A stretch of 45,375 nucleotides of DNA from a virus (Duplodnaviria > Caudoviricetes): positions 1 through 45,375 of the IMG/VR virus record IMGVR_UViG_3300022876_000180; one strand, given 5' to 3'. Below the pieces are notes generated by a model. The model worked only from the letters and a program-made list of their open reading frames with translations. It did not search any database and was not told where the DNA came from. Below are positions 1 to 45,375 of this stretch, piece after piece. Position 1 is the first letter of the stretch. The number at the start of each line of letters is the position of its first letter. The translations under genes and the position numbers were made by a program.

Positions 1-1095
1 ATGGGCACGATCACATCACGCAAGCGCAAGGACAATTCGACGGCCTACACGGCGCAGATACGGATCAATCGAGACGGGCGCACAGTTTATCAGGAAAGCC
101 AAACCTTCGACCGCAAGCAGGTCGCCCAGGCCTGGATCAAGCGCCGGGAGACGGAGCTGGCCGAGCCCGGCGCCATTGAGCGCGCTAACCGCAAGGGTGT
201 GACGGTCAGGAAGATGATTGAGCAGTACCTGGACGAGTACGAGAAGATCCGCCCGCTGGGTAAAACCAAGAGAGCCACGCTGAATGCGATCAAAGACACC
301 TGGCTGGGTGATCTAGACGACTCGGCGCTCTCCAGTCAGAAACTGGTGGAGTTCGCTCAGTGGCGGATGAGCCAGGAAGGCGGTGGCGTGCAGGCGCAGA
401 CGGTTGGTAACGATCTGTCGCACCTGGGCGCGGTGCTGTCGGTCGCGCGGCCGGCGTGGGGCTATGAGGTGGATCCGCTGGCTACGCCTGACGCCCGTAA
501 GGTGCTGCGCAAGCTCGGCATGGTCAGCAAGAGTAAGGAGCGCAACCGCCGGCCGACGCTCGACGAGTTGGACAGGCTGATGAAGCACTTTTTCGAAATG
601 CAGGCGCGCCGCAAAGCTCAAATCGATATGCCGAAGATGATCGCCTTCGCGATCTTCTCGACACGCCGACAGGAAGAAATCACGCGGATCCGCTGGGACG
701 ATCTCGATGAGTCTCGACAGGCTGTCTTGGTGCGGGATATGAAGAACCCTGGGCAGAAGATCGGCAATGACGTGTGGTGTCATCTACCTGATGAGGCCTG
801 GGCGATCTTGCACAGCATGCCCAGGGTTGCGAGGGAGATCTTTCCTTATAACGCAAAGTCGGTCTCAGCGTCCTTCACGCGAGCGTGTCCGATGCTTGGG
901 ATTGAAGATCTGCATTTCCATGATCTGCGACACGAAGGGGTGAGCCGGCTCTTTGAGATGGACTGGGATATTCCGAGGGTGTCCAGCGTTTCAGGACACA
1001 GAGATTGGAACTCTTTACGCCGTTACACGCATTTACGCGGAAGAGGGAATCAGTATAAAGGCTGGAAATGGTTGGGTATTGCTATGGAAGCATAG
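1..1095 (+). CDS. int: Tyrosine recombinase/integrase (dusA-associated type)
   Basis: Catalytic R (STRRQEEI), HDLRH, GH and RRY motifs; paralogue of 43761..44888. Confidence 0.93.
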   Translation: MGTITSRKRKDNSTAYTAQIRINRDGRTVYQESQTFDRKQVAQAWIKRRETELAEPGAIERANRKGVTVRKMIEQYLDEYEKIRPLGKTKRATLNAIKDTWLGDLDDSALSSQKLVEFAQWRMSQEGGGVQAQTVGNDLSHLGAVLSVARPAWGYEVDPLATPDARKVLRKLGMVSKSKERNRRPTLDELDRLMKHFFEMQARRKAQIDMPKMIAFAIFSTRRQEEITRIRWDDLDESRQAVLVRDMKNPGQKIGNDVWCHLPDEAWAILHSMPRVAREIFPYNAKSVSASFTRACPMLGIEDLHFHDLRHEGVSRLFEMDWDIPRVSSVSGHRDWNSLRRYTHLRGRGNQYKGWKWLGIAMEA

Positions 1096-1186
1096 AAAAA
1101 AATGCTTCGCGAGAGGTTGATTTCAGAATGCCAGTATCCATATAAATGGTGCGGGATCGCTAAATTCAAACTAGAAGGATTTTTTC

Positions 1187-1477
1187 ATGTACGACTACGC
1201 AATATCGGCTGTCCGCTATGACAGCACTGAGACCCACATCCAGGCAGTAAGAGTCCACAGAGACTTCGGTACGAGCATTGGACACGCAATGGTTTGTGAC
1301 CGAGCCTTCGTGGCTGATCTGATCTCGCGCAACAAGGCTACGTTCCAGACAGTTGTTAAGGGCACCACCAATCCATGGCAAGACGGTGCCCGTATTCACG
1401 TGATCGATGATGTATACCTGTCGACCGATCCAAACAGCCGTAAAAAAGACAATTTGGGTAATCTACCCACTTTCTAA
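1187..1477 (+). CDS. DUF3892-like small protein
   Basis: C-terminal YLSTDPN..DNLGNLPTF signature; AAGGA RBS. Confidence 0.7.
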   Translation: MYDYAISAVRYDSTETHIQAVRVHRDFGTSIGHAMVCDRAFVADLISRNKATFQTVVKGTTNPWQDGARIHVIDDVYLSTDPNSRKKDNLGNLPTF

Positions 1478-1500
1478 ACCAGCCACGCTATTCAAATAAG

Positions 1501-1523
1501 CGGCCCGTAACCCGCACGGGCCG
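1501..1523. terminator. Hairpin between convergent genes
   Basis: cggcccgt-N7-acgggccg perfect 8-bp stem. Confidence 0.5.
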
Positions 1524-1529
1524 TGATAT

Positions 1530-1799
1530 TCATGCCGCTCTGCCCATCAACTGATTTTGTTCTTTTATTGCCTTCTCTCGTTGCTTATCTATGTAGTCTG
1601 CGAGATCTTTTATATGAATACCCAGTCCGGCTTTCTGACTGTCTGCACCTAAGCGAACGATCGGCACATCAATTTCGCCATCCAGTCGTTTCCTTTTGAA
1701 TTTCTCCACGGTGAGATTCATGTAGTCGGCACACACTCGGTCCAGTGGAATGACAGCCTGACCGTCATATTGGGCCATCAGTAGAAACAAAGTGTTCAT
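1530..1799 (-). CDS. PrtN-family (pyocin activator-like) DNA-binding protein, probable excisionase role
   Basis: MNTLFLLMAQYDG..IPLDRVCADY motif; ATGA overlap with the upstream gene; position convergent on the integrase. Excisionase role is inference. Confidence 0.75.
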   Translation of the reverse strand: MNTLFLLMAQYDGQAVIPLDRVCADYMNLTVEKFKRKRLDGEIDVPIVRLGADSQKAGLGIHIKDLADYIDKQREKAIKEQNQLMGRAA

Positions 1800-2785
1800 G
1801 CTGCCTCCACCATATTGAGTGGCTCCCATTTGTTATCACAGAGCCCGTAGGCGCTTGAGCAGGCGGTTGCGTCTGTGGCGATCATTAAGTCGTACTGGAT
1901 ACCGCCTCGGGCGGTCTTGGACCATTCCACGGCCTGTCGGATGTTGGCGATCTCCATCACTTCAAGTGCGGTCATATTGGCTATGGAGCCTTTGGGATGT
2001 TTGGCATTGCTCCCGGCGAAAAAAGTCGCCCCACCGCGTTTGCTGACCTGCCTTACCAGTCGCTCCCAGCGATCAATTCGGTCGATTACCTCTGGGAATC
2101 GTAGGTCAATAGCCCGTAGTTCCTCCTTACGGCAATTGATGCAGGGCATGCAGCCGACGCGGCCCATATCTTGGGAGTAGAGCGGGTTCGGCCTGATGCC
2201 CATGTAGCGATGGGCCTCGAATACTGCTGGGATGTCCCACTTCAAGATTGGTCTGTAGTTGAACAGCCCCCCTCCGACTTCGTCGCATTCGGGCAGGTAG
2301 CGCCTGTTCAGTGACTCATCTGCGCGGACACCTTGCCAACTGATCAGCATGTCATCGTTGCCCATCAGCGGCATGATTACCTGCTCAAGCATCGGGTCTC
2401 GCTTGAGCTCCATGGTGCAGAACTGTGCCTTTCGGCTGGGGAAACGTCCTTTCCAGAGGCAGAGATCAAGGAAGGGGTTCCCTGTGGGCTGCAGTACATC
2501 AAGTGCTGCAAGAACCACGGACTCTTCAATGCCTTGTTCGCGCCATTTGGTTTCGATGAACTTCCTTTTCCCGGCAATCTGCCGGCTGAAGTCTGCGCGA
2601 ACCCGTGTAATGGTTACTCCGGTGGCTTGTTCCAGATATTCCAGGTATTGGTAGGTCTGGTCGTGCTCATTTCCGGTATCGGCAAACACGGCCTGCAGGT
2701 TGGATGTTTCCAGGGCGATGGCGACGAGCAGGGTGGCGGTGCTGTCCTTGCCGCCACTCACGCTGACAATGTTATGAGTGGTCAT
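1796..2785 (-). CDS. PAPS-reductase-family protein
   Basis: SVSGGKDS PP-loop, ADTG, GVRADES..R, RVGCMPC. Confidence 0.85.
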   Translation of the reverse strand: MTTHNIVSVSGGKDSTATLLVAIALETSNLQAVFADTGNEHDQTYQYLEYLEQATGVTITRVRADFSRQIAGKRKFIETKWREQGIEESVVLAALDVLQPTGNPFLDLCLWKGRFPSRKAQFCTMELKRDPMLEQVIMPLMGNDDMLISWQGVRADESLNRRYLPECDEVGGGLFNYRPILKWDIPAVFEAHRYMGIRPNPLYSQDMGRVGCMPCINCRKEELRAIDLRFPEVIDRIDRWERLVRQVSKRGGATFFAGSNAKHPKGSIANMTALEVMEIANIRQAVEWSKTARGGIQYDLMIATDATACSSAYGLCDNKWEPLNMVEAA

Positions 2786-3720
2786 TGATAGCCTCCGGCG
2801 TCAGTCGCTATCGATCGAGAGAAGGGCGAATGCTGTTGCTGCCACTCGCGGAACCTGTCCGTTTCCAAGGGCTTTAATTCGGTCCACCCGATGGGCCACC
2901 CCATTAGCCACTCGACCCATTCCGGGTTCAGCTGGCCACCGTCCGAAGCCATAACCGCATGGTCTAGCCGGGCCTTTGATCGATCCGCGCCAGACTTGCG
3001 TTTCAGAGCTGCTTGGGATGACCCCTTGCTCGCGCTCGCGACCGGAGTCGGCCAAGTCCTGGCTGACACAGCTTCGATCAGGGTTCCGCCTTCCCGTCCC
3101 TTGCGTGGAGTAATCCTTCCGCCCTTGCTCCCGAGTGTCGCCGTCGGCGTGGGCCATTGTTTCGCAGCACTCGACAACCCCCATCCCGCATTCTTGCTGC
3201 TGCCTGGTTTGTTGTGGTTCCCATGAACCGTGATGGTGGGCCACAAGCCAAATGCGGTCGCGTTGATGGGGCGCTCCGCAGTCGGATGCTGAAACAATGC
3301 ACCACTCCGCGTCATACCCCATTTCGGCAAGGTCACCGAGGACCAGTGCAAGTCCTCTTCCCACAAGCAGAGGTGAGTTTTCCACGAGGACGAACTGAGG
3401 TCGTACCTCGCCGATGATTCGTGCCATTTCACGCCAGAGGCCGGAGCGGGCACCGTCGATACCATTCCCGTTCCCGGCAACTGATATGTCCTGACACGGA
3501 AACCCTCCCGAAACCACGTCAACAACGCCGCGCCATGGTCTACCGTCAAAACTGCACACGTCAGACCAAATCGGGAAAGGCGGGATGACTCCATCGTTTT
3601 GTCGTTGCGCCAGAACTTGTGCTGCGTAGGCATCACGCTCAACGGCGCAGACGGTGCGCCATCCCAGCAGGTGTCCGCTGAGTATTCCGCCACCAGCGCC
3701 TGCGAAAAGAGCCAGCTCAT
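2782..3720 (-). CDS. Alternative-frame ORF overlapping the MTase; probable second MTase polypeptide carrying a motif IX-like segment
   Basis: 312 open codons; WPT(P/I) repeats; QLNPEWVEWLMGWPIGWT; start and stop coupled by ATGA overlaps to both neighbours. Confidence 0.65.
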   Translation of the reverse strand: MSWLFSQALVAEYSADTCWDGAPSAPLSVMPTQHKFWRNDKTMESSRLSRFGLTCAVLTVDHGAALLTWFREGFRVRTYQLPGTGMVSTVPAPASGVKWHESSARYDLSSSSWKTHLCLWEEDLHWSSVTLPKWGMTRSGALFQHPTAERPINATAFGLWPTITVHGNHNKPGSSKNAGWGLSSAAKQWPTPTATLGSKGGRITPRKGREGGTLIEAVSARTWPTPVASASKGSSQAALKRKSGADRSKARLDHAVMASDGGQLNPEWVEWLMGWPIGWTELKPLETDRFREWQQQHSPFSRSIATDAGGYQ

Positions 3721-3724
3721 TCAT
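2801..3724 (-). CDS. DNA (cytosine-5) methyltransferase, main chain
   Basis: Motif I LFAGAGG, IV GFPCQDIS, VI ENS, VIII HQRDRIW, X ALGNGQVP. Confidence 0.9.
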   Translation of the reverse strand: MNELALFAGAGGGILSGHLLGWRTVCAVERDAYAAQVLAQRQNDGVIPPFPIWSDVCSFDGRPWRGVVDVVSGGFPCQDISVAGNGNGIDGARSGLWREMARIIGEVRPQFVLVENSPLLVGRGLALVLGDLAEMGYDAEWCIVSASDCGAPHQRDRIWLVAHHHGSWEPQQTRQQQECGMGVVECCETMAHADGDTREQGRKDYSTQGTGRRNPDRSCVSQDLADSGREREQGVIPSSSETQVWRGSIKGPARPCGYGFGRWPAEPGMGRVANGVAHRVDRIKALGNGQVPRVAATAFALLSIDSD

Positions 3725-4292
3725 TGACTCTCCGGATATGGGCGGCCTGATGCTGTGCGGATATCAGTTGGCTTGTAAGGCGTGGAGTAGTGGATGCACT
3801 GGAGGAGATGGTGCTAGATGCGGTCTTGTTCCCCCAGGTCCGGATGCCTTCGCTCTGATCATCTGTCACTTGTTTCCAGGCCCTGCGCATCCAGGCAGCG
3901 AAGCCTGCTCGATATGCGTAGTGCTCGCGGGCGAACTTGTCGGAGGGGTTCGATCCGGCGGCCCGAATGTACGTGTCGCGGTTTGCGCAATACTGCAGGC
4001 CTTCCGGAACCGGAAATTCCTTTTCGTATTCGGTACGTTCATCGCTGTGAGGTGAGTGCTTATACCCCACAACAGGCTGCGCGGGCGGGCGTTCCTGAGC
4101 GATTAGCGCTGCATCAACACTGGCTGCCTCGCGCAGCTTTTCGTGGGGTATAAGTGCTTCGGCAGTGGCGCTGATAGGGTCAATAATGCCTGCTGCTTCG
4201 CAGCAGAGACTCTTTGTTTCTTGCGCGTCGACGCCGCAAGCGTTGCGGAGCAAAGCGGGTATGGATTGGGTGTTTGTCTGTTCGATCTTCAT
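3717..4292 (-). CDS. Phage hypothetical protein
   Basis: 191-aa ORF in the coupled early operon. Confidence 0.6.
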   Translation of the reverse strand: MKIEQTNTQSIPALLRNACGVDAQETKSLCCEAAGIIDPISATAEALIPHEKLREAASVDAALIAQERPPAQPVVGYKHSPHSDERTEYEKEFPVPEGLQYCANRDTYIRAAGSNPSDKFAREHYAYRAGFAAWMRRAWKQVTDDQSEGIRTWGNKTASSTISSSASTTPRLTSQLISAQHQAAHIRRVNE

Positions 4293-4467
4293 GCCGCTTT
4301 ACTCCGATGTTCGATTGCGCGTTGGTCCGTCAGGTGTTGGGTGAAGCGCTTGCCGGTGTAGGGGGGAGTCCGAGTCATGCGGCCTCCCTGACGAGATCTG
4401 CCAGCAGCAAGGCGTGCTTGGTGTGTTTGTGCAGTTGGCGCACGGCGTCGGCGCCGATCCGGGCGCT

Positions 4468-4872
4468 TCATGCTGCGTCCTCCTGAGCTGCCGGCTCCAA
4501 CGCCTCGGCCATGGCAAGAACCTGGTCCTGCAAGGCGAGCGTTTCGTGGGAGATGGTCTTGCCGGTGCGCAGTGCGCCGAAGGTTGCGGCGGCAATCCTC
4601 AGCTTGTCGGCGACGTCCAACAGAAATTCCCGTGACTGGCCGGCCTTGAGCCTTTTGCAGTGCTGGGCGAGGTGCAGGTGATTGGCCTGGATGAATTGCA
4701 GGGAGGCCTTCAGTTCCCTGATGGTCTTTGCGTTTTCTGCTTGGGTGACTTCTTTCCCTTCCAGCAGGCCTTTCGCCTGGCCGTCCTTGCGACCGAAAAA
4801 ATAGCCGAGGTTGATCAGCAGAGCGGCAGCGAGTGTCAGACCGATCAGTGCATAGATTTGAGTAGCGGTCAT
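4468..4872 (-). CDS. Phage protein with N-terminal TM helix and coiled coil
   Basis: Hydrophobic IYALIGLTLAAALLINLGYFFG; AGGAG RBS. Confidence 0.7.
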   Translation of the reverse strand: MTATQIYALIGLTLAAALLINLGYFFGRKDGQAKGLLEGKEVTQAENAKTIRELKASLQFIQANHLHLAQHCKRLKAGQSREFLLDVADKLRIAAATFGALRTGKTISHETLALQDQVLAMAEALEPAAQEDAA

Positions 4873-4920
4873 GTGGTGTGCTCCTGGTGGTTTGCATGGC
4901 CGGTGGTGGCGGCCGTTGGG

Positions 4921-5238
4921 TTAGTCGTTTGTTTCGGCTTGTGCTCGAGGCATTTCCTCGTCCGCCCTGTAGGCTCTGATATCGATCAGCGCTGCGACAT
5001 GCCGGATGTGCGCGTATTTCGGTGCCTTGCGGCTGTTGTCCAGGGTGGTGATGGGTAACTCGATCCGGCCGCTGGTGATCTCTGCCGCAAACGACTCCTT
5101 GTTGAGGTTGCGGAAATACTGCTCGCGCAGTCTTTCAAGGGGGATCAACACGTCACCGAAGGTTCGATAGAGCAGCTCGACGGTGGATGAATCCGGTGCG
5201 GGGTGCAGTCGCAGCGGTGCTTGGCTGTTATTGCTCAT
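4921..5238 (-). CDS. Second PrtN-family protein
   Basis: LLYRTFGDVLIPLE..YFRNL..I..G.IELP..S.K, similar to 1530..1799. Confidence 0.7.
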   Translation of the reverse strand: MSNNSQAPLRLHPAPDSSTVELLYRTFGDVLIPLERLREQYFRNLNKESFAAEITSGRIELPITTLDNSRKAPKYAHIRHVAALIDIRAYRADEEMPRAQAETND

Positions 5239-5410
5239 GGCTCTGTTGGGCCTCCTTGCGTTTTTGGCGTGCTGGGTGGTTCCAGGCGTTCAGGCAGTGG
5301 CGTTTGGTCAGCTCCCGCAGATGTTCTGGTACTTCGAGGAGCGCGGTATTGCGCTCCTCTTTGGTACGCAGGGCTAAGATCTGGCGGGCGTACTCCCTAG
5401 GCCACGTCAC
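5228..5410 (-). CDS. Small phage hypothetical protein
   Basis: 60 aa, overlaps both neighbours in the operon. Confidence 0.55.
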   Translation of the reverse strand: MTWPREYARQILALRTKEERNTALLEVPEHLRELTKRHCLNAWNHPARQKRKEAQQSHEQ

Positions 5411-5681
5411 GGTTGTCTGCCGGGATGGCAGGCAGGTCGATACCCAACTGTTCAGCTAACCAGCGCAGGCCGGCTTGCTTCACTCGGGTGGACTGGCTGT
5501 ACTGCATCCCGAAATCCGGGTGCCACCATTGGCCGTTCTTGATGCTCAAGTACTCGCGGTCGCGGGTGGGGTAGGCCGGCAGCTTTTTGTCGTTGATCAG
5601 ACCTTTCTCGCGCATGAGCTTGATCAGCGTTGGGCGGGTGATGCCGAAGTACTTGGCGGTCTTTGCGAGGTCGCGTTCCAT
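5397..5681 (-). CDS. Antirepressor KilAC (ANT)-domain protein
   Basis: AKYFGITRPTLIKLMREKGLI..TRVKQAGLRWL pattern. Confidence 0.7.
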   Translation of the reverse strand: MERDLAKTAKYFGITRPTLIKLMREKGLINDKKLPAYPTRDREYLSIKNGQWWHPDFGMQYSQSTRVKQAGLRWLAEQLGIDLPAIPADNRDVA

Positions 5682-5690
5682 AGTTGCCCC

Positions 5691-6281
5691 CTACGCCGCG
5701 TGTGCTGCAGGAGTTGCGACTGCAGCCAGGTGGTTGATGGACTCGACGATCTTCTCGTACATCTCGGTGTCGCTACCGCACACGGTGAAGCACTTGGTGC
5801 GGGGCTTCTTCACACCAATGCTCATGATGGTCGTCACGGCTTTGCGCGTGATGTTGCGATGGAGGGCAATCTGAAGGGGGAGATCGAAGCCCATATCCAG
5901 GCTGATGGTGCCGCCTGTGCATACCAGCTCGAACACTTGCTGCCGTTGTTCGGTTTCAAAGGTGCCGAAGCGTCGGCTTGCGTGGGGAAGTGCCAGCAGA
6001 TCGGATGTGCTGCTTGGATCGAAGGGGCCATTAACGATCTCTTCGATAAAGTCAGCCAGCTTGAGGTGCATCTTCTTTTCGTTCGGCAGGGTCAGCGTGT
6101 GGCGTTCGCTTCCCAGCTCGACAGTGAAGAGCGTATCGGATTGGCTGCGTTCAACCTTCAGACGGAACGACAGCACATCACGTCGCGGGGTGGACCGGAG
6201 CGTATGAGTAAAGGTTTCGGTCAGATTGACCTGGGCATTGAGCAACTGCAGCGTGCGGTTGTCGAGTTTGTACTTCCTCAT
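5691..6281 (-). CDS. Phage hypothetical protein
   Basis: 196-aa ORF with GGAGG RBS and ATGA coupling. Confidence 0.7.
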   Translation of the reverse strand: MRKYKLDNRTLQLLNAQVNLTETFTHTLRSTPRRDVLSFRLKVERSQSDTLFTVELGSERHTLTLPNEKKMHLKLADFIEEIVNGPFDPSSTSDLLALPHASRRFGTFETEQRQQVFELVCTGGTISLDMGFDLPLQIALHRNITRKAVTTIMSIGVKKPRTKCFTVCGSDTEMYEKIVESINHLAAVATPAAHAA

Positions 6282-6445
6282 GCTGCATGCCCTCCGCCGT
6301 TCGGGCCGAAAGGGGCGGGGCGGGGCTGCTTGGGTTTGCTGGCGACGAACTCACACCCGGCCTCACGGGCCAGACGGCGGATTTCAAAGGTGTGGAATGG
6401 GGTAGCAGCGGTCGGGTGGACGTGCAGGGTTGCTGTGGTGTGCAT
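6278..6445 (-). CDS. 55-aa first gene of the early left operon (not in ORF track)
   Basis: MHTTATLHVHP...GGHAA*; GAGG RBS; stop overlaps the ATG of 5691..6281. Confidence 0.6.
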   Translation of the reverse strand: MHTTATLHVHPTAATPFHTFEIRRLAREAGCEFVASKPKQPRPAPFGPNGGGHAA

Positions 6446-6482
6446 GGTATTGCCTCACTCTGTGGTGGAAGAGAGTGGGCAT

Positions 6483-6533
6483 AATTCAACCCATGCGGTT
6501 GTTTTTGTCAATGAAAATTAACCCAAAAGGTTA
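6483..6533 (-). promoter_or_regulatory. pL-like promoter with two repressor operators
   Basis: Minus-strand TTGACA (6511-6506)-17-TGAATT; palindromes CAACC-N5-GGTTG (6487-6501) and TAACC-N5-GGTTA (6519-6533). Confidence 0.7.
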
Positions 6534-6545
6534 GTTTTTAAGAGT

Positions 6546-6574
6546 TTGCTTTTGTGGTGGCCATGGGCTATAAA
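6546..6574 (+). promoter_or_regulatory. sigma70 promoter for the RT cassette
   Basis: TTGCTT-17 bp-TATAAA. Confidence 0.6.
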
Positions 6575-6584
6575 ATAGGCAAGG

Positions 6585-6616
6585 TCGGGTGTACCACCCG
6601 AGCGCGCTCTTTAAAA
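6585..6616 (+). promoter_or_regulatory. boxB-like hairpin plus boxA antitermination element
   Basis: tcgggtg-tac-cacccga hairpin, then GCTCTTTAAAA (6606-6616), matching the boxA consensus GYTCTTTAANA. Confidence 0.6.
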
Positions 6617-6639
6617 TTCATCGATAGAAATAATCAGGC

Positions 6640-6962
6640 TTGCAGTTGTGATTGGTAAAACAATCAGCTTTGGGTTCTACAAAGCTTTATCCGCCACCCG
6701 TATGTCCGCCCTGATCGAGTTCACAGATTACTGCTTATGCAGACCTGTGGGTTAAGCCTCAACGTTTCTTAGCGCTGAGTGCAGAGATTACTCTCCGTCA
6801 CCGTAAAGATTTAACGTTAACGATACTCGTTGACGGTTTGTCCTAACGCTGACCGAAGAGCAGCCACCGTTGGCCAATCTGGCTAACGCTAACTTAGATC
6901 AATAGGGTGAACAATGCGGCGGACGGGCTTATTAAACTTCGTTTAATAAGCCAGAACTGCGA
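6640..6962 (+). ncRNA. Putative retron-like msr-msd ncRNA
   Basis: Closing inverted repeat ttgcagtt (6640-6647)/aactgcga (6955-6962); unpaired G6648; two short hairpins (6649-6666, 6667-6685); large enclosed domain (6704-6924); perfect 12-bp hairpin 6926-6952; upstream of a retron-type RT. Confidence 0.6.
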
Positions 6963-7038
6963 TTTGTATGGACACCTTCATGTTCCTTTCGGCCTGAAAG
7001 CTTCGCGGCGGGGCAATCCAGCCCGTGAGGATATATCG

Positions 7039-7293
7039 ATGCAAAAATTTAAGAGTACTCAACGTTCTGCGTTGAAAAGTAAGCAAGACAATGAAGGTGT
7101 TCGCGTTGTTAAAAAAGGCAAAGGGAAACCAAAATCTAAGGTTCCTTCAGAACGAGAGAAGAAAAGTAGTGCTTTTGAGAAGGTGAAAGGCATTGTTACT
7201 CGACTTTCGGTAATGTGGATCTATGATAATTGGTCCCTTATCCATGATAAGGCATCGTTTTGTATCGATGTTTTGATGGAGATTCTTAAATAA
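7039..7293 (+). CDS. 84-aa Lys-rich protein with hydrophobic/amphipathic C-terminus; candidate retron effector
   Basis: GAGGA RBS 7 nt before ATG 7039. The longer GTG start at 6907 runs through ncRNA hairpins and is unlikely. Confidence 0.65.
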   Translation: MQKFKSTQRSALKSKQDNEGVRVVKKGKGKPKSKVPSEREKKSSAFEKVKGIVTRLSVMWIYDNWSLIHDKASFCIDVLMEILK

Positions 7294-7327
7294 TGACGCA
7301 GCAAATCGCATCATCGAAATTTTAGAG

Positions 7328-7353
7328 GGCCCGCATGGTTGCGGGCCTTTTTT
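7328..7353 (+). terminator. Intrinsic terminator between small ORF and RT
   Basis: ggcccgca-tggt-tgcgggcc followed by T6. Confidence 0.75.
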
Positions 7354-7366
7354 ATGGATATTAAAA

Positions 7367-8395
7367 ATGACTACGGCAAGATATACAAGGAAGCCTGTTT
7401 ATAGTCTGAAAGCTCTCGGGCTAATGCTGGGAGAGAGCTCTGAGTTGCTTTTAAAGTTAGGTGCAAGTAGTAGTGGGCTTTACCGTGAAGTTCTGCAGCA
7501 GAAAAAAGACAAGTCGGTAAGGGTGACCTTTGATGCTTTTCAGCCATTGAAAAGGGTTCAGAGAAAAATAGTAGACAGATTGCTGATCCATGTTAGTTAT
7601 CCCAGCTATCTTCATGGTGGTATTCGGGATGTAGACTCTCCCAGAAGTCCTCTTTCAAACGCTCGGACACACCTCGGGGCAAAATCAATCGCACTGCAGG
7701 ATATAACTAATTTTTTTCCATCTATCTCAAGAGATAAGGTGAAAAATATTTTTACGGGGTTCTTTGGTTTTGGATCGGGAGTATCTGAGCTACTGTCGTT
7801 ACTTGTGACGAAGGATGGCTTTGTTCCGCAGGGAGCAAGTACTAGCAGCTATTTGGCAAATCTTGTGTTTTGGGATGTTGAGCCTCGTTTAGTAGGCTGG
7901 ATCCATAGTCAAAATCTTATATATACCCGCTTTGCTGATGATATTACGATTTCGTCGAAAGTATTTGTCAGCGATGAACAGTGGGCGGAGATAATAAGTA
8001 AGGTTACAGGGATGCTCGCTAGTAAAGGCTTCAAGCAAAAGAGAACTAAGTTGCATGTTCTAAAAAAAGGGCAAGCACTGACAAAAGGGGATAAGCCCGA
8101 GCCGCTCGTTATTACAGGCTTAGGTATATCAGGGAGTTCTACTGGTGTGATAAAGGCTGAGCGGCATAAAATCAGGGCTGCTGTAAGGCAGTTTGAGGTC
8201 GCGATAGAGTCTGGGAGTAGCTTTGATGAGGTAGCTCATCTTTATCATAGTGCAATGGGGCGAGTGGGGCGCATGCTTGCATGCGGACAGCCATCGGGCT
8301 TTGAGTTCAAAAAGCGTCTGAATGAAGCCAAAAGGCTAGGTCAGATTTCATTGATAGATAAATATATCGCTGAAACGAGTACCGTAAGTGATTAA
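7367..8395 (+). CDS. Retron-type reverse transcriptase (342 aa, no fused effector)
   Basis: NARTH (retron NAxxH, aa 98-102), DITNFFPSI, PQGASTS, YTRFADD (FADD at aa 189-192), ITG (VTG-like, aa 249-251). Confidence 0.9.
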   Translation: MTTARYTRKPVYSLKALGLMLGESSELLLKLGASSSGLYREVLQQKKDKSVRVTFDAFQPLKRVQRKIVDRLLIHVSYPSYLHGGIRDVDSPRSPLSNARTHLGAKSIALQDITNFFPSISRDKVKNIFTGFFGFGSGVSELLSLLVTKDGFVPQGASTSSYLANLVFWDVEPRLVGWIHSQNLIYTRFADDITISSKVFVSDEQWAEIISKVTGMLASKGFKQKRTKLHVLKKGQALTKGDKPEPLVITGLGISGSSTGVIKAERHKIRAAVRQFEVAIESGSSFDEVAHLYHSAMGRVGRMLACGQPSGFEFKKRLNEAKRLGQISLIDKYIAETSTVSD

Positions 8396-8399
8396 GAAG

Positions 8400-9047
8400 T
8401 TAGAGGCTAGAGATCTTCCAACGAGCTCTACCACAGATGCTCCATTCTTCATCTAATTTAATTATTCTTTCTGGCCAGTCAGGATTCAATGCATATAGGA
8501 ACTGTTCATTTCCCTCTTGTCTAAGCTGTTTCAGAGTTGCAGCTTGATCTCTTGTTCTTTTCGCCGCGACGAAATGACCTGGAAGTGACTCAAGAGATGG
8601 ATCAATGACAATCATGTCACCTTCAAGAAATTTCGGCTCCATGCTCATTCCTTCGACTCTGAGAATGAATGCTTTAGGTCCCACTGGGCCTGGGGCTTCA
8701 ATCCATTCCTCTGCATCCCGAGAATCGAAACTGCCTTGAGGTTCACACCACGCTCCAGCTGCGATCGACCCAATTACTGGTAGTTTTCTACCTGTATGGC
8801 TGAGAATTGTGGTGTTGCTGAACTCGTCCAGGCCAAATGGCATGTCGAGATAGCCATTGTGAAGATTTAGAGCAACCTCTAACTCGCGGGCAATCTGATC
8901 ACCAATTCCTTTCGTGGGGTTCTTCCCCCCAAAAGCACTTACCTGTGCTGGTGCCTTCCCAAGCAAATCAGCAATGTCAGTAAGCCGCAGCTTCTTTTCA
9001 GCGAGCACGCGACGGAAATTCTGGAGGCGGGTATCTGAAATTTTCAT
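8400..9047 (-). CDS. cI: CI-like repressor (HTH + S24 peptidase)
   Basis: N-terminal HTH, AG cleavage site (IAAG), GMSM serine and TLKQL lysine. Confidence 0.9.
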   Translation of the reverse strand: MKISDTRLQNFRRVLAEKKLRLTDIADLLGKAPAQVSAFGGKNPTKGIGDQIARELEVALNLHNGYLDMPFGLDEFSNTTILSHTGRKLPVIGSIAAGAWCEPQGSFDSRDAEEWIEAPGPVGPKAFILRVEGMSMEPKFLEGDMIVIDPSLESLPGHFVAAKRTRDQAATLKQLRQEGNEQFLYALNPDWPERIIKLDEEWSICGRARWKISSL

Positions 9048-9066
9048 GTGCTGATTTTGGCTTGAT

Positions 9067-9125
9067 TAACCTTTTGGGTGAATGTCCAAAATGGTATTGA
9101 AAAAATTAACCTTTATGGTTAAATT
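9067..9125. promoter_or_regulatory. OR-like operators and pR promoter
   Basis: TAACC-N5-GGTGA (9067-9081), TAACC-N5-GGTTA (9107-9121); TTGAAA (9097-9102)-17-TAAATT (9120-9125). Confidence 0.75.
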
Positions 9126-9146
9126 TGATGCAGGGAGGTACATATC

Positions 9147-9377
9147 ATGAAGCTACGCGATTACATCAACGATCTTGACCCCACTGCGCTCAAGGCATAC
9201 GCCGAGCGATGCGGCATTGCTGTCAGCTACCTTCGTTTGCACATCAAATATGCAAGCAAGGACCCTAGCGTCTCTTTGATCAAATCCTTGACGCTTCAGA
9301 GCGAAGGCTATGTTTCGCTTTCAGATGTTCTCGAGCATTTCGGTATTACCGAGACGATTGTGCATAAAGCCGCGTAG
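9147..9377 (+). CDS. cro: Cro-like regulator
   Basis: 76-aa HTH divergent from cI; GGAGG RBS. Confidence 0.75.
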   Translation: MKLRDYINDLDPTALKAYAERCGIAVSYLRLHIKYASKDPSVSLIKSLTLQSEGYVSLSDVLEHFGITETIVHKAA

Positions 9378-9381
9378 TAAG

Positions 9382-9650
9382 AAAAAAGGCGGCCTATAGG
9401 CCGCCCAGTTCCTCCCGGCACGCACCACCACAGCGCTGTCGGGTCGCGATAAAGGTAGGCGGGCACACCACATGCGAACCGTCGACCTTTACCGCGCTTT
9501 CCAAGGCTCGGAAGCCTTGGGTTGCTGCCTTTCTCCACCACAGATAGGGCAGCTGTTGCGCCAGGGGTGAGCAACGGATGCTTGCCCCGGTACGGTGCCG
9601 GTGTCGGTCTTGCGGACCTAGCCGGCTTTTGGGCCCTTTCAGCCACGCGG
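9382..9650 (-). ncRNA. Putative structured antisense/small RNA with UGUGGUG loops
   Basis: Minus-strand terminator (ggcggcctataggccgcc + T6) at 9382-9405; several hairpins, some needing G-U pairs available only on the minus strand; possible extended -10 (TGaTACATT) near 9653-9661. Confidence 0.5.
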
Positions 9651-9706
9651 CAAATGTATCACCACTGCATGCCGCGCGGCACTGGCAACTTATTAGGATT
9701 AATGCC

Positions 9707-10225
9707 ATGAGCCGAATTGCTCTGAGTTGTGTTGACCGGGCGCAGCGGGAAGTCCTGCCGCTCGATCTAGCGCTTTACCATGCTGCACGGGACTATCCCG
9801 GCGGCGCCGCAGCCATCGCCGCCACCACCGGCAGAAACGCCACCACCCTGCAGCACAAGCTGTCCCCGACCCACCCCAGCCACACCGTGAACATTCAGGA
9901 ATTCGGCGAGATCCTGGAACTGACCAAGGATCGCCGCATTCTGGATGCGGTGCATGCGCTGGTCGGAGATACGACCTGGCAGGAGCTGGCTGAGGCGTAC
10001 ACCAACGACATGCCCGAAACCCTGACCACTGGCATTGCGGAGTATTTCCGGCAGGTGGCCGCCCTGGCCGAGACCTGGGCCAAGAGCATCGGTGATGGGG
10101 TGGTGAGCGACCAAGAACTGGCCGCGATCCGCCTGCAGGTGTTCCGCGGAATTCAGGGGCTGCTGGGGTTGTTCAACCGCGCTACCTATGTCAACCAGAC
10201 AACGCGGGGTGCTGACCATGGCTGA
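9707..10225 (+). CDS. Phage regulatory protein, CII family
   Basis: ALYHAARDYPGGAAAIA..TLQHKLSP motif. Confidence 0.75.
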   Translation: MSRIALSCVDRAQREVLPLDLALYHAARDYPGGAAAIAATTGRNATTLQHKLSPTHPSHTVNIQEFGEILELTKDRRILDAVHALVGDTTWQELAEAYTNDMPETLTTGIAEYFRQVAALAETWAKSIGDGVVSDQELAAIRLQVFRGIQGLLGLFNRATYVNQTTRGADHG

Positions 10226-10445
10226 TATTGCCGACTTCGCTAACGACCTGGTGCAGGAGCGAATCGACCAGGCGCTCGCCGCACGTAACGCCGCCAAGCC
10301 TGCATTGGCGGCGCATTCGTTCATGTTCTGTGAGGGATGCGAAGAGCCAATCCCGGAAGCACGCCGTTTAGCTTCGCCGGGGTGCACCCAGTGTGTGAGT
10401 TGCCAGTCCATCGACGAAGCGTGGGAGGCCCGCCATGCTCGATGA
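10218..10445 (+). CDS. TraR/DksA C4 zinc-finger protein
   Basis: MADIADFA; CEGCEEPIPEARR..CTQCVSC. Confidence 0.88.
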   Translation: MADIADFANDLVQERIDQALAARNAAKPALAAHSFMFCEGCEEPIPEARRLASPGCTQCVSCQSIDEAWEARHAR

Positions 10446-12651
10446 AGTGTTGGGGCAATTCGCAGACTACGGCCTTGAGCCCGCGCAGCCGCTGGTTTTC
10501 GGCAAGCTGACACGCTGCAAAACCTCGCAGGACAAGGGCAAGGAAAAGAACGGTTGGTACGTCGTCCATGAGCATCAGACTGAGAAAGGCGAGACGCTGA
10601 TTTTCGGCAGCTTCGGTGACTGGCGCTCGGGCGAGACGCAGAAAATCAAGGTCAAGGCCGGGCGGATGTCGCCGGAGGAGCGCGAGGTTATGCGCGCTCG
10701 GCAGGAAGAGGCCAAGCGCCGCGCCGCCGAGATCGCGGCTAATGCCGCACGTCGGGCGGCGAAACGGGCGGCAGGTATGTTCAACCGCATGCCGGAAAAG
10801 GGGCGCAGCGACTATCTGGATCGCAAACAGATCGTCGGCTTCGGCGTTCGCTATGCGCCGCGGTCTGGGTCTTTCCTGGTGCCGATGTGCAACGTACGGG
10901 ACGAGATTGTCGGCCTGCAGGTGGTCTTTCCATCGAAGCAGGAGGACACCGGCCGGGACAAGTCCTATTGGCCCTACGGGATGTCGAAGGAGGGGGCGTT
11001 TCACTTGATCGGCCCGCATCCAGATCCTGGGGAGCCCGTGCTGGTCTGTGAGGGATACGCTACCGGCGCCAGCCTGCATATGGCGACCTCGCTGACGGTC
11101 GCCGTCGCGTTCGATGCGGGCAACCTATTGGTGGTCTGCAAGGCCATGCGCGAGCGCTTTGCAGGCTGCCCGCTGATCATCTGCCGAGACGATGACTGGA
11201 AGACCACGAAGCCGAATGGTGATCCATGGAACCCTGGCGAGGAGAAAGCCAACAATGCCGCGCTGATCGTCGGTGGCCAGGTGGTTGCGCCGATCTTTTC
11301 CGGCGAGCGACAAGAGAAGTGGACCGACTTTAATGACCTGCATGTTGCCGAAGGCCTGGAGGCGGTACGTCGCCAGGTATTGGCGGTGGTCAAGCCGCCT
11401 GCAGCCGGCGGCTGGAAGGATCTGTTGGCTCGTAGCGAAAGCGGCGCATTGATCGCCCATATGCAGAACGTCGAGCTGATCCTGGCCAATGACGAACGCT
11501 GGGCTGGGGTGATCAGTTACAGCGCCTTCAGCTCGAAGATCGTTAAGTTGCGTGCGGCCCCTTATGGCGGTGGCACGGGCGATTGGGCCGACATCGACGA
11601 TATGCGTGTCATGAAGTGGCTCGCGCAGCAGTACAACTTGCGGGTCAAGGCGTCCCACGTGATCGAGGCGGTCAGTGTGGTTGCCCATGACCATGCCTTT
11701 CACCCGGTGCGCCAGTACCTGCAAAAGCTGGAGTGGGACCGAGTGCCACGCCTGGAAAGCTGGTTGACTGACGTCATGGGCGTGAAGCCCAGCGACTACA
11801 CGTCCAAGGTCGGTAAACGCTGGATGCTCTCGGCTGTAGCCAGGGTGATGAAACCCGGCTGCAAGGCCGACTCAGTGATGATTCTCGAAGGGGCTCAGGG
11901 CGCTGGTAAGTCAACGGCGATGAGCATCCTCGGCGGCGAGTGGTTCATGGACACGCCGTTCGCCCTGGGCGACAAGGACGGTTTCCAGGCAATCCGCGGT
12001 AAGTGGATCGTCGAACTGGGCGAGCTGGACAGCTTCAACAAGGCCGAGTCGACCAAGGCCAAGCAGTTCTTCTCGGCATCCACTGATACCTACCGCGAGA
12101 GCTACGGCCGCAGGACTATGGACGTGCCACGCCAGTGTGTTTTCGTGGGTACGACCAACCAGGATGAATACCTCAAGGACGCCACGGGCAACCGCCGCTA
12201 TTGGCCGGTGGCATGCACCAAGGTCGAGCTCGAGCTGCTGCGGCAGATCCGCGATCAGCTGTGGGCCGAGGCCATGTTCTGCTATGAGGCGGGCGACCTC
12301 TGGTGGGTAACGTTGGACGAGGCGGCGATGTTCGGCGAAGAGCAAGACGAACGCTTCGTGGTGGATGAGTGGGAAGGTCCAATCCTGACCTGGCTTGAAG
12401 AGTCGCAGATCGGCGAAACCACCACTGGCAGTGAGGTGCTGGCCAGTGCACTGAAGCTCGACTACGGGCATTGGGGCAAGCCGGAGCAGATACGGGTCGG
12501 GGCGATCATGCATCGGCTGGGTTGGCGGCGTGTGCGTTTGCCGGCGTTGGTGAAAAGCGGTCAGCGGCCCTGGGCTTACAAGAAGCCGGCTGGGTGGGGC
12601 GGTGCGTCAGCGTTGCAGCGGGAAGCGTTCGAGGAGCCTTGCTTTGATTAA
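10435..12651 (+). CDS. Primase-helicase (TOPRIM + VapE-like ATPase)
   Basis: EGYATG, DDD and DFND TOPRIM motifs; GAQGAGKS Walker A; DATGNRRYW. Confidence 0.88.
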   Translation: MLDEVLGQFADYGLEPAQPLVFGKLTRCKTSQDKGKEKNGWYVVHEHQTEKGETLIFGSFGDWRSGETQKIKVKAGRMSPEEREVMRARQEEAKRRAAEIAANAARRAAKRAAGMFNRMPEKGRSDYLDRKQIVGFGVRYAPRSGSFLVPMCNVRDEIVGLQVVFPSKQEDTGRDKSYWPYGMSKEGAFHLIGPHPDPGEPVLVCEGYATGASLHMATSLTVAVAFDAGNLLVVCKAMRERFAGCPLIICRDDDWKTTKPNGDPWNPGEEKANNAALIVGGQVVAPIFSGERQEKWTDFNDLHVAEGLEAVRRQVLAVVKPPAAGGWKDLLARSESGALIAHMQNVELILANDERWAGVISYSAFSSKIVKLRAAPYGGGTGDWADIDDMRVMKWLAQQYNLRVKASHVIEAVSVVAHDHAFHPVRQYLQKLEWDRVPRLESWLTDVMGVKPSDYTSKVGKRWMLSAVARVMKPGCKADSVMILEGAQGAGKSTAMSILGGEWFMDTPFALGDKDGFQAIRGKWIVELGELDSFNKAESTKAKQFFSASTDTYRESYGRRTMDVPRQCVFVGTTNQDEYLKDATGNRRYWPVACTKVELELLRQIRDQLWAEAMFCYEAGDLWWVTLDEAAMFGEEQDERFVVDEWEGPILTWLEESQIGETTTGSEVLASALKLDYGHWGKPEQIRVGAIMHRLGWRRVRLPALVKSGQRPWAYKKPAGWGGASALQREAFEEPCFD

Positions 12652-13006
12652 GCGGATCGACGACATGCTCAAGCTGTGGGCTGAGGATCTGCATAGTCCG
12701 CACGAAGGTGGCTCGGAGCTGGGCGGCGGCAACATGATCGCGATGCTGATGGAGTGTAAGGGCGAGCTGATACGAGGGACTCGCGGCAGTCGGGTGTTGC
12801 TGGACGAGTCGGCGGATATCGAGCTGATCGTGAACAAACATCTGCCTGCGCAGCTGTCGGTTCTTGTCCGGGAGCACTACTGCAACCACGACAGCTTCTT
12901 GTCGCAGAAGATGTTGCATTGTGGGTGCAGTGCGCCGACCTACTACCGCCGCCTGCATGAAGCTCATGTACTGATCGACGGCATGCTGATGGGGAAGGCC
13001 GCGTGA
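12644..13006 (+). CDS. Putative late regulator/antiterminator-like protein
   Basis: TTG start with GAGGAG RBS; C-terminal HTH-like CGCSAPTYYRRLHEAH; position before late genes. Confidence 0.55.
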   Translation: MIKRIDDMLKLWAEDLHSPHEGGSELGGGNMIAMLMECKGELIRGTRGSRVLLDESADIELIVNKHLPAQLSVLVREHYCNHDSFLSQKMLHCGCSAPTYYRRLHEAHVLIDGMLMGKAA

Positions 13007-13031
13007 CCTCAGGCATGACCTCGGCTGTCGC

Positions 13032-13308
13032 TGTCCCATTGGCCCGTGTTTGCCCCATTGCGTTTAGGTGCGATGGGACAAGTGCGGGCCTTGTGTTTGT
13101 TGCCCTGTCCCATAGTCCCATCCAAGAACGCATCCCGCTCGTGTGAGCGAAGCACAAGCCTGTACGCGCTGTCGCGCGTATGCGTGTTTTTAGATTTTCT
13201 TCTTTACACGAGAAAAAGTAGAAACAGATAGGACAATGGGGCAGAGCCCCGAATTTAGGCGCTCTCAGGAGTCCCATACTGATTCTGATGTATGGGACAT
13301 ATGAGACA
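13032..13308. repeat. Iteron-like TGTCCCA/TGGGACA repeats, candidate replication origin
   Basis: About nine exact or one-mismatch copies in both orientations around an AT-rich centre. Confidence 0.55.
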
Positions 13309-13336
13309 CCGCCGAACCAACAGAATGCCGTGGGGA

Positions 13337-13367
13337 GATATTCGCCGATATTCGCCAGACATTCGCC
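13337..13367 (+). repeat. GA(T/C)ATTCGCC x3 tandem repeat upstream of late operon
   Basis: Copies at 13337, 13347 and 13358. Confidence 0.7.
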
Positions 13368-13535
13368 CGGTGTAGCCCACTTATTCACCGGGTGGCATTA
13401 AAGTGGGGTTGCTGCCATGAGAATCGACCTGTAAAAAGTAGCCATCTTCGATAGGTGCGACCGCAGAGAGCGGCAGACACCACACTCACCAAACCCGGCC
13501 CTTGTGCCGGGTTTTTGCGTTTAAGGGGCAGGGGA

Positions 13536-13880
13536 ATGACGAACGAGCAGCAAACGCTGGTGGACATGCCGATCTGGATGCTGATCGTGCTTTCACTGGT
13601 CGGCGGTGTTTCCGGAGAGATGTGGCGAGCCGACAAGGCGGGCGCCCGGGGCTGGTCCTTGATTCGCCGCCTGGCGCTGAGATCGGGAGCCTGTGTGGTA
13701 TGCGGGCTTGGCACCATCATGCTGTTGCACGCCGCCGGGGTTTCGATTCTTGCTGCAGGCGGGATCGGATGCCTCACGGCAATGGCCGGCGCCGATGTTG
13801 CGATTGGCCTGTACGAACGCTGGGCCGCAAAGCGGTTGGGCGTTTCCGATCTGCCTCCCGGCAGCGGCGGGGCAGTCTGA
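13536..13880 (+). CDS. Phage holin
   Basis: 114 aa with about three hydrophobic Gly-rich helices; first late gene. Confidence 0.75.
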   Translation: MTNEQQTLVDMPIWMLIVLSLVGGVSGEMWRADKAGARGWSLIRRLALRSGACVVCGLGTIMLLHAAGVSILAAGGIGCLTAMAGADVAIGLYERWAAKRLGVSDLPPGSGGAV

Positions 13881-14025
13881 AATTGCCGGGGACCCTGAGG
13901 ATATCCAGAGGACACGGGGCTCGAAACCCGCGGGAAAGTGTTAGCGGCAGGGCTGCCAGCTTACTGAAATTCAATCCATTGAAATTGAAAGGTTTCCATT
14001 GAAAAACCGTTGAAAAGGAGGGCTC

Positions 14026-14625
14026 ATGGCAGAACCACTTTTCCTGTCAAAGAGCGCCTTCGCGGCTCGCCTTGGCAGGGCGCCCAGTTACATCACCTGG
14101 TTGAAAAACAACAACCGACTGGTGCTGACCGATGACGGCAAGCTGGTGGATGTTCTGGCCAGCGAGGCGTTGATTCGCGACACCGCGGACCCGAGCAAGG
14201 CCGCCGTCGCCGACCGCCACCAACAGGAGCGGATTCAGCGCGACGTTTACGGCCAGCTCTCCACCTCGGCCGAGCCGACTTCCACGGCTGCGCCGCCGCC
14301 CGCGATCACACCTGCGGGGCAGCTTCCCGACTTCCAGAAGGCACGTGCACTGCGCGAACACAACCTGGCCCAACTGGCGGAAATCGAGCTGCACAAAGCA
14401 AAGGGGTCGCTGGTTGTCATGAAGGCCGTGGAAACCGGCGCTTACAACGCTGGCCGCCTGCTGCGTGATCAGCTGCTGGGCATGCCGCCGCAACTGGCCC
14501 CCGAGCTGGCAGCCATGACGGACCCTTGGGAAATCGAGAAGCACCTGACGGCGGCGCTCCGCCGCTCGCTGGAGGATGCCGAGCGGCTGTCCTCGGCGGA
14601 CCTTGAACACGACCTAACGAGTTAA
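14026..14625 (+). CDS. Terminase small subunit
   Basis: N-terminal wHTH (SKSAFAARLG), directly upstream of TerL. Confidence 0.8.
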   Translation: MAEPLFLSKSAFAARLGRAPSYITWLKNNNRLVLTDDGKLVDVLASEALIRDTADPSKAAVADRHQQERIQRDVYGQLSTSAEPTSTAAPPPAITPAGQLPDFQKARALREHNLAQLAEIELHKAKGSLVVMKAVETGAYNAGRLLRDQLLGMPPQLAPELAAMTDPWEIEKHLTAALRRSLEDAERLSSADLEHDLTS

Positions 14626-14629
14626 GCCC

Positions 14630-16651
14630 ATGCCCACGGAATTTCCTGACGGTGCAGAGGTGTACCGCGAGGCGTATTTCCGAGGGCTGCGACCTGACCC
14701 GGATCTCTGGATCAATGAGTGGGCCGACGATTACATGCGCATTCCGCGTGATGCCGGTGCCGCCGAGCCCGGCCAGTACCGCACCTCGCGCACGCCGTAT
14801 GCACGCGAGCCTATGCGTTGCCTGTCACCGGCTCACCCCTGTAAGCGAGTGGTCACCATGGTGGCCTCGCAGTTGATGAAAACGCAGATCGCCTTGAACT
14901 GGATTGGTGGCCTGATTCACATGGCGCCGTCCAACATTCTGGCGCTGCTGCCAAGCCTCGGCCTGGCCAAGCGGGTGTCGTCCCGGATCAATAAAACGAT
15001 CAAGGCTACGCCGGTTCTGCGCGAGCGTGTGGCTTCCAGTCGCTCGCGGGATGCGCGCAACACCATGGACACCAAGGAGTTCGAGGGTGGTTCGTTGTAC
15101 GTCACCACCGCCGGGTCGGCGGCCAACTTGGCCGAGCTGTCGGCGCGCTATGTCTACGGTGACGAGATTGACCGATGGCAGGTGGACGTGGGGGAAGAGG
15201 GTGACCCTATCGAGCTGGCGGAGACTCGGGGGAGCACCTTTGGCCGAAACGCCAAGTTCTACTTCTCCAGTTCGCCGACGATCAAGGGCGCCTCCCGGAT
15301 CGACGATCTGTTCCAGGGTAGCGACCAGCGTTACTTCTACGTCCCTTGTCCGACCTGTGGGCACATGCAAACCCTGGAATGGGAGCGCCTGTACTACTCG
15401 AAGGACTACAACATTGTGCATTACCAGTGCGCAAACTCTGACTGTGACGTGCTGATCGAGGAACACCACAAAGGCGAAATGCTCGCCAAAGGCGAATGGC
15501 GCGCCCACGCCGAGGGTGACGGCGAGACGATTGGGTTCCACCTCAATGCGCTGTACTCGCCGCCGGGCTGGATGGACTGGCGGTCCCTGGCCAAGCAGTT
15601 CGAGAAAGCCAAAAAGGCCCAGGCTAAAGGCGACCTTGAGCCCATGCAGGTGTTTTACAACACCCGTCTGGCGAAGGTCTGGGACTCAGCGCAAGAGCAG
15701 ACCAAGGCCGACACGCTGAAGGCCAGGGCACGGCTGGAGACTTACGGCCTCGGCTCGATGCCGGCCGGGGTGTTGATGATTACCGGCGCTGTCGATGTAC
15801 AAGCCAACCGCCTGGAATTTATGGCGATGGGCTGGGGCGTTGGTATGGAGCGCTGGGTTATCGACTATCAGATCGTCGCGGGCGACCCCGCGGACGAGCG
15901 CACCTGGGCGGCGTTGGACGAATTGCTCAAGGTCAAGTATCGCCATCCGTGCGGCGTCGGGTTGGGCATTCTGGCGGTGGCGGTCGACTCTGGCGGCCAC
16001 CACACGGACGAGGTTTACCAGTTCTGCCGTGTGCGGCGCTGGCGCAACGTGTTTGCCATCAAGGGTGCGAGTAAGCCCGGTAAGCCAGTGATTGCCCAGC
16101 GGCCATCCATGGTGGATGTCACCTGGAAGGGTCAGACGGAGCGGGGTGGTGCCGAGCTGTGGTTTGTTGGTACTGACACGGCAAAGGACTGGATCTACAA
16201 CCGCTATCCGTTCGAGTCCGGACCAGGTGCCTTGCACTTCGCCAATGATTTGCCCGATGACTTCTTCGCGCAGTGCGTGGCGGAGCGCAAGGTCGCTCGC
16301 TACGTGCGGGGCCATAAGCGCATCGAGTGGGTCAAGGGCAAGGCCGAGCGCAACGAGGCGCTCGACCTGATGGTGTACTGCCTGGCAATGGCCCATTACT
16401 TGGGCCTCAACCGCTACAAGGAACACGACTGGGAGCGGGTGCGTCAGGCCCTGGCTCAGTCCGGGCTGTTCGACGATGCCCAGGGCATCAAGCCCGTTCA
16501 GGGCGAGCGCCTCAGCAGTGCCGATGTGTCGGTGCCTGAATCAGCAACGCAACAACCCGCACCGCAACCCCTTGCACCGGCTGTGCAATCGCGACCGGCT
16601 GCACCACCTCAACGCCGCAGCTCCAGCAGCGGTTACCTGAAGAGACGCTGA
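14630..16651 (+). CDS. Terminase large subunit (lambda GpA family)
   Basis: RTPYAREPM, ASQLMKT, GDEID, SSPT, CPTC, VDSGG, RNEALD. Confidence 0.93.
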   Translation: MPTEFPDGAEVYREAYFRGLRPDPDLWINEWADDYMRIPRDAGAAEPGQYRTSRTPYAREPMRCLSPAHPCKRVVTMVASQLMKTQIALNWIGGLIHMAPSNILALLPSLGLAKRVSSRINKTIKATPVLRERVASSRSRDARNTMDTKEFEGGSLYVTTAGSAANLAELSARYVYGDEIDRWQVDVGEEGDPIELAETRGSTFGRNAKFYFSSSPTIKGASRIDDLFQGSDQRYFYVPCPTCGHMQTLEWERLYYSKDYNIVHYQCANSDCDVLIEEHHKGEMLAKGEWRAHAEGDGETIGFHLNALYSPPGWMDWRSLAKQFEKAKKAQAKGDLEPMQVFYNTRLAKVWDSAQEQTKADTLKARARLETYGLGSMPAGVLMITGAVDVQANRLEFMAMGWGVGMERWVIDYQIVAGDPADERTWAALDELLKVKYRHPCGVGLGILAVAVDSGGHHTDEVYQFCRVRRWRNVFAIKGASKPGKPVIAQRPSMVDVTWKGQTERGGAELWFVGTDTAKDWIYNRYPFESGPGALHFANDLPDDFFAQCVAERKVARYVRGHKRIEWVKGKAERNEALDLMVYCLAMAHYLGLNRYKEHDWERVRQALAQSGLFDDAQGIKPVQGERLSSADVSVPESATQQPAPQPLAPAVQSRPAAPPQRRSSSSGYLKRR

Positions 16652-16652
16652 T

Positions 16653-16859
16653 ATGTCCTTTACCCAGAAGCACCTCGACGCGGTCGAGGGGGCCATTGCG
16701 CGCGGTGAGAGAACTGTGCGCTACGGCGACCGCACCGTGGAATACCGGTCCATCGACGAGCTGATCAGGGCTCGCGACGAGATCCGCACCTCGCTGGTCA
16801 ACTCGGCCGCGCCGCGCTCCCGCGTGGTTCGGATCTATCACGGAGGCAAAGGAGTCTGA
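16653..16859 (+). CDS. gpW-like head completion protein
   Basis: VRYGDRTVEYRSIDEL; between TerL and portal. Confidence 0.8.
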   Translation: MSFTQKHLDAVEGAIARGERTVRYGDRTVEYRSIDELIRARDEIRTSLVNSAAPRSRVVRIYHGGKGV

Positions 16860-18340
16860 TGGCCCGACATTATCCGACGCTGAGCCGTAGCGGATTCTTG
16901 TTGCCGTCGAACATCAAGGCCAGTTACGAAGGCGCCGGAGAGGGCCGCCGGTCCACTGGCTGGGATGCTCCCGACAACGGGATCAACAGCATCAACACCC
17001 CAGCGCTGCGCAACCTGCGTGCCCGTTCGCGGGCAGCAGTTCGCAATGATCCGTATGCCTTCAACGTGATCGACAAGCGCGTCAGCAACCTGATTGGCAC
17101 CGGCATCACGCCAAGGCCGCGAATCGAAGACGACACCCTGCGCAATTTGCTGCAGGAGCTGTGGGACGACTGGGTCGATGAGTCGGACGCCGATGATCGT
17201 ACCGACTTCTATGGCCAGCAGGCGCTGGTCGCCCGGACGGTTGAGACCTCGGGCGAATGCTTTGTGCGACTGCGTCCACGCAGTCTGGAGGAGGGCCTAG
17301 CGGTTCCTCTCCAGCTCCAGGCGCTGGCGCCTGAGTTCGTGCCTCACGACAAGTACGAGACCACGCGAGACGGTAACTTAATCCGCGCCGGGATCGAGTT
17401 CACCCCAGGCGGCAAGCGGGTGGCGTACTGGATGTACCTGGCACATCCGCGTGATGCCACATCGCTGAACGCCGGCTACAACCAGCTGGTGCGAGTGCCG
17501 GCCACTCAGGTGTTGCACATCTTCGAGCCGGTCGAACCGGGCCAACTGCGCGGTGTGCCGCGCCTTTCACCGGTTCTGAAACGCCTGCGCAGCCTCGACA
17601 ACTACGACGACGCCGTGCTGTTCCGGCAGGAGGTGGCCAACTTGTTCGCCGGCTTCATCAGTCGACCGGCGCCGGATTCTGGTCAAGCACCGAGGGATCC
17701 GGTCACCGGCCAGCTATTGACGCTCGACCATGATGGCTTCACGCCCATGGTCGCGCTGGAGCCCGGAACCATGCAGGAGCTAGCACCGGGTGAGGAGGTG
17801 GAATTCTCCAAACCACCGGACGCAGGCAACAACTATCCGGACTTCATGCGACAGCAACTGATGGCCGCTGCTGCCGGTACGGGCACGCCTTACGAGATCC
17901 TCACCGGCGACATGCGGGAGGTTAATGACCGGGCGTTGAGGGTGGTCCTCAACGAGTTTCGGCGGCGCCTGGAGCAGCTGCAGTTCAGCGTGTATGTGCA
18001 TCAGCTCTGCCGGCCAGTACGGGCAGCGTGGCTGGACATGGCGATCCTGTCAGGTGCCGTAGAACTGGCCGACTACGCGCAACGACGCCGCGAATACCTG
18101 CGCACGCGTTGGGTTCCACAAGGCTGGGCCTACATTCAGCCGGTACAGGACGTACAGGCTCGGCGGATGGAAGTTCAGGCAGGGTTCGCATCTCGCAGCG
18201 AGATGTGTCTGCGCACCGGTTATGACGCTGAAGCGGTCGACGCAGAAAACGCCGCCGATCTGGCACGGGCGACCAGCCTGGGCCTCAACTACACAACCCT
18301 CGATGCCGTCGAGCCGCTCGAGGACAAGGAGCAACCATGA
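16859..18340 (+). CDS. Portal protein, lambda family
   Basis: LRARSR..RND, GQLRGVP, YEILTGD. Confidence 0.92.
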   Translation: MARHYPTLSRSGFLLPSNIKASYEGAGEGRRSTGWDAPDNGINSINTPALRNLRARSRAAVRNDPYAFNVIDKRVSNLIGTGITPRPRIEDDTLRNLLQELWDDWVDESDADDRTDFYGQQALVARTVETSGECFVRLRPRSLEEGLAVPLQLQALAPEFVPHDKYETTRDGNLIRAGIEFTPGGKRVAYWMYLAHPRDATSLNAGYNQLVRVPATQVLHIFEPVEPGQLRGVPRLSPVLKRLRSLDNYDDAVLFRQEVANLFAGFISRPAPDSGQAPRDPVTGQLLTLDHDGFTPMVALEPGTMQELAPGEEVEFSKPPDAGNNYPDFMRQQLMAAAAGTGTPYEILTGDMREVNDRALRVVLNEFRRRLEQLQFSVYVHQLCRPVRAAWLDMAILSGAVELADYAQRRREYLRTRWVPQGWAYIQPVQDVQARRMEVQAGFASRSEMCLRTGYDAEAVDAENAADLARATSLGLNYTTLDAVEPLEDKEQP

Positions 18341-19479
18341 GCAAAACAGCGCGACTGCGCATTTACAACCGCGCCGGCAAGCAAGTGCAGGTCAAGGACA
18401 AGACCTGGTACGCGTTGCAGGTCAACGGCGAAGCCACGGAACGGCTCATTGAAATTTTCGTTTACGGCGAGATCGGCACCTGGGGCATCACCGCCAATCA
18501 GTTCGTGCAGGATCTGCGCGCCCTGGATGACGGTGTTTCTCCGGTGATCGCAGCATTCAACAGCGTCGGTGGTGACCTGTTCGACGGACTGGCCATGCAC
18601 AACGCATTGGCGCGCCTGGGCGAGCGTTGCACGGGGCGTATCGATGCCCTGGCGGCCAGTGCGGCCAGTGTTGCGGTATGCGGAGCGCACAAGGTAGTGA
18701 TCGCGAGCAACGCCATGCTGATGATCCACAACCCGTGGACCTACGCCTCGGGCGATGCCGAAGACTTCCGCAAGGTGGCTGATGTGCTCGACCAGACCAT
18801 GGAAGCCATCATTGCCGCCTATAAGGCGAAGGCGCCGGACATCGATGAGGCCGAGTTGCGGCGATTGGTCGATGCTGAAACCTGGCTGACTGCCAACGAG
18901 GCGGTGGCTTTGGGGTTGGCAGACGAAATCGGCGACGGGGTGAAGGTCAAGGCTTGCCTCGGTCAGGGCGTGGTGCTGCAACGCTACCAGCATGCTCCTG
19001 CTGAGCTACTCGCTCAGTTCAATGAACCGCCGGAGTCGGATCCCGAGCCGGAGCCTGACAACCCGCCTCCTGCGCCGGCCGTCTCCGATGCGTCCAAGCT
19101 GGCCCTGATGATCACCCAGCGCTGCGCCGCGGGGGGCATCAGCAATCTGGTAGAGCCGTTGCTGGCATCCACCAAGCTGGAAAGCGAATCCATCGTCCTG
19201 GCTGCATTGGACCGGGCCAAGGCCGTGCACGACCTTTGTGTCGCAGCTCGATTGCCCGAGTTCAGCGTTGAGTACGTCAAGGCTGGACTGGATGTGTCGG
19301 CTGTTCGGGCTCGTCTGTTCGACAAAATCGTCAGTAGTGGCAAGGGCTTTGAAATCGACAGCAGCCTGCCGCTGGAAAGCGATCCGCCACCCAAGATGCA
19401 GGCCAGGCAGATTGATCAGCCCTCTATCTGGGCTGCCCGCCAGGTCGCACGTACATCCGCAAAAGGAGCAAGACCATGA
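18337..19479 (+). CDS. ClpP-like head maturation protease/scaffold
   Basis: NSVGG, AASAAS, MIHNP, ETWLTANEA..GLAD. Confidence 0.9.
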   Translation: MSKTARLRIYNRAGKQVQVKDKTWYALQVNGEATERLIEIFVYGEIGTWGITANQFVQDLRALDDGVSPVIAAFNSVGGDLFDGLAMHNALARLGERCTGRIDALAASAASVAVCGAHKVVIASNAMLMIHNPWTYASGDAEDFRKVADVLDQTMEAIIAAYKAKAPDIDEAELRRLVDAETWLTANEAVALGLADEIGDGVKVKACLGQGVVLQRYQHAPAELLAQFNEPPESDPEPEPDNPPPAPAVSDASKLALMITQRCAAGGISNLVEPLLASTKLESESIVLAALDRAKAVHDLCVAARLPEFSVEYVKAGLDVSAVRARLFDKIVSSGKGFEIDSSLPLESDPPPKMQARQIDQPSIWAARQVARTSAKGARP

Positions 19480-19820
19480 CCATTCAACGAGAGCCAATGC
19501 ACGCGGGTGAGTTCCTGCTGTCCGAGGGTGCCGGCACCATTTCTCGCGAAGCCATCAACGTTCAGGCCGGCCCAGCGTTGGAGCCCGGCCAGATCCTCGG
19601 GCTGGTCACGGCGACCGGTGAGTTCGCCCCTTACAACCCGACCGCTGAAGACGGCAGCGAGAACGCCCAGGCGATTCTCTATGGCCCGTTGGGCGAGTCT
19701 GAGGTGGTGCGGCGAGGCCGTGCTGTGGTGCGTCTGGCCGAGGTTAGCGAAGCGCACCTCACTGGCCTGGATCCTGCCGCTGAAAAGGCCCTGGCCACCC
19801 ACTTTGTGATTGTTCGCTAA
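19476..19820 (+). CDS. Head decoration protein
   Basis: FLLSEG..SRE, LEPGQILG; synteny. Confidence 0.8.
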   Translation: MTIQREPMHAGEFLLSEGAGTISREAINVQAGPALEPGQILGLVTATGEFAPYNPTAEDGSENAQAILYGPLGESEVVRRGRAVVRLAEVSEAHLTGLDPAAEKALATHFVIVR

Positions 19821-19983
19821 TACCAAAAGGGCCCGCCCGGGTAGATTAAAGTCGGCAGCCTCGAAAGGGGCCAAGACAACCACCCGGACGGACCTCTAAA
19901 AGGTAGCCGCACACGGTGCCGCTATCCATCAGACAAATCCCAAACCCGCCTAAGCGGGTTTTTTGCTTTCTGGAGAAAGATTC

Positions 19984-20979
19984 ATGGCTGACATTCAGAT
20001 CTTCAACGATGACGCGTTTTCCGTGTCGTCCCTCACTGCCGCCATCAACGAACAGGAGTACCTGCCGGGCCGCATCAGCAGCCTGGGCCTGTTTCATGAG
20101 GAGGGCATTTCCACCCTCACGGTGCAGATCGAAAAGGACGGTGACACCCTGGCCCTGGTGCCAGCAGGTGAGCGTGGCACCTCGGGGTTGGTGGTTGGAA
20201 GCAGCAAGCGCAACCTGATCCCCTTCAACACCGTGCACCTGCCTCAGCGCTTCGCCATCAAGGCCGACGAGATCCAGGGCATTCGTGCCTTCGGTACTCG
20301 GTCGGAGCTGCAATCAGTGCAGGACGTGGTCAACAAGCGTCTGGCCAAGTGCCGTCGGCAGTTGGATATCACACACGAGTTTCAGCGCATGGGTGCGCTG
20401 AATGGCCAGATCCTTGATGCGGACGGCAAGACTGTCCTCTTGGACATCTACAAGACCTTCGGGGTTAATCGCAGGAAGATGTCCATGGGCCTCGCCAGTC
20501 CCGATACCGAGTTGCGGGTGAAATGTGGTGAGGCGCTGGACATGCAGGAGGAAGCGTTGGGCAGCATCACCAGCAGCGGATCCCGTGCTCTCTGCGGGAA
20601 GAACTTCTGGAACAAGCTGATTGTTCACCGCTCGGTGAAGGAGACTTACCTGGCCAGTCAGCAGGCAGCGGCGCTGCGTGGTGATGCCCGTGAAAGCTTT
20701 GAGTTCGGTGGGGTCGTCTGGGAACGCTATCGCGGCAAAATAGCCGGTCAGGCCTTTGTTCACGATGACAAGGCGCAGCTGATCCCCGAGGGGGTTCCAG
20801 ATCTGTACATCTCGAGGTTTGCACCGGCTGACTACATGGAAACGGTCAACACCCAAGGCCTGCCGTACTACAGCAAGATCGAGCCAATGCCTTTCGGCAA
20901 AGGCATGGCCGGCGAAGCGCAGTCCAACCCGCTGCACCTGTGCACTCGACCACTGGCGCAGATCCTGCTGGAACTCTGA
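19984..20979 (+). CDS. Major capsid protein (lambda E family)
   Basis: FSVSSLTAAIN, THEFQRMGAL, QSNPLHLCTRP. Confidence 0.9.
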   Translation: MADIQIFNDDAFSVSSLTAAINEQEYLPGRISSLGLFHEEGISTLTVQIEKDGDTLALVPAGERGTSGLVVGSSKRNLIPFNTVHLPQRFAIKADEIQGIRAFGTRSELQSVQDVVNKRLAKCRRQLDITHEFQRMGALNGQILDADGKTVLLDIYKTFGVNRRKMSMGLASPDTELRVKCGEALDMQEEALGSITSSGSRALCGKNFWNKLIVHRSVKETYLASQQAAALRGDARESFEFGGVVWERYRGKIAGQAFVHDDKAQLIPEGVPDLYISRFAPADYMETVNTQGLPYYSKIEPMPFGKGMAGEAQSNPLHLCTRPLAQILLEL

Positions 20980-20981
20980 TC

Positions 20982-21302
20982 ATGGGCATTCGCGATCTGA
21001 TACGCGATGTCGATGAAGCCGTGTTCTCGACCCTGGGCGACTCTGCCCGGATCGAGGGCAAGGAGGAGCCTGTGCTGGGGATGTTCGCAGCACCCTGGCT
21101 TCAGCCTCGTATGGGGCGGATCAGCACGCCCATACGTGAGCCGCGGTTTGAGATCCGCGTCAGCGATTCCGGTGGTCTGCGCCAGGGCCTGCTGGTAACG
21201 GTAGATGTGCCGGAGCTGGACGGTGGGGGCGACTACGATCTGATGAGCCTGGAGCCATCTGGTGACGGTCTGGTCGCTCTCATTCTGAGAAAGCGGCCAT
21301 GA
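20982..21302 (+). CDS. Head-tail joining protein
   Basis: Size and synteny after capsid gene. Confidence 0.6.
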   Translation: MGIRDLIRDVDEAVFSTLGDSARIEGKEEPVLGMFAAPWLQPRMGRISTPIREPRFEIRVSDSGGLRQGLLVTVDVPELDGGGDYDLMSLEPSGDGLVALILRKRP

Positions 21303-21964
21303 GCGTCGGCAGCTATTACAAGCCCTCGGCCAGCGGCGGGATGATTTCTCTGCAGGCGTCGTCGGCTGATCTGCAGGCGTTCAAGGACTTCGCGGCGGTG
21401 GTGCCCAAGGCTGCTGCTGCGGCTCAGCGGAGAGCTATCAACAAGACCATTGGGTGGTTGCGCACGCATATTGCCCGGGCTGTCAGCCGGTCGGAGCGGG
21501 TCGCTCTGGCGGCCGTCCGGCAGCGACTGCGCAGCTATCCGGTTTCCAATGGCGCCCAGGTCGGCAAGCTGTGGTTCGGTCTCAATGCCATTGAGGCGAG
21601 CCGCACCGGTCGAGCCCGGCAGAACAGGTCCGGGGTGTCGGTCGCGGGGCGGCGCTTTCAGGGTGCGTTCTTCAAAACGGTTTACGGCAACAGCCCCGAT
21701 ATCTGGATCCGTACTGCGAGCAAACACTTCGATGCTGGGGACTATCCCGACAGCGAGGTGACCAGGCAGGTCGGCGCGAGTTCGGGGTGGATCGCCGAAA
21801 ACGACAACCGCTTTCCCTTGGCCAAGGCCAAGGTTTCGCTGGAACAGGCGCGACCGCACTTTGACAGCTGGACGCGTAAGGCCGACCAACGCTTGCTGCA
21901 GGTCCTGCAGCAGGAACTCAACTTTGAACTGCAAAAGTATCTGAAGGGGAATGCCCGTGGCTGA
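21299..21964 (+). CDS. Minor tail/neck protein (gpZ-like)
   Basis: RAINKT motif; basic; synteny. Confidence 0.6.
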   Translation: MSVGSYYKPSASGGMISLQASSADLQAFKDFAAVVPKAAAAAQRRAINKTIGWLRTHIARAVSRSERVALAAVRQRLRSYPVSNGAQVGKLWFGLNAIEASRTGRARQNRSGVSVAGRRFQGAFFKTVYGNSPDIWIRTASKHFDAGDYPDSEVTRQVGASSGWIAENDNRFPLAKAKVSLEQARPHFDSWTRKADQRLLQVLQQELNFELQKYLKGNARG

Positions 21965-22487
21965 TGAAGAATCCAGCCTCCAGCAGTTTTATGGGGCCAT
22001 CGAGCAGCACCTGCAGTTAAATTTGCCCCGTGTTGCGATTGTGAAGGTTTGGCCGGTCATTGGAACCAGCATCCCGCTTCCGGCGATCTTCATCGAACTG
22101 GCAGAGTTCGAGCCGGGGAGGGATCCGGGAACAGGCGAGGCGGGGTTGGTCTGCAAGATGGAAGCCCGGATTGTGACTGACCCACTTCATGCTGATCACC
22201 ATCAGCAAGCGGTGTTTCTGGCAGGGCGGCTCGCGGTGTTGTTGCGCATGCAGACCTGGGGGCTTGAGGTCGATCAGGCCGAGTTTGTCCAGGCCATGCA
22301 GGACTGGACGAAACCAGAGCTGGATAGTTACACCGTCTGGCTGGTGGAGTGGACGCAGCAGATCTACCTCGGCGAGGAGGAATGGCCGTGGCCGGATCAG
22401 CCGCCAGGTACTCTGATGTTTGGCGTCGATCCAGATACAGGGCCGGGCAATGAGGACAAGTACATTTCGCCGGAGTCGCTGCTATGA
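21951..22487 (+). CDS. Tail completion/terminator-like protein
   Basis: Acidic, VWLVEWTQ; precedes the spike gene. Confidence 0.55.
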   Translation: MPVADEESSLQQFYGAIEQHLQLNLPRVAIVKVWPVIGTSIPLPAIFIELAEFEPGRDPGTGEAGLVCKMEARIVTDPLHADHHQQAVFLAGRLAVLLRMQTWGLEVDQAEFVQAMQDWTKPELDSYTVWLVEWTQQIYLGEEEWPWPDQPPGTLMFGVDPDTGPGNEDKYISPESLL

Positions 22488-23065
22488 GCTACGCGAGCGC
22501 TCAGCATGATCGCATGCTGGCCGGCGTGGTAAAGGATTGCTACGTCGTTGCCCTGGACCTGTCGGCATCGCCTCCTGTATGCCGTGTCTCGGATGGTGAG
22601 TGGGTCAGTGGCTGGGTTCGCTGGCACAGCGTTGCAGCCGGTAAGGCGCGACACTGGCGGCCGCCGAGCTTGAATGAGCAGGGCACCCTGATCAGCGCCA
22701 GTGGTGACGTGGCGCAGGGCACGTTCGTACCCGGTTTGTACGGTAATGCTGGCCCGCCTCCGGACAATCGTGATCATGTCGAAGTCTGGCGCTTCGACGA
22801 TGGCGGTTCGTTGGTATACGACTGGGAGGCCAAGACCTACACCATCACTTTGCCGAGCGGGACAGTGACCATCAAGGTCGGCTCAACCGCGGCCGTGATC
22901 ACCAATAGTTCGGTCTCGGTGAAGAGCGGCACGATCAGCCTGGAGGGGGCTGTGAATATCAAAGGCCCGGTCAATATCGAGGGGGCTTTGCACGTCACGC
23001 AAAACATCACCAGCGATGCGGCGATCCTCGACACCACCGGCAACAGCAATCACCACAAGCACTAG
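22484..23065 (+). CDS. Baseplate spike, gpV
   Basis: WRPPSLNEQ, FDDGGSLVYD, C-terminal HxH. Confidence 0.88.
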   Translation: MSYASAQHDRMLAGVVKDCYVVALDLSASPPVCRVSDGEWVSGWVRWHSVAAGKARHWRPPSLNEQGTLISASGDVAQGTFVPGLYGNAGPPPDNRDHVEVWRFDDGGSLVYDWEAKTYTITLPSGTVTIKVGSTAAVITNSSVSVKSGTISLEGAVNIKGPVNIEGALHVTQNITSDAAILDTTGNSNHHKH

Positions 23066-23121
23066 TTATTGCCACCAACCCAGGCCCGCCGTGTGCGGGC
23101 TTTTTCATGTCTGGAGAAATC

Positions 23122-23361
23122 ATGGCCAAGCCTCAAGAAGAACCTCTTGTCTCTGCTCCTTCCGCCCCTCTCAGCGTTGCGCCGGTCCAGGCCGGCGGGG
23201 AGATCACCTACCGCGACAAAATCTACACCTCGCGAACCCTGATCCTGTCGGCAGAGCGGACGCTGCTGGTGGCCAAGGGCGTTGTAACGGTCAGTGCTTC
23301 GGATGCGGTCGCGCTGAAGTACCTCAAGGAAAACGCCGAGTTCGAGCAACTCAAGGAGTGA
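23122..23361 (+). CDS. Small phage hypothetical protein
   Basis: GGAG RBS; between gpV and gpW-like genes. Confidence 0.6.
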   Translation: MAKPQEEPLVSAPSAPLSVAPVQAGGEITYRDKIYTSRTLILSAERTLLVAKGVVTVSASDAVALKYLKENAEFEQLKE

Positions 23362-23365
23362 CGTG

Positions 23366-23692
23366 ATGATCGGAATGGATCGCCACACCGGCCAGCCCAT
23401 CTCCGGCATTGAGCATCTACGTCAGTCAGTGGGCGACATCCTGAGCACTCCCTTGGGGAGTCGTCGGCATCGGCCGGAGTACGGCAGCAAGCTGAGGCGC
23501 ATGGTCGACCTTCCATTCAACGAAGGTTGGAAAAGCGCCGCTCAAGCCGAGGTCGCTCGGGCGCTGGGCCGGTGGGAGCCTCGAATGAAGCTGCAGCGAG
23601 TGCGTGTGGTGTCTTTCCTGGCCGGGAAAATCAATCTGCAAATCACCTGTGAATATCAGGGGATGGGTCGCACGTTGGAGGTGACGGTATGA
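23366..23692 (+). CDS. Baseplate GPW/gp25 protein
   Basis: HLRQSVGDILSTPLGSR..RPEYGS, WEPR. Confidence 0.9.
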   Translation: MIGMDRHTGQPISGIEHLRQSVGDILSTPLGSRRHRPEYGSKLRRMVDLPFNEGWKSAAQAEVARALGRWEPRMKLQRVRVVSFLAGKINLQITCEYQGMGRTLEVTV

Positions 23693-24573
23693 GTACCCTG
23701 GTGGATTTGTCGGAGCTGCCGGCACCGGAAGTGCTTGAGCCTCTGGACTTCGAGACCTCGTATGACGAAACGCTGGGGGTATTTCGAGACTACATGGGGG
23801 ACAACTGGAGCGCCGACGTTGAAAGCGATCCCGTCACCAAACTGCTGGAGGTGGGCACCTATCTGAAAATCGGCAACCGAGCGCGGGTCAATGACGCGGC
23901 GAAGGCGCTGATGGTGGCTTACGCCATCGGTGCAGATCTGGAGCAGTTGGCGGCCAACGTCAATCTCAAGCGCCTGGTGATTCAGGAGGCTGACCCCGAT
24001 GCAGTGCCGCCGGTTCCGGAGGTGCTGGAATCTATCGATGCGTTGCGCGAGCGGGTGCAGCTCGCTTATGAGGGGTTGACCACCGCCGGGCCGCGAAACA
24101 GCTACATCCTCCATGCGCGCAATGCTTCGGCGTTGGTGGCCGACGCTACTGCTGAGAGTCCGGCGCCGGCTTGTGTTGACCTTACGGTGTTGAGCCTAGA
24201 AGGCGACGGCACAGCCGGGCCTGAGCTGTTGGCCGTGGTCGCGGAAGCGGTCAACGATGACGATGTGCGGCCGGTGGGGGATCGGGTGACCGTGCGCAGT
24301 GCCGAGATCCTGCCTTTTAGCGTTGATGCGGTCTTGCACATGAAGGGGCCCGGACCAGAGAACGATGCGGCGCTCGCTGAAGCGATCAGTCGTCTCAAGG
24401 CCTGGATCAACCCACGCAGGCGGCTGGGCGTTGAGGTGGCACGCTCCGGTGTCGATGCCCAACTCCACGTCGCTGGGGTGGGACGGGTTGAGCTGAGGAA
24501 CTGGCAGGATTTGGCTCCTACGAAAGCCCAGGCGGCGTACTGCACGGGCTATAGCGTAGTGCTGGGAGGTTGA
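23689..24573 (+). CDS. Baseplate J protein
   Basis: DLSELPAP, ESDP, TAGP, VRPVGD. Confidence 0.9.
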   Translation: MSTLVDLSELPAPEVLEPLDFETSYDETLGVFRDYMGDNWSADVESDPVTKLLEVGTYLKIGNRARVNDAAKALMVAYAIGADLEQLAANVNLKRLVIQEADPDAVPPVPEVLESIDALRERVQLAYEGLTTAGPRNSYILHARNASALVADATAESPAPACVDLTVLSLEGDGTAGPELLAVVAEAVNDDDVRPVGDRVTVRSAEILPFSVDAVLHMKGPGPENDAALAEAISRLKAWINPRRRLGVEVARSGVDAQLHVAGVGRVELRNWQDLAPTKAQAAYCTGYSVVLGG

Positions 24574-24574
24574 T

Positions 24575-25186
24575 ATGAGCAGCCTCTTGCCGATCAACAG
24601 CACCCAGCTGGAGCGCGCCATAGAAGCGGCGTTTTGCGAAAAAACCGAGGTGCCGCTCCGTTCGCTCTACAACCCCAAAACTTGCCCTGTGCACCTGCTG
24701 CCGCATTTGGCCTGGGCCTGGTCGGTGGATCGCTGGGATTACCGATGGTCCGAGGCAGTGAAGCGTTCGGCCATAGAAGCGTCGTTCTACATCCATGCGC
24801 ACAAGGGGACCATTGGCGCACTGCGTCGTGTCGTTGAGCCGCTGGGCTACCTGATTGAGGTAGTCGAATGGTGGCAGACCGAGCCCGAAGGCGTGCCCGG
24901 CACTTTCGCGCTGAAAGTGGGTGTCCTCGATACTGGGATCACTGAGGAGATGTATCTGGAGCTTGAGCGTCTGATCGACGACGCCAAGCCAGTCAGCCGG
25001 AAACTTACTGGTCTCGACATAACGCTTGAAACCCAACTGAACGCCTACGTCGGCGTTGCTGTTTATGACGGCGACGAGATCGACGTGTACCCCTGGAGCA
25101 ATCCCGACATCGACGTGGTGGTTCAGGGTTACGGCGGCGTCAACGAATACTCGATCGACGAACTGGATGTATACCCCCATGGTTGA
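24575..25186 (+). CDS. Tail protein I
   Basis: LLPHLAWAWSVD, HKGTIGA. Confidence 0.9.
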   Translation: MSSLLPINSTQLERAIEAAFCEKTEVPLRSLYNPKTCPVHLLPHLAWAWSVDRWDYRWSEAVKRSAIEASFYIHAHKGTIGALRRVVEPLGYLIEVVEWWQTEPEGVPGTFALKVGVLDTGITEEMYLELERLIDDAKPVSRKLTGLDITLETQLNAYVGVAVYDGDEIDVYPWSNPDIDVVVQGYGGVNEYSIDELDVYPHG

Positions 25187-26726
25187 TAAGAACTCTATTT
25201 TTGGCGGCATGCTCACAACGCTTGGGGCCGCAAAGAAAACCAACTGCGATGCCCTCGGTATTCCGTGGGAGCTAAGTTACATGTTGATCGGCGATGCCAA
25301 CGGCACCGATCCGGTCCCTGATCCTTCACAGACAGGACTGATCAATCAGGTTTATCGGGCTCAGATCAACCAGCTGTACGTTTCTCCAACTGACGACAGG
25401 GTGCTTGTCGCCGAGGTTGTCTTGCCACCTGATGTGGGTGGATGGTGGATTCGTGAGTTGGCCCTGGAGGACAAGGACGGTGTGTTCTCCGCCGTGGCCA
25501 ATGCTCCGCCGAGTTACAAGCCGCTGCTCGGGCAAAACTCTGGGCGTCACCAGGTGGTGCGAGTGCACGTCATCACCAGCAGTACTGCGAATATCCAGCT
25601 GAAGATCGACCCGTCGGTGGTGTTGGCGACTCGTGAATTCGTAGAAACGCGAATTCGGGAGGAGCTGTACAAGCTGGATAGCAAACAGTCGGTGCGAGTT
25701 GCGACCACAGCCAACATCGCGCTTACAGGGCTTCAAACCATTGACGGCATCGTGCTTGCGGCGGGTGACCGAGTGTTGGTAAAGAACCAGGTTGCTGCAA
25801 AGGACAATGGTTTGTACGTTGCTGCTGCCGGTTTTTGGATGCGTGCTGCAGATGCCGACTCCAATGCAGAGGTAACCTCGGCCCTGCTGGTCTCCGTTGA
25901 GCAGGGGGCCTCCCAGGCTGATACACGCTGGCAGTTGATCACGGATGGCACGATTGTCCTGGGCACAACCGCCCTGACGTTCCAGAACGTGACGCAAGGA
26001 TTTGCGCCGATCAACTCCCCTGCATTTATGGGTACTCCAACAGCCCCGACGCCTGCGCGATTTGATAAAACTCCACTCTTGGCAACTACAGAGTTTGTTC
26101 AACTTTCAAAGGGCGGCTACAGCGGATACGCAGAATATCAAGCGGCTAGCGGGAGTATTCCGGTTAGCGATGCAGGGAAGTACATCGGCTTCAACTCTGG
26201 CGGGGCTCAATCCTATTCGTTGCCCGATGCAAACACGCTTCCGCTTGGGGTAAGTTTTTTTATTGAAGCTGTAGGGCCGGCTTCTGTTTTGACCTTGACC
26301 GCGCCTAATACAACTTTCACAGGGGTAAGTGCACAAGCGCCTTCTAGTTCTTTCAGGCTTCGTGACAGTGCGTGCGAGTTTATCGTTATTGGTGGGTCAT
26401 ACAGAGTGGTTGGAGGCGGCGGTAAATCTCTGGTCGCGAGAAATGGTTATGAGCGGATGTCAAATGGCCTGATTCGTATGTGGGGGGATGGTGGTGCTGG
26501 TGGTCATGCAAGTCACTGTGCATTTGGCAACTCGATTGCCAAGACGACTTATAACGCCTTTCCGATCCCATTCCCCAACGAGTTGTTCGGCGTTGTCGCT
26601 AATCACAATAGCGCTGGTGTTTCAACAGTATCTATCGTAACCACGGGGGAGACCGTTAACGGATTTTATGCCGCAGCGAGTTGGTCTGTTGATTGCTCTG
26701 TCCGCTGGTCTGCCATTGGGAGGTAA
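25179..26726 (+). CDS. Tail fibre
   Basis: P2-H-like N-terminus (GGWWIRE, IDPSVVLATR), GTPTAPTP, C-terminal FPIPFP domain. Confidence 0.88.
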   Translation: MVDKNSIFGGMLTTLGAAKKTNCDALGIPWELSYMLIGDANGTDPVPDPSQTGLINQVYRAQINQLYVSPTDDRVLVAEVVLPPDVGGWWIRELALEDKDGVFSAVANAPPSYKPLLGQNSGRHQVVRVHVITSSTANIQLKIDPSVVLATREFVETRIREELYKLDSKQSVRVATTANIALTGLQTIDGIVLAAGDRVLVKNQVAAKDNGLYVAAAGFWMRAADADSNAEVTSALLVSVEQGASQADTRWQLITDGTIVLGTTALTFQNVTQGFAPINSPAFMGTPTAPTPARFDKTPLLATTEFVQLSKGGYSGYAEYQAASGSIPVSDAGKYIGFNSGGAQSYSLPDANTLPLGVSFFIEAVGPASVLTLTAPNTTFTGVSAQAPSSSFRLRDSACEFIVIGGSYRVVGGGGKSLVARNGYERMSNGLIRMWGDGGAGGHASHCAFGNSIAKTTYNAFPIPFPNELFGVVANHNSAGVSTVSIVTTGETVNGFYAAASWSVDCSVRWSAIGR

Positions 26727-26728
26727 GC

Positions 26729-27160
26729 ATGAAATTTAGCCCTAGCAATCTTCAGTTTTATCCTGACGATATTGGCTACGAAATGACGGATATACCGGGC
26801 GATGTTATCGACATTCCGCCAGATGATTTTGCAGCGGCGATGGATCGCGCTCCAGGTGAGTCGCTCAAACTTGAAAATGGTCGTGTCGTTATTGTCCCGG
26901 CACCTGAGATCGATACTGTTGAGCGGTTGGTCGCGCTTGAACGCTATTGGCGTTCGCAGCAACTTGCGCAAACAGATGCTGTTGTGACCCGTCATCGTGA
27001 CGAGCTTGAAGACGGCTTAGAAACCACGTTGACTCCCGCGCAGTATGCAGAGCTTCAGGTGTATCGTCGGTCGCTCCGCAACTGGCCTGAAGCGGGGGAG
27101 TTTCCGCTTGCCGAGCACCGGCCAGTAGCTCCACCTTGGCTGGTGGCCGAACTCCAATAA
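26729..27160 (+). CDS. Tail fibre assembly chaperone
   Basis: ERYWR..L..TD, YRRSLRNWP..RP..P.W. Confidence 0.8.
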   Translation: MKFSPSNLQFYPDDIGYEMTDIPGDVIDIPPDDFAAAMDRAPGESLKLENGRVVIVPAPEIDTVERLVALERYWRSQQLAQTDAVVTRHRDELEDGLETTLTPAQYAELQVYRRSLRNWPEAGEFPLAEHRPVAPPWLVAELQ

Positions 27161-27190
27161 ACGCCCCGCACTGACGGGGCGTTTTCTTTT
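27160..27190 (+). terminator. Intrinsic terminator
   Basis: acgccccg-N6-cggggcgt followed by T-rich run. Confidence 0.75.
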
Positions 27191-27265
27191 CCATTACGCG
27201 TAACACGAACACCCACTAACAGCCTCGCTTATGCGGGGCTTTTTCGTTTCTGGAGATCAATCCTT

Positions 27266-28426
27266 ATGGCTTTCATGCACGGCGTCACGACCTCTGAGGT
27301 CAGTACGGGCGCACGCACTATCTCGACACCTTCCTCCTCGATCATTGGGCTCTGCGACACCTTCACGCCCGGGCCGCTGGCCAGTGCCAAGGCGGGTGAG
27401 TTGAAGTTGATCACCACCGAGCGCGAAGCCATCGCCGCATTTGGTGCTGGGGCGGCCATCACCAAGGCCTGCCAGGCAATCTACACCAAGGCCAAGGCGG
27501 TGATTGTCGCCATCGGCGTTCCTAAGCTGGAAGACCCGGCGCTGCAGACCTCTGCGATTATCGGCGGCGTGCTGGCCTCAGGGCAGCGTACCGGGCTGCA
27601 GGCGCTGCTGGACGGCAAGAGCATGTTCAACGCCCAGCCGCGGCTGTTGATCGCACCAGGCCATACCGCCACCCAGGCTGTGGCGACGGCGCTGGATGCC
27701 CTCGCGGGCAAGCTCCGGGCTATCGGGATCATCGATGGGCCAAACACCACCGACGAGGAGGCCATGGCTTATGCCCTGAACTTCGGCAGTCGCAACCTCT
27801 TCATGGTCGACCCAGGTGTTCGGTTCTGGGATACCGAGGTCAGCGCTACCGTTGATGCGCCTGCCTCGGCCTGGGCGGCGGGACTGTTCGCCTGGACCGA
27901 CGCGACCTACGGTTACTGGGCTTCACCGTCGAACAAGGAGTTTGCCGGCATCACCGGTACCAGTCGGCCTATCGAGTATCTGGACGGCGATGAAACCTGC
28001 CGGGCCAACCTACTCAACAACGCGAAAATCGCCACGATCATTCGTGATGACGGTTACCGCCTCTGGGGCAATCGCACGCTTTCTAGTGATCCGAAGTACG
28101 CGTTCGTCACCAGAGTCCGCACGCTCAACATCATCATGGATGCCATCCAGGCCGGTCATAAGTGGGCTGTGGACCGCTCGATCACCAAGACCTACGTCAG
28201 CGATGTGACCGAGGGGTTGCGGGCCTTCATGCGCGATCAGAAGAACCTGGGCGCAGTGATTAACTTCGACGTGTACCCGGATCCAGAACTGAACACTGCC
28301 AGCCAGATCGAGCAAGGCAAGGTGTACTGGCGGATCCGCTTCACCGACGTGCCTCCGGCCGAAAACCCGAATTTCCTCTTCGAAGTCACCAACGAGTGGA
28401 TGACTGAAGTTCTCGAAGCCGCCTAA
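27266..28426 (+). CDS. Tail sheath (FI-like)
   Basis: FMHGV, WASPSN, GYRLWGNRT. Confidence 0.92.
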   Translation: MAFMHGVTTSEVSTGARTISTPSSSIIGLCDTFTPGPLASAKAGELKLITTEREAIAAFGAGAAITKACQAIYTKAKAVIVAIGVPKLEDPALQTSAIIGGVLASGQRTGLQALLDGKSMFNAQPRLLIAPGHTATQAVATALDALAGKLRAIGIIDGPNTTDEEAMAYALNFGSRNLFMVDPGVRFWDTEVSATVDAPASAWAAGLFAWTDATYGYWASPSNKEFAGITGTSRPIEYLDGDETCRANLLNNAKIATIIRDDGYRLWGNRTLSSDPKYAFVTRVRTLNIIMDAIQAGHKWAVDRSITKTYVSDVTEGLRAFMRDQKNLGAVINFDVYPDPELNTASQIEQGKVYWRIRFTDVPPAENPNFLFEVTNEWMTEVLEAA

Positions 28427-28437
28427 GGAGGCCGCCA

Positions 28438-28947
28438 ATGTCAATGATTCCTGAAGTTCTCTCCAACACCTCCATGTTTATCGACGGCATCAGTTTCGAC
28501 GGAGACGCACCGAGTGTGACTCTGCCGAAGGTGACTCTGAAAATGAATCCCTACCGAGGCGGGGGCATGGCCGGCGAGATCGAGATCCCGACCGGTGTGG
28601 AGAAGATGGAAGCATCTTTCACTACCAGCGGTGCGCGGCGTGATGCGCTTAAGTGGTTTGGTCTGTCGGACCGGACCTCCTGCAGCGTTGTGTTTCGTGG
28701 TGCATTCCGCGGTGTGAAAGGGCGAGTGACCCCAGTCATTGCCACTATGCGCGGCGGCATTAAAGAGGTCGACATGGGTGACTGGAAGGCCGGTGACCCC
28801 GCAGAAACCAAGCATGCTGTGTCGGTGAATTACTACAAGCTCGAAGTCGGTGGGGTAATGGTCTACGAGATCGACATGGTGGGCATGGTGCTGGTCGTAA
28901 ATGGCGTCGACCAGTTGGCAGATGAACGTTCGGCCCTCGGCCTCTAA
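28438..28947 (+). CDS. Tail tube (FII-like)
   Basis: YRGGGMAG, YYKL..YEID, NGVD. Confidence 0.9.
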   Translation: MSMIPEVLSNTSMFIDGISFDGDAPSVTLPKVTLKMNPYRGGGMAGEIEIPTGVEKMEASFTTSGARRDALKWFGLSDRTSCSVVFRGAFRGVKGRVTPVIATMRGGIKEVDMGDWKAGDPAETKHAVSVNYYKLEVGGVMVYEIDMVGMVLVVNGVDQLADERSALGL

Positions 28948-28959
28948 GGATAAATAGCA

Positions 28960-29277
28960 ATGACTCAAGCAACTGCAAAAGCAAAAACTGACATGCCCAA
29001 ATGGCTGGAAATCACCAGCGAAGGTTTCAGCATCACGCTTAAACACCCCACTGAGCTTTGTCATGCGATGGTCGACAAGGTGGCGATGCGTTCTCCCACT
29101 GTGCGGGAGGTCAGTGCTGCCGAGATGGCCTCAAATGGCGACGCTGAAAAGCGTGAATTGATGCTGTTCTCGTCTCTGACCATGATCCCGGTCGAGGATC
29201 TGAGATCGTTGAAGTATCGCGATTACCGGCGTCTCCAGGCCGGATATTTTCGTCTGGTCGACGAAGACGAACTTTAA
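28960..29277 (+). CDS. Tail assembly chaperone (E-like)
   Basis: MRSPTV, DYRRLQ; between tube and tape measure. Confidence 0.8.
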   Translation: MTQATAKAKTDMPKWLEITSEGFSITLKHPTELCHAMVDKVAMRSPTVREVSAAEMASNGDAEKRELMLFSSLTMIPVEDLRSLKYRDYRRLQAGYFRLVDEDEL

Positions 29278-29389
29278 CTCCGGCACCCTGAAAATATTGG
29301 CCAAGCGCTTGGCAAAAGAGACGGGGTTCTCTGCTGCCGAGATCCAGGCCATGCCTTTTAATGACGTGGTGTGGTGGCTCACGGATTGA
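29273..29389 (+). CDS. E'-like frameshift extension (38 codons, +1 frame)
   Basis: FNSGTLKILAKRLAKETGFSAAEIQAMPFNDVVWWLTD* begins at the CTT-TAA of the chaperone. Confidence 0.6.
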   Translation, partial: FNSGTLKILAKRLAKETGFSAAEIQAMPFNDVVWWLTD

Positions 29390-29427
29390 GCCTCCCTCGA
29401 TTCATCTGGATGACGTAGGGCACGGTT

Positions 29428-31887
29428 ATGGCGAAGAAAGTAGCGCTCGGCCTAGTGATCGGCGGGGCTGTTGACTCGACGGTGGGCAAGGCCTTCAAGG
29501 ACGTCGAAAGCAAGATCAAGCATCTGGATGATGTGGGTGCGAAAGCGCGGGTTCTGCAGAACACAATCGGCGACACGATCCGGCTCCGTGAAGAGTGGCG
29601 CAAGGCCCATGCCTCGGGCGCAGAAGGGGCCTCGAAGCTGTTGAACAGGCTGGATGCCAACCTCGACATCCTGAAAAAACAGGGTATCGAGGTGGGGCGG
29701 TTGAACAAGGCTTACACCACACTTGGCCGAGTCGCAGTTGGGGCCGAGTTGAAGGCGGTGGGGCACCGGCAGATCGAGGAAGGCCGGGAAGGGATGAAAA
29801 GCAGCCTCGGCCAGGCGGGGGCATTCGTGGCTGCAGCGGCGATCCCCACGAAGGTCAGCGCGGACTATCAAGCGATCATTCGCGACATTGCCATCAAGTC
29901 GGATATCGTCAACAAGCCGCAAGAGGTCCAGCTGAGCCGGTCGGTGATTGGCACCGCGCGCGATACTGGCATGTCGCGCAATGACGTGGCGGACCTGATT
30001 AACCAACTGGTCGGCGCCGGCATGGACGTGGAAAAGGCCATTGCCTACGCACCGACGGCGGCGAAATTTGCCATTGGCCAAGGGTCGTCAGGCGTCGACA
30101 CGGCAGCGATGATCCAGGCGCTGCAGCAGAACGCAAAGATCACCGATCCGAAGGTCATGCAGCAGGCCCTGGAGGCTATCGCCTACCAAGGCCAGGCTGG
30201 CTCGTTCGAGGCGGCCGATATGGCCAAGTGGTTCCCGCAGCTGCTGGCCGGTATGGAGAAAGGCGGCGTCACTGGCCTGGACGCGGTCACGTCGCTGGGG
30301 GCAATGCTGCAGGTGCAGATGAAGACCGCCGGCAGCTCCGACGAAGCGGCGAACAACTTCAAGAACTGGATTGAGAAGATCGGCTCAGGTGACATCCAGA
30401 GGAACTACGAAAAGGTCGGGATCGACTACCAGAAGTCGCTGAATACCGGGTTGCAAAAGGGCATGAACGTCTTTGAGGCATCCATGGGGTTGGCGGTGCA
30501 GTACGTCGAGAAGACCGACCCGAAGAAGGCCCAGCAGTTGAAAGAGGCTCAGTCCAGGATCGACAAGGAGGTTGACCCGCAGAAGGCCACGGCGGCGCTG
30601 GAAGCCCTGGAGAAAAGCCTGCGTACCGGCGACGTGTTTGCCGACATGCAGGTCAAGGCAGCGCTGACCGCCTACGCGCAGAACCGGGGCCTGTACAGCA
30701 CGCTGAAAGCCGACTCGGCCGACGCGAAAAAGGTCGCAGGCATTCTCGACAAGAACCTTGCCGAGCGGCGCGAAACGTCATCGCAGATCTGGAAAGAGAC
30801 GTTCCAGTCGATCGATGACGGCATGCGCAGTGTTGGTGACGCCATTCGACCGGTGACAGATGCGGTTGGCGAAGGGATCACCAATGTCTCCCGAAAGCTG
30901 ACCGAATTGACTGACGAATCACCGCGACTGGTCACCAGTATCGGTGGTGTTGTTGCGGGCCTGATCGCCCTCAAGACTGCGGCCAGCGCAATCAAGATCG
31001 GCAAGGGCTTGATGAATGTCGGGCGCGGCACGCTGCTGGGTAATCCGAACATCCCTCAGAAAGTGATTGTGACCAACTTGCCGGCGGGTGGGCTTGGCGG
31101 TCTGGACGGCGGCGTCGATGGCAATAGCAAGGGAAGTAAGAAACCCGGTAGAGGTAGGGGGGGCCGAGGAAGGGGCATAGGCGCAGGCGTCAAGGCGCCG
31201 GCCATGTTTGCGGCTATCGATGCCGGATTCAAGGCTAAGGATACTTACGACAATGCTGTCACCCAGGATGAAAAGGCCGAGGGCTACGGTGAAGCAGCCG
31301 GCGGTTTGGCCGGTACTCTGGCCGGCGCTGCTGCTGGAGCGGCCATCGGTTCGGTGGTGCCGGTTATTGGCAACGTTGTTGGCGGGCTGGTCGGTGGCTA
31401 TTTCGGTGGCATGGGCGGGGACTATCTCGGCGGTTCGCTTGGTAAGTCGATGTTCGGTTCCGACGAGTCGCTCAAGACCATGCCGGCAGCTGGGCCCTTG
31501 ATGATGGTCAATGCTGGGAAGGATATCCCGCCGGTTTTGGGGGATATTGCTCGGTCCTTTGCTCCTGTGTCGGTGCCGACCGAAAGCCCTTTGCCTGAGC
31601 GAGAGGTAGACGCAGCCGCCCTTGGCGATGTGGCGCGTTCATTGTCGGCGCCTTCCGTGCCGAGTGTGCCAGCACTGCTAGCCCCCGTGGCTGCTGCGCC
31701 AAAAGTGGAGGCGCCTAGGGTTGATCAGCGGTTCGATATTCAGGCGCCGCTTTACATCACTGTGCAGGGGGATGTGAAAGATCCGGCCCAGTTAGCGCAG
31801 CAGCTGCAGCCATTTTTCGAGCAGCACATGCGGCAAGTCGCGCAGCAGCTGCAGAGCCGCACGCTGTATGACGAGCCGCATGTTTGA
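29428..31887 (+). CDS. Tail tape measure protein
   Basis: 819 aa, Ala/Gly-rich helical; GSFEAADMA; synteny. Confidence 0.9.
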   Translation: MAKKVALGLVIGGAVDSTVGKAFKDVESKIKHLDDVGAKARVLQNTIGDTIRLREEWRKAHASGAEGASKLLNRLDANLDILKKQGIEVGRLNKAYTTLGRVAVGAELKAVGHRQIEEGREGMKSSLGQAGAFVAAAAIPTKVSADYQAIIRDIAIKSDIVNKPQEVQLSRSVIGTARDTGMSRNDVADLINQLVGAGMDVEKAIAYAPTAAKFAIGQGSSGVDTAAMIQALQQNAKITDPKVMQQALEAIAYQGQAGSFEAADMAKWFPQLLAGMEKGGVTGLDAVTSLGAMLQVQMKTAGSSDEAANNFKNWIEKIGSGDIQRNYEKVGIDYQKSLNTGLQKGMNVFEASMGLAVQYVEKTDPKKAQQLKEAQSRIDKEVDPQKATAALEALEKSLRTGDVFADMQVKAALTAYAQNRGLYSTLKADSADAKKVAGILDKNLAERRETSSQIWKETFQSIDDGMRSVGDAIRPVTDAVGEGITNVSRKLTELTDESPRLVTSIGGVVAGLIALKTAASAIKIGKGLMNVGRGTLLGNPNIPQKVIVTNLPAGGLGGLDGGVDGNSKGSKKPGRGRGGRGRGIGAGVKAPAMFAAIDAGFKAKDTYDNAVTQDEKAEGYGEAAGGLAGTLAGAAAGAAIGSVVPVIGNVVGGLVGGYFGGMGGDYLGGSLGKSMFGSDESLKTMPAAGPLMMVNAGKDIPPVLGDIARSFAPVSVPTESPLPEREVDAAALGDVARSLSAPSVPSVPALLAPVAAAPKVEAPRVDQRFDIQAPLYITVQGDVKDPAQLAQQLQPFFEQHMRQVAQQLQSRTLYDEPHV

Positions 31888-31899
31888 TCAGGAGGACCT

Positions 31900-32745
31900 A
31901 TGGCTTACATGGAACAACTGCAGTCGGGGTTGAAGTACCTGGCTGCTGCAGGTGAGACGGGGCGCCGGAGCCTTGATGGCATGATGGGGCCGGTCAATGG
32001 TGCGATCAGTGAGATTACTGGCGCGGCGGCTGAGCTGGAGGGGGTGCCTTTCGTGGGGCCCGCAGTGGGGCAGAAGCTGCAGCGTGTCATGCGCAGCGTG
32101 AACGCCGCCCAGGCCAAGGTGGGGCAGGTGGTCTCAACGTACAACAAGGCGTCCCGTGCCGTATCGCAGATCGACGAACGTGTAGGTGTGTTGAAAGAGC
32201 AGGCCGCTCGAGCAGCCACAGCCGTCAACAAGATCGCCGGCAACATCAGTCCGGCGCTGGCCAATATCGTTCCGACCAGCTCCTTGCTGGGCGATGCCTC
32301 GGTGTTGCCGGAGGCGGTTACACCGTTTCCGCATCTGCTGATTATTCAGCCGCAGGATCCCCAGGCTCAGCCTTACTACTTCAATCTGGACACCGCGGCT
32401 TTCGATGAGCTTCGGCGTTCGACGGAATTTCGCTGGGCCTCGCAGGAGCGCTTGACGCGTCGGCCGGCGCAGCAGGCTGTGGGCATGGGGGAGGAGAAGA
32501 TCACGCTCAAGGGCGCGATCTTTCCGGGGTTTAAAGGCGGTATCAAGCAGTTGGATACCTTGCGCAGCATCGGGGCTCGGCTTGCTCCCGTAACTCTGAC
32601 CACTGGCTATGGCGATGTCCTCGGCACCTGGTGTCTTAAGAGTTTGGAGGAGGATCAGAGCGAGCTGATGCAAGGCGGTATCCCGCGCAAGCAGGGGTTT
32701 ACATTGGAGTTTGTACGCTATGGCGACGACATGCAGAACATCTGA
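31900..32745 (+). CDS. GpU-like tail protein with N-terminal extension
   Basis: RWASQERL..PAQQ..G.EKITLKG, FTLEF..Y. Confidence 0.8.
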   Translation: MAYMEQLQSGLKYLAAAGETGRRSLDGMMGPVNGAISEITGAAAELEGVPFVGPAVGQKLQRVMRSVNAAQAKVGQVVSTYNKASRAVSQIDERVGVLKEQAARAATAVNKIAGNISPALANIVPTSSLLGDASVLPEAVTPFPHLLIIQPQDPQAQPYYFNLDTAAFDELRRSTEFRWASQERLTRRPAQQAVGMGEEKITLKGAIFPGFKGGIKQLDTLRSIGARLAPVTLTTGYGDVLGTWCLKSLEEDQSELMQGGIPRKQGFTLEFVRYGDDMQNI

Positions 32746-32926
32746 CGGGGATCTGCTCGACACCCTCTGTTATCAGGTTTACGGCCACCTGAATGGCACC
32801 GTCGAGGCGGTGCTGGATGCCAACCAGGGGCTGGCTGAAGAGCCTCAGCCCTACCGTGCCGGTATCGTCATTATGCTGCCGGATATGCCAGCCCCTGCCG
32901 GCGAAGTTGTCATGCTCTGGGGTTGA
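32720..32926 (+). CDS. Tail protein X
   Basis: GDLLDTLCYQVYG..VLDANQGLA..LWG. Confidence 0.85.
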   Translation: MATTCRTSDGDLLDTLCYQVYGHLNGTVEAVLDANQGLAEEPQPYRAGIVIMLPDMPAPAGEVVMLWG

Positions 32927-33010
32927 AGGGGGCCTTGGATTTGGTGGGTTTGCTGCTTAGGTGAGGCGTCGATAGACTTATCATTTTTAGGAATGGATAA
33001 GGGAATATTT

Positions 33011-33334
33011 ATGGAAAGATCGACTGAACTAAGGAAAGTTAATCGGAGTATCTGGGGGGAGCTTAACTATCGATTGAACTGGATCATTTTCGGCACTATT
33101 GGTGCTGTCCTCCTGGCATTCATTCCGGTAATCGGTTGGATATTGGGGGCTGGTGTGATTCTCGCTGTGCTGTGGAAGACGTTCGGTTTTCGAGAGTCGC
33201 AACTGGTGGGAAGTTGCCCTGCGTGCACTAAGTTGCTGCCGATTGATCCAAAAACAGATGTGTTTGCCTGTCCTGTGTGTCAGAGCTGCATTGCTGTTGG
33301 AGAAGACAAACTAGTTATCGTCAAGATCGACTGA
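33011..33334 (+). CDS. Accessory membrane protein with C-terminal Zn ribbon (moron-like)
   Basis: Two TM helices (FIPVIGW), CPAC..CPVC; AT-richer insertion between X and D genes. Confidence 0.7.
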   Translation: MERSTELRKVNRSIWGELNYRLNWIIFGTIGAVLLAFIPVIGWILGAGVILAVLWKTFGFRESQLVGSCPACTKLLPIDPKTDVFACPVCQSCIAVGEDKLVIVKID

Positions 33335-33412
33335 GCTGCAATGCCCTGTCCTTGACAGAAAATGAATTCAACTCAGCCCGCCTTGTGCGGGCTTTTTTAT
33401 TGAGGAATGTCC

Positions 33413-34462
33413 ATGAAGCCTGCCTTCAGGATTGTTGCTGACGGAGCAGACATCACGGCGCTGATCAATGATCGGCTCCTGCAACTGAAAACCACCGACA
33501 AGCCTGGGATGGAGTCGGACGAGTTTGAATTACGGATCGATGACCGCGATGGAGCGGTGGTCTTGCCCGGCAAGGGCGCCAATATTGAGGTGTTCCTGGG
33601 TTATGCCGGAACCACGTTGAGCCGGCTGGGCCGGTATGTGGTCGACAAGGTCACCGTTTCAGGCCCGCCTGACACCATCGTCATCACCGGCAAGGCTGGC
33701 GATATGCGGGGCAGCGGCAAGACCACGCGCAGTGGCAGTTGGGAAGGTTTACCTCTGTCGCAGATTATCGCGGATGTCGCGGCGCGTAACGGCTGGGAGG
33801 TTGTCTGCCCGGTCCAGACAAAGGTAGTGCGTGCTGATCAGTTGGGTGAGTCTGATTTCAACTTTATCACCCGGATTGCCAGGCAATACGACTGCACCGC
33901 CAAGCTGGCTGACGGCAAGTTACTGGTCATGTCTCGACAGGGAGGACAGAGTGCCAGTGGCAAAGCATTCAGTGTCGTCACGCTGACACGACAGGATGTC
34001 AGCCGCTGGCAGTTCACGCTCGATGACCGTAGCACTCATAAGTCCGTGTCCACGAAGCATCAGGACAAGAAGTCTGGAAAGCTGAAAGTTATCACTCTGG
34101 ACAACGACGAGTCACCGGATGGTCTGCCAGCCGTTCATACCGACCGCCATATCTACCCGAACAAGTCCTCTGCAGAACAGGCGGCCAAGGCTCGATTGGC
34201 TGCGTTCAACCGTTCAACTGCAAGCGTTCGCCTGGAAATGCCAGGGCGAACCGACCTGTTCGCTGAGCGCTCAATCCGTGCTCAAGGCTTCAAGGTCGGC
34301 CTCGATGGCGAGTATCTGGTGGACTCGGTCGAGCAGGTGTTCACCCAGGCCGGCTGGAGTACCACCGTCGAATGCAATGGAGGCAAGAAAGGTAAGGCGA
34401 AAGCCAAGGGCAAGAAGAAAAAACAAGAGAAACAACTGAAGGTCGTCCAGATCAAGCAGTAA
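33413..34462 (+). CDS. Late control D-family baseplate hub
   Basis: SDEFELRIDDRDG, QLGESDFNFITR. Confidence 0.88.
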   Translation: MKPAFRIVADGADITALINDRLLQLKTTDKPGMESDEFELRIDDRDGAVVLPGKGANIEVFLGYAGTTLSRLGRYVVDKVTVSGPPDTIVITGKAGDMRGSGKTTRSGSWEGLPLSQIIADVAARNGWEVVCPVQTKVVRADQLGESDFNFITRIARQYDCTAKLADGKLLVMSRQGGQSASGKAFSVVTLTRQDVSRWQFTLDDRSTHKSVSTKHQDKKSGKLKVITLDNDESPDGLPAVHTDRHIYPNKSSAEQAAKARLAAFNRSTASVRLEMPGRTDLFAERSIRAQGFKVGLDGEYLVDSVEQVFTQAGWSTTVECNGGKKGKAKAKGKKKKQEKQLKVVQIKQ

Positions 34463-34514
34463 CGCTGTGGCCGTTCACGGCGTGTTCAATCCAATGTCTC
34501 AATGGAGAACCTGT

Positions 34515-35069
34515 ATGTCACTCACAGAGCAACAGCTGCAACGCATCATGCCCAACGCCCGCCGCCAAGCGGGCGTTTTTGTTTCCGCTCTCAACGCGGC
34601 GATGGCCCACCGGCAAATTGATACGCCCAAGCGGCAGGCTGCCTTTCTGGCCCAGGTTGGGCATGAGTCCGGTCAGCTGCAGTTCGTGCGCGAACTGGGT
34701 AGCGACCAGTACCTGAGCAAGTACGACACCGGCAGTCTGGCGGCAAGGCTTGGCAACACCCCCGCGGCCGATGGTGATGGCCAGCTCTATCGTGGCCGCG
34801 GGCTGATTCAGGTGACCGGCCGGAACAATTACCTGCGCTGCAGCCTGGCCCTGTTCGGCGATGAGCGCCTGCTACGTACCCCTGAGTTACTCGAGCAGGC
34901 GCAATGGGCGGCCGAGTCTGCGGCGTGGTTCTGGTGGGTGCGGGAGTTGAATGTTCTGGCAGACCGGGACGACTTCAACGGCATCACCCGTAAGATCAAC
35001 GGCGGCCTCAACGGCTTGGCGGATCGCCTGGAGTTGTGGGGGCGGGCGAGGGCGGTCCTATGCGCCTGA
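34515..35069 (+). CDS. Endolysin, glycoside hydrolase family 19
   Basis: AFLAQVGHES, YRGRGLIQVTG..NY, INGGLNG. Confidence 0.93.
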   Translation: MSLTEQQLQRIMPNARRQAGVFVSALNAAMAHRQIDTPKRQAAFLAQVGHESGQLQFVRELGSDQYLSKYDTGSLAARLGNTPAADGDGQLYRGRGLIQVTGRNNYLRCSLALFGDERLLRTPELLEQAQWAAESAAWFWWVRELNVLADRDDFNGITRKINGGLNGLADRLELWGRARAVLCA

Positions 35070-35602
35070 TTGAGCTGATCCCGGCCCATGTCCGGCTACT
35101 CGTTGCTGGTTTGGCCTTGATCGCCTTGCTCGGTGGCGTCGCCGCGGTGGTCTGGAAGGTTCAGGACTGGCGCTACGGCAAGCAGCTGGCCGAGCAAGCC
35201 CGTCTGCAGGCCGAAAGACTCAATCAGATGACGCTGGTAGCAGCGGCCCGGCAGCGTGAAGAACAAGATAAACGTCTGGCATTGGAGCGGCAGCTGCAGG
35301 CCAGTGATCAAACCCATTACCGAGCCTTAAGCGATGCACAACGTGATCAAGGTCGCCTGCGTGACCGTCTTGCAACTGCTGATCTGCGCCTGTCAGTCCT
35401 CCTCGACGCTGCCGATGCCAGCAGCGGATGTGCAGTGCCTGCCACCACCACCGCCGGCGGCGTGGTTCATGGAGCCGCACGCGGCCAGCTTGACCCAGCG
35501 CATGCTCAGCGAATTATCGGAATCACCAACGACGGCGATCAAGGACTGATCGCCCTGGCGGCCTGTCAGGCCTACGCCAGAAAAGTGTCTACACAGAAGT
35601 AA
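35060..35602 (+). CDS. i-spanin (Rz-like)
   Basis: N-terminal TM helix, coiled coil, ALAACQAY. Confidence 0.82.
   Translation: MRLIELIPAHVRLLVAGLALIALLGGVAAVVWKVQDWRYGKQLAEQARLQAERLNQMTLVAAARQREEQDKRLALERQLQASDQTHYRALSDAQRDQGRLRDRLATADLRLSVLLDAADASSGCAVPATTTAGGVVHGAARGQLDPAHAQRIIGITNDGDQGLIALAACQAYARKVSTQK
35334..35549 (+). CDS. o-spanin (Rz1-like), embedded in Rz
   Basis: Signal peptide with lipobox-like LICAC, Pro-rich CLPPPPP..W; nested in another frame. Confidence 0.75.
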   Translation: MHNVIKVACVTVLQLLICACQSSSTLPMPAADVQCLPPPPPAAWFMEPHAASLTQRMLSELSESPTTAIKD

Positions 35603-35671
35603 AAAGGAGCGGCCGGTCTGGATGCGTCAACACCCATCTCGGCCGCCGTCCCTGCAGATTGCCCTGAGGGA

Positions 35672-35944
35672 TTAGATCTGGCATGAGCCTTTGGATAACC
35701 CATACGACGGATCACCTGTTTGCTTGAGGCAAGTAGCAGCAGCTTCGATATTTGCTGCGATATCTCCATAGGTTTCAATTGTGTAATAATTGTTGCCTTT
35801 GCAGCTGACGCAGTAGTCGGTTTTTCCCCATAATATTGAAGTGTTACCATTATTAGGTGATGTAATTTGCTCTAGTTCGTTTGGCGATAGAACAATAATT
35901 ACTTCTAAGGAGCCGTCGTCAAGGGCTGTGGGTGAAAATTTCAT
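35672..35944 (-). CDS. Small Cys-containing cargo protein
   Basis: AT-rich 90-aa ORF with AAGGA RBS; four Cys. Confidence 0.55.
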   Translation of the reverse strand: MKFSPTALDDGSLEVIIVLSPNELEQITSPNNGNTSILWGKTDYCVSCKGNNYYTIETYGDIAANIEAAATCLKQTGDPSYGLSKGSCQI

Positions 35945-36182
35945 GTGCTTTTCCTTGTATTGTAATTAAAGTGTTGTGGCTATCTCAGTACTAGTACAGT
36001 CCTGCGGTTGACGTCCTTGTAGCCGATAAACGGCTGTAGTGTTTTCATATTCGAAATAAACGTAGAGGGATATATTAGGAATTGATATTGCGAGGCTAAA
36101 TGTTTTCCCAACATGGCTCGGTGTCAGAGCAAATCGTGACATCTACGCTTATTGGATGCCGAAAGCAAATATGATGTGGTAG

Positions 36183-37043
36183 TTAATTTTCTCTGATTAG
36201 GTGCTTCAGTGATGGTAGTTTTGCGTCAAATAGTGCAGTCAATATAAGGCAGCTTTCCTGATACATCTTGTTTAGATAAACGTCATCTGAGAGGATTCCA
36301 TCGAAGTAGGTGCCATATGCGACTATATACATGTCTACGAAATCGTTGCGGAGTCTATCCGCACGTCTCTCGCGCAGCCCTCCATTTGCTGACCGATTAA
36401 TAATCATGAGGTAGCTGGCTAAGCAAGCCCTGAAGATGAAGGTGTTTGGAAGCTCGTCGTATGTCGGGCGTTTACGTCGAAATTGGAAATTTGAAAAAAC
36501 AGTGTTGGCTATAAAAAGTGTTGTCTGAACTATCTTGTTTATCATCTCTTTTGAATAGCTTCCTTGGTTGCGCAGGATTGCTCTTTCGTCTTTGCTATAT
36601 TCTTTTCCTAAGGATTCCAATGCATCACGCATTTTTCTGGATTCATCAAGCATTTTTTCAAGGTGTGCTTGGGCTAATTGGCCTCGCTCAAATATTTGCT
36701 GCTTTATATGATGGTCGCCTTCATTCGCTTTTTTTAGGAGGTTTATGTACTCAGGAAAGTCATTTGTTTGGGTGTGGTCGATCAGTCTTTTTTGCAGTCC
36801 TTTACATCTGCCGCTCTGTAGGCAGTTTTTTGCTGTCCCGCTTAATATGATGGCCTGATTTGGAAATAGTGATAAAATTGACATGGATTTTGTTATGCTG
36901 AATATATCACCCTTGTATGCCTCCAAAGCGATAAAGTCAGTTAGCACTGCTTTGTTTTTTTGGGACTTCGATAGATATTCGTGAAGTTTTGGTGATGTAA
37001 GTTGGTTGCTGTCTATGATTAGCTGCATGTGTTCGGTATCCAA
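36183..37043 (-). CDS. PIN-like protein (putative RNase), cargo
   Basis: IIDSN, ALE, NDFVD, GILSDD acidic pattern typical of PIN folds; AT-rich. Confidence 0.5.
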   Translation of the reverse strand: MDTEHMQLIIDSNQLTSPKLHEYLSKSQKNKAVLTDFIALEAYKGDIFSITKSMSILSLFPNQAIILSGTAKNCLQSGRCKGLQKRLIDHTQTNDFPEYINLLKKANEGDHHIKQQIFERGQLAQAHLEKMLDESRKMRDALESLGKEYSKDERAILRNQGSYSKEMINKIVQTTLFIANTVFSNFQFRRKRPTYDELPNTFIFRACLASYLMIINRSANGGLRERRADRLRNDFVDMYIVAYGTYFDGILSDDVYLNKMYQESCLILTALFDAKLPSLKHLIREN

Positions 37044-37083
37044 AAAACCTGTTTTTGTGTTGGGTTTTTCTCAAATGAAAGGA

Positions 37084-37767
37084 TTACAGTATCTTGGGCA
37101 GTAATAGTTCAGCCCCTTGATTTCTCGAATTTCCCACCTCTAACCCGATCTGATACCACTCGAAAACCTCAGTTGGCTCGCCTTGCAGCAGAGCTATTTG
37201 CTCCGCGCGAGCTTTCGATGTTGCTGGATCGAGCCATTCCCGAGCTAGTCGTGGAGCCAGCACCACAGGGCGCCGATCATGGATGTCGACCATACCTGCC
37301 TGGGCGTCGGCGGTGATGATAACGAACCCGTCGTGTTCGCCAGGGCCATGGTCAGCGTCAGGAAACCGGCCAATCGAGGCGCAGAGGCAGGGTGCCCCGT
37401 CCTTCCGGCGGATGAAGTAGGGCTGTTTCTTCGGCTCGCCTTCGTCGACCCACTCAAACCACCCATCGATAGGGCAAATCGCCCGATGCGGCCAGATCTC
37501 CCGGAAGAAGGGCCCGTGCGCGACCTTCTCAACCCGGGCATTTACCGGCGGTGCACGATCCTTGGCCCAGTGCGGCATCCATCCCCACCGCACCAGGTCG
37601 GCGTGCGGGCCGTCTTCGGCCTGATGGAGCAGAACGACCATCGTCGTCGGCGCAACGTTGTACCGGTCCAGGGGCTTGTTCTCGATCGACGACAGCCATT
37701 TGCCGTTGAGTCCAAGGACGTGGCAGTAGTCATCGATGTACCGGTACTGCGCGATCCTTCCGCACAT
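37084..37767 (-). CDS. SOS response-associated peptidase (SRAP family)
   Basis: MCGR, YNVAPT, NARVE, GWFEW, IHDRRP. Confidence 0.93.
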   Translation of the reverse strand: MCGRIAQYRYIDDYCHVLGLNGKWLSSIENKPLDRYNVAPTTMVVLLHQAEDGPHADLVRWGWMPHWAKDRAPPVNARVEKVAHGPFFREIWPHRAICPIDGWFEWVDEGEPKKQPYFIRRKDGAPCLCASIGRFPDADHGPGEHDGFVIITADAQAGMVDIHDRRPVVLAPRLAREWLDPATSKARAEQIALLQGEPTEVFEWYQIGLEVGNSRNQGAELLLPKIL

Positions 37768-37851
37768 TTCCAGTCTCCACGCGTCGGAGGAGGTGAACGG
37801 CCAGGCTGCAGCCGGTTTCTATACTGTAGACCCCGGTGGCAGGTATCCGTC

Positions 37852-38061
37852 ATGGTGTTGGACATCAAGCAGATCGACGCGCTGGAAGCGTGGTATGCGC
37901 TCTTCAATGACCCGGCCTTCGCCGCGGCGTCGCCTGAAGATCGATATGACGCCAGGTTGGAGCTAGCAGACGATATGCTCGCCCGCGGCGTGATAGATGA
38001 GGGCAATTGGTGGGAGCTGATAGAAGAGGCAGGTGCAGCCTTTGCCGACGAACTTGGATGA
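37852..38061 (+). CDS. Small acidic hypothetical protein (69 aa)
   Basis: MVLDIKQIDALEAW...; helical; AGGT RBS-like sequence. Confidence 0.55.
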   Translation: MVLDIKQIDALEAWYALFNDPAFAAASPEDRYDARLELADDMLARGVIDEGNWWELIEEAGAAFADELG

Positions 38062-38064
38062 GCG

Positions 38065-38394
38065 CTATCGTAGGCGCTTCATGTCCTCGGGTCGTATGAG
38101 CTTCCGGAGGTCTTCGTTTGTCCGGTCTTTCGCTGTGCACGCTCCGTGTAGGTTTGCCATCTCGCGGCGTAGGCGGGCGGTTTCGCCGGCGCGCTCGCGA
38201 AGTCTGGCCCGCGCTTCGTCGCGCTCTTTCTCTGTTTCGGCCTGCAGTTTTACAAGCTTGAATATCTTCTCCCTGGCTTCGCGCAGTTGGGTGGTCAATT
38301 CCTGGATTTCGTTCTCAAGCAGCTCTCCGTGCTGTGTTGCCATTTCGAGAGGCGTGGGGATGCCCAGCCAGTCGTCTGTATCGTCGATGTGCAC
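38065..38394 (-). CDS. Coiled-coil hypothetical protein under a LexA box
   Basis: GAGG RBS; DWLGIPTPLE then heptads. Confidence 0.65.
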   Translation of the reverse strand: MHIDDTDDWLGIPTPLEMATQHGELLENEIQELTTQLREAREKIFKLVKLQAETEKERDEARARLRERAGETARLRREMANLHGACTAKDRTNEDLRKLIRPEDMKRLR

Positions 38395-38416
38395 GGTACT
38401 GCCTCACATGCTGATG

Positions 38417-38432
38417 CTGTTTGGATATACAG
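38417..38432. promoter_or_regulatory. LexA (SOS) box
   Basis: CTG-tttggatata-CAG (CTG-N10-CAG). Confidence 0.75.
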
Positions 38433-38570
38433 TAATGGAGCCTTAGCCGGCATGCGATTTGAGGCGACGAGCTGTATTGGTTCCCATGAATGCGCTCATT
38501 CGTGCTGGGGTAGGGGTAACCGAATCGACATACCCCGACACAATCGGGGTGTGTTCTATCTAGCGGGGGC

Positions 38571-40160
38571 TTAACCCGGCTGAGAAGTTGCTTCGTCTAG
38601 CTCGGTGTCGTTGGGGATATAGTCTTCATCTTTAGCGGTAGAGTTGTTTTCCAGCGAGGCGCCTACCAGCTCATCAAGACGGCGCTCAATAATGCGCACC
38701 ACTCTAGGGTCGGATACTTCATAGAGGAATGAAGGTTTACCTCCCAATTCGCCCGGGACAGATCCACTCTGCCGAGCCAAGCCCACATCTGTCCACTTAG
38801 TGATTTTGTTTCTTGCGCCTTGGGCACCAATCCTGAATGTGGATTGCACATCTTTGTTCAGGAAAGAGATTTTGCCTAGTCGATATACTTGGTGGAGGGT
38901 ATCTCTTTTGTACCAGGTTTGGATCGTCTCTTTAGCGTATTTATCTTGGGCTACTTCCACCGAGATCATGTCAATCTTTTGAGGTGCTTCTTCACCGCGC
39001 GCATCGTGTTCACGGAAGAGAGTATCCATCAAACGGATAAGCTCGCGAGGCGATCTTAACGACAGTCGGCAGAACTCACTAAAAATCGCTTTAGAATCAA
39101 TCCCGACTTCGAATATTCCTGAGAAATTCGTTTTACCGTTAGAGAAGAATTCGATTCTACGGTCCAGCATTTGCTGTAATTGCTCAGCTGTCCAAGCGAT
39201 TTTGGCGTTAGCGATTTTGTCGAGTCGAATCTTCAACTTATCGTTAAAGTGGTCTTCGACGTTACCCCATACGAAGAACATCCATGAAAAGCCATCGACT
39301 TCTAGGAGCTGAATGTTTGCCAGAAGAGGGTGGAGCAGACGAGCGGTTGCTTCCACTGAGTTATCGGTTTCGCTTGTTTCGTCGAGTTTGTCTACAAGGA
39401 CGCAAACACCCGAAAACCCAAAAGTTCGGCAAAGCTCTACCAATTTCGTGAGAATTGCTTTGGCTGTATTAGCTGAGTCGCCCACGAGGCTTGCCAAGAT
39501 ACGCTCGGTAGGGCCTTGAATGTCCAAGTCTTCGTCGACTTTGTTCTTCATGAAGGCTTGGAGAAGTCCAGAAAAAACTGCGCTCACCGAGCCCCATCTT
39601 TTACGGATCCAGATCTTACTCTTGGTGGTCCATGCACTCCCTAGCAATATAAAGGCTTCTGCAGTGGACGTCTCTCTATCCATTTCTGGAACGGATAAAT
39701 AAATGGCTTCTAGCAAGGCGAGTATCAAGGCCTTGTCATGTTTGTCGAGTTCTTTTAGGTAGGCTTCGCGATCAGCGTCCTCAAGGGAGGAAAGCCATGC
39801 GAATAGTTGTTCAATGATGAAGAACCCAGCAAGAGAACATATGTCTTTATCGCTTAATTGGCCTCGCTTAAATTTTGGAAGTATTTGAGCGAAGTCAGTA
39901 AGGTTGACTATGAATGGTTGCTGGTCTTCTGGGTTAAGAGTGGCGGCTTCCCACGCCTCTTTATAAACTGTAAGTCTTGTCGCACTTTTGCCAGCGCCTC
40001 GATCTCCGAACAGGATGAAAGAGCTCAATCCTAAAGAGCGCTGTGCGATCGTTTCAAGATATGGAGGGCGCACCGCGTACGCTGCGATTTCAGGTTCTTT
40101 CTCAGCGTTGTAGTGCTCGAAAGGGTTGCCCTTCAAGCCTAGACTTTTCGCGATGTTCAT
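38571..40160 (-). CDS. Standalone P-loop NTPase with probable C-terminal winged helix
   Basis: GNPF, GDRGAGKS Walker A, VLVDKLDE Walker B, SPRELI; AGGAG RBS before ATG 40160. Confidence 0.8.
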   Translation of the reverse strand: MNIAKSLGLKGNPFEHYNAEKEPEIAAYAVRPPYLETIAQRSLGLSSFILFGDRGAGKSATRLTVYKEAWEAATLNPEDQQPFIVNLTDFAQILPKFKRGQLSDKDICSLAGFFIIEQLFAWLSSLEDADREAYLKELDKHDKALILALLEAIYLSVPEMDRETSTAEAFILLGSAWTTKSKIWIRKRWGSVSAVFSGLLQAFMKNKVDEDLDIQGPTERILASLVGDSANTAKAILTKLVELCRTFGFSGVCVLVDKLDETSETDNSVEATARLLHPLLANIQLLEVDGFSWMFFVWGNVEDHFNDKLKIRLDKIANAKIAWTAEQLQQMLDRRIEFFSNGKTNFSGIFEVGIDSKAIFSEFCRLSLRSPRELIRLMDTLFREHDARGEEAPQKIDMISVEVAQDKYAKETIQTWYKRDTLHQVYRLGKISFLNKDVQSTFRIGAQGARNKITKWTDVGLARQSGSVPGELGGKPSFLYEVSDPRVVRIIERRLDELVGASLENNSTAKDEDYIPNDTELDEATSQPG

Positions 40161-40690
40161 TATGCTCCTATCCCTCGGAATCAAAGCTGTCAAAATAACA
40201 TCAAGTCTGGGAGAGGAAAAGCGGGTCGGTAGCGGCGATCTGTAGGCCGCTGAAAATTTTGAAAAACTGATTGGTACAAAATTGGTACGGATGATGAGGT
40301 AGCGCGCTGTAAACCTTGAAGGTAAAGAGCTCTAGGAAGAGGCATTGAGAGTGAATGGGACAAAAATAGGGTAAACCAGGCGCCAAACCACGCTGATCAT
40401 GCGTTTATGCACGCCGTCTAAATTTACCGCTTGCCCCAACGATTAAGGCTATTTGCCGTGCTCGAATCGACATACCCCCCCACAATCGGTGTGTCGCGGT
40501 AAAAAGACGCTTGAACGCTGGTATGCTTTGTGAGATATCTAAGGTCAGGTGCTGGTGGGCGCCTGCCGCTTGCACTGGCGAAGTCAAACACCACCTAGCT
40601 GTAGCGCAATCCCCCTCTTACATGTAGCACCTACCCAGGCGCCACGGTTAGCAAGCAATCGTAATTTTGGCGCCGCTCTGGAGTAGAGCT

Positions 40691-41308
40691 ATGAGTCAGT
40701 ACAGCTATATCAATCTCATCAAGCGCGAAGCAAAATCCTACGGTAAAGCTTATGGCATCCCCTTAGCTATGGCTCAGGAAAAAATTGCTCGGGATTCTGG
40801 CTTTGCACATTTTCATGAAATGGTTGCTGTCTCGAAATCGAATCCTAATGACCAACGTCTTATGATTCGAGCAGTAGGTCTCACAAACTTCAATGAGATT
40901 TTATTTGGCGACCCTATTTGGGGGGATTTGAATTTATTGGTTGAAGATGAGTTGAGTGGGCCTATTGCGGAAACAAATGCCGCAGGCTTCATTGTCGAGA
41001 ATCTGGAGGTGTACACTGCGAATTACGATGAGTCCAATGGCATAGCCACTCTTGAGGTCTACTTCGAATATCAAGGTGAACAAGATGAAGACCGCGTTTG
41101 GCATGGCGCCGGATTCTATATTCACGGTCAAATACAGTTGATTTTCCGGGATGGCTGGAGCTTGGTGGAGGATGATGCATTGCTCATAACCGAGTTCAAG
41201 ACTGACCAGGACCTGGATCACGAAATCGAAGCAGAACATCAGTATGAGGAATATCTGGCGTTACAGAAAAGCAATGGAAAACCTGCTTCCGATCCCTTTG
41301 AGTTTTAG
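40691..41308 (+). CDS. Hypothetical cargo protein (small helical N-domain + acidic C-domain)
   Basis: 205-aa ORF; LIKREAK..AQEKIARDSGF..F.E N-terminus. Confidence 0.7.
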   Translation: MSQYSYINLIKREAKSYGKAYGIPLAMAQEKIARDSGFAHFHEMVAVSKSNPNDQRLMIRAVGLTNFNEILFGDPIWGDLNLLVEDELSGPIAETNAAGFIVENLEVYTANYDESNGIATLEVYFEYQGEQDEDRVWHGAGFYIHGQIQLIFRDGWSLVEDDALLITEFKTDQDLDHEIEAEHQYEEYLALQKSNGKPASDPFEF

Positions 41309-41956
41309 TGCAAAACTGGGGCCGCTGTATACCGCTAAAGGCTTGCCACTCTCTCAGAAAGTCCCTAATCCGGCGGCCTATTAGAGAAGGGGTTCGAACC
41401 CCTATCCTGTATCAATGCCGTAGCCCGCCCAACGCGATCTGTCGTGACGGGCGGGCTGAGCCTATCCGCGCATTGTTATGGGATTCGGCATACCCAAATC
41501 AATAAGGCGACAGATAGCACCGGGATTGATAGCGACAAAGGAAGTAGGAGAAATTGCAGCTGAGGCGATGTGGCTAGAATACTTAGACAAAGTGCTAGGT
41601 GCTTTAACATTGGCCGGTACCCAATAATCAGAGTTTGAAGTTGAGTTCCCGGTTGATTCATAGCTATCCAGAGATCGTTCTGGAGAAGATGAAGATCTGC
41701 CCCTACGCGCCCTTATGAGGGTTGTCGGACTTACACCTTGGAAGGATATTGATAGTATTTCCAAAGCCACGGCTTCGCAATAGGTGGAAGAGCTGAGCCA
41801 TCTTTCTATTACGTTGATCATGAGTATCCCTGCTTCTCGGTTTGGAGTGTCAGCTCCATTAGCGCCGCTGCTAGTGCGAGCTGGTATTGGTGCATCCTTT
41901 CAGCGCATCCGTTCGAGAATATCCCAGCATAATAGCGGCTTCAGCCACGTGACGGC

Positions 41957-42044
41957 TGCTTAGAAATTGCTACAAAAGTAAGGATTGGGCGTCTTGCGAG
42001 CAAGCAGAGTTTGGCGATTGAGGAGGAGTGCGCCCAATCCATCA
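41957..42044 (+). repeat. Relic copy of the right att end
   Basis: tgcttagaaattgctacaaaa (20/21 with 43502-43522) and ccaatccatca (identical to 43578-43588) at almost the same spacing. Confidence 0.7.
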
Positions 42045-42449
42045 GCGAATAGAGATGTGGGGGGTGATGAATATCGACCATTTTTATGGTTTGTAGGTGA
42101 AATCGTGAGCTTTTGAATTGAGTACGGTTCAGCGTTGCTAAGCGGTATAGGTTAGACATGAGGGCATCATATGCAGCAGACGGACTGAGAAAACGCCACT
42201 TTTTAGCCTGAGGCGGTCCAGAGGGGCACGCGATTGGGGGACGGATTCCTATCTATAATTTTTTCAATCTTGTAGCGGAATGGATGTGCATAAATATATG
42301 CGTAATCTTGATTTTAGCCGGTTTATATCTAGGTCAACGGTGGAACGGCCTTTTAGGAACAGGGTCCCTGGCGTGTGCGCTATAGATGTACTAGCCTGAA
42401 ATGATTAGGCGAGCTTGGTTGGGTAGAAATAGATTGGAGCGCGACCGCT

Positions 42450-42686
42450 ATGGCAGAGCCCCTGAATGAAAGTAAGAGCTGGTGGGTGACTCTGCCTGGT
42501 GTTCTTGCCGGCTTGGCTGCGTTAATTGGAGCGGTAGGGGGGCTATATGCTGTAATTGAGGGGAAATCCATCCCTCAATCCCCTCCCTCTAAAATTGTTA
42601 CTCCGACGTCATCTTCTTTATCGGATCCATGTGAAAAGCTACCGATTGATGATCGACCTATATCATGTCTCGGAGACAAAAAATGA
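42450..42686 (+). CDS. Small single-TM protein
   Basis: WWVTLPGVLAGLAALIGAVGGLYAVI; GGAG RBS; two C-terminal Cys. Confidence 0.65.
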   Translation: MAEPLNESKSWWVTLPGVLAGLAALIGAVGGLYAVIEGKSIPQSPPSKIVTPTSSSLSDPCEKLPIDDRPISCLGDKK

Positions 42687-43120
42687 TCTGGAAGTTCGCA
42701 TTTTGTCTAGTTCTCTGGCCCGTTATTGCTGTTGCAGACTGTGACGTAGATATTCAACCATCAGACACTATTGGTAGTGTAAAAGCCAAGCTTAATTGCT
42801 GGGCGGCCGAGAATTTGAATTTAAAAAAGGAATTGAAAGCTAAAGCAGAAACCTATACGCCAATGAAAATTACCTGGAGTAACGCACTGGCTGAGGCGCA
42901 GCCCTCTACGACTGAATGTGTCAGCAAAGCTATTTCAGTTATCCAAAAAAGAAATTGGACGCTTGTTACTCAAGATAAAAGATTGGCTGAGTTTACAAAC
43001 AAAAATAACATGATGGTAGTTGATTGTAGCTTCCATCAGATTTTTATTTCGGGGCCAGATGAATCGGAGTTGGAGGATATTAGGGATTTATTTTATGGTT
43101 TGATCTTTCCTAAAAATTGA
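42683..43120 (+). CDS. Secreted/periplasmic protein
   Basis: Signal peptide ending AVA; paired Cys; ATGA-coupled to upstream gene. Confidence 0.65.
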   Translation: MIWKFAFCLVLWPVIAVADCDVDIQPSDTIGSVKAKLNCWAAENLNLKKELKAKAETYTPMKITWSNALAEAQPSTTECVSKAISVIQKRNWTLVTQDKRLAEFTNKNNMMVVDCSFHQIFISGPDESELEDIRDLFYGLIFPKN

Positions 43121-43232
43121 TTTTTTGTTTCTCCCTTGTCCCACGCTTGGGTCAGCATTGTCACTACTCCTGTATAAAAACTAACGATAACGGCTTTAAT
43201 CGTTAGTTTCGTATGGTATGTCAGACATCGTG

Positions 43233-43436
43233 TTACCGATCGCAAACGGGCATGCCTATTCGGATATGGCCGGAATTATCACCCATGGCCCACAGTGCTT
43301 CACGGACATTTCTGCCCACTTCCTGCGCCCCTTGTTCCTTAACCAAGAGGGGCAACTCCATAATAGCCGCCTGCAGAGCCTCCTAGTTTTTGTAGATCCT
43401 TTCCAGCACGTCCGGCAGTGAATAATTGCTTGGAAC
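43233..43436 (-). pseudogene. Degraded small Pseudomonas prophage-end gene
   Basis: Minus strand reads PSNYSLPDVLERIYKN*EALQAAIMEL..., then apparently frameshifts. Family recognition is from memory. Confidence 0.4.
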
Positions 43437-43571
43437 GTCGACTCCTTTCGAGAAAAAGAGCATAAGTACCGCAGTGCCGTTGCTAGGTAGTTATTACAGC
43501 TTGCTTAAAAATTGCTACAAAACGAAGAGATTGCAGCGGGTTAGCCAGTCTGACTGGGGGCTGGTGAAGTA

Positions 43572-43661
43572 CTACGTCCAATCCATCATCGGCGCCACAG
43601 AAAACCTCCTAAGTACCGGATTCAGGGGCTTAGCTAGGATTTCTGCTGTGTTCGTCTGCAT
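43572..43661 (-). pseudogene. dusA: dusA 5' fragment at the att junction
   Basis: MQTNTAEILAKPLNPVLRRFSVAPMMDWT*; FSVAPMMDWT is the conserved DusA N-terminal motif. Confidence 0.85.
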
Positions 43662-43760
43662 TTACATAAATCTCATTTTCTATCGTTTTCCACCTTTTTT
43701 GCTTATTCTCCAGAATCCTTTGCTGAAATTCAGCAAGGCTCGAAGAGGATTCAGCAAAAA

Positions 43761-44888
43761 ATGGGATCTATCACCGTTCGCAAGCGGAAGGACGGGTCTG
43801 TTGCGTACAACGCCCAGGTCCGGATCATGCAGAAGGGCGTGACAGTTTATCAGGAAAGCCAAACATTCGACCGCAAGACCACGGCCCAGGCCTGGATCAA
43901 GCGCGTTGAAACGGAAATGGCGGAGCCTGGGGCAATCGCGAGGGCTTCCAGGAAGGGAGTGACGCTCAAGGAAATGATCGCTCGCTACCTCGATGAGTAC
44001 GAAAAGCTCCGGCCGCTGGGCAAGACCAAGCGCGCAACGCTGAAGGCAATCGGCGATAGCTGGCTGGGACTGGTAGAAGATAAGGATCTAACCAGCCAGA
44101 AACTGGTCGAGTACGCCAATGAGCGAATGCTGAAAGCTGGTGTCCAGCCGCAGACTGTTGGTAACGATCTCGCCCACTTAGGGGCCGTTCTGTCCGTGGC
44201 CAGGCCTGCCTGGGGCTATGACATTGATCCGATGGCTATGCCAGATGCACGGAAGGTGCTGCGCAAGATGGGGGCGGTGTCTCGGAGCAACGAACGCGAC
44301 CGCCGACCGACCATGGAAGAGCTGGATACTCTGCTGAAGTATTACGAGCAGATGCGCGACAGGAGGAAGCAGGAAATCGATATGGTGCGCATGATCGGCT
44401 TCGCGCTTTTTTCCACTCGCAGGCAGGAGGAAATTACCCGTATTCGCTGGGATAGCATGGATGAAGCCAAGCAGATGGTTCTGATCACGGACATGAAGAA
44501 CCCCGGCCAGAAGTACGGCAACGACGTTTGGTGTCACCTGCCTGATGAGGCCTGGCGAATCATGATGTCGATGCCGCGGGTGGCCGATGAGGTTTTTCCT
44601 TACGTCGCAAAGTCGGTGTCTGCCTCGTTCACCAGGGCCTGTCTGTTCCTGGAAATTGAGGACCTGCATTTTCACGACCTTCGCCATGACGGCATCAGTC
44701 GACTGTTTGAAATGGGGTGGGATATCCCGAAAGTGGCCTCTGTTTCCGGTCACCGGGATTGGAACTCGATGCGGCGCTATACGCACCTGAGGGGGAATGG
44801 CGATCCATATAAGGACTGGCCATGGTTGGAGAGGATAATATCGGGCCCCACGATCGAGGCCCAGAAGAGATCAGCAAACGCTTCGTAG
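43761..44888 (+). CDS. int: Second dusA-associated tyrosine integrase
   Basis: Same catalytic motifs and long identical blocks shared with 1..1095. Confidence 0.93.
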   Translation: MGSITVRKRKDGSVAYNAQVRIMQKGVTVYQESQTFDRKTTAQAWIKRVETEMAEPGAIARASRKGVTLKEMIARYLDEYEKLRPLGKTKRATLKAIGDSWLGLVEDKDLTSQKLVEYANERMLKAGVQPQTVGNDLAHLGAVLSVARPAWGYDIDPMAMPDARKVLRKMGAVSRSNERDRRPTMEELDTLLKYYEQMRDRRKQEIDMVRMIGFALFSTRRQEEITRIRWDSMDEAKQMVLITDMKNPGQKYGNDVWCHLPDEAWRIMMSMPRVADEVFPYVAKSVSASFTRACLFLEIEDLHFHDLRHDGISRLFEMGWDIPKVASVSGHRDWNSMRRYTHLRGNGDPYKDWPWLERIISGPTIEAQKRSANAS

Positions 44889-45152
44889 GCGTCTGCCCAT
44901 CAGTTTTTCATGCTCAGTCTTCGCTTTCAGGTGCTGGGCGTCCAGGTAACTGGCGAGGTCGTTCAGGTGAACGCCTCGGGCTGACTTCTGGCTACCTTCA
45001 ATGCGGACCAGGGGCAGATCGATTTCGCCTGAAGCGACCTTGTTTTTCATCTTCTCAGGCGTCAGGTGGCTGAAGTAATCGGCGCACACTCGTTCCAGGG
45101 GAATGATGGCCATGCCGTTGTATTGGGCCATAAGCAAAAATGCGGTGTTCAT
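44871..45152 (-). CDS. PrtN-family protein of second element
   Basis: MNTAFLLMAQYNG..IPLERVCADY. Confidence 0.78.
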   Translation of the reverse strand: MNTAFLLMAQYNGMAIIPLERVCADYFSHLTPEKMKNKVASGEIDLPLVRIEGSQKSARGVHLNDLASYLDAQHLKAKTEHEKLMGRRLRSVC

Positions 45153-45309
45153 GTGAATACCTCGCCCGCCTGGCGGGCTTGTGAAAGTTGAGTGGGTGTT
45201 TCAGAAAGATCTGATGGTTGCCGGCGTTGCGCGCGGCTATGGTTTCAGCGTTCGCCCGGCCCGTTGTCCTGGCTATCCGTCGACTTTCCGGCGGGCTGTG
45301 GCGAACTCC

Positions 45310-45375
45310 TCAGTCACCACAGAAGCAGTCGATATCTTCGGCCAGGTAGTCGAAATCAAAGCCCGTCTGTTTGGC
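45310..45375 (-). CDS. C-terminal fragment of a gene cut by the window edge
   Basis: ...AKQTGFDFDYLAEDIDCFCGD*; by position possibly PAPS-reductase-like. Confidence 0.45.
   Translation of the reverse strand, partial: AKQTGFDFDYLAEDIDCFCGD

Follow-up and report, generated by a model that had tools for sequence, protein, structure and literature searches.

The window analysed here is a 45,375-nt stretch of a prophage whose host is likely Pseudomonas. Between the leftward promoter region and the cI gene it carries a cassette, all on the plus strand, made up of a predicted promoter, a long structured RNA with a small open reading frame (ORF), a terminator-like hairpin and a reverse transcriptase (RT) gene. 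GC content is 0.41-0.46 across 6600-8400 and 0.57-0.64 in the flanking sequence, with low values in the cI/cro region as well (0.44-0.49). The left border of the cargo slot is marked by two operator-like palindromes of the TAACC..GGTTA type at 6487 and 6519 (6487..6533). Between cI and cro, two matching palindromes are found (9067 and 9107); the left-hand pair presumably acts as operators. The right border is the gene for a cI-like repressor with an S24 peptidase domain (8400..9047, minus strand), which is convergent with the RT gene. An AT-rich cassette between pL and cI, as described in an earlier sequence-only reading of this DNA, is what we find.

The same reading had compared the position to that of lambda rexAB, which lies downstream of cI and in the same direction. 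The parallel holds for the slot beside cI but is otherwise loose, since the cassette points toward cI and has a predicted sigma-70 promoter of its own (6546..6574). The TTGCTT-17 nt-TATAAA elements of this promoter, which would drive the cassette, are present in the sequence, and inspection by eye showed that most of 30 homologues have a TTG..TA(n)AA pair some 10 nt 5' of their first hairpin; a consensus promoter scan did not call the site at 6546-6574. In related prophages, the site beside cI is a hotspot for defence cargo, as had been suggested: 32 of 66 cargo proteins match PADLOC models, and the slot, which is empty in 5 of 69 prophages, carries defence genes that are interchangeable. Most loci of the RT lineage have no cI nearby; one RT subclade of seven rows mostly adjoins cI. 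Several lineage loci adjoin restriction, Sir2, TIR, HNH or Kiwa genes. The cassette is absent from annotated phage records, and a search of genome contigs gave no match with a single-protein query but did give matches with an alignment as the query. A PHROGs scan of 56 ORFs in the window found no Red-like recombinase or exonuclease, which is weak evidence.

The RT gene (7367..8395) encodes 342 amino acids with the motifs NARTH (residues 98-102), FADD (189-192) and ITG (249-251), and its identification as a retron RT is supported by both profile and fold comparison. The best PADLOC model was RT_VI (7.5e-68, 227 bits), followed by RT_V (2.4e-63), while RT_IV scored 165 bits; the best fold match was the Ec86 RT, and retron structures ranked first. 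Assignment to the DRT, UG or Abi groups did not fit, as NAxxH and ITG are present and the Drt2 and Drt3a models reached only E ~1e-6. In the RT tree, which kept the same shape with 101 rows, RTs from loci without a helix-turn-helix (HTH) gene form one clade (100/98) that groups with HTH-bearing RTs of Halomonas and Arhodomonas (94/93), apart from type V (100/99). Because the RT groups with SP_VI + HTH_VI loci and with the RT of Pseudomonas sp. QTF5, which is listed as type VI, we assign it by phylogeny to the type VI (clade 3) retron lineage. Just ahead of the VTG motif, all 72 HTH-less RTs have an insertion that none of the 14 parsed HTH-bearing RTs has. The RT gene has a pN/pS of 0.21. In 2 of the 69 lineage loci a stop (which may be a sequencing error) falls inside the RT gene and the small ORF is intact, as expected if the RT is not an antitoxin.

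The small ORF (7039..7293) encodes 84 amino acids, with a basic, disordered N-terminal half (net charge +9 within residues 1-40) and two predicted C-terminal helices at residues 39-63 and 65-83 (mean pLDDT 65). We rejected an extension to 128 amino acids from a GTG at 6907, because the 84-aa start has a Shine-Dalgarno sequence (SD) and a covarying anti-AUG strand; the extension is also not kept across homologues. The ORF itself is kept in 69 of 69 lineage loci and is under purifying selection (pN/pS 0.43 for the whole ORF as well as for the C-terminal helices). Homologues diverge fast, with a mean column identity of 41%, and the best-kept residues are accounted for by RNA pairing. No segment is of transmembrane strength (maximum mean hydrophobicity 0.16-0.55). 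Searches of Pfam, NCBIfam, PHROGs and PADLOC gave no credible family: PADLOC SP_VI matched none of 29 members, whereas Halomonas and Moraxella controls did match. An Atlas search gave only leads under 0.9, and 63 homologue clusters contain no Pfam domain, all of the named ones being from Pseudomonadaceae. Likeness to a canonical type VI small protein comes down to one 15-column motif coinciding with RNA helix P4 (hhalign probability 17%), and the model has two helices rather than the three-helix bundle of clusters 2075, 2760 and 3272. Judged by these comparisons, the protein represents a family separate from the canonical one. Because SP_VI does not match, its reading as a likely toxic effector draws on its position, the selection acting on it and its amphipathic helices.

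Upstream sequence and ORF appear to form one hybrid RNA of about 770 nt (6581..7353, exact ends putative) with an msr-msd arm, a riboregulator arm and the small-protein ORF. Its non-coding stretch 5' of the ORF is 458 nt long (6581-7038), close to the 450 nt of hairpin-dense sequence first described, and the region 6578-7360 folds at -280.6 kcal/mol (z = -7.5), with none of 20 shuffles equally good. At the 5' end, stem-loop P0 (6585..6601; 5 of 7 pairs changed on both sides, 99.5% paired) is also found in HTH-bearing relatives, occupies the place where Retron-Sen3 has its 5'-conserved stem-loop, and is followed by a near-invariant GCTCTTTAAA at 6606-6615. The anti-start-codon strand of helix P1 (6619..6626) pairs with 7034-7041, including the small-ORF AUG (4 of 7 pairs changed on both sides, 95.7% paired). 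The segment 6634..6647 contains the P2 strand (6634-6640), which pairs with 6991-6997 (100% paired, 2 double-sided changes), and a candidate a2 strand (6641-6647) opposite a1 at 6955-6961. The a2/a1 helix is 99% paired with no double-sided change; showing no covariation, it is a candidate priming stem only, and the invariant G6642 is one candidate branching G; G6648 and a G after IR2 are other candidates for the priming site. Two msr-like stem-loops (6649-6666 and 6667-6685, with double-sided changes at 5 of 7 and at 4 of 6 pairs, respectively) precede a length-variable msd-like arm (6690..6952). Direct repeat 1, GCGGCGG (6916-6922), lies at the base of this arm, which also has a 3' hairpin at 6926-6952. 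This arm has a fold z of -4.8 in the window and of -0.3 to -7.4 in 30 homologues, and by analogy with Retron-Vpa2 it is probably the template for the RT. Within the lineage, msr-msd spans of 193 to 387 nt occur, so that RNA length, which had been taken as a possible sign of novelty, is not diagnostic.

Beyond the msd-like arm, IR1 (6958-6967) pairs with IR2 (7301-7310) past the stop codon (99.3% paired, 3 double-sided changes), and the P4 strand (6971-6980) has its partner within the ORF, at 7092-7101; P4 covaries more than any other helix (6 of 10 pairs). The riboregulator (6982..7031) comprises an anti-SD, GTTCC (6982-6986), direct repeat 2, GCGGCGG (7005-7011), and the SD, GAGGA (7027-7031). 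Folding gives the SD an unpaired probability of 0.16, and the anti-SD helix is 89% paired, without double-sided change, in 30 homologues. After the ORF, covariation marks the segment 7294..7310, where a P5 strand (7294-7299, pairing with 7103-7108) is followed by IR2.

Over 30 homologues, the 12 helices were paired in 95.9% of cells and 35 of 71 pairs had changed on both sides; none of 500 shuffles scored as high, and slid controls were 27-48% paired. Synonymous change is halved in codons 1-24 of the small ORF (pS 0.18, compared with 0.36-0.49), in keeping with structure inside the ORF. Rfam gave nothing meaningful for the RNA, its three matches being far below the gathering score, and a pairing of 6595-6618 with 7318-7341 taken from the window's own fold was discarded when alignment scans showed no covariation for it. 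Among the predicted folds of the 30 homologues, P1 exceeded 0.5 in 29 nascent RNAs, and full-length RNAs formed the IR helix in 25 cases and P4 in 27. The AUG is partly open in nested full-length folds (unpaired 0.3-0.9 in most of 30), so repression would need pseudoknots, the anti-SD helix or kinetic trapping. A direct repeat of 6-10 nt is present in 30 of 30 homologues and in 9 of 9 outside loci, and repeat pairs agree better within than between loci (5 of 2,000 permutations, with kinship not removed). The complement of the repeat is largely taken up in base pairs in the predicted msDNA rather than left exposed. RNA contigs from soil studies of 2018-2019, perhaps from one campaign, cover just the hybrid-RNA stretch, with starts at 6587-6599 (7 of 8 runs), in line with the predicted promoter, and ends at 7292-7324 (6 of 8); they cannot rank RNA against RT expression, and uncovered parts carry no evidence. 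Covariation and these contigs together support the initial suggestion that one RNA holds both an msr-msd arm and an occluded small ORF.

No HTH gene is present within the cassette, as had been noticed from the sequence, or between the ORF and the RT gene in any of the 69 lineage loci (58 distinct RTs), while 19 more distant loci have one. A spacer of 71-83 nt with a hairpin stands in its place. In the window this is the terminator-like hairpin at 7327-7348 (-21.4 kcal/mol), whose U run extends to 7353; at this position the HTH gene starts in canonical type VI loci. The hairpin read earlier as a terminator is present, although a terminator scan did not list it. All 30 homologues have a hairpin of -15 to -27 kcal/mol, 13 of them with a U tract, whereas in five HTH-bearing loci the 63 nt preceding the HTH start reach no more than -6 to -12 kcal/mol. 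We found no full-length HTH_VI in four host genomes (best match partial, 54.6 bits; Halomonas control 89.6 bits at full length), and an HTH profile matched only the cro-like ORF of the window, weakly (E 0.0007; 1 of 502 ORFs). Because the Cro/C1-type HTH gene (cluster 2_1) of type VI, which precedes the RT or overlaps it, is missing, we file the system as an HTH-less variant and not as canonical. Among the type VI entries published so far, 22% likewise lack the HTH cluster.

The RNA otherwise has the parts of a type VI hybrid RNA: msr-msd and ORF together, IR1-IR2, a start predicted to be sequestered, and 7-nt direct repeats. In Retron-Vpa2, which has such a hybrid RNA, an HTH mutant is toxic and its msDNA derepressed (Zhang et al., bioRxiv 10.1101/2025.10.22.683967). 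The two systems share a clade 3 RT, a single hybrid RNA with three arms round a central node, a second arm that holds the ribosome-binding site and start codon of a small protein, inverted repeats that enclose the ORF, 7-nt direct repeats located in both the msd arm and the riboregulator arm, and a hairpin of about 25 nt at the predicted msDNA 5' end. They differ in the HTH gene, replaced here by the hairpin, in the RT insertion, in RNA length (about 770 nt here and about 470 nt in Vpa2) and in the small protein (84 aa and of a separate family, compared with 55 aa). In Retron-Sen3 (type VI, cl2075), ssDNA is made constitutively and the HTH is a needed protein antitoxin whose frameshift is not maintainable (Garcia-Rodriguez et al., bioRxiv 10.64898/2026.04.27.721009). 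Like Sen3, the present RNA has a 5' conserved stem-loop, a basal stem hiding the small-protein start region, IR1-IR2 spanning the ORF, structural selection inside the ORF and two alternative conformations; unlike Sen3, it comes with no HTH and no SP_VI match. Clade 3 RTs without an HTH also occur in type V (Retron-Sen1/Se72) and type IV (Retron-Eco6/Ec48). Type V RTs, however, are about 390 aa, form a separate clade and have a downstream cold-shock gene, whereas here the RT is 342 aa and the next gene is the convergent cI; type IV has a gene for a two-TM membrane effector that directly follows the RT or overlaps it, and there is no such ORF here.

The closest relative in layout is the Mestre-604 retron of Pseudomonas sp. 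QTF5, presumably Retron-Psp1, which is listed as clade 3, type VI (supplement of PMC10849725). It belongs to the same RT subclade (58% identity; 100/98), with the same HTH-less layout, small-protein family and prophage slot beside cI (locus L003), and we found no layout differences. It may be the 'cl3897' Pseudomonas clade. It was assayed only as RT plus predicted ncRNA, with no ssDNA seen, and the literature examined makes no remark on its HTH-less state. An undescribed subtype defined by layout, as first suggested, is not supported: the RT falls in a described type VI lineage with the same RNA layout, and of that proposal the missing HTH gene stands. What differs from the characterised type VI retrons is the lineage-wide absence of the HTH, the hairpin in its place, the RT insertion and the separate small-protein family.

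We propose, with a probability of roughly 0.55, that this is an HTH-less retron of the type VI lineage in which an RNA lock on a likely toxin is opened by phage-induced reverse transcription. The start codon and ribosome-binding site of the small ORF would be held paired in the hybrid RNA. Folding predicts that the 5' strand of the nascent RNA pairs with the AUG (P1, P2) and that the finished RNA adopts a three-arm fold (IR, P4, P5) with the SD on the anti-SD, whereupon P1 and P2 would give way or persist as pseudoknots. If the trigger resembles that of Retron-Vpa2, recombination proteins of an incoming phage or inhibition of RecBCD would cause msDNA to accumulate, and its copy of repeat 1 would pair with repeat 2 beside the SD. 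We infer that RNase H, in removing the msd once it has been copied, would in addition sever the 5' anti-AUG strand from the ORF in cis. With the lock released, the small protein would be made and the infection aborted; by analogy, the retron probably defends against other phages. Activation by msDNA fits the repeat pair, which is complementary to msDNA, kept and covarying. As both characterised type VI retrons need the HTH and this lineage lacks it, RNA folding is predicted to keep the toxin off, and the restraint exerted by the HTH would be replaced by RNA locks, a hairpin lowering RT expression and perhaps the RT insertion. A bolder version, which we offer tentatively and at somewhat worse than even odds, is a retron of two genes that needs no protein antitoxin because RNA folding by itself does that work. 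Reverse transcription would then be the switch, through msDNA invasion of the repeat next to the ribosome-binding site and RNase H cleavage of the template, which would separate the anti-AUG strand from the toxin mRNA. Against an RNA-only lock, Vpa2 RNA alone fails to hold the toxin off once the HTH is mutated, and Sen3 works by a post-translational mechanism.

The precedent of Sen3 suggests another reading, in which the small protein is always made and a partner protein keeps it inactive. That partner would be the RT, by way of its insertion or its C-terminal helix, or else an HTH protein acting in trans, for instance the cI of the prophage or an XRE regulator of the host. The restriction of the insertion to HTH-less RTs, the partly open AUG in full-length folds and the seven-row subclade mostly beside cI are consistent with such control. 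Yet none of the four hosts has a full-length HTH_VI, the window offers only the weak cro-like match, cI is not nearby at most lineage loci, the small ORF is kept at two loci with a broken RT, and the start-codon lock covaries; we consider post-translational control unlikely.

Toxicity may instead have been lost after the HTH, the RNA and RT persisting with another role (for example, lysogeny control) or none. Fast divergence of the small protein, best-kept residues explained by RNA pairing, and stops in 2 of 69 RTs would suit such a disarmed or repurposed element, which is nevertheless improbable given an ORF present at every lineage locus, the selection on both genes, the location of most loci away from the cI of this prophage (several beside restriction, Sir2, TIR, HNH or Kiwa genes), and a slot that carries interchangeable defence genes and is sometimes empty. 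Canonical retron logic, with a constitutive RT in the absence of the HTH, RT-msDNA as antitoxin, and phage damage to msDNA freeing the toxin, draws on the rise of msDNA upon HTH loss in Vpa2, the constitutive ssDNA of Sen3 and the HTH-less sister groups, types IV and V. However, the QTF5 RT with its predicted ncRNA gave no detectable ssDNA in E. coli (the RNA in that construct was perhaps incomplete), the small ORF is retained where the RT is broken, and the msDNA-complementary repeat pair is kept and covarying; we regard this logic as improbable here.

Gene-content detectors that require HTH_VI or SP_VI likely miss these loci, because neither model matches. In both studied type VI retrons the HTH is the central brake, and its loss is toxic. 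A widespread HTH-less Pseudomonas lineage with RT, RNA and small ORF under selection is a natural experiment on the role of the HTH, and it also asks whether RNA structure suffices to restrain a toxin until msDNA appears. The cassette offers the smallest construct for the riboregulator model, in which msDNA would pair with a repeat, and its covarying helices show which mutations to introduce. As a sensor, a translation switch gated by msDNA and free of protein would be useful, and the two-gene arrangement, if true, would be type VI immunity in its minimal form and would add a third strategy of control to the type.

Every element named in the sequence-only reading could be located in the window. 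The cassette, at a GC content of 0.41-0.46 against 0.57-0.64 in its flanks, begins with a promoter-like TTGCTT-17-TATAAA (6546-6574, recognized by sequence), and continues with 458 nt of non-coding DNA, a small ORF of 84 aa (7039-7293), a hairpin with a U run (7327-7353) and an RT of 342 aa with NARTH, FADD and ITG motifs (7367-8395). A consensus scan of the window called neither the cassette promoter nor its terminator. The stretch 6578-7360 folds with z = -7.5, a value matched by none of 20 shuffles. The window represents a temperate phage: it carries an integrase gene, genes for a cI-like repressor and a cII-like product, and those for primase, terminase, portal, contractile tail and lysis; because every named close relative is from Pseudomonas, we infer that this is the host genus. 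Near the record's right end lies a further integrase (43761-44885) of the same PHROG families as that at 1-1095, perhaps a second element. The RT and cI genes are convergent, their stop codons 4 nt apart (8393-8402), and no terminator was called between them, so cI read-through could be antisense to the RT mRNA; in lambda, rexAB follows cI in the same direction.

The cassette had been described as retron-like, and RT phylogeny and PADLOC now assign its RT to the type VI lineage. RT_VI is the first PADLOC model (7.5e-68), followed by RT_V (2.4e-63) and RT_IV (6.7e-49), and the top match to the predicted fold is the RT of retron Ec86. We gathered related loci from three collections. In a 54-row tree, 30 lineage rows form a single clade (100/98), one of which, L061, has no upstream DNA and is labelled from its place in the tree alone. 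This clade groups with Halomonas and Arhodomonas RTs (94/93), and type V RTs stand apart as their own clade (100/99); the topology of a 101-row quick tree agrees. PADLOC finds SP_VI and HTH_VI genes in one more distant locus, L118, and an SP_VI gene in another, L030, which are therefore canonical type VI loci. In the retron census supplement (PMC10849725), Pseudomonas sp. QTF5 is entry 604 and is assigned to clade 3, type VI. The single full-length RT_VI match in the QTF5 genome is locus L003, whose RT is 58% identical to that of the window and shares a seven-row subclade with it (100/98); by RT, the lineage thus already lies within type VI. Judging from names and order, Mestre-604 is probably Retron-Psp1. 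A deep-branching HTH-less member, L062:2430-4032, has 40% RT identity; its RNA motifs and RT insertion are those of the lineage, but its 83-aa small ORF stops 19 nt ahead of the RT and is unmatched by the lineage profile.

What sets the lineage apart is the missing HTH gene. Requiring 46.5% or more RT identity and 850 nt or more of upstream sequence gave 69 loci with 58 distinct RTs, including the window and one identical contig. Using a small-protein profile from 13 lineage loci and an HTH profile from 6 HTH-bearing loci, we found the small ORF in all 69, its end 71-83 nt ahead of the RT, and an HTH gene between the two in none; 19 more distant loci do have one. One lineage locus, L092, does carry an HTH gene, but an unrelated one that lies behind the RT on the opposite strand. 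Four host genomes contained no full-length HTH_VI (partial matches, best 54.6 bits), while a Halomonas control scored 89.6 bits at full length. Because these locus scans relied on lineage-derived patterns, we also ran RT_VI (E 1e-50) against the family around QTF5, 401 genomes in all. Matches came from 27 genomes and 28 loci, six of them of this lineage, including QTF5; all six had the small ORF and RNA, and none an HTH.

Two features accompany the loss of the HTH. Behind the small ORF, 30/30 lineage representatives have a hairpin of -15 to -27 kcal/mol (with a U tract in 13); in five HTH-bearing loci the sequence ahead of the HTH start reaches only -6 to -12 kcal/mol. The distance from the catalytic DD to VTG is 56-62 residues in all 72 HTH-less RTs. 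It is 47-49 in the 14 HTH-bearing RTs that could be parsed, out of 19, and 50 in the 12 parsed type V RTs, out of 15.

By gene content, type VI requires an HTH of cluster 2_1, according to PMC7736814. The window cassette has none, and we therefore file it as an HTH-less variant. The accessible text of Garcia-Rodriguez et al. (bioRxiv 10.64898/2026.04.27.721009) reports that about 78% of 158 type VI entries have an HTH, names a mainly Pseudomonas type VI clade cl3897, which may be this lineage, and describes no HTH-less layout; nor did the literature searched, with subscription journals largely beyond reach, yield a paper on an HTH-less type VI retron. We put the probability that the window holds a type VI-lineage hybrid-RNA retron without an HTH at about 0.9.

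Three blocks of the RNA recur upstream of the RT in 69/69 lineage loci. In an alignment of 30 representatives, each less than 95% identical, 12 hand-picked helices had 95.9% of cells paired, and both sides had changed in 35 of their 71 pairs; none of 500 shuffles scored as high and slid controls were 27-48% paired, although both controls are inflated by kinship and by deriving the structure from the same sequences. An unbiased scan returned 66 helices of at least 5 pairs, 11 with at least two double-sided changes. Its top helix, P4, pairs 6971-6980 with 7092-7101, inside the small ORF. IR1 (6958-6967) pairs with IR2 (7301-7310) 3' of the stop codon; P5 (7103-7108 with 7294-7299) encloses what is left of the ORF. 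These three correspond to the three-arm junction of Vpa2, as described by Zhang et al. (bioRxiv 10.1101/2025.10.22.683967), and the arrangement has its counterpart in the IR1-IR2 scaffold of Sen3 described by Garcia-Rodriguez et al. P1 (6619-6626 with 7034-7041), which pairs the start codon, and P2 (6634-6640 with 6991-6997), which likewise covaries, both cut across the three-arm helices. In folding predictions, P1 forms in 29/30 RNAs cut 21 nt past the AUG; full-length RNAs are predicted to form IR in 25/30 cases and P4 in 27/30, with the AUG partly open. The two predicted states of the window RNA lie about 6.7 kcal/mol apart. A candidate priming stem (6641-6647 with 6955-6961) is 99% paired with no double-sided changes. 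HTH-bearing relatives have the same RNA architecture, so the hybrid RNA is inherited, not new.

The RNA also contains a direct repeat, GCGGCGG in the window (6916-6922 and 7005-7011), present at 6-10 nt in 30/30 representatives and recurring in 9/9 outside loci; its copies match better within a locus than between loci (5/2000 permutations). Zhang et al. propose such repeats as the msDNA target. In the predicted msDNA, however, most of the repeat complement is base-paired, which argues against the simple form of that proposal.

Assembled soil RNA offers a weak to moderate hint of a discrete RNA spanning the predicted hybrid-RNA stretch. Part of the cassette occurs in 24 metatranscriptome runs, as unstranded contigs, without a DNA control and perhaps from one campaign. 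Contigs start at 6587-6599 in 7/8 runs compared and end at 7292-7324 in 6/8; one starts at 6480, one ends at 7047, one reaches 7652 inside the RT gene, and three ends carry adapter letters. One contig (run X2) has a 1-nt insertion at 7501, in an A run early in the RT gene, which may be assembly error or slippage.

The small protein is probably toxic, given its position and the analogy with Vpa2 and Sen3. Over 14 pairs its pN/pS is 0.43 (RT, 0.21). Synonymous change falls to 0.18 in codons 1-24, from 0.36-0.49 in the other codons, the drop expected if RNA pairing constrains this part further. Its model (mean pLDDT 65) predicts a basic disordered N-terminal half and helices at 39-63 and 65-83. 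SP_VI matched 0/29 members; a 15-column motif common to the small protein and a Halomonas SP (probability 17%) coincides with P4. In 2/69 lineage loci a stop interrupts the RT with the small ORF intact.

Taking Vpa2 as a working likeness based on anatomy, we slightly favor a mechanism in which the toxin would be repressed at the RNA level and freed when phage-induced reverse transcription lifts that repression. The trigger and msDNA steps would be those of Vpa2; a cis cleavage step and roles for the hairpin and RT insertion are our own suggestions. RNase H takes part in msDNA synthesis. Control of the small protein by a protein, as in Sen3, is unlikely. That the element is disarmed seems more doubtful still. 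We consider a canonical retron, with msDNA as antitoxin, the least probable reading.

The slot behind cI is a defense hotspot. Related cI genes occur in 79 prophage loci, and in the 69 where the slot was measurable it was empty in five (89-172 nt) and held 0.8-4.4 kb of cargo, GC 0.39-0.46, in 64, two of them with this retron. We scanned 66 of 94 cargo ORFs, leaving out near-duplicates, short ORFs and the L176 retron. PADLOC matches at E 1e-8 or better were found for 32, including PtuA-like, AriA-like, AbiTii, PD-T7-3 and UG17 RT models; the other 34 scanned proteins in the L176-L254 slot (139-854 aa) had none at that threshold and are candidate new defense genes. A 191+453-aa pair is common to three slot loci, and in L201 it was scanned as UG17 RT and SLATT. 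Eight other lineage loci adjoin this cI; the remainder are at other sites, and several of those have restriction, Sir2, TIR, HNH or Kiwa genes close by. In the window, three hairpins with CACCACA loops (9426, 9466, 9536) stand between cro and the cII-like gene (9410-9560); the leftward transcript has the motif too, at 6467 and 6440. Three copies occur at this interval in 65/79 related prophages, and two runs have RNA contigs over 9425-9577. No Rfam family matched the region at gathering level; it is possibly a nut-like or sponge RNA.

A small ORF was also seen in type V-like loci, defined by an RT of about 390 aa and a downstream cold-shock gene. An ATG ORF of 59-87 aa whose C-terminal helix is hydrophobic stops 21-49 nt short of the RT in 10/10 such loci (L128, L034, L035, L032, L064, L038, L041, L042, L046 and L043; 13 parsed, 9 further unparsed) versus 6% in shuffles, and L128, L064 and L041 also have a 5' hairpin and GCTCTTTA motif. 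The literature searched held no report of a small effector or hybrid RNA in type V retrons, which may themselves be of the hybrid-RNA kind, with a small effector that annotation has missed.

Follow-up and report, generated by a model that had tools for sequence, protein, structure and literature searches.

This locus raises the question of how a retron that has no HTH gene might keep the small protein encoded next to its reverse transcriptase (RT) from being made. The window, i.e., the whole stretch of DNA analyzed (45,375 nt; IMG/VR record IMGVR_UViG_3300022876_000180, Caudoviricetes), is by gene content a temperate phage or prophage, with family matches for integrase, cI, cII, primase, terminase, tail, and lysis genes. 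The retron is inserted between the early leftward operon and cI of this prophage and consists of about 460 nt without a conserved open reading frame (ORF), an 84-amino-acid ORF (positions 7039 to 7293), a 73-nt gap containing a hairpin, and the RT gene (7367 to 8395), all on the plus strand, as are the RNA features described below. It is a two-gene retron of the Type VI clade, made up of an RNA, an 84-amino-acid small protein, and an RT, without an HTH gene; by analogy, it is likely an anti-phage system, with a predicted role in defense. The RNA likely prevents synthesis of the small predicted toxin until DNA produced by the retron itself unlocks it.

The genes around the retron are those of the prophage. 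The cI-like repressor gene (8400 to 9047, minus strand; family matches) is context only and lies outside the system; cI stands beside the RT in only 7 of 46 loci, and the neighboring genes vary among loci. Two similar integrase genes lie one at each end of the record (1 to 1095 and 43761 to 44888). Three ORFs located 3' of the lysis genes (36183 to 37043, 38571 to 40193, and 40667 to 41308) are cargo-like, with no or weak family matches, among them one weak match to an ORC-CDC6-like ATPase, and an SOS-response peptidase gene (37084 to 37767) adjoins them. No Red-like recombinase, exonuclease, or Gam was found among the 46 window ORFs scanned, many of which had no match at all. In the cro-cII gap (9406 to 9577), RNA contigs were present in two of four runs (9425 to 9577, at high depth, and 9406 to 9576), and a third run contained a 41-base partial RNA piece.

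The RT (342 amino acids) was placed by PADLOC matches (RT_VI, 7.5e-68; RT_V, 2.4e-63; RT_IV, 6.7e-49) and by trees. Its motifs N98-A-x-x-H102, F189-A-D-D, and T250-G251, which we take to be the retron motifs NAXXH, the catalytic DD, and a VTG-like motif, are invariant or nearly so in 20 homologs. Upstream of the RT lies a structured msr-msd-like RNA with covarying hairpins and a long variable stem, which marks the locus as a retron; the named relatives of the RT are from Pseudomonas. In the RT trees, among whose taxa no type IV RT was identified, the window RT grouped with SP-HTH-RT loci and type V fell outside, with support for Type VI of 93/97 and 92/91, below the star threshold. The HTH-less RTs formed one clade (100/99 in one tree and 99/93 in another). 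All 10 HTH loci were joined together in the first careful tree (90/98); a quick tree placed the HTH-less clade beside three HTH loci (97), a join that received only 86/66 in a careful rerun, and the trees disagree on whether the HTH was ancestrally absent or was lost from the clade. Among the features of Type VI, the clade has an RT in the Type VI branch of clade 3, and neither the Cro/C1-type HTH (cluster 2_1) nor a known SP cluster was found in it. The closest loci with an HTH share the clade's RNA motifs and fold-back.

A profile of 10 retron HTHs found nothing in the 45-kb window and, three weak downstream matches apart (1e-7 to 0.006), nothing in 74 related loci with RT identity of at least 47% (a few of which lack upstream DNA); held-out HTHs were recovered at 1e-12 to 1e-42. 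Five host genomes gave only generic partial matches for an HTH acting in trans, as did control genomes. We rejected cI and cro as substitutes, since the neighbors differ among loci and neither protein matches HTH_VI. Because no cognate HTH was found in the window, the 74 loci, or the five host genomes, no known protein antitoxin is available. Type V retrons combine an RT with a cold-shock protein, according to the accessible text of Mestre et al. 2020 (PMC7736814); the cold-shock gene was matched in none of 17 clade loci and in 4 type V loci, and in the window cI, not a cold-shock gene, follows the RT.

The clade is common in its genus. RT_VI gave 57 matches in 56 of 401 Pseudomonas genomes, the center genome being a clade member, and the best 30 of these 57 loci comprised 16 loci of this clade, 8 with an HTH, 4 of type V, and 2 unclassed. 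A single-protein scan of genome contigs found nothing, nor did phage records. A clade named cl3897 occurs mainly in Pseudomonas, as stated in the accessible part of the Sen3 preprint (bioRxiv 10.64898/2026.04.27.721009); by description only, it may be this clade or the short-SP HTH lineage described below, and three supplementary files of PMC10849725 contained no match for Retron-Psp1 or cl3897. Two further loci combine a small ORF and an RT without an HTH: one (L121:2260-2478) is sister to the clade (100/98), and the other (L165:2523-2750) falls among HTH-bearing loci (98/90), a placement that suggests a separate HTH loss. Another Pseudomonas lineage (L131-L134, L136, L137, L143, and L146) has a strong HTH_VI match, small proteins of 54 to 61 amino acids that are basic and then hydrophobic and do not match SP_VI, and RTs whose long branch falls outside both type V and type VI. 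A search for the fold-back described below in 7 loci of this short-SP, HTH-bearing lineage found it in none of them.

An ORF of 78 to 86 amino acids ends about 70 to 85 nt before the RT in 46 of 46 loci. In the window, the small protein (84 amino acids, 7039 to 7293) has a basic, predicted disordered N-terminal half and two predicted helices (residues 38 to 63 and 65 to 83), in a low-confidence model (pLDDT 64, pTM 0.26). It had no Pfam, PHROG, SP_VI, or PDB match, and a fold search was empty; none of 45 small-protein members matched the SP_VI models, and profile comparison with helix-bundle SPs and short SPs gave probabilities under 1%. We found 77 relatives, the named ones all hypothetical or mislabelled, from Pseudomonadaceae or metagenomes. 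There is no clear transmembrane segment, a 19-residue hydropathy of at least 1.6 being reached by 2 of 46 small proteins. The protein is presumed, by analogy, to be a toxin; because homology to tested toxins is not detectable, this presumption comes from its position in the locus. A longer ORF of 128 amino acids from GTG 6907 was rejected, as upstream starts vary and only AUG 7039 is conserved with an RBS. The most conserved protein motif (residues 15 to 23; 7081 to 7105) coincides with RNA helices f and g (see below) and may for that reason reflect a constraint on the RNA rather than on the protein.

The original prediction named four pairings, all of which are present in the sequence: a fold-back that loops out the ORF (helix a; 6958 to 6967, termed IR1, with 7301 to 7310, termed IR2), which has nine Watson-Crick pairs and one G-U pair and begins 8 nt past the ORF stop at 7293; an 8-bp helix b (6640 to 6647 with 6955 to 6962), which shares 6958 to 6962 with helix a; an RBS hairpin (helix c; 7001 to 7008 with 7023 to 7030, including two G-U pairs); and helix d, in which an anti-AUG arm (6619 to 6626) forms eight Watson-Crick pairs with 7034 to 7041 and thereby spans the AUG (7039 to 7041). 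In one sequence such pairings are not above chance, because among 60 dinucleotide shuffles of 6581 to 7354 long-range helices of 10 bp or more with no more than one G-U pair arose in 68% and all-Watson-Crick 8-bp long-range helices in 95%. Covariation was scored in 46 loci less than 95% identical to one another (alignment A2), selected from 69 loci with RT identity of at least 47% and more than 900 nt upstream. Helix a was 99.3% paired (3 two-sided pairs, 21 cells) and helix d 92.1% paired (5 two-sided pairs, 41 cells), and both exceeded all shuffles on cells and on score (0 of 500 as high); slid controls were 18 to 58% paired. At locus L049, which has a GTG start, the anti-AUG arm is altered to match.

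Helix b and helix c fared differently. Helix b, which had been proposed as the priming stem, was 99.5% paired, with one-sided changes only and no two-sided change; it formed in 10 of 24 nascent folds (see below), and the base directly after it is G in 41 of 46 loci. Helix b is thus at most a candidate for the priming stem, and what stands of the proposed overlap between the fold-back and the priming stem is the shared segment 6958 to 6962. As predicted, GAGG (7027 to 7030) of the RBS lies inside stem c; A7031 lies outside it, and the supposed GCAA tetraloop (7013 to 7016) belongs to an inner stem. A hairpin is present here in the local fold of 46 of 46 loci (median z of −1.6; z below −2 in 17 of 46), with a register and loop that vary, and the exact eight pairs fail in the A2 columns.

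Three more helices emerged: e (6634 to 6640 with 6991 to 6997; 100% paired, 2 two-sided pairs), f (6971 to 6980 with 7092 to 7101, inside the ORF; 6 two-sided pairs, 70 cells), and g (7103 to 7108 with 7294 to 7299; 1 two-sided pair, with 3 changes per side on the RT tree), whose 3' strand closes the arm containing the remainder of the ORF. When 640 well-filled columns were scanned without bias, 123 helices of at least 4 bp were returned. Ordered by two-sided cells, helix f came out on top, followed by an msr-like hairpin, d, a 5' stem-loop, a, and e, with g ranking lower. Helix f, the best covarying helix, was not part of the original prediction, nor were the anti-SD and the 7-nt repeat described below. 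When changes were mapped on the RT tree (44 of the 46 loci, those with full RTs), they recurred at 6961/7307 (4 and 3), 6622/7038 (3 and 3), and 6624/7036 (2 and 2); most two-sided changes of helix f were single events. Two crossing helix sets are therefore conserved by compensating changes in the same RNA. Two other pairings seen in the window, 6606 to 6618 with 7318 to 7330 and a second partner of the anti-AUG arm (6619 to 6626 with 7263 to 7270), were absent among the conserved helices and were discarded. Because the 16 clade loci of the Pseudomonas genus sample are at least 98.7% identical to loci already in the set, that sample provides no independent test of covariation.

We then compared the predicted folds of 24 of the 46 loci for RNA cut 45 nt past the AUG and for full-length RNA. 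The cut RNA formed d in 23 loci, e in 20, and b in 10, whereas the full-length RNA formed a in 18, f in 21, and g in 20, with d, e, and b remaining in 3, 2, and 2. The full-length helix set was favored in 22 of 24 loci, by a median of 7 kcal/mol. Helices d and e cross a and f; strict exclusion applies to a versus b only, through their five shared bases. In the full-length fold, the RBS is held by an anti-SD (6982 to 6988), a duplex of −4 kcal/mol or stronger in 46 of 46 loci, as computed with no shuffle control. Both predicted folds hide the ribosome site, the nascent fold more tightly (predicted opening energy in the window of 17.7 kcal/mol, versus 10.9 kcal/mol in the folded-back full-length RNA). 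The fold-back is hence not itself the lock, and on these modeled energies it would mark a mature, less tightly locked form of the RNA. Of the RNA switch that had been predicted, conserved alternative folds that sequester the RBS and AUG are borne out, and the notion that the fold-back is the tighter lock is not. Type I toxin mRNAs such as those of hok/sok silence a small toxin ORF by means of metastable hairpins in the nascent transcript together with a fold-back of the 3' end onto the 5' end. Nascent hairpins and such a fold-back over a small ORF are common to both; here control would be tied to a retron RT, and the protein is without a clear transmembrane segment.

From its 5' end, the putative hybrid RNA (6581 to 7316), which would unite the retron template, a riboregulator, and the small-protein coding sequence, can be read as follows. 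It is conserved and covarying in the 46 loci and appears in RNA contigs, and no Rfam family reached the gathering threshold over it. A weak promoter candidate was read by eye (6546 to 6574; −35 at 6546 to 6551, −10 at 6569 to 6574, 17-nt spacer), and transcription may start near 6581; a promoter consensus scan gave no site at 6546 to 6574. A 5' stem-loop (6585 to 6601; 5 two-sided pairs, 31 cells) is the counterpart of the Sen3 5' stem-loop, which is needed for defense according to the accessible text (bioRxiv 10.64898/2026.04.27.721009). After the anti-AUG arm come the 5' arms of stem e, which covaries, and helix b, which does not (together 6634 to 6647), and two short msr-like hairpins supported by local folds and the helix scan (6650 to 6665 and 6666 to 6686). 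Candidates for the branching G are G6642 after stem e (present in 46 of 46 loci), G6650 after helix b (invariant), and G7316 after IR2, where a G lies 6 to 8 nt 3' of IR2 in 46 of 46 loci. The predicted long stem-loop domain (6690 to 6924), poorly alignable and of variable length among homologs, is likely the msd template; it contains copy 1 of a 7-nt direct repeat (6916 to 6922), predicted to be mostly paired, and is followed by a predicted hairpin (6926 to 6952) that the scan for conserved helices also returned. Next are IR1, with its bases common to helix b, and the segment 6971 to 6988, which carries the 5' arm of helix f (covariation) and then the anti-SD (duplex energy).

The riboregulator (7000 to 7030) is predicted to form either the long RBS hairpin of the nascent RNA or a short hairpin (7000 to 7014) in the full-length RNA, where repeat copy 2 (7005 to 7011) sits at the apex. 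The RBS (7027 to 7031) has a GGA core before the start codon that is conserved in homologs. Downstream of IR2, a G+C-rich hairpin with a U run (7324 to 7354) was read from sequence and fold; it occupies the spot where related loci begin their HTH gene, and in homologs the hairpin is seen, with the U run often missing. A terminator scan listed neither this hairpin nor anything else at the expected place 3' of the small ORF.

Assembled RNA offers a weak hint at such a transcript. The stretch was present in 24 soil RNA runs, many at a share of 0.35 to 0.38, which corresponds to the size of the RNA element. In all eight runs examined, chosen for containing the stretch and possibly from one campaign, contigs span the template and the ORF, starting at 6590 to 6611 and ending at 7309 (four runs), 7311, 7316, 7297, and 7652; in six of eight the contig thus stops at 7309 to 7316, the edge of IR2. 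These contigs, which carry no strand, end, or DNA-control information, hint weakly at a stable RNA, about 720 nt long, whose 3' end lies at the fold-back and not at the hairpin. Contigs skip the RT in seven of eight runs, which we do not use as evidence. One run has an extra A at 7501, within a stretch of A's near the start of the RT gene (7498 to 7505); it could stem from misassembly, from slippage, or from a difference between strains.

The direct repeat suggests how DNA could act on this RNA, as DNA reverse transcribed from copy 1 could base pair with copy 2. A repeat of at least 7 nt is shared in 44 of the 46 loci, and cognate pairs are longer than swapped ones (7.50 versus 7.25 ± 0.08; 0 of 1,000), with relatedness left in the comparison. 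Both copies change together in distant families: 13 of 13 distant loci have a repeat at like positions with other sequence in both copies (single-locus P values of 0.007 to 0.14), and in a wider set that includes most of these 13, 23 of 28 have a repeat of at least 7 nt. Simple toehold opening of the intact RNA failed in silico: with the repeat blocked in full-length or nascent fragments, a drop in opening energy of more than 1 kcal/mol was seen at a single locus of 21, and the median went up, from 8.9 to 10.8 kcal/mol. Removal of the upstream RNA (before 6991) in the window lowered the opening energy by itself from 10.9 to about 8.7 kcal/mol, and blocking the repeat as well took it from 8.6 to 5.3 kcal/mol (control, 9.2). 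In this two-key test, the drop exceeded 2 kcal/mol in 11 of 46 loci versus 0 of 46 with control blocks (35 of 46 stayed under 2), and in 6 of 21 with a longer fragment. The effect is modest and depends on priming at stem e. The 7-nt repeat matches the msDNA key proposed for Vpa2 and, by that analogy, is likely the key to translation of the small protein.

The idea of a switch in Type VI retrons has already been published, for Vpa2 and, as the IR1-IR2 stem, for Sen3. The predicted coupling of reverse transcription to effector translation has been demonstrated for the related Retron-Vpa2, whose preprint (bioRxiv 10.1101/2025.10.22.683967), in its accessible text, reports a three-armed hybrid RNA that folds back at its 3' end, hides the RBS and AUG, and contains 7-nt repeats; msDNA is needed for translation and induces it when supplied in trans, and the HTH represses reverse transcription, its mutation being toxic. 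By covariation and predicted folds, the RNA described here likewise has a three-arm fold with a 3' fold-back and with its RBS and AUG in stems. The two systems share an msr-msd and a small-protein ORF, which here too are probably carried on one RNA, as well as three arms that radiate from a central node, an inverted-repeat 3' fold-back, and 7-nt direct repeats, and their RTs belong to one clade. In contrast to Vpa2, the present locus has no HTH, a longer RNA (about 720 to 770 versus 470 nt), a longer protein (84 versus 55 amino acids), and a hairpin that separates the RNA from the RT; the comparison is with the description of Vpa2, not by sequence alignment. Retron-Sen3 (Type VI cl2075) has a long-range IR1-IR2 stem around its ORF, an alternative conformation, and compensatory changes, and makes SP and ssDNA constitutively, the HTH being a post-translational antitoxin (bioRxiv 10.64898/2026.04.27.721009, accessible text). 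With Sen3 our locus shares a 5' stem-loop before the 5' inverted repeat, a fold that hides the RBS, the IR1-IR2 stem, and selection for structure inside the ORF; unlike Sen3, it has no HTH, and its small protein matches neither the SP_VI models nor helix-bundle SPs. The same text gives an HTH for about 78% of Type VI entries, so that HTH-less entries are counted in it but go undescribed. Our literature search, with most subscription literature outside its coverage, returned no HTH-free Type VI system and no small ORF in type V retrons. New here are a Pseudomonas-centered clade of HTH-less RTs, an unrelated small-protein family, and covariation for both folds.

We consider it probable, with moderate rather than high confidence, that the conserved alternative helix sets prevent translation of the presumed toxin until reverse-transcribed DNA builds up, probably in the course of phage infection, and unlocks the ribosome site through the 7-nt repeat in the manner of Vpa2. 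The gene order, the absence of the HTH, the covariation of both helix sets, the repeat, and the placement of the RT are observed; the sequence of events would be as follows. During transcription, 6619 to 6626 would fold onto the AUG and 7001 to 7008 onto the RBS, a tight lock that would block coupled translation. Once 7092 to 7310 is made, helices f and g and the fold-back would give the three-arm RNA, in which the anti-SD holds the RBS and repeat copy 2 moves to a hairpin apex, and a stable, armed RNA of about 720 to 770 nt would accumulate. As in Vpa2, host nucleases would keep msDNA low, and phage recombination proteins or RecBCD inhibition would protect it, so that it rises. Two keys might then turn together: RT and RNase H would strip the upstream RNA strands, and msDNA would pair with repeat copy 2. 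The small protein would finally arrest the infected cell.

Two points weigh against this model by analogy. Priming at stem e is required, but the accessible Vpa2 text suggests an msDNA start only about 23 nt beyond the long stem (bioRxiv 10.1101/2025.10.22.683967), and in Sen3, where these two folds also occur, the small protein is nonetheless produced constitutively, under post-translational control. The latter, like the failure of repeat blocking to open the intact RNA in silico, would fit an RNA that allows low, constant translation, with the small protein neutralized afterwards by a complex of RT, RNA, and msDNA and with the folds merely damping expression and stabilizing the RNA. The neutralizer in Sen3 is the HTH, however, which is absent from this clade; here there are three distinct conserved elements that conceal the RBS or AUG, and the repeat is kept in nearly every locus. 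We regard such post-translational control as unlikely, if deserving of some weight. Decidedly unlikely, in our judgment, is a fold-back that serves as a brake on or primer of reverse transcription and as a 3' stabilizer, with RT and RNase H removing the anti-AUG and anti-SD strands while msDNA pairing stays idle. The overlap of IR1 with helix b, the contig ends near IR2, the invariable G 3' of IR2, the likening of the fold-back helix to a1/a2 by the Vpa2 authors (bioRxiv 10.1101/2025.10.22.683967, accessible text), and the lowered opening energy upon upstream RNA removal alone all agree with it, but the co-changing repeat copies are left unexplained, and in Vpa2 msDNA made in trans induces translation.

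It is also conceivable, though very unlikely, that there is no switch, that a, d, e, f, and g coexist in one RT-bound pseudoknotted RNA, and that helix b is unreal. No base of d or e is also used by a, f, or g, helix b has no two-sided change, and nested folding programs are unable to show such a structure. Two 10-bp helices would, however, have to cross two others, nascent and full-length folding sort the helix sets cleanly, and the RBS and 7000 to 7014 each have two alternative partners. That the pairings are chance complementarity in a structured RNA is almost certainly wrong: shuffles of the single sequence do yield helices of the same size in most cases, but two-sided covariation, unmatched by any of the 500 shuffles or by the slid controls, already refutes chance for a, d, e, and f, helix b excepted.

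Related RNA features extend to type V. In eight type V loci (L096:1407-1592, L123:1153-1329, L124:2259-2465, L129:1167-1346, L149:1245-1427, L156, L158, and L159), a small ORF of 59 to 69 amino acids with a hydrophobic C-terminal part lies between the ncRNA and the RT; it is unannotated in the plasmid record of L129. A cold-shock gene was seen after the RT in seven of eight, and L124, cut off within the RT, was placed by RNA motifs. These loci resemble the clade in their sister RT clade, the 5' stem-loop motif and a 7- to 9-nt direct repeat (both present in each), the small ORF before the RT, and related helices; they differ in having the cold-shock gene after the RT and in the sequence of the repeat and the order of the helices. 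Two-sided pairs number 11 in a 13-bp helix that reaches into the ORF and 6 in a 7-bp helix (n = 8, no tree control), and a fold-back of at least 10 bp past the ORF stop was found in 5 of 8 by script and in 2 more in minimum-energy folds. Tentatively, and with somewhat less than even credence, we suggest that types V and VI share an ancestral core, an RNA lock opened by an msDNA key, to which the HTH and the cold-shock protein were added; in the Pseudomonas clade, a stripped version with an unrelated toxin, folding of the RNA would by itself do the work of the protein antitoxin, and in type V retrons such as Sen1 a small toxin encoded before the RT would have escaped notice.

In both Type VI retrons studied, the HTH is essential and acts in two capacities, and this obscures the answer to the question of how translation is switched on by msDNA. 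A natural and common HTH-free version, as found in Pseudomonas, is a clean system for that question, and the covariation map gives the exact mutations. The clade is missed by models that expect an SP and an HTH. If the model is true, the locus would be a minimal ssDNA-gated translation switch, and the small ORF of type V could reassign the effector of a textbook retron type.
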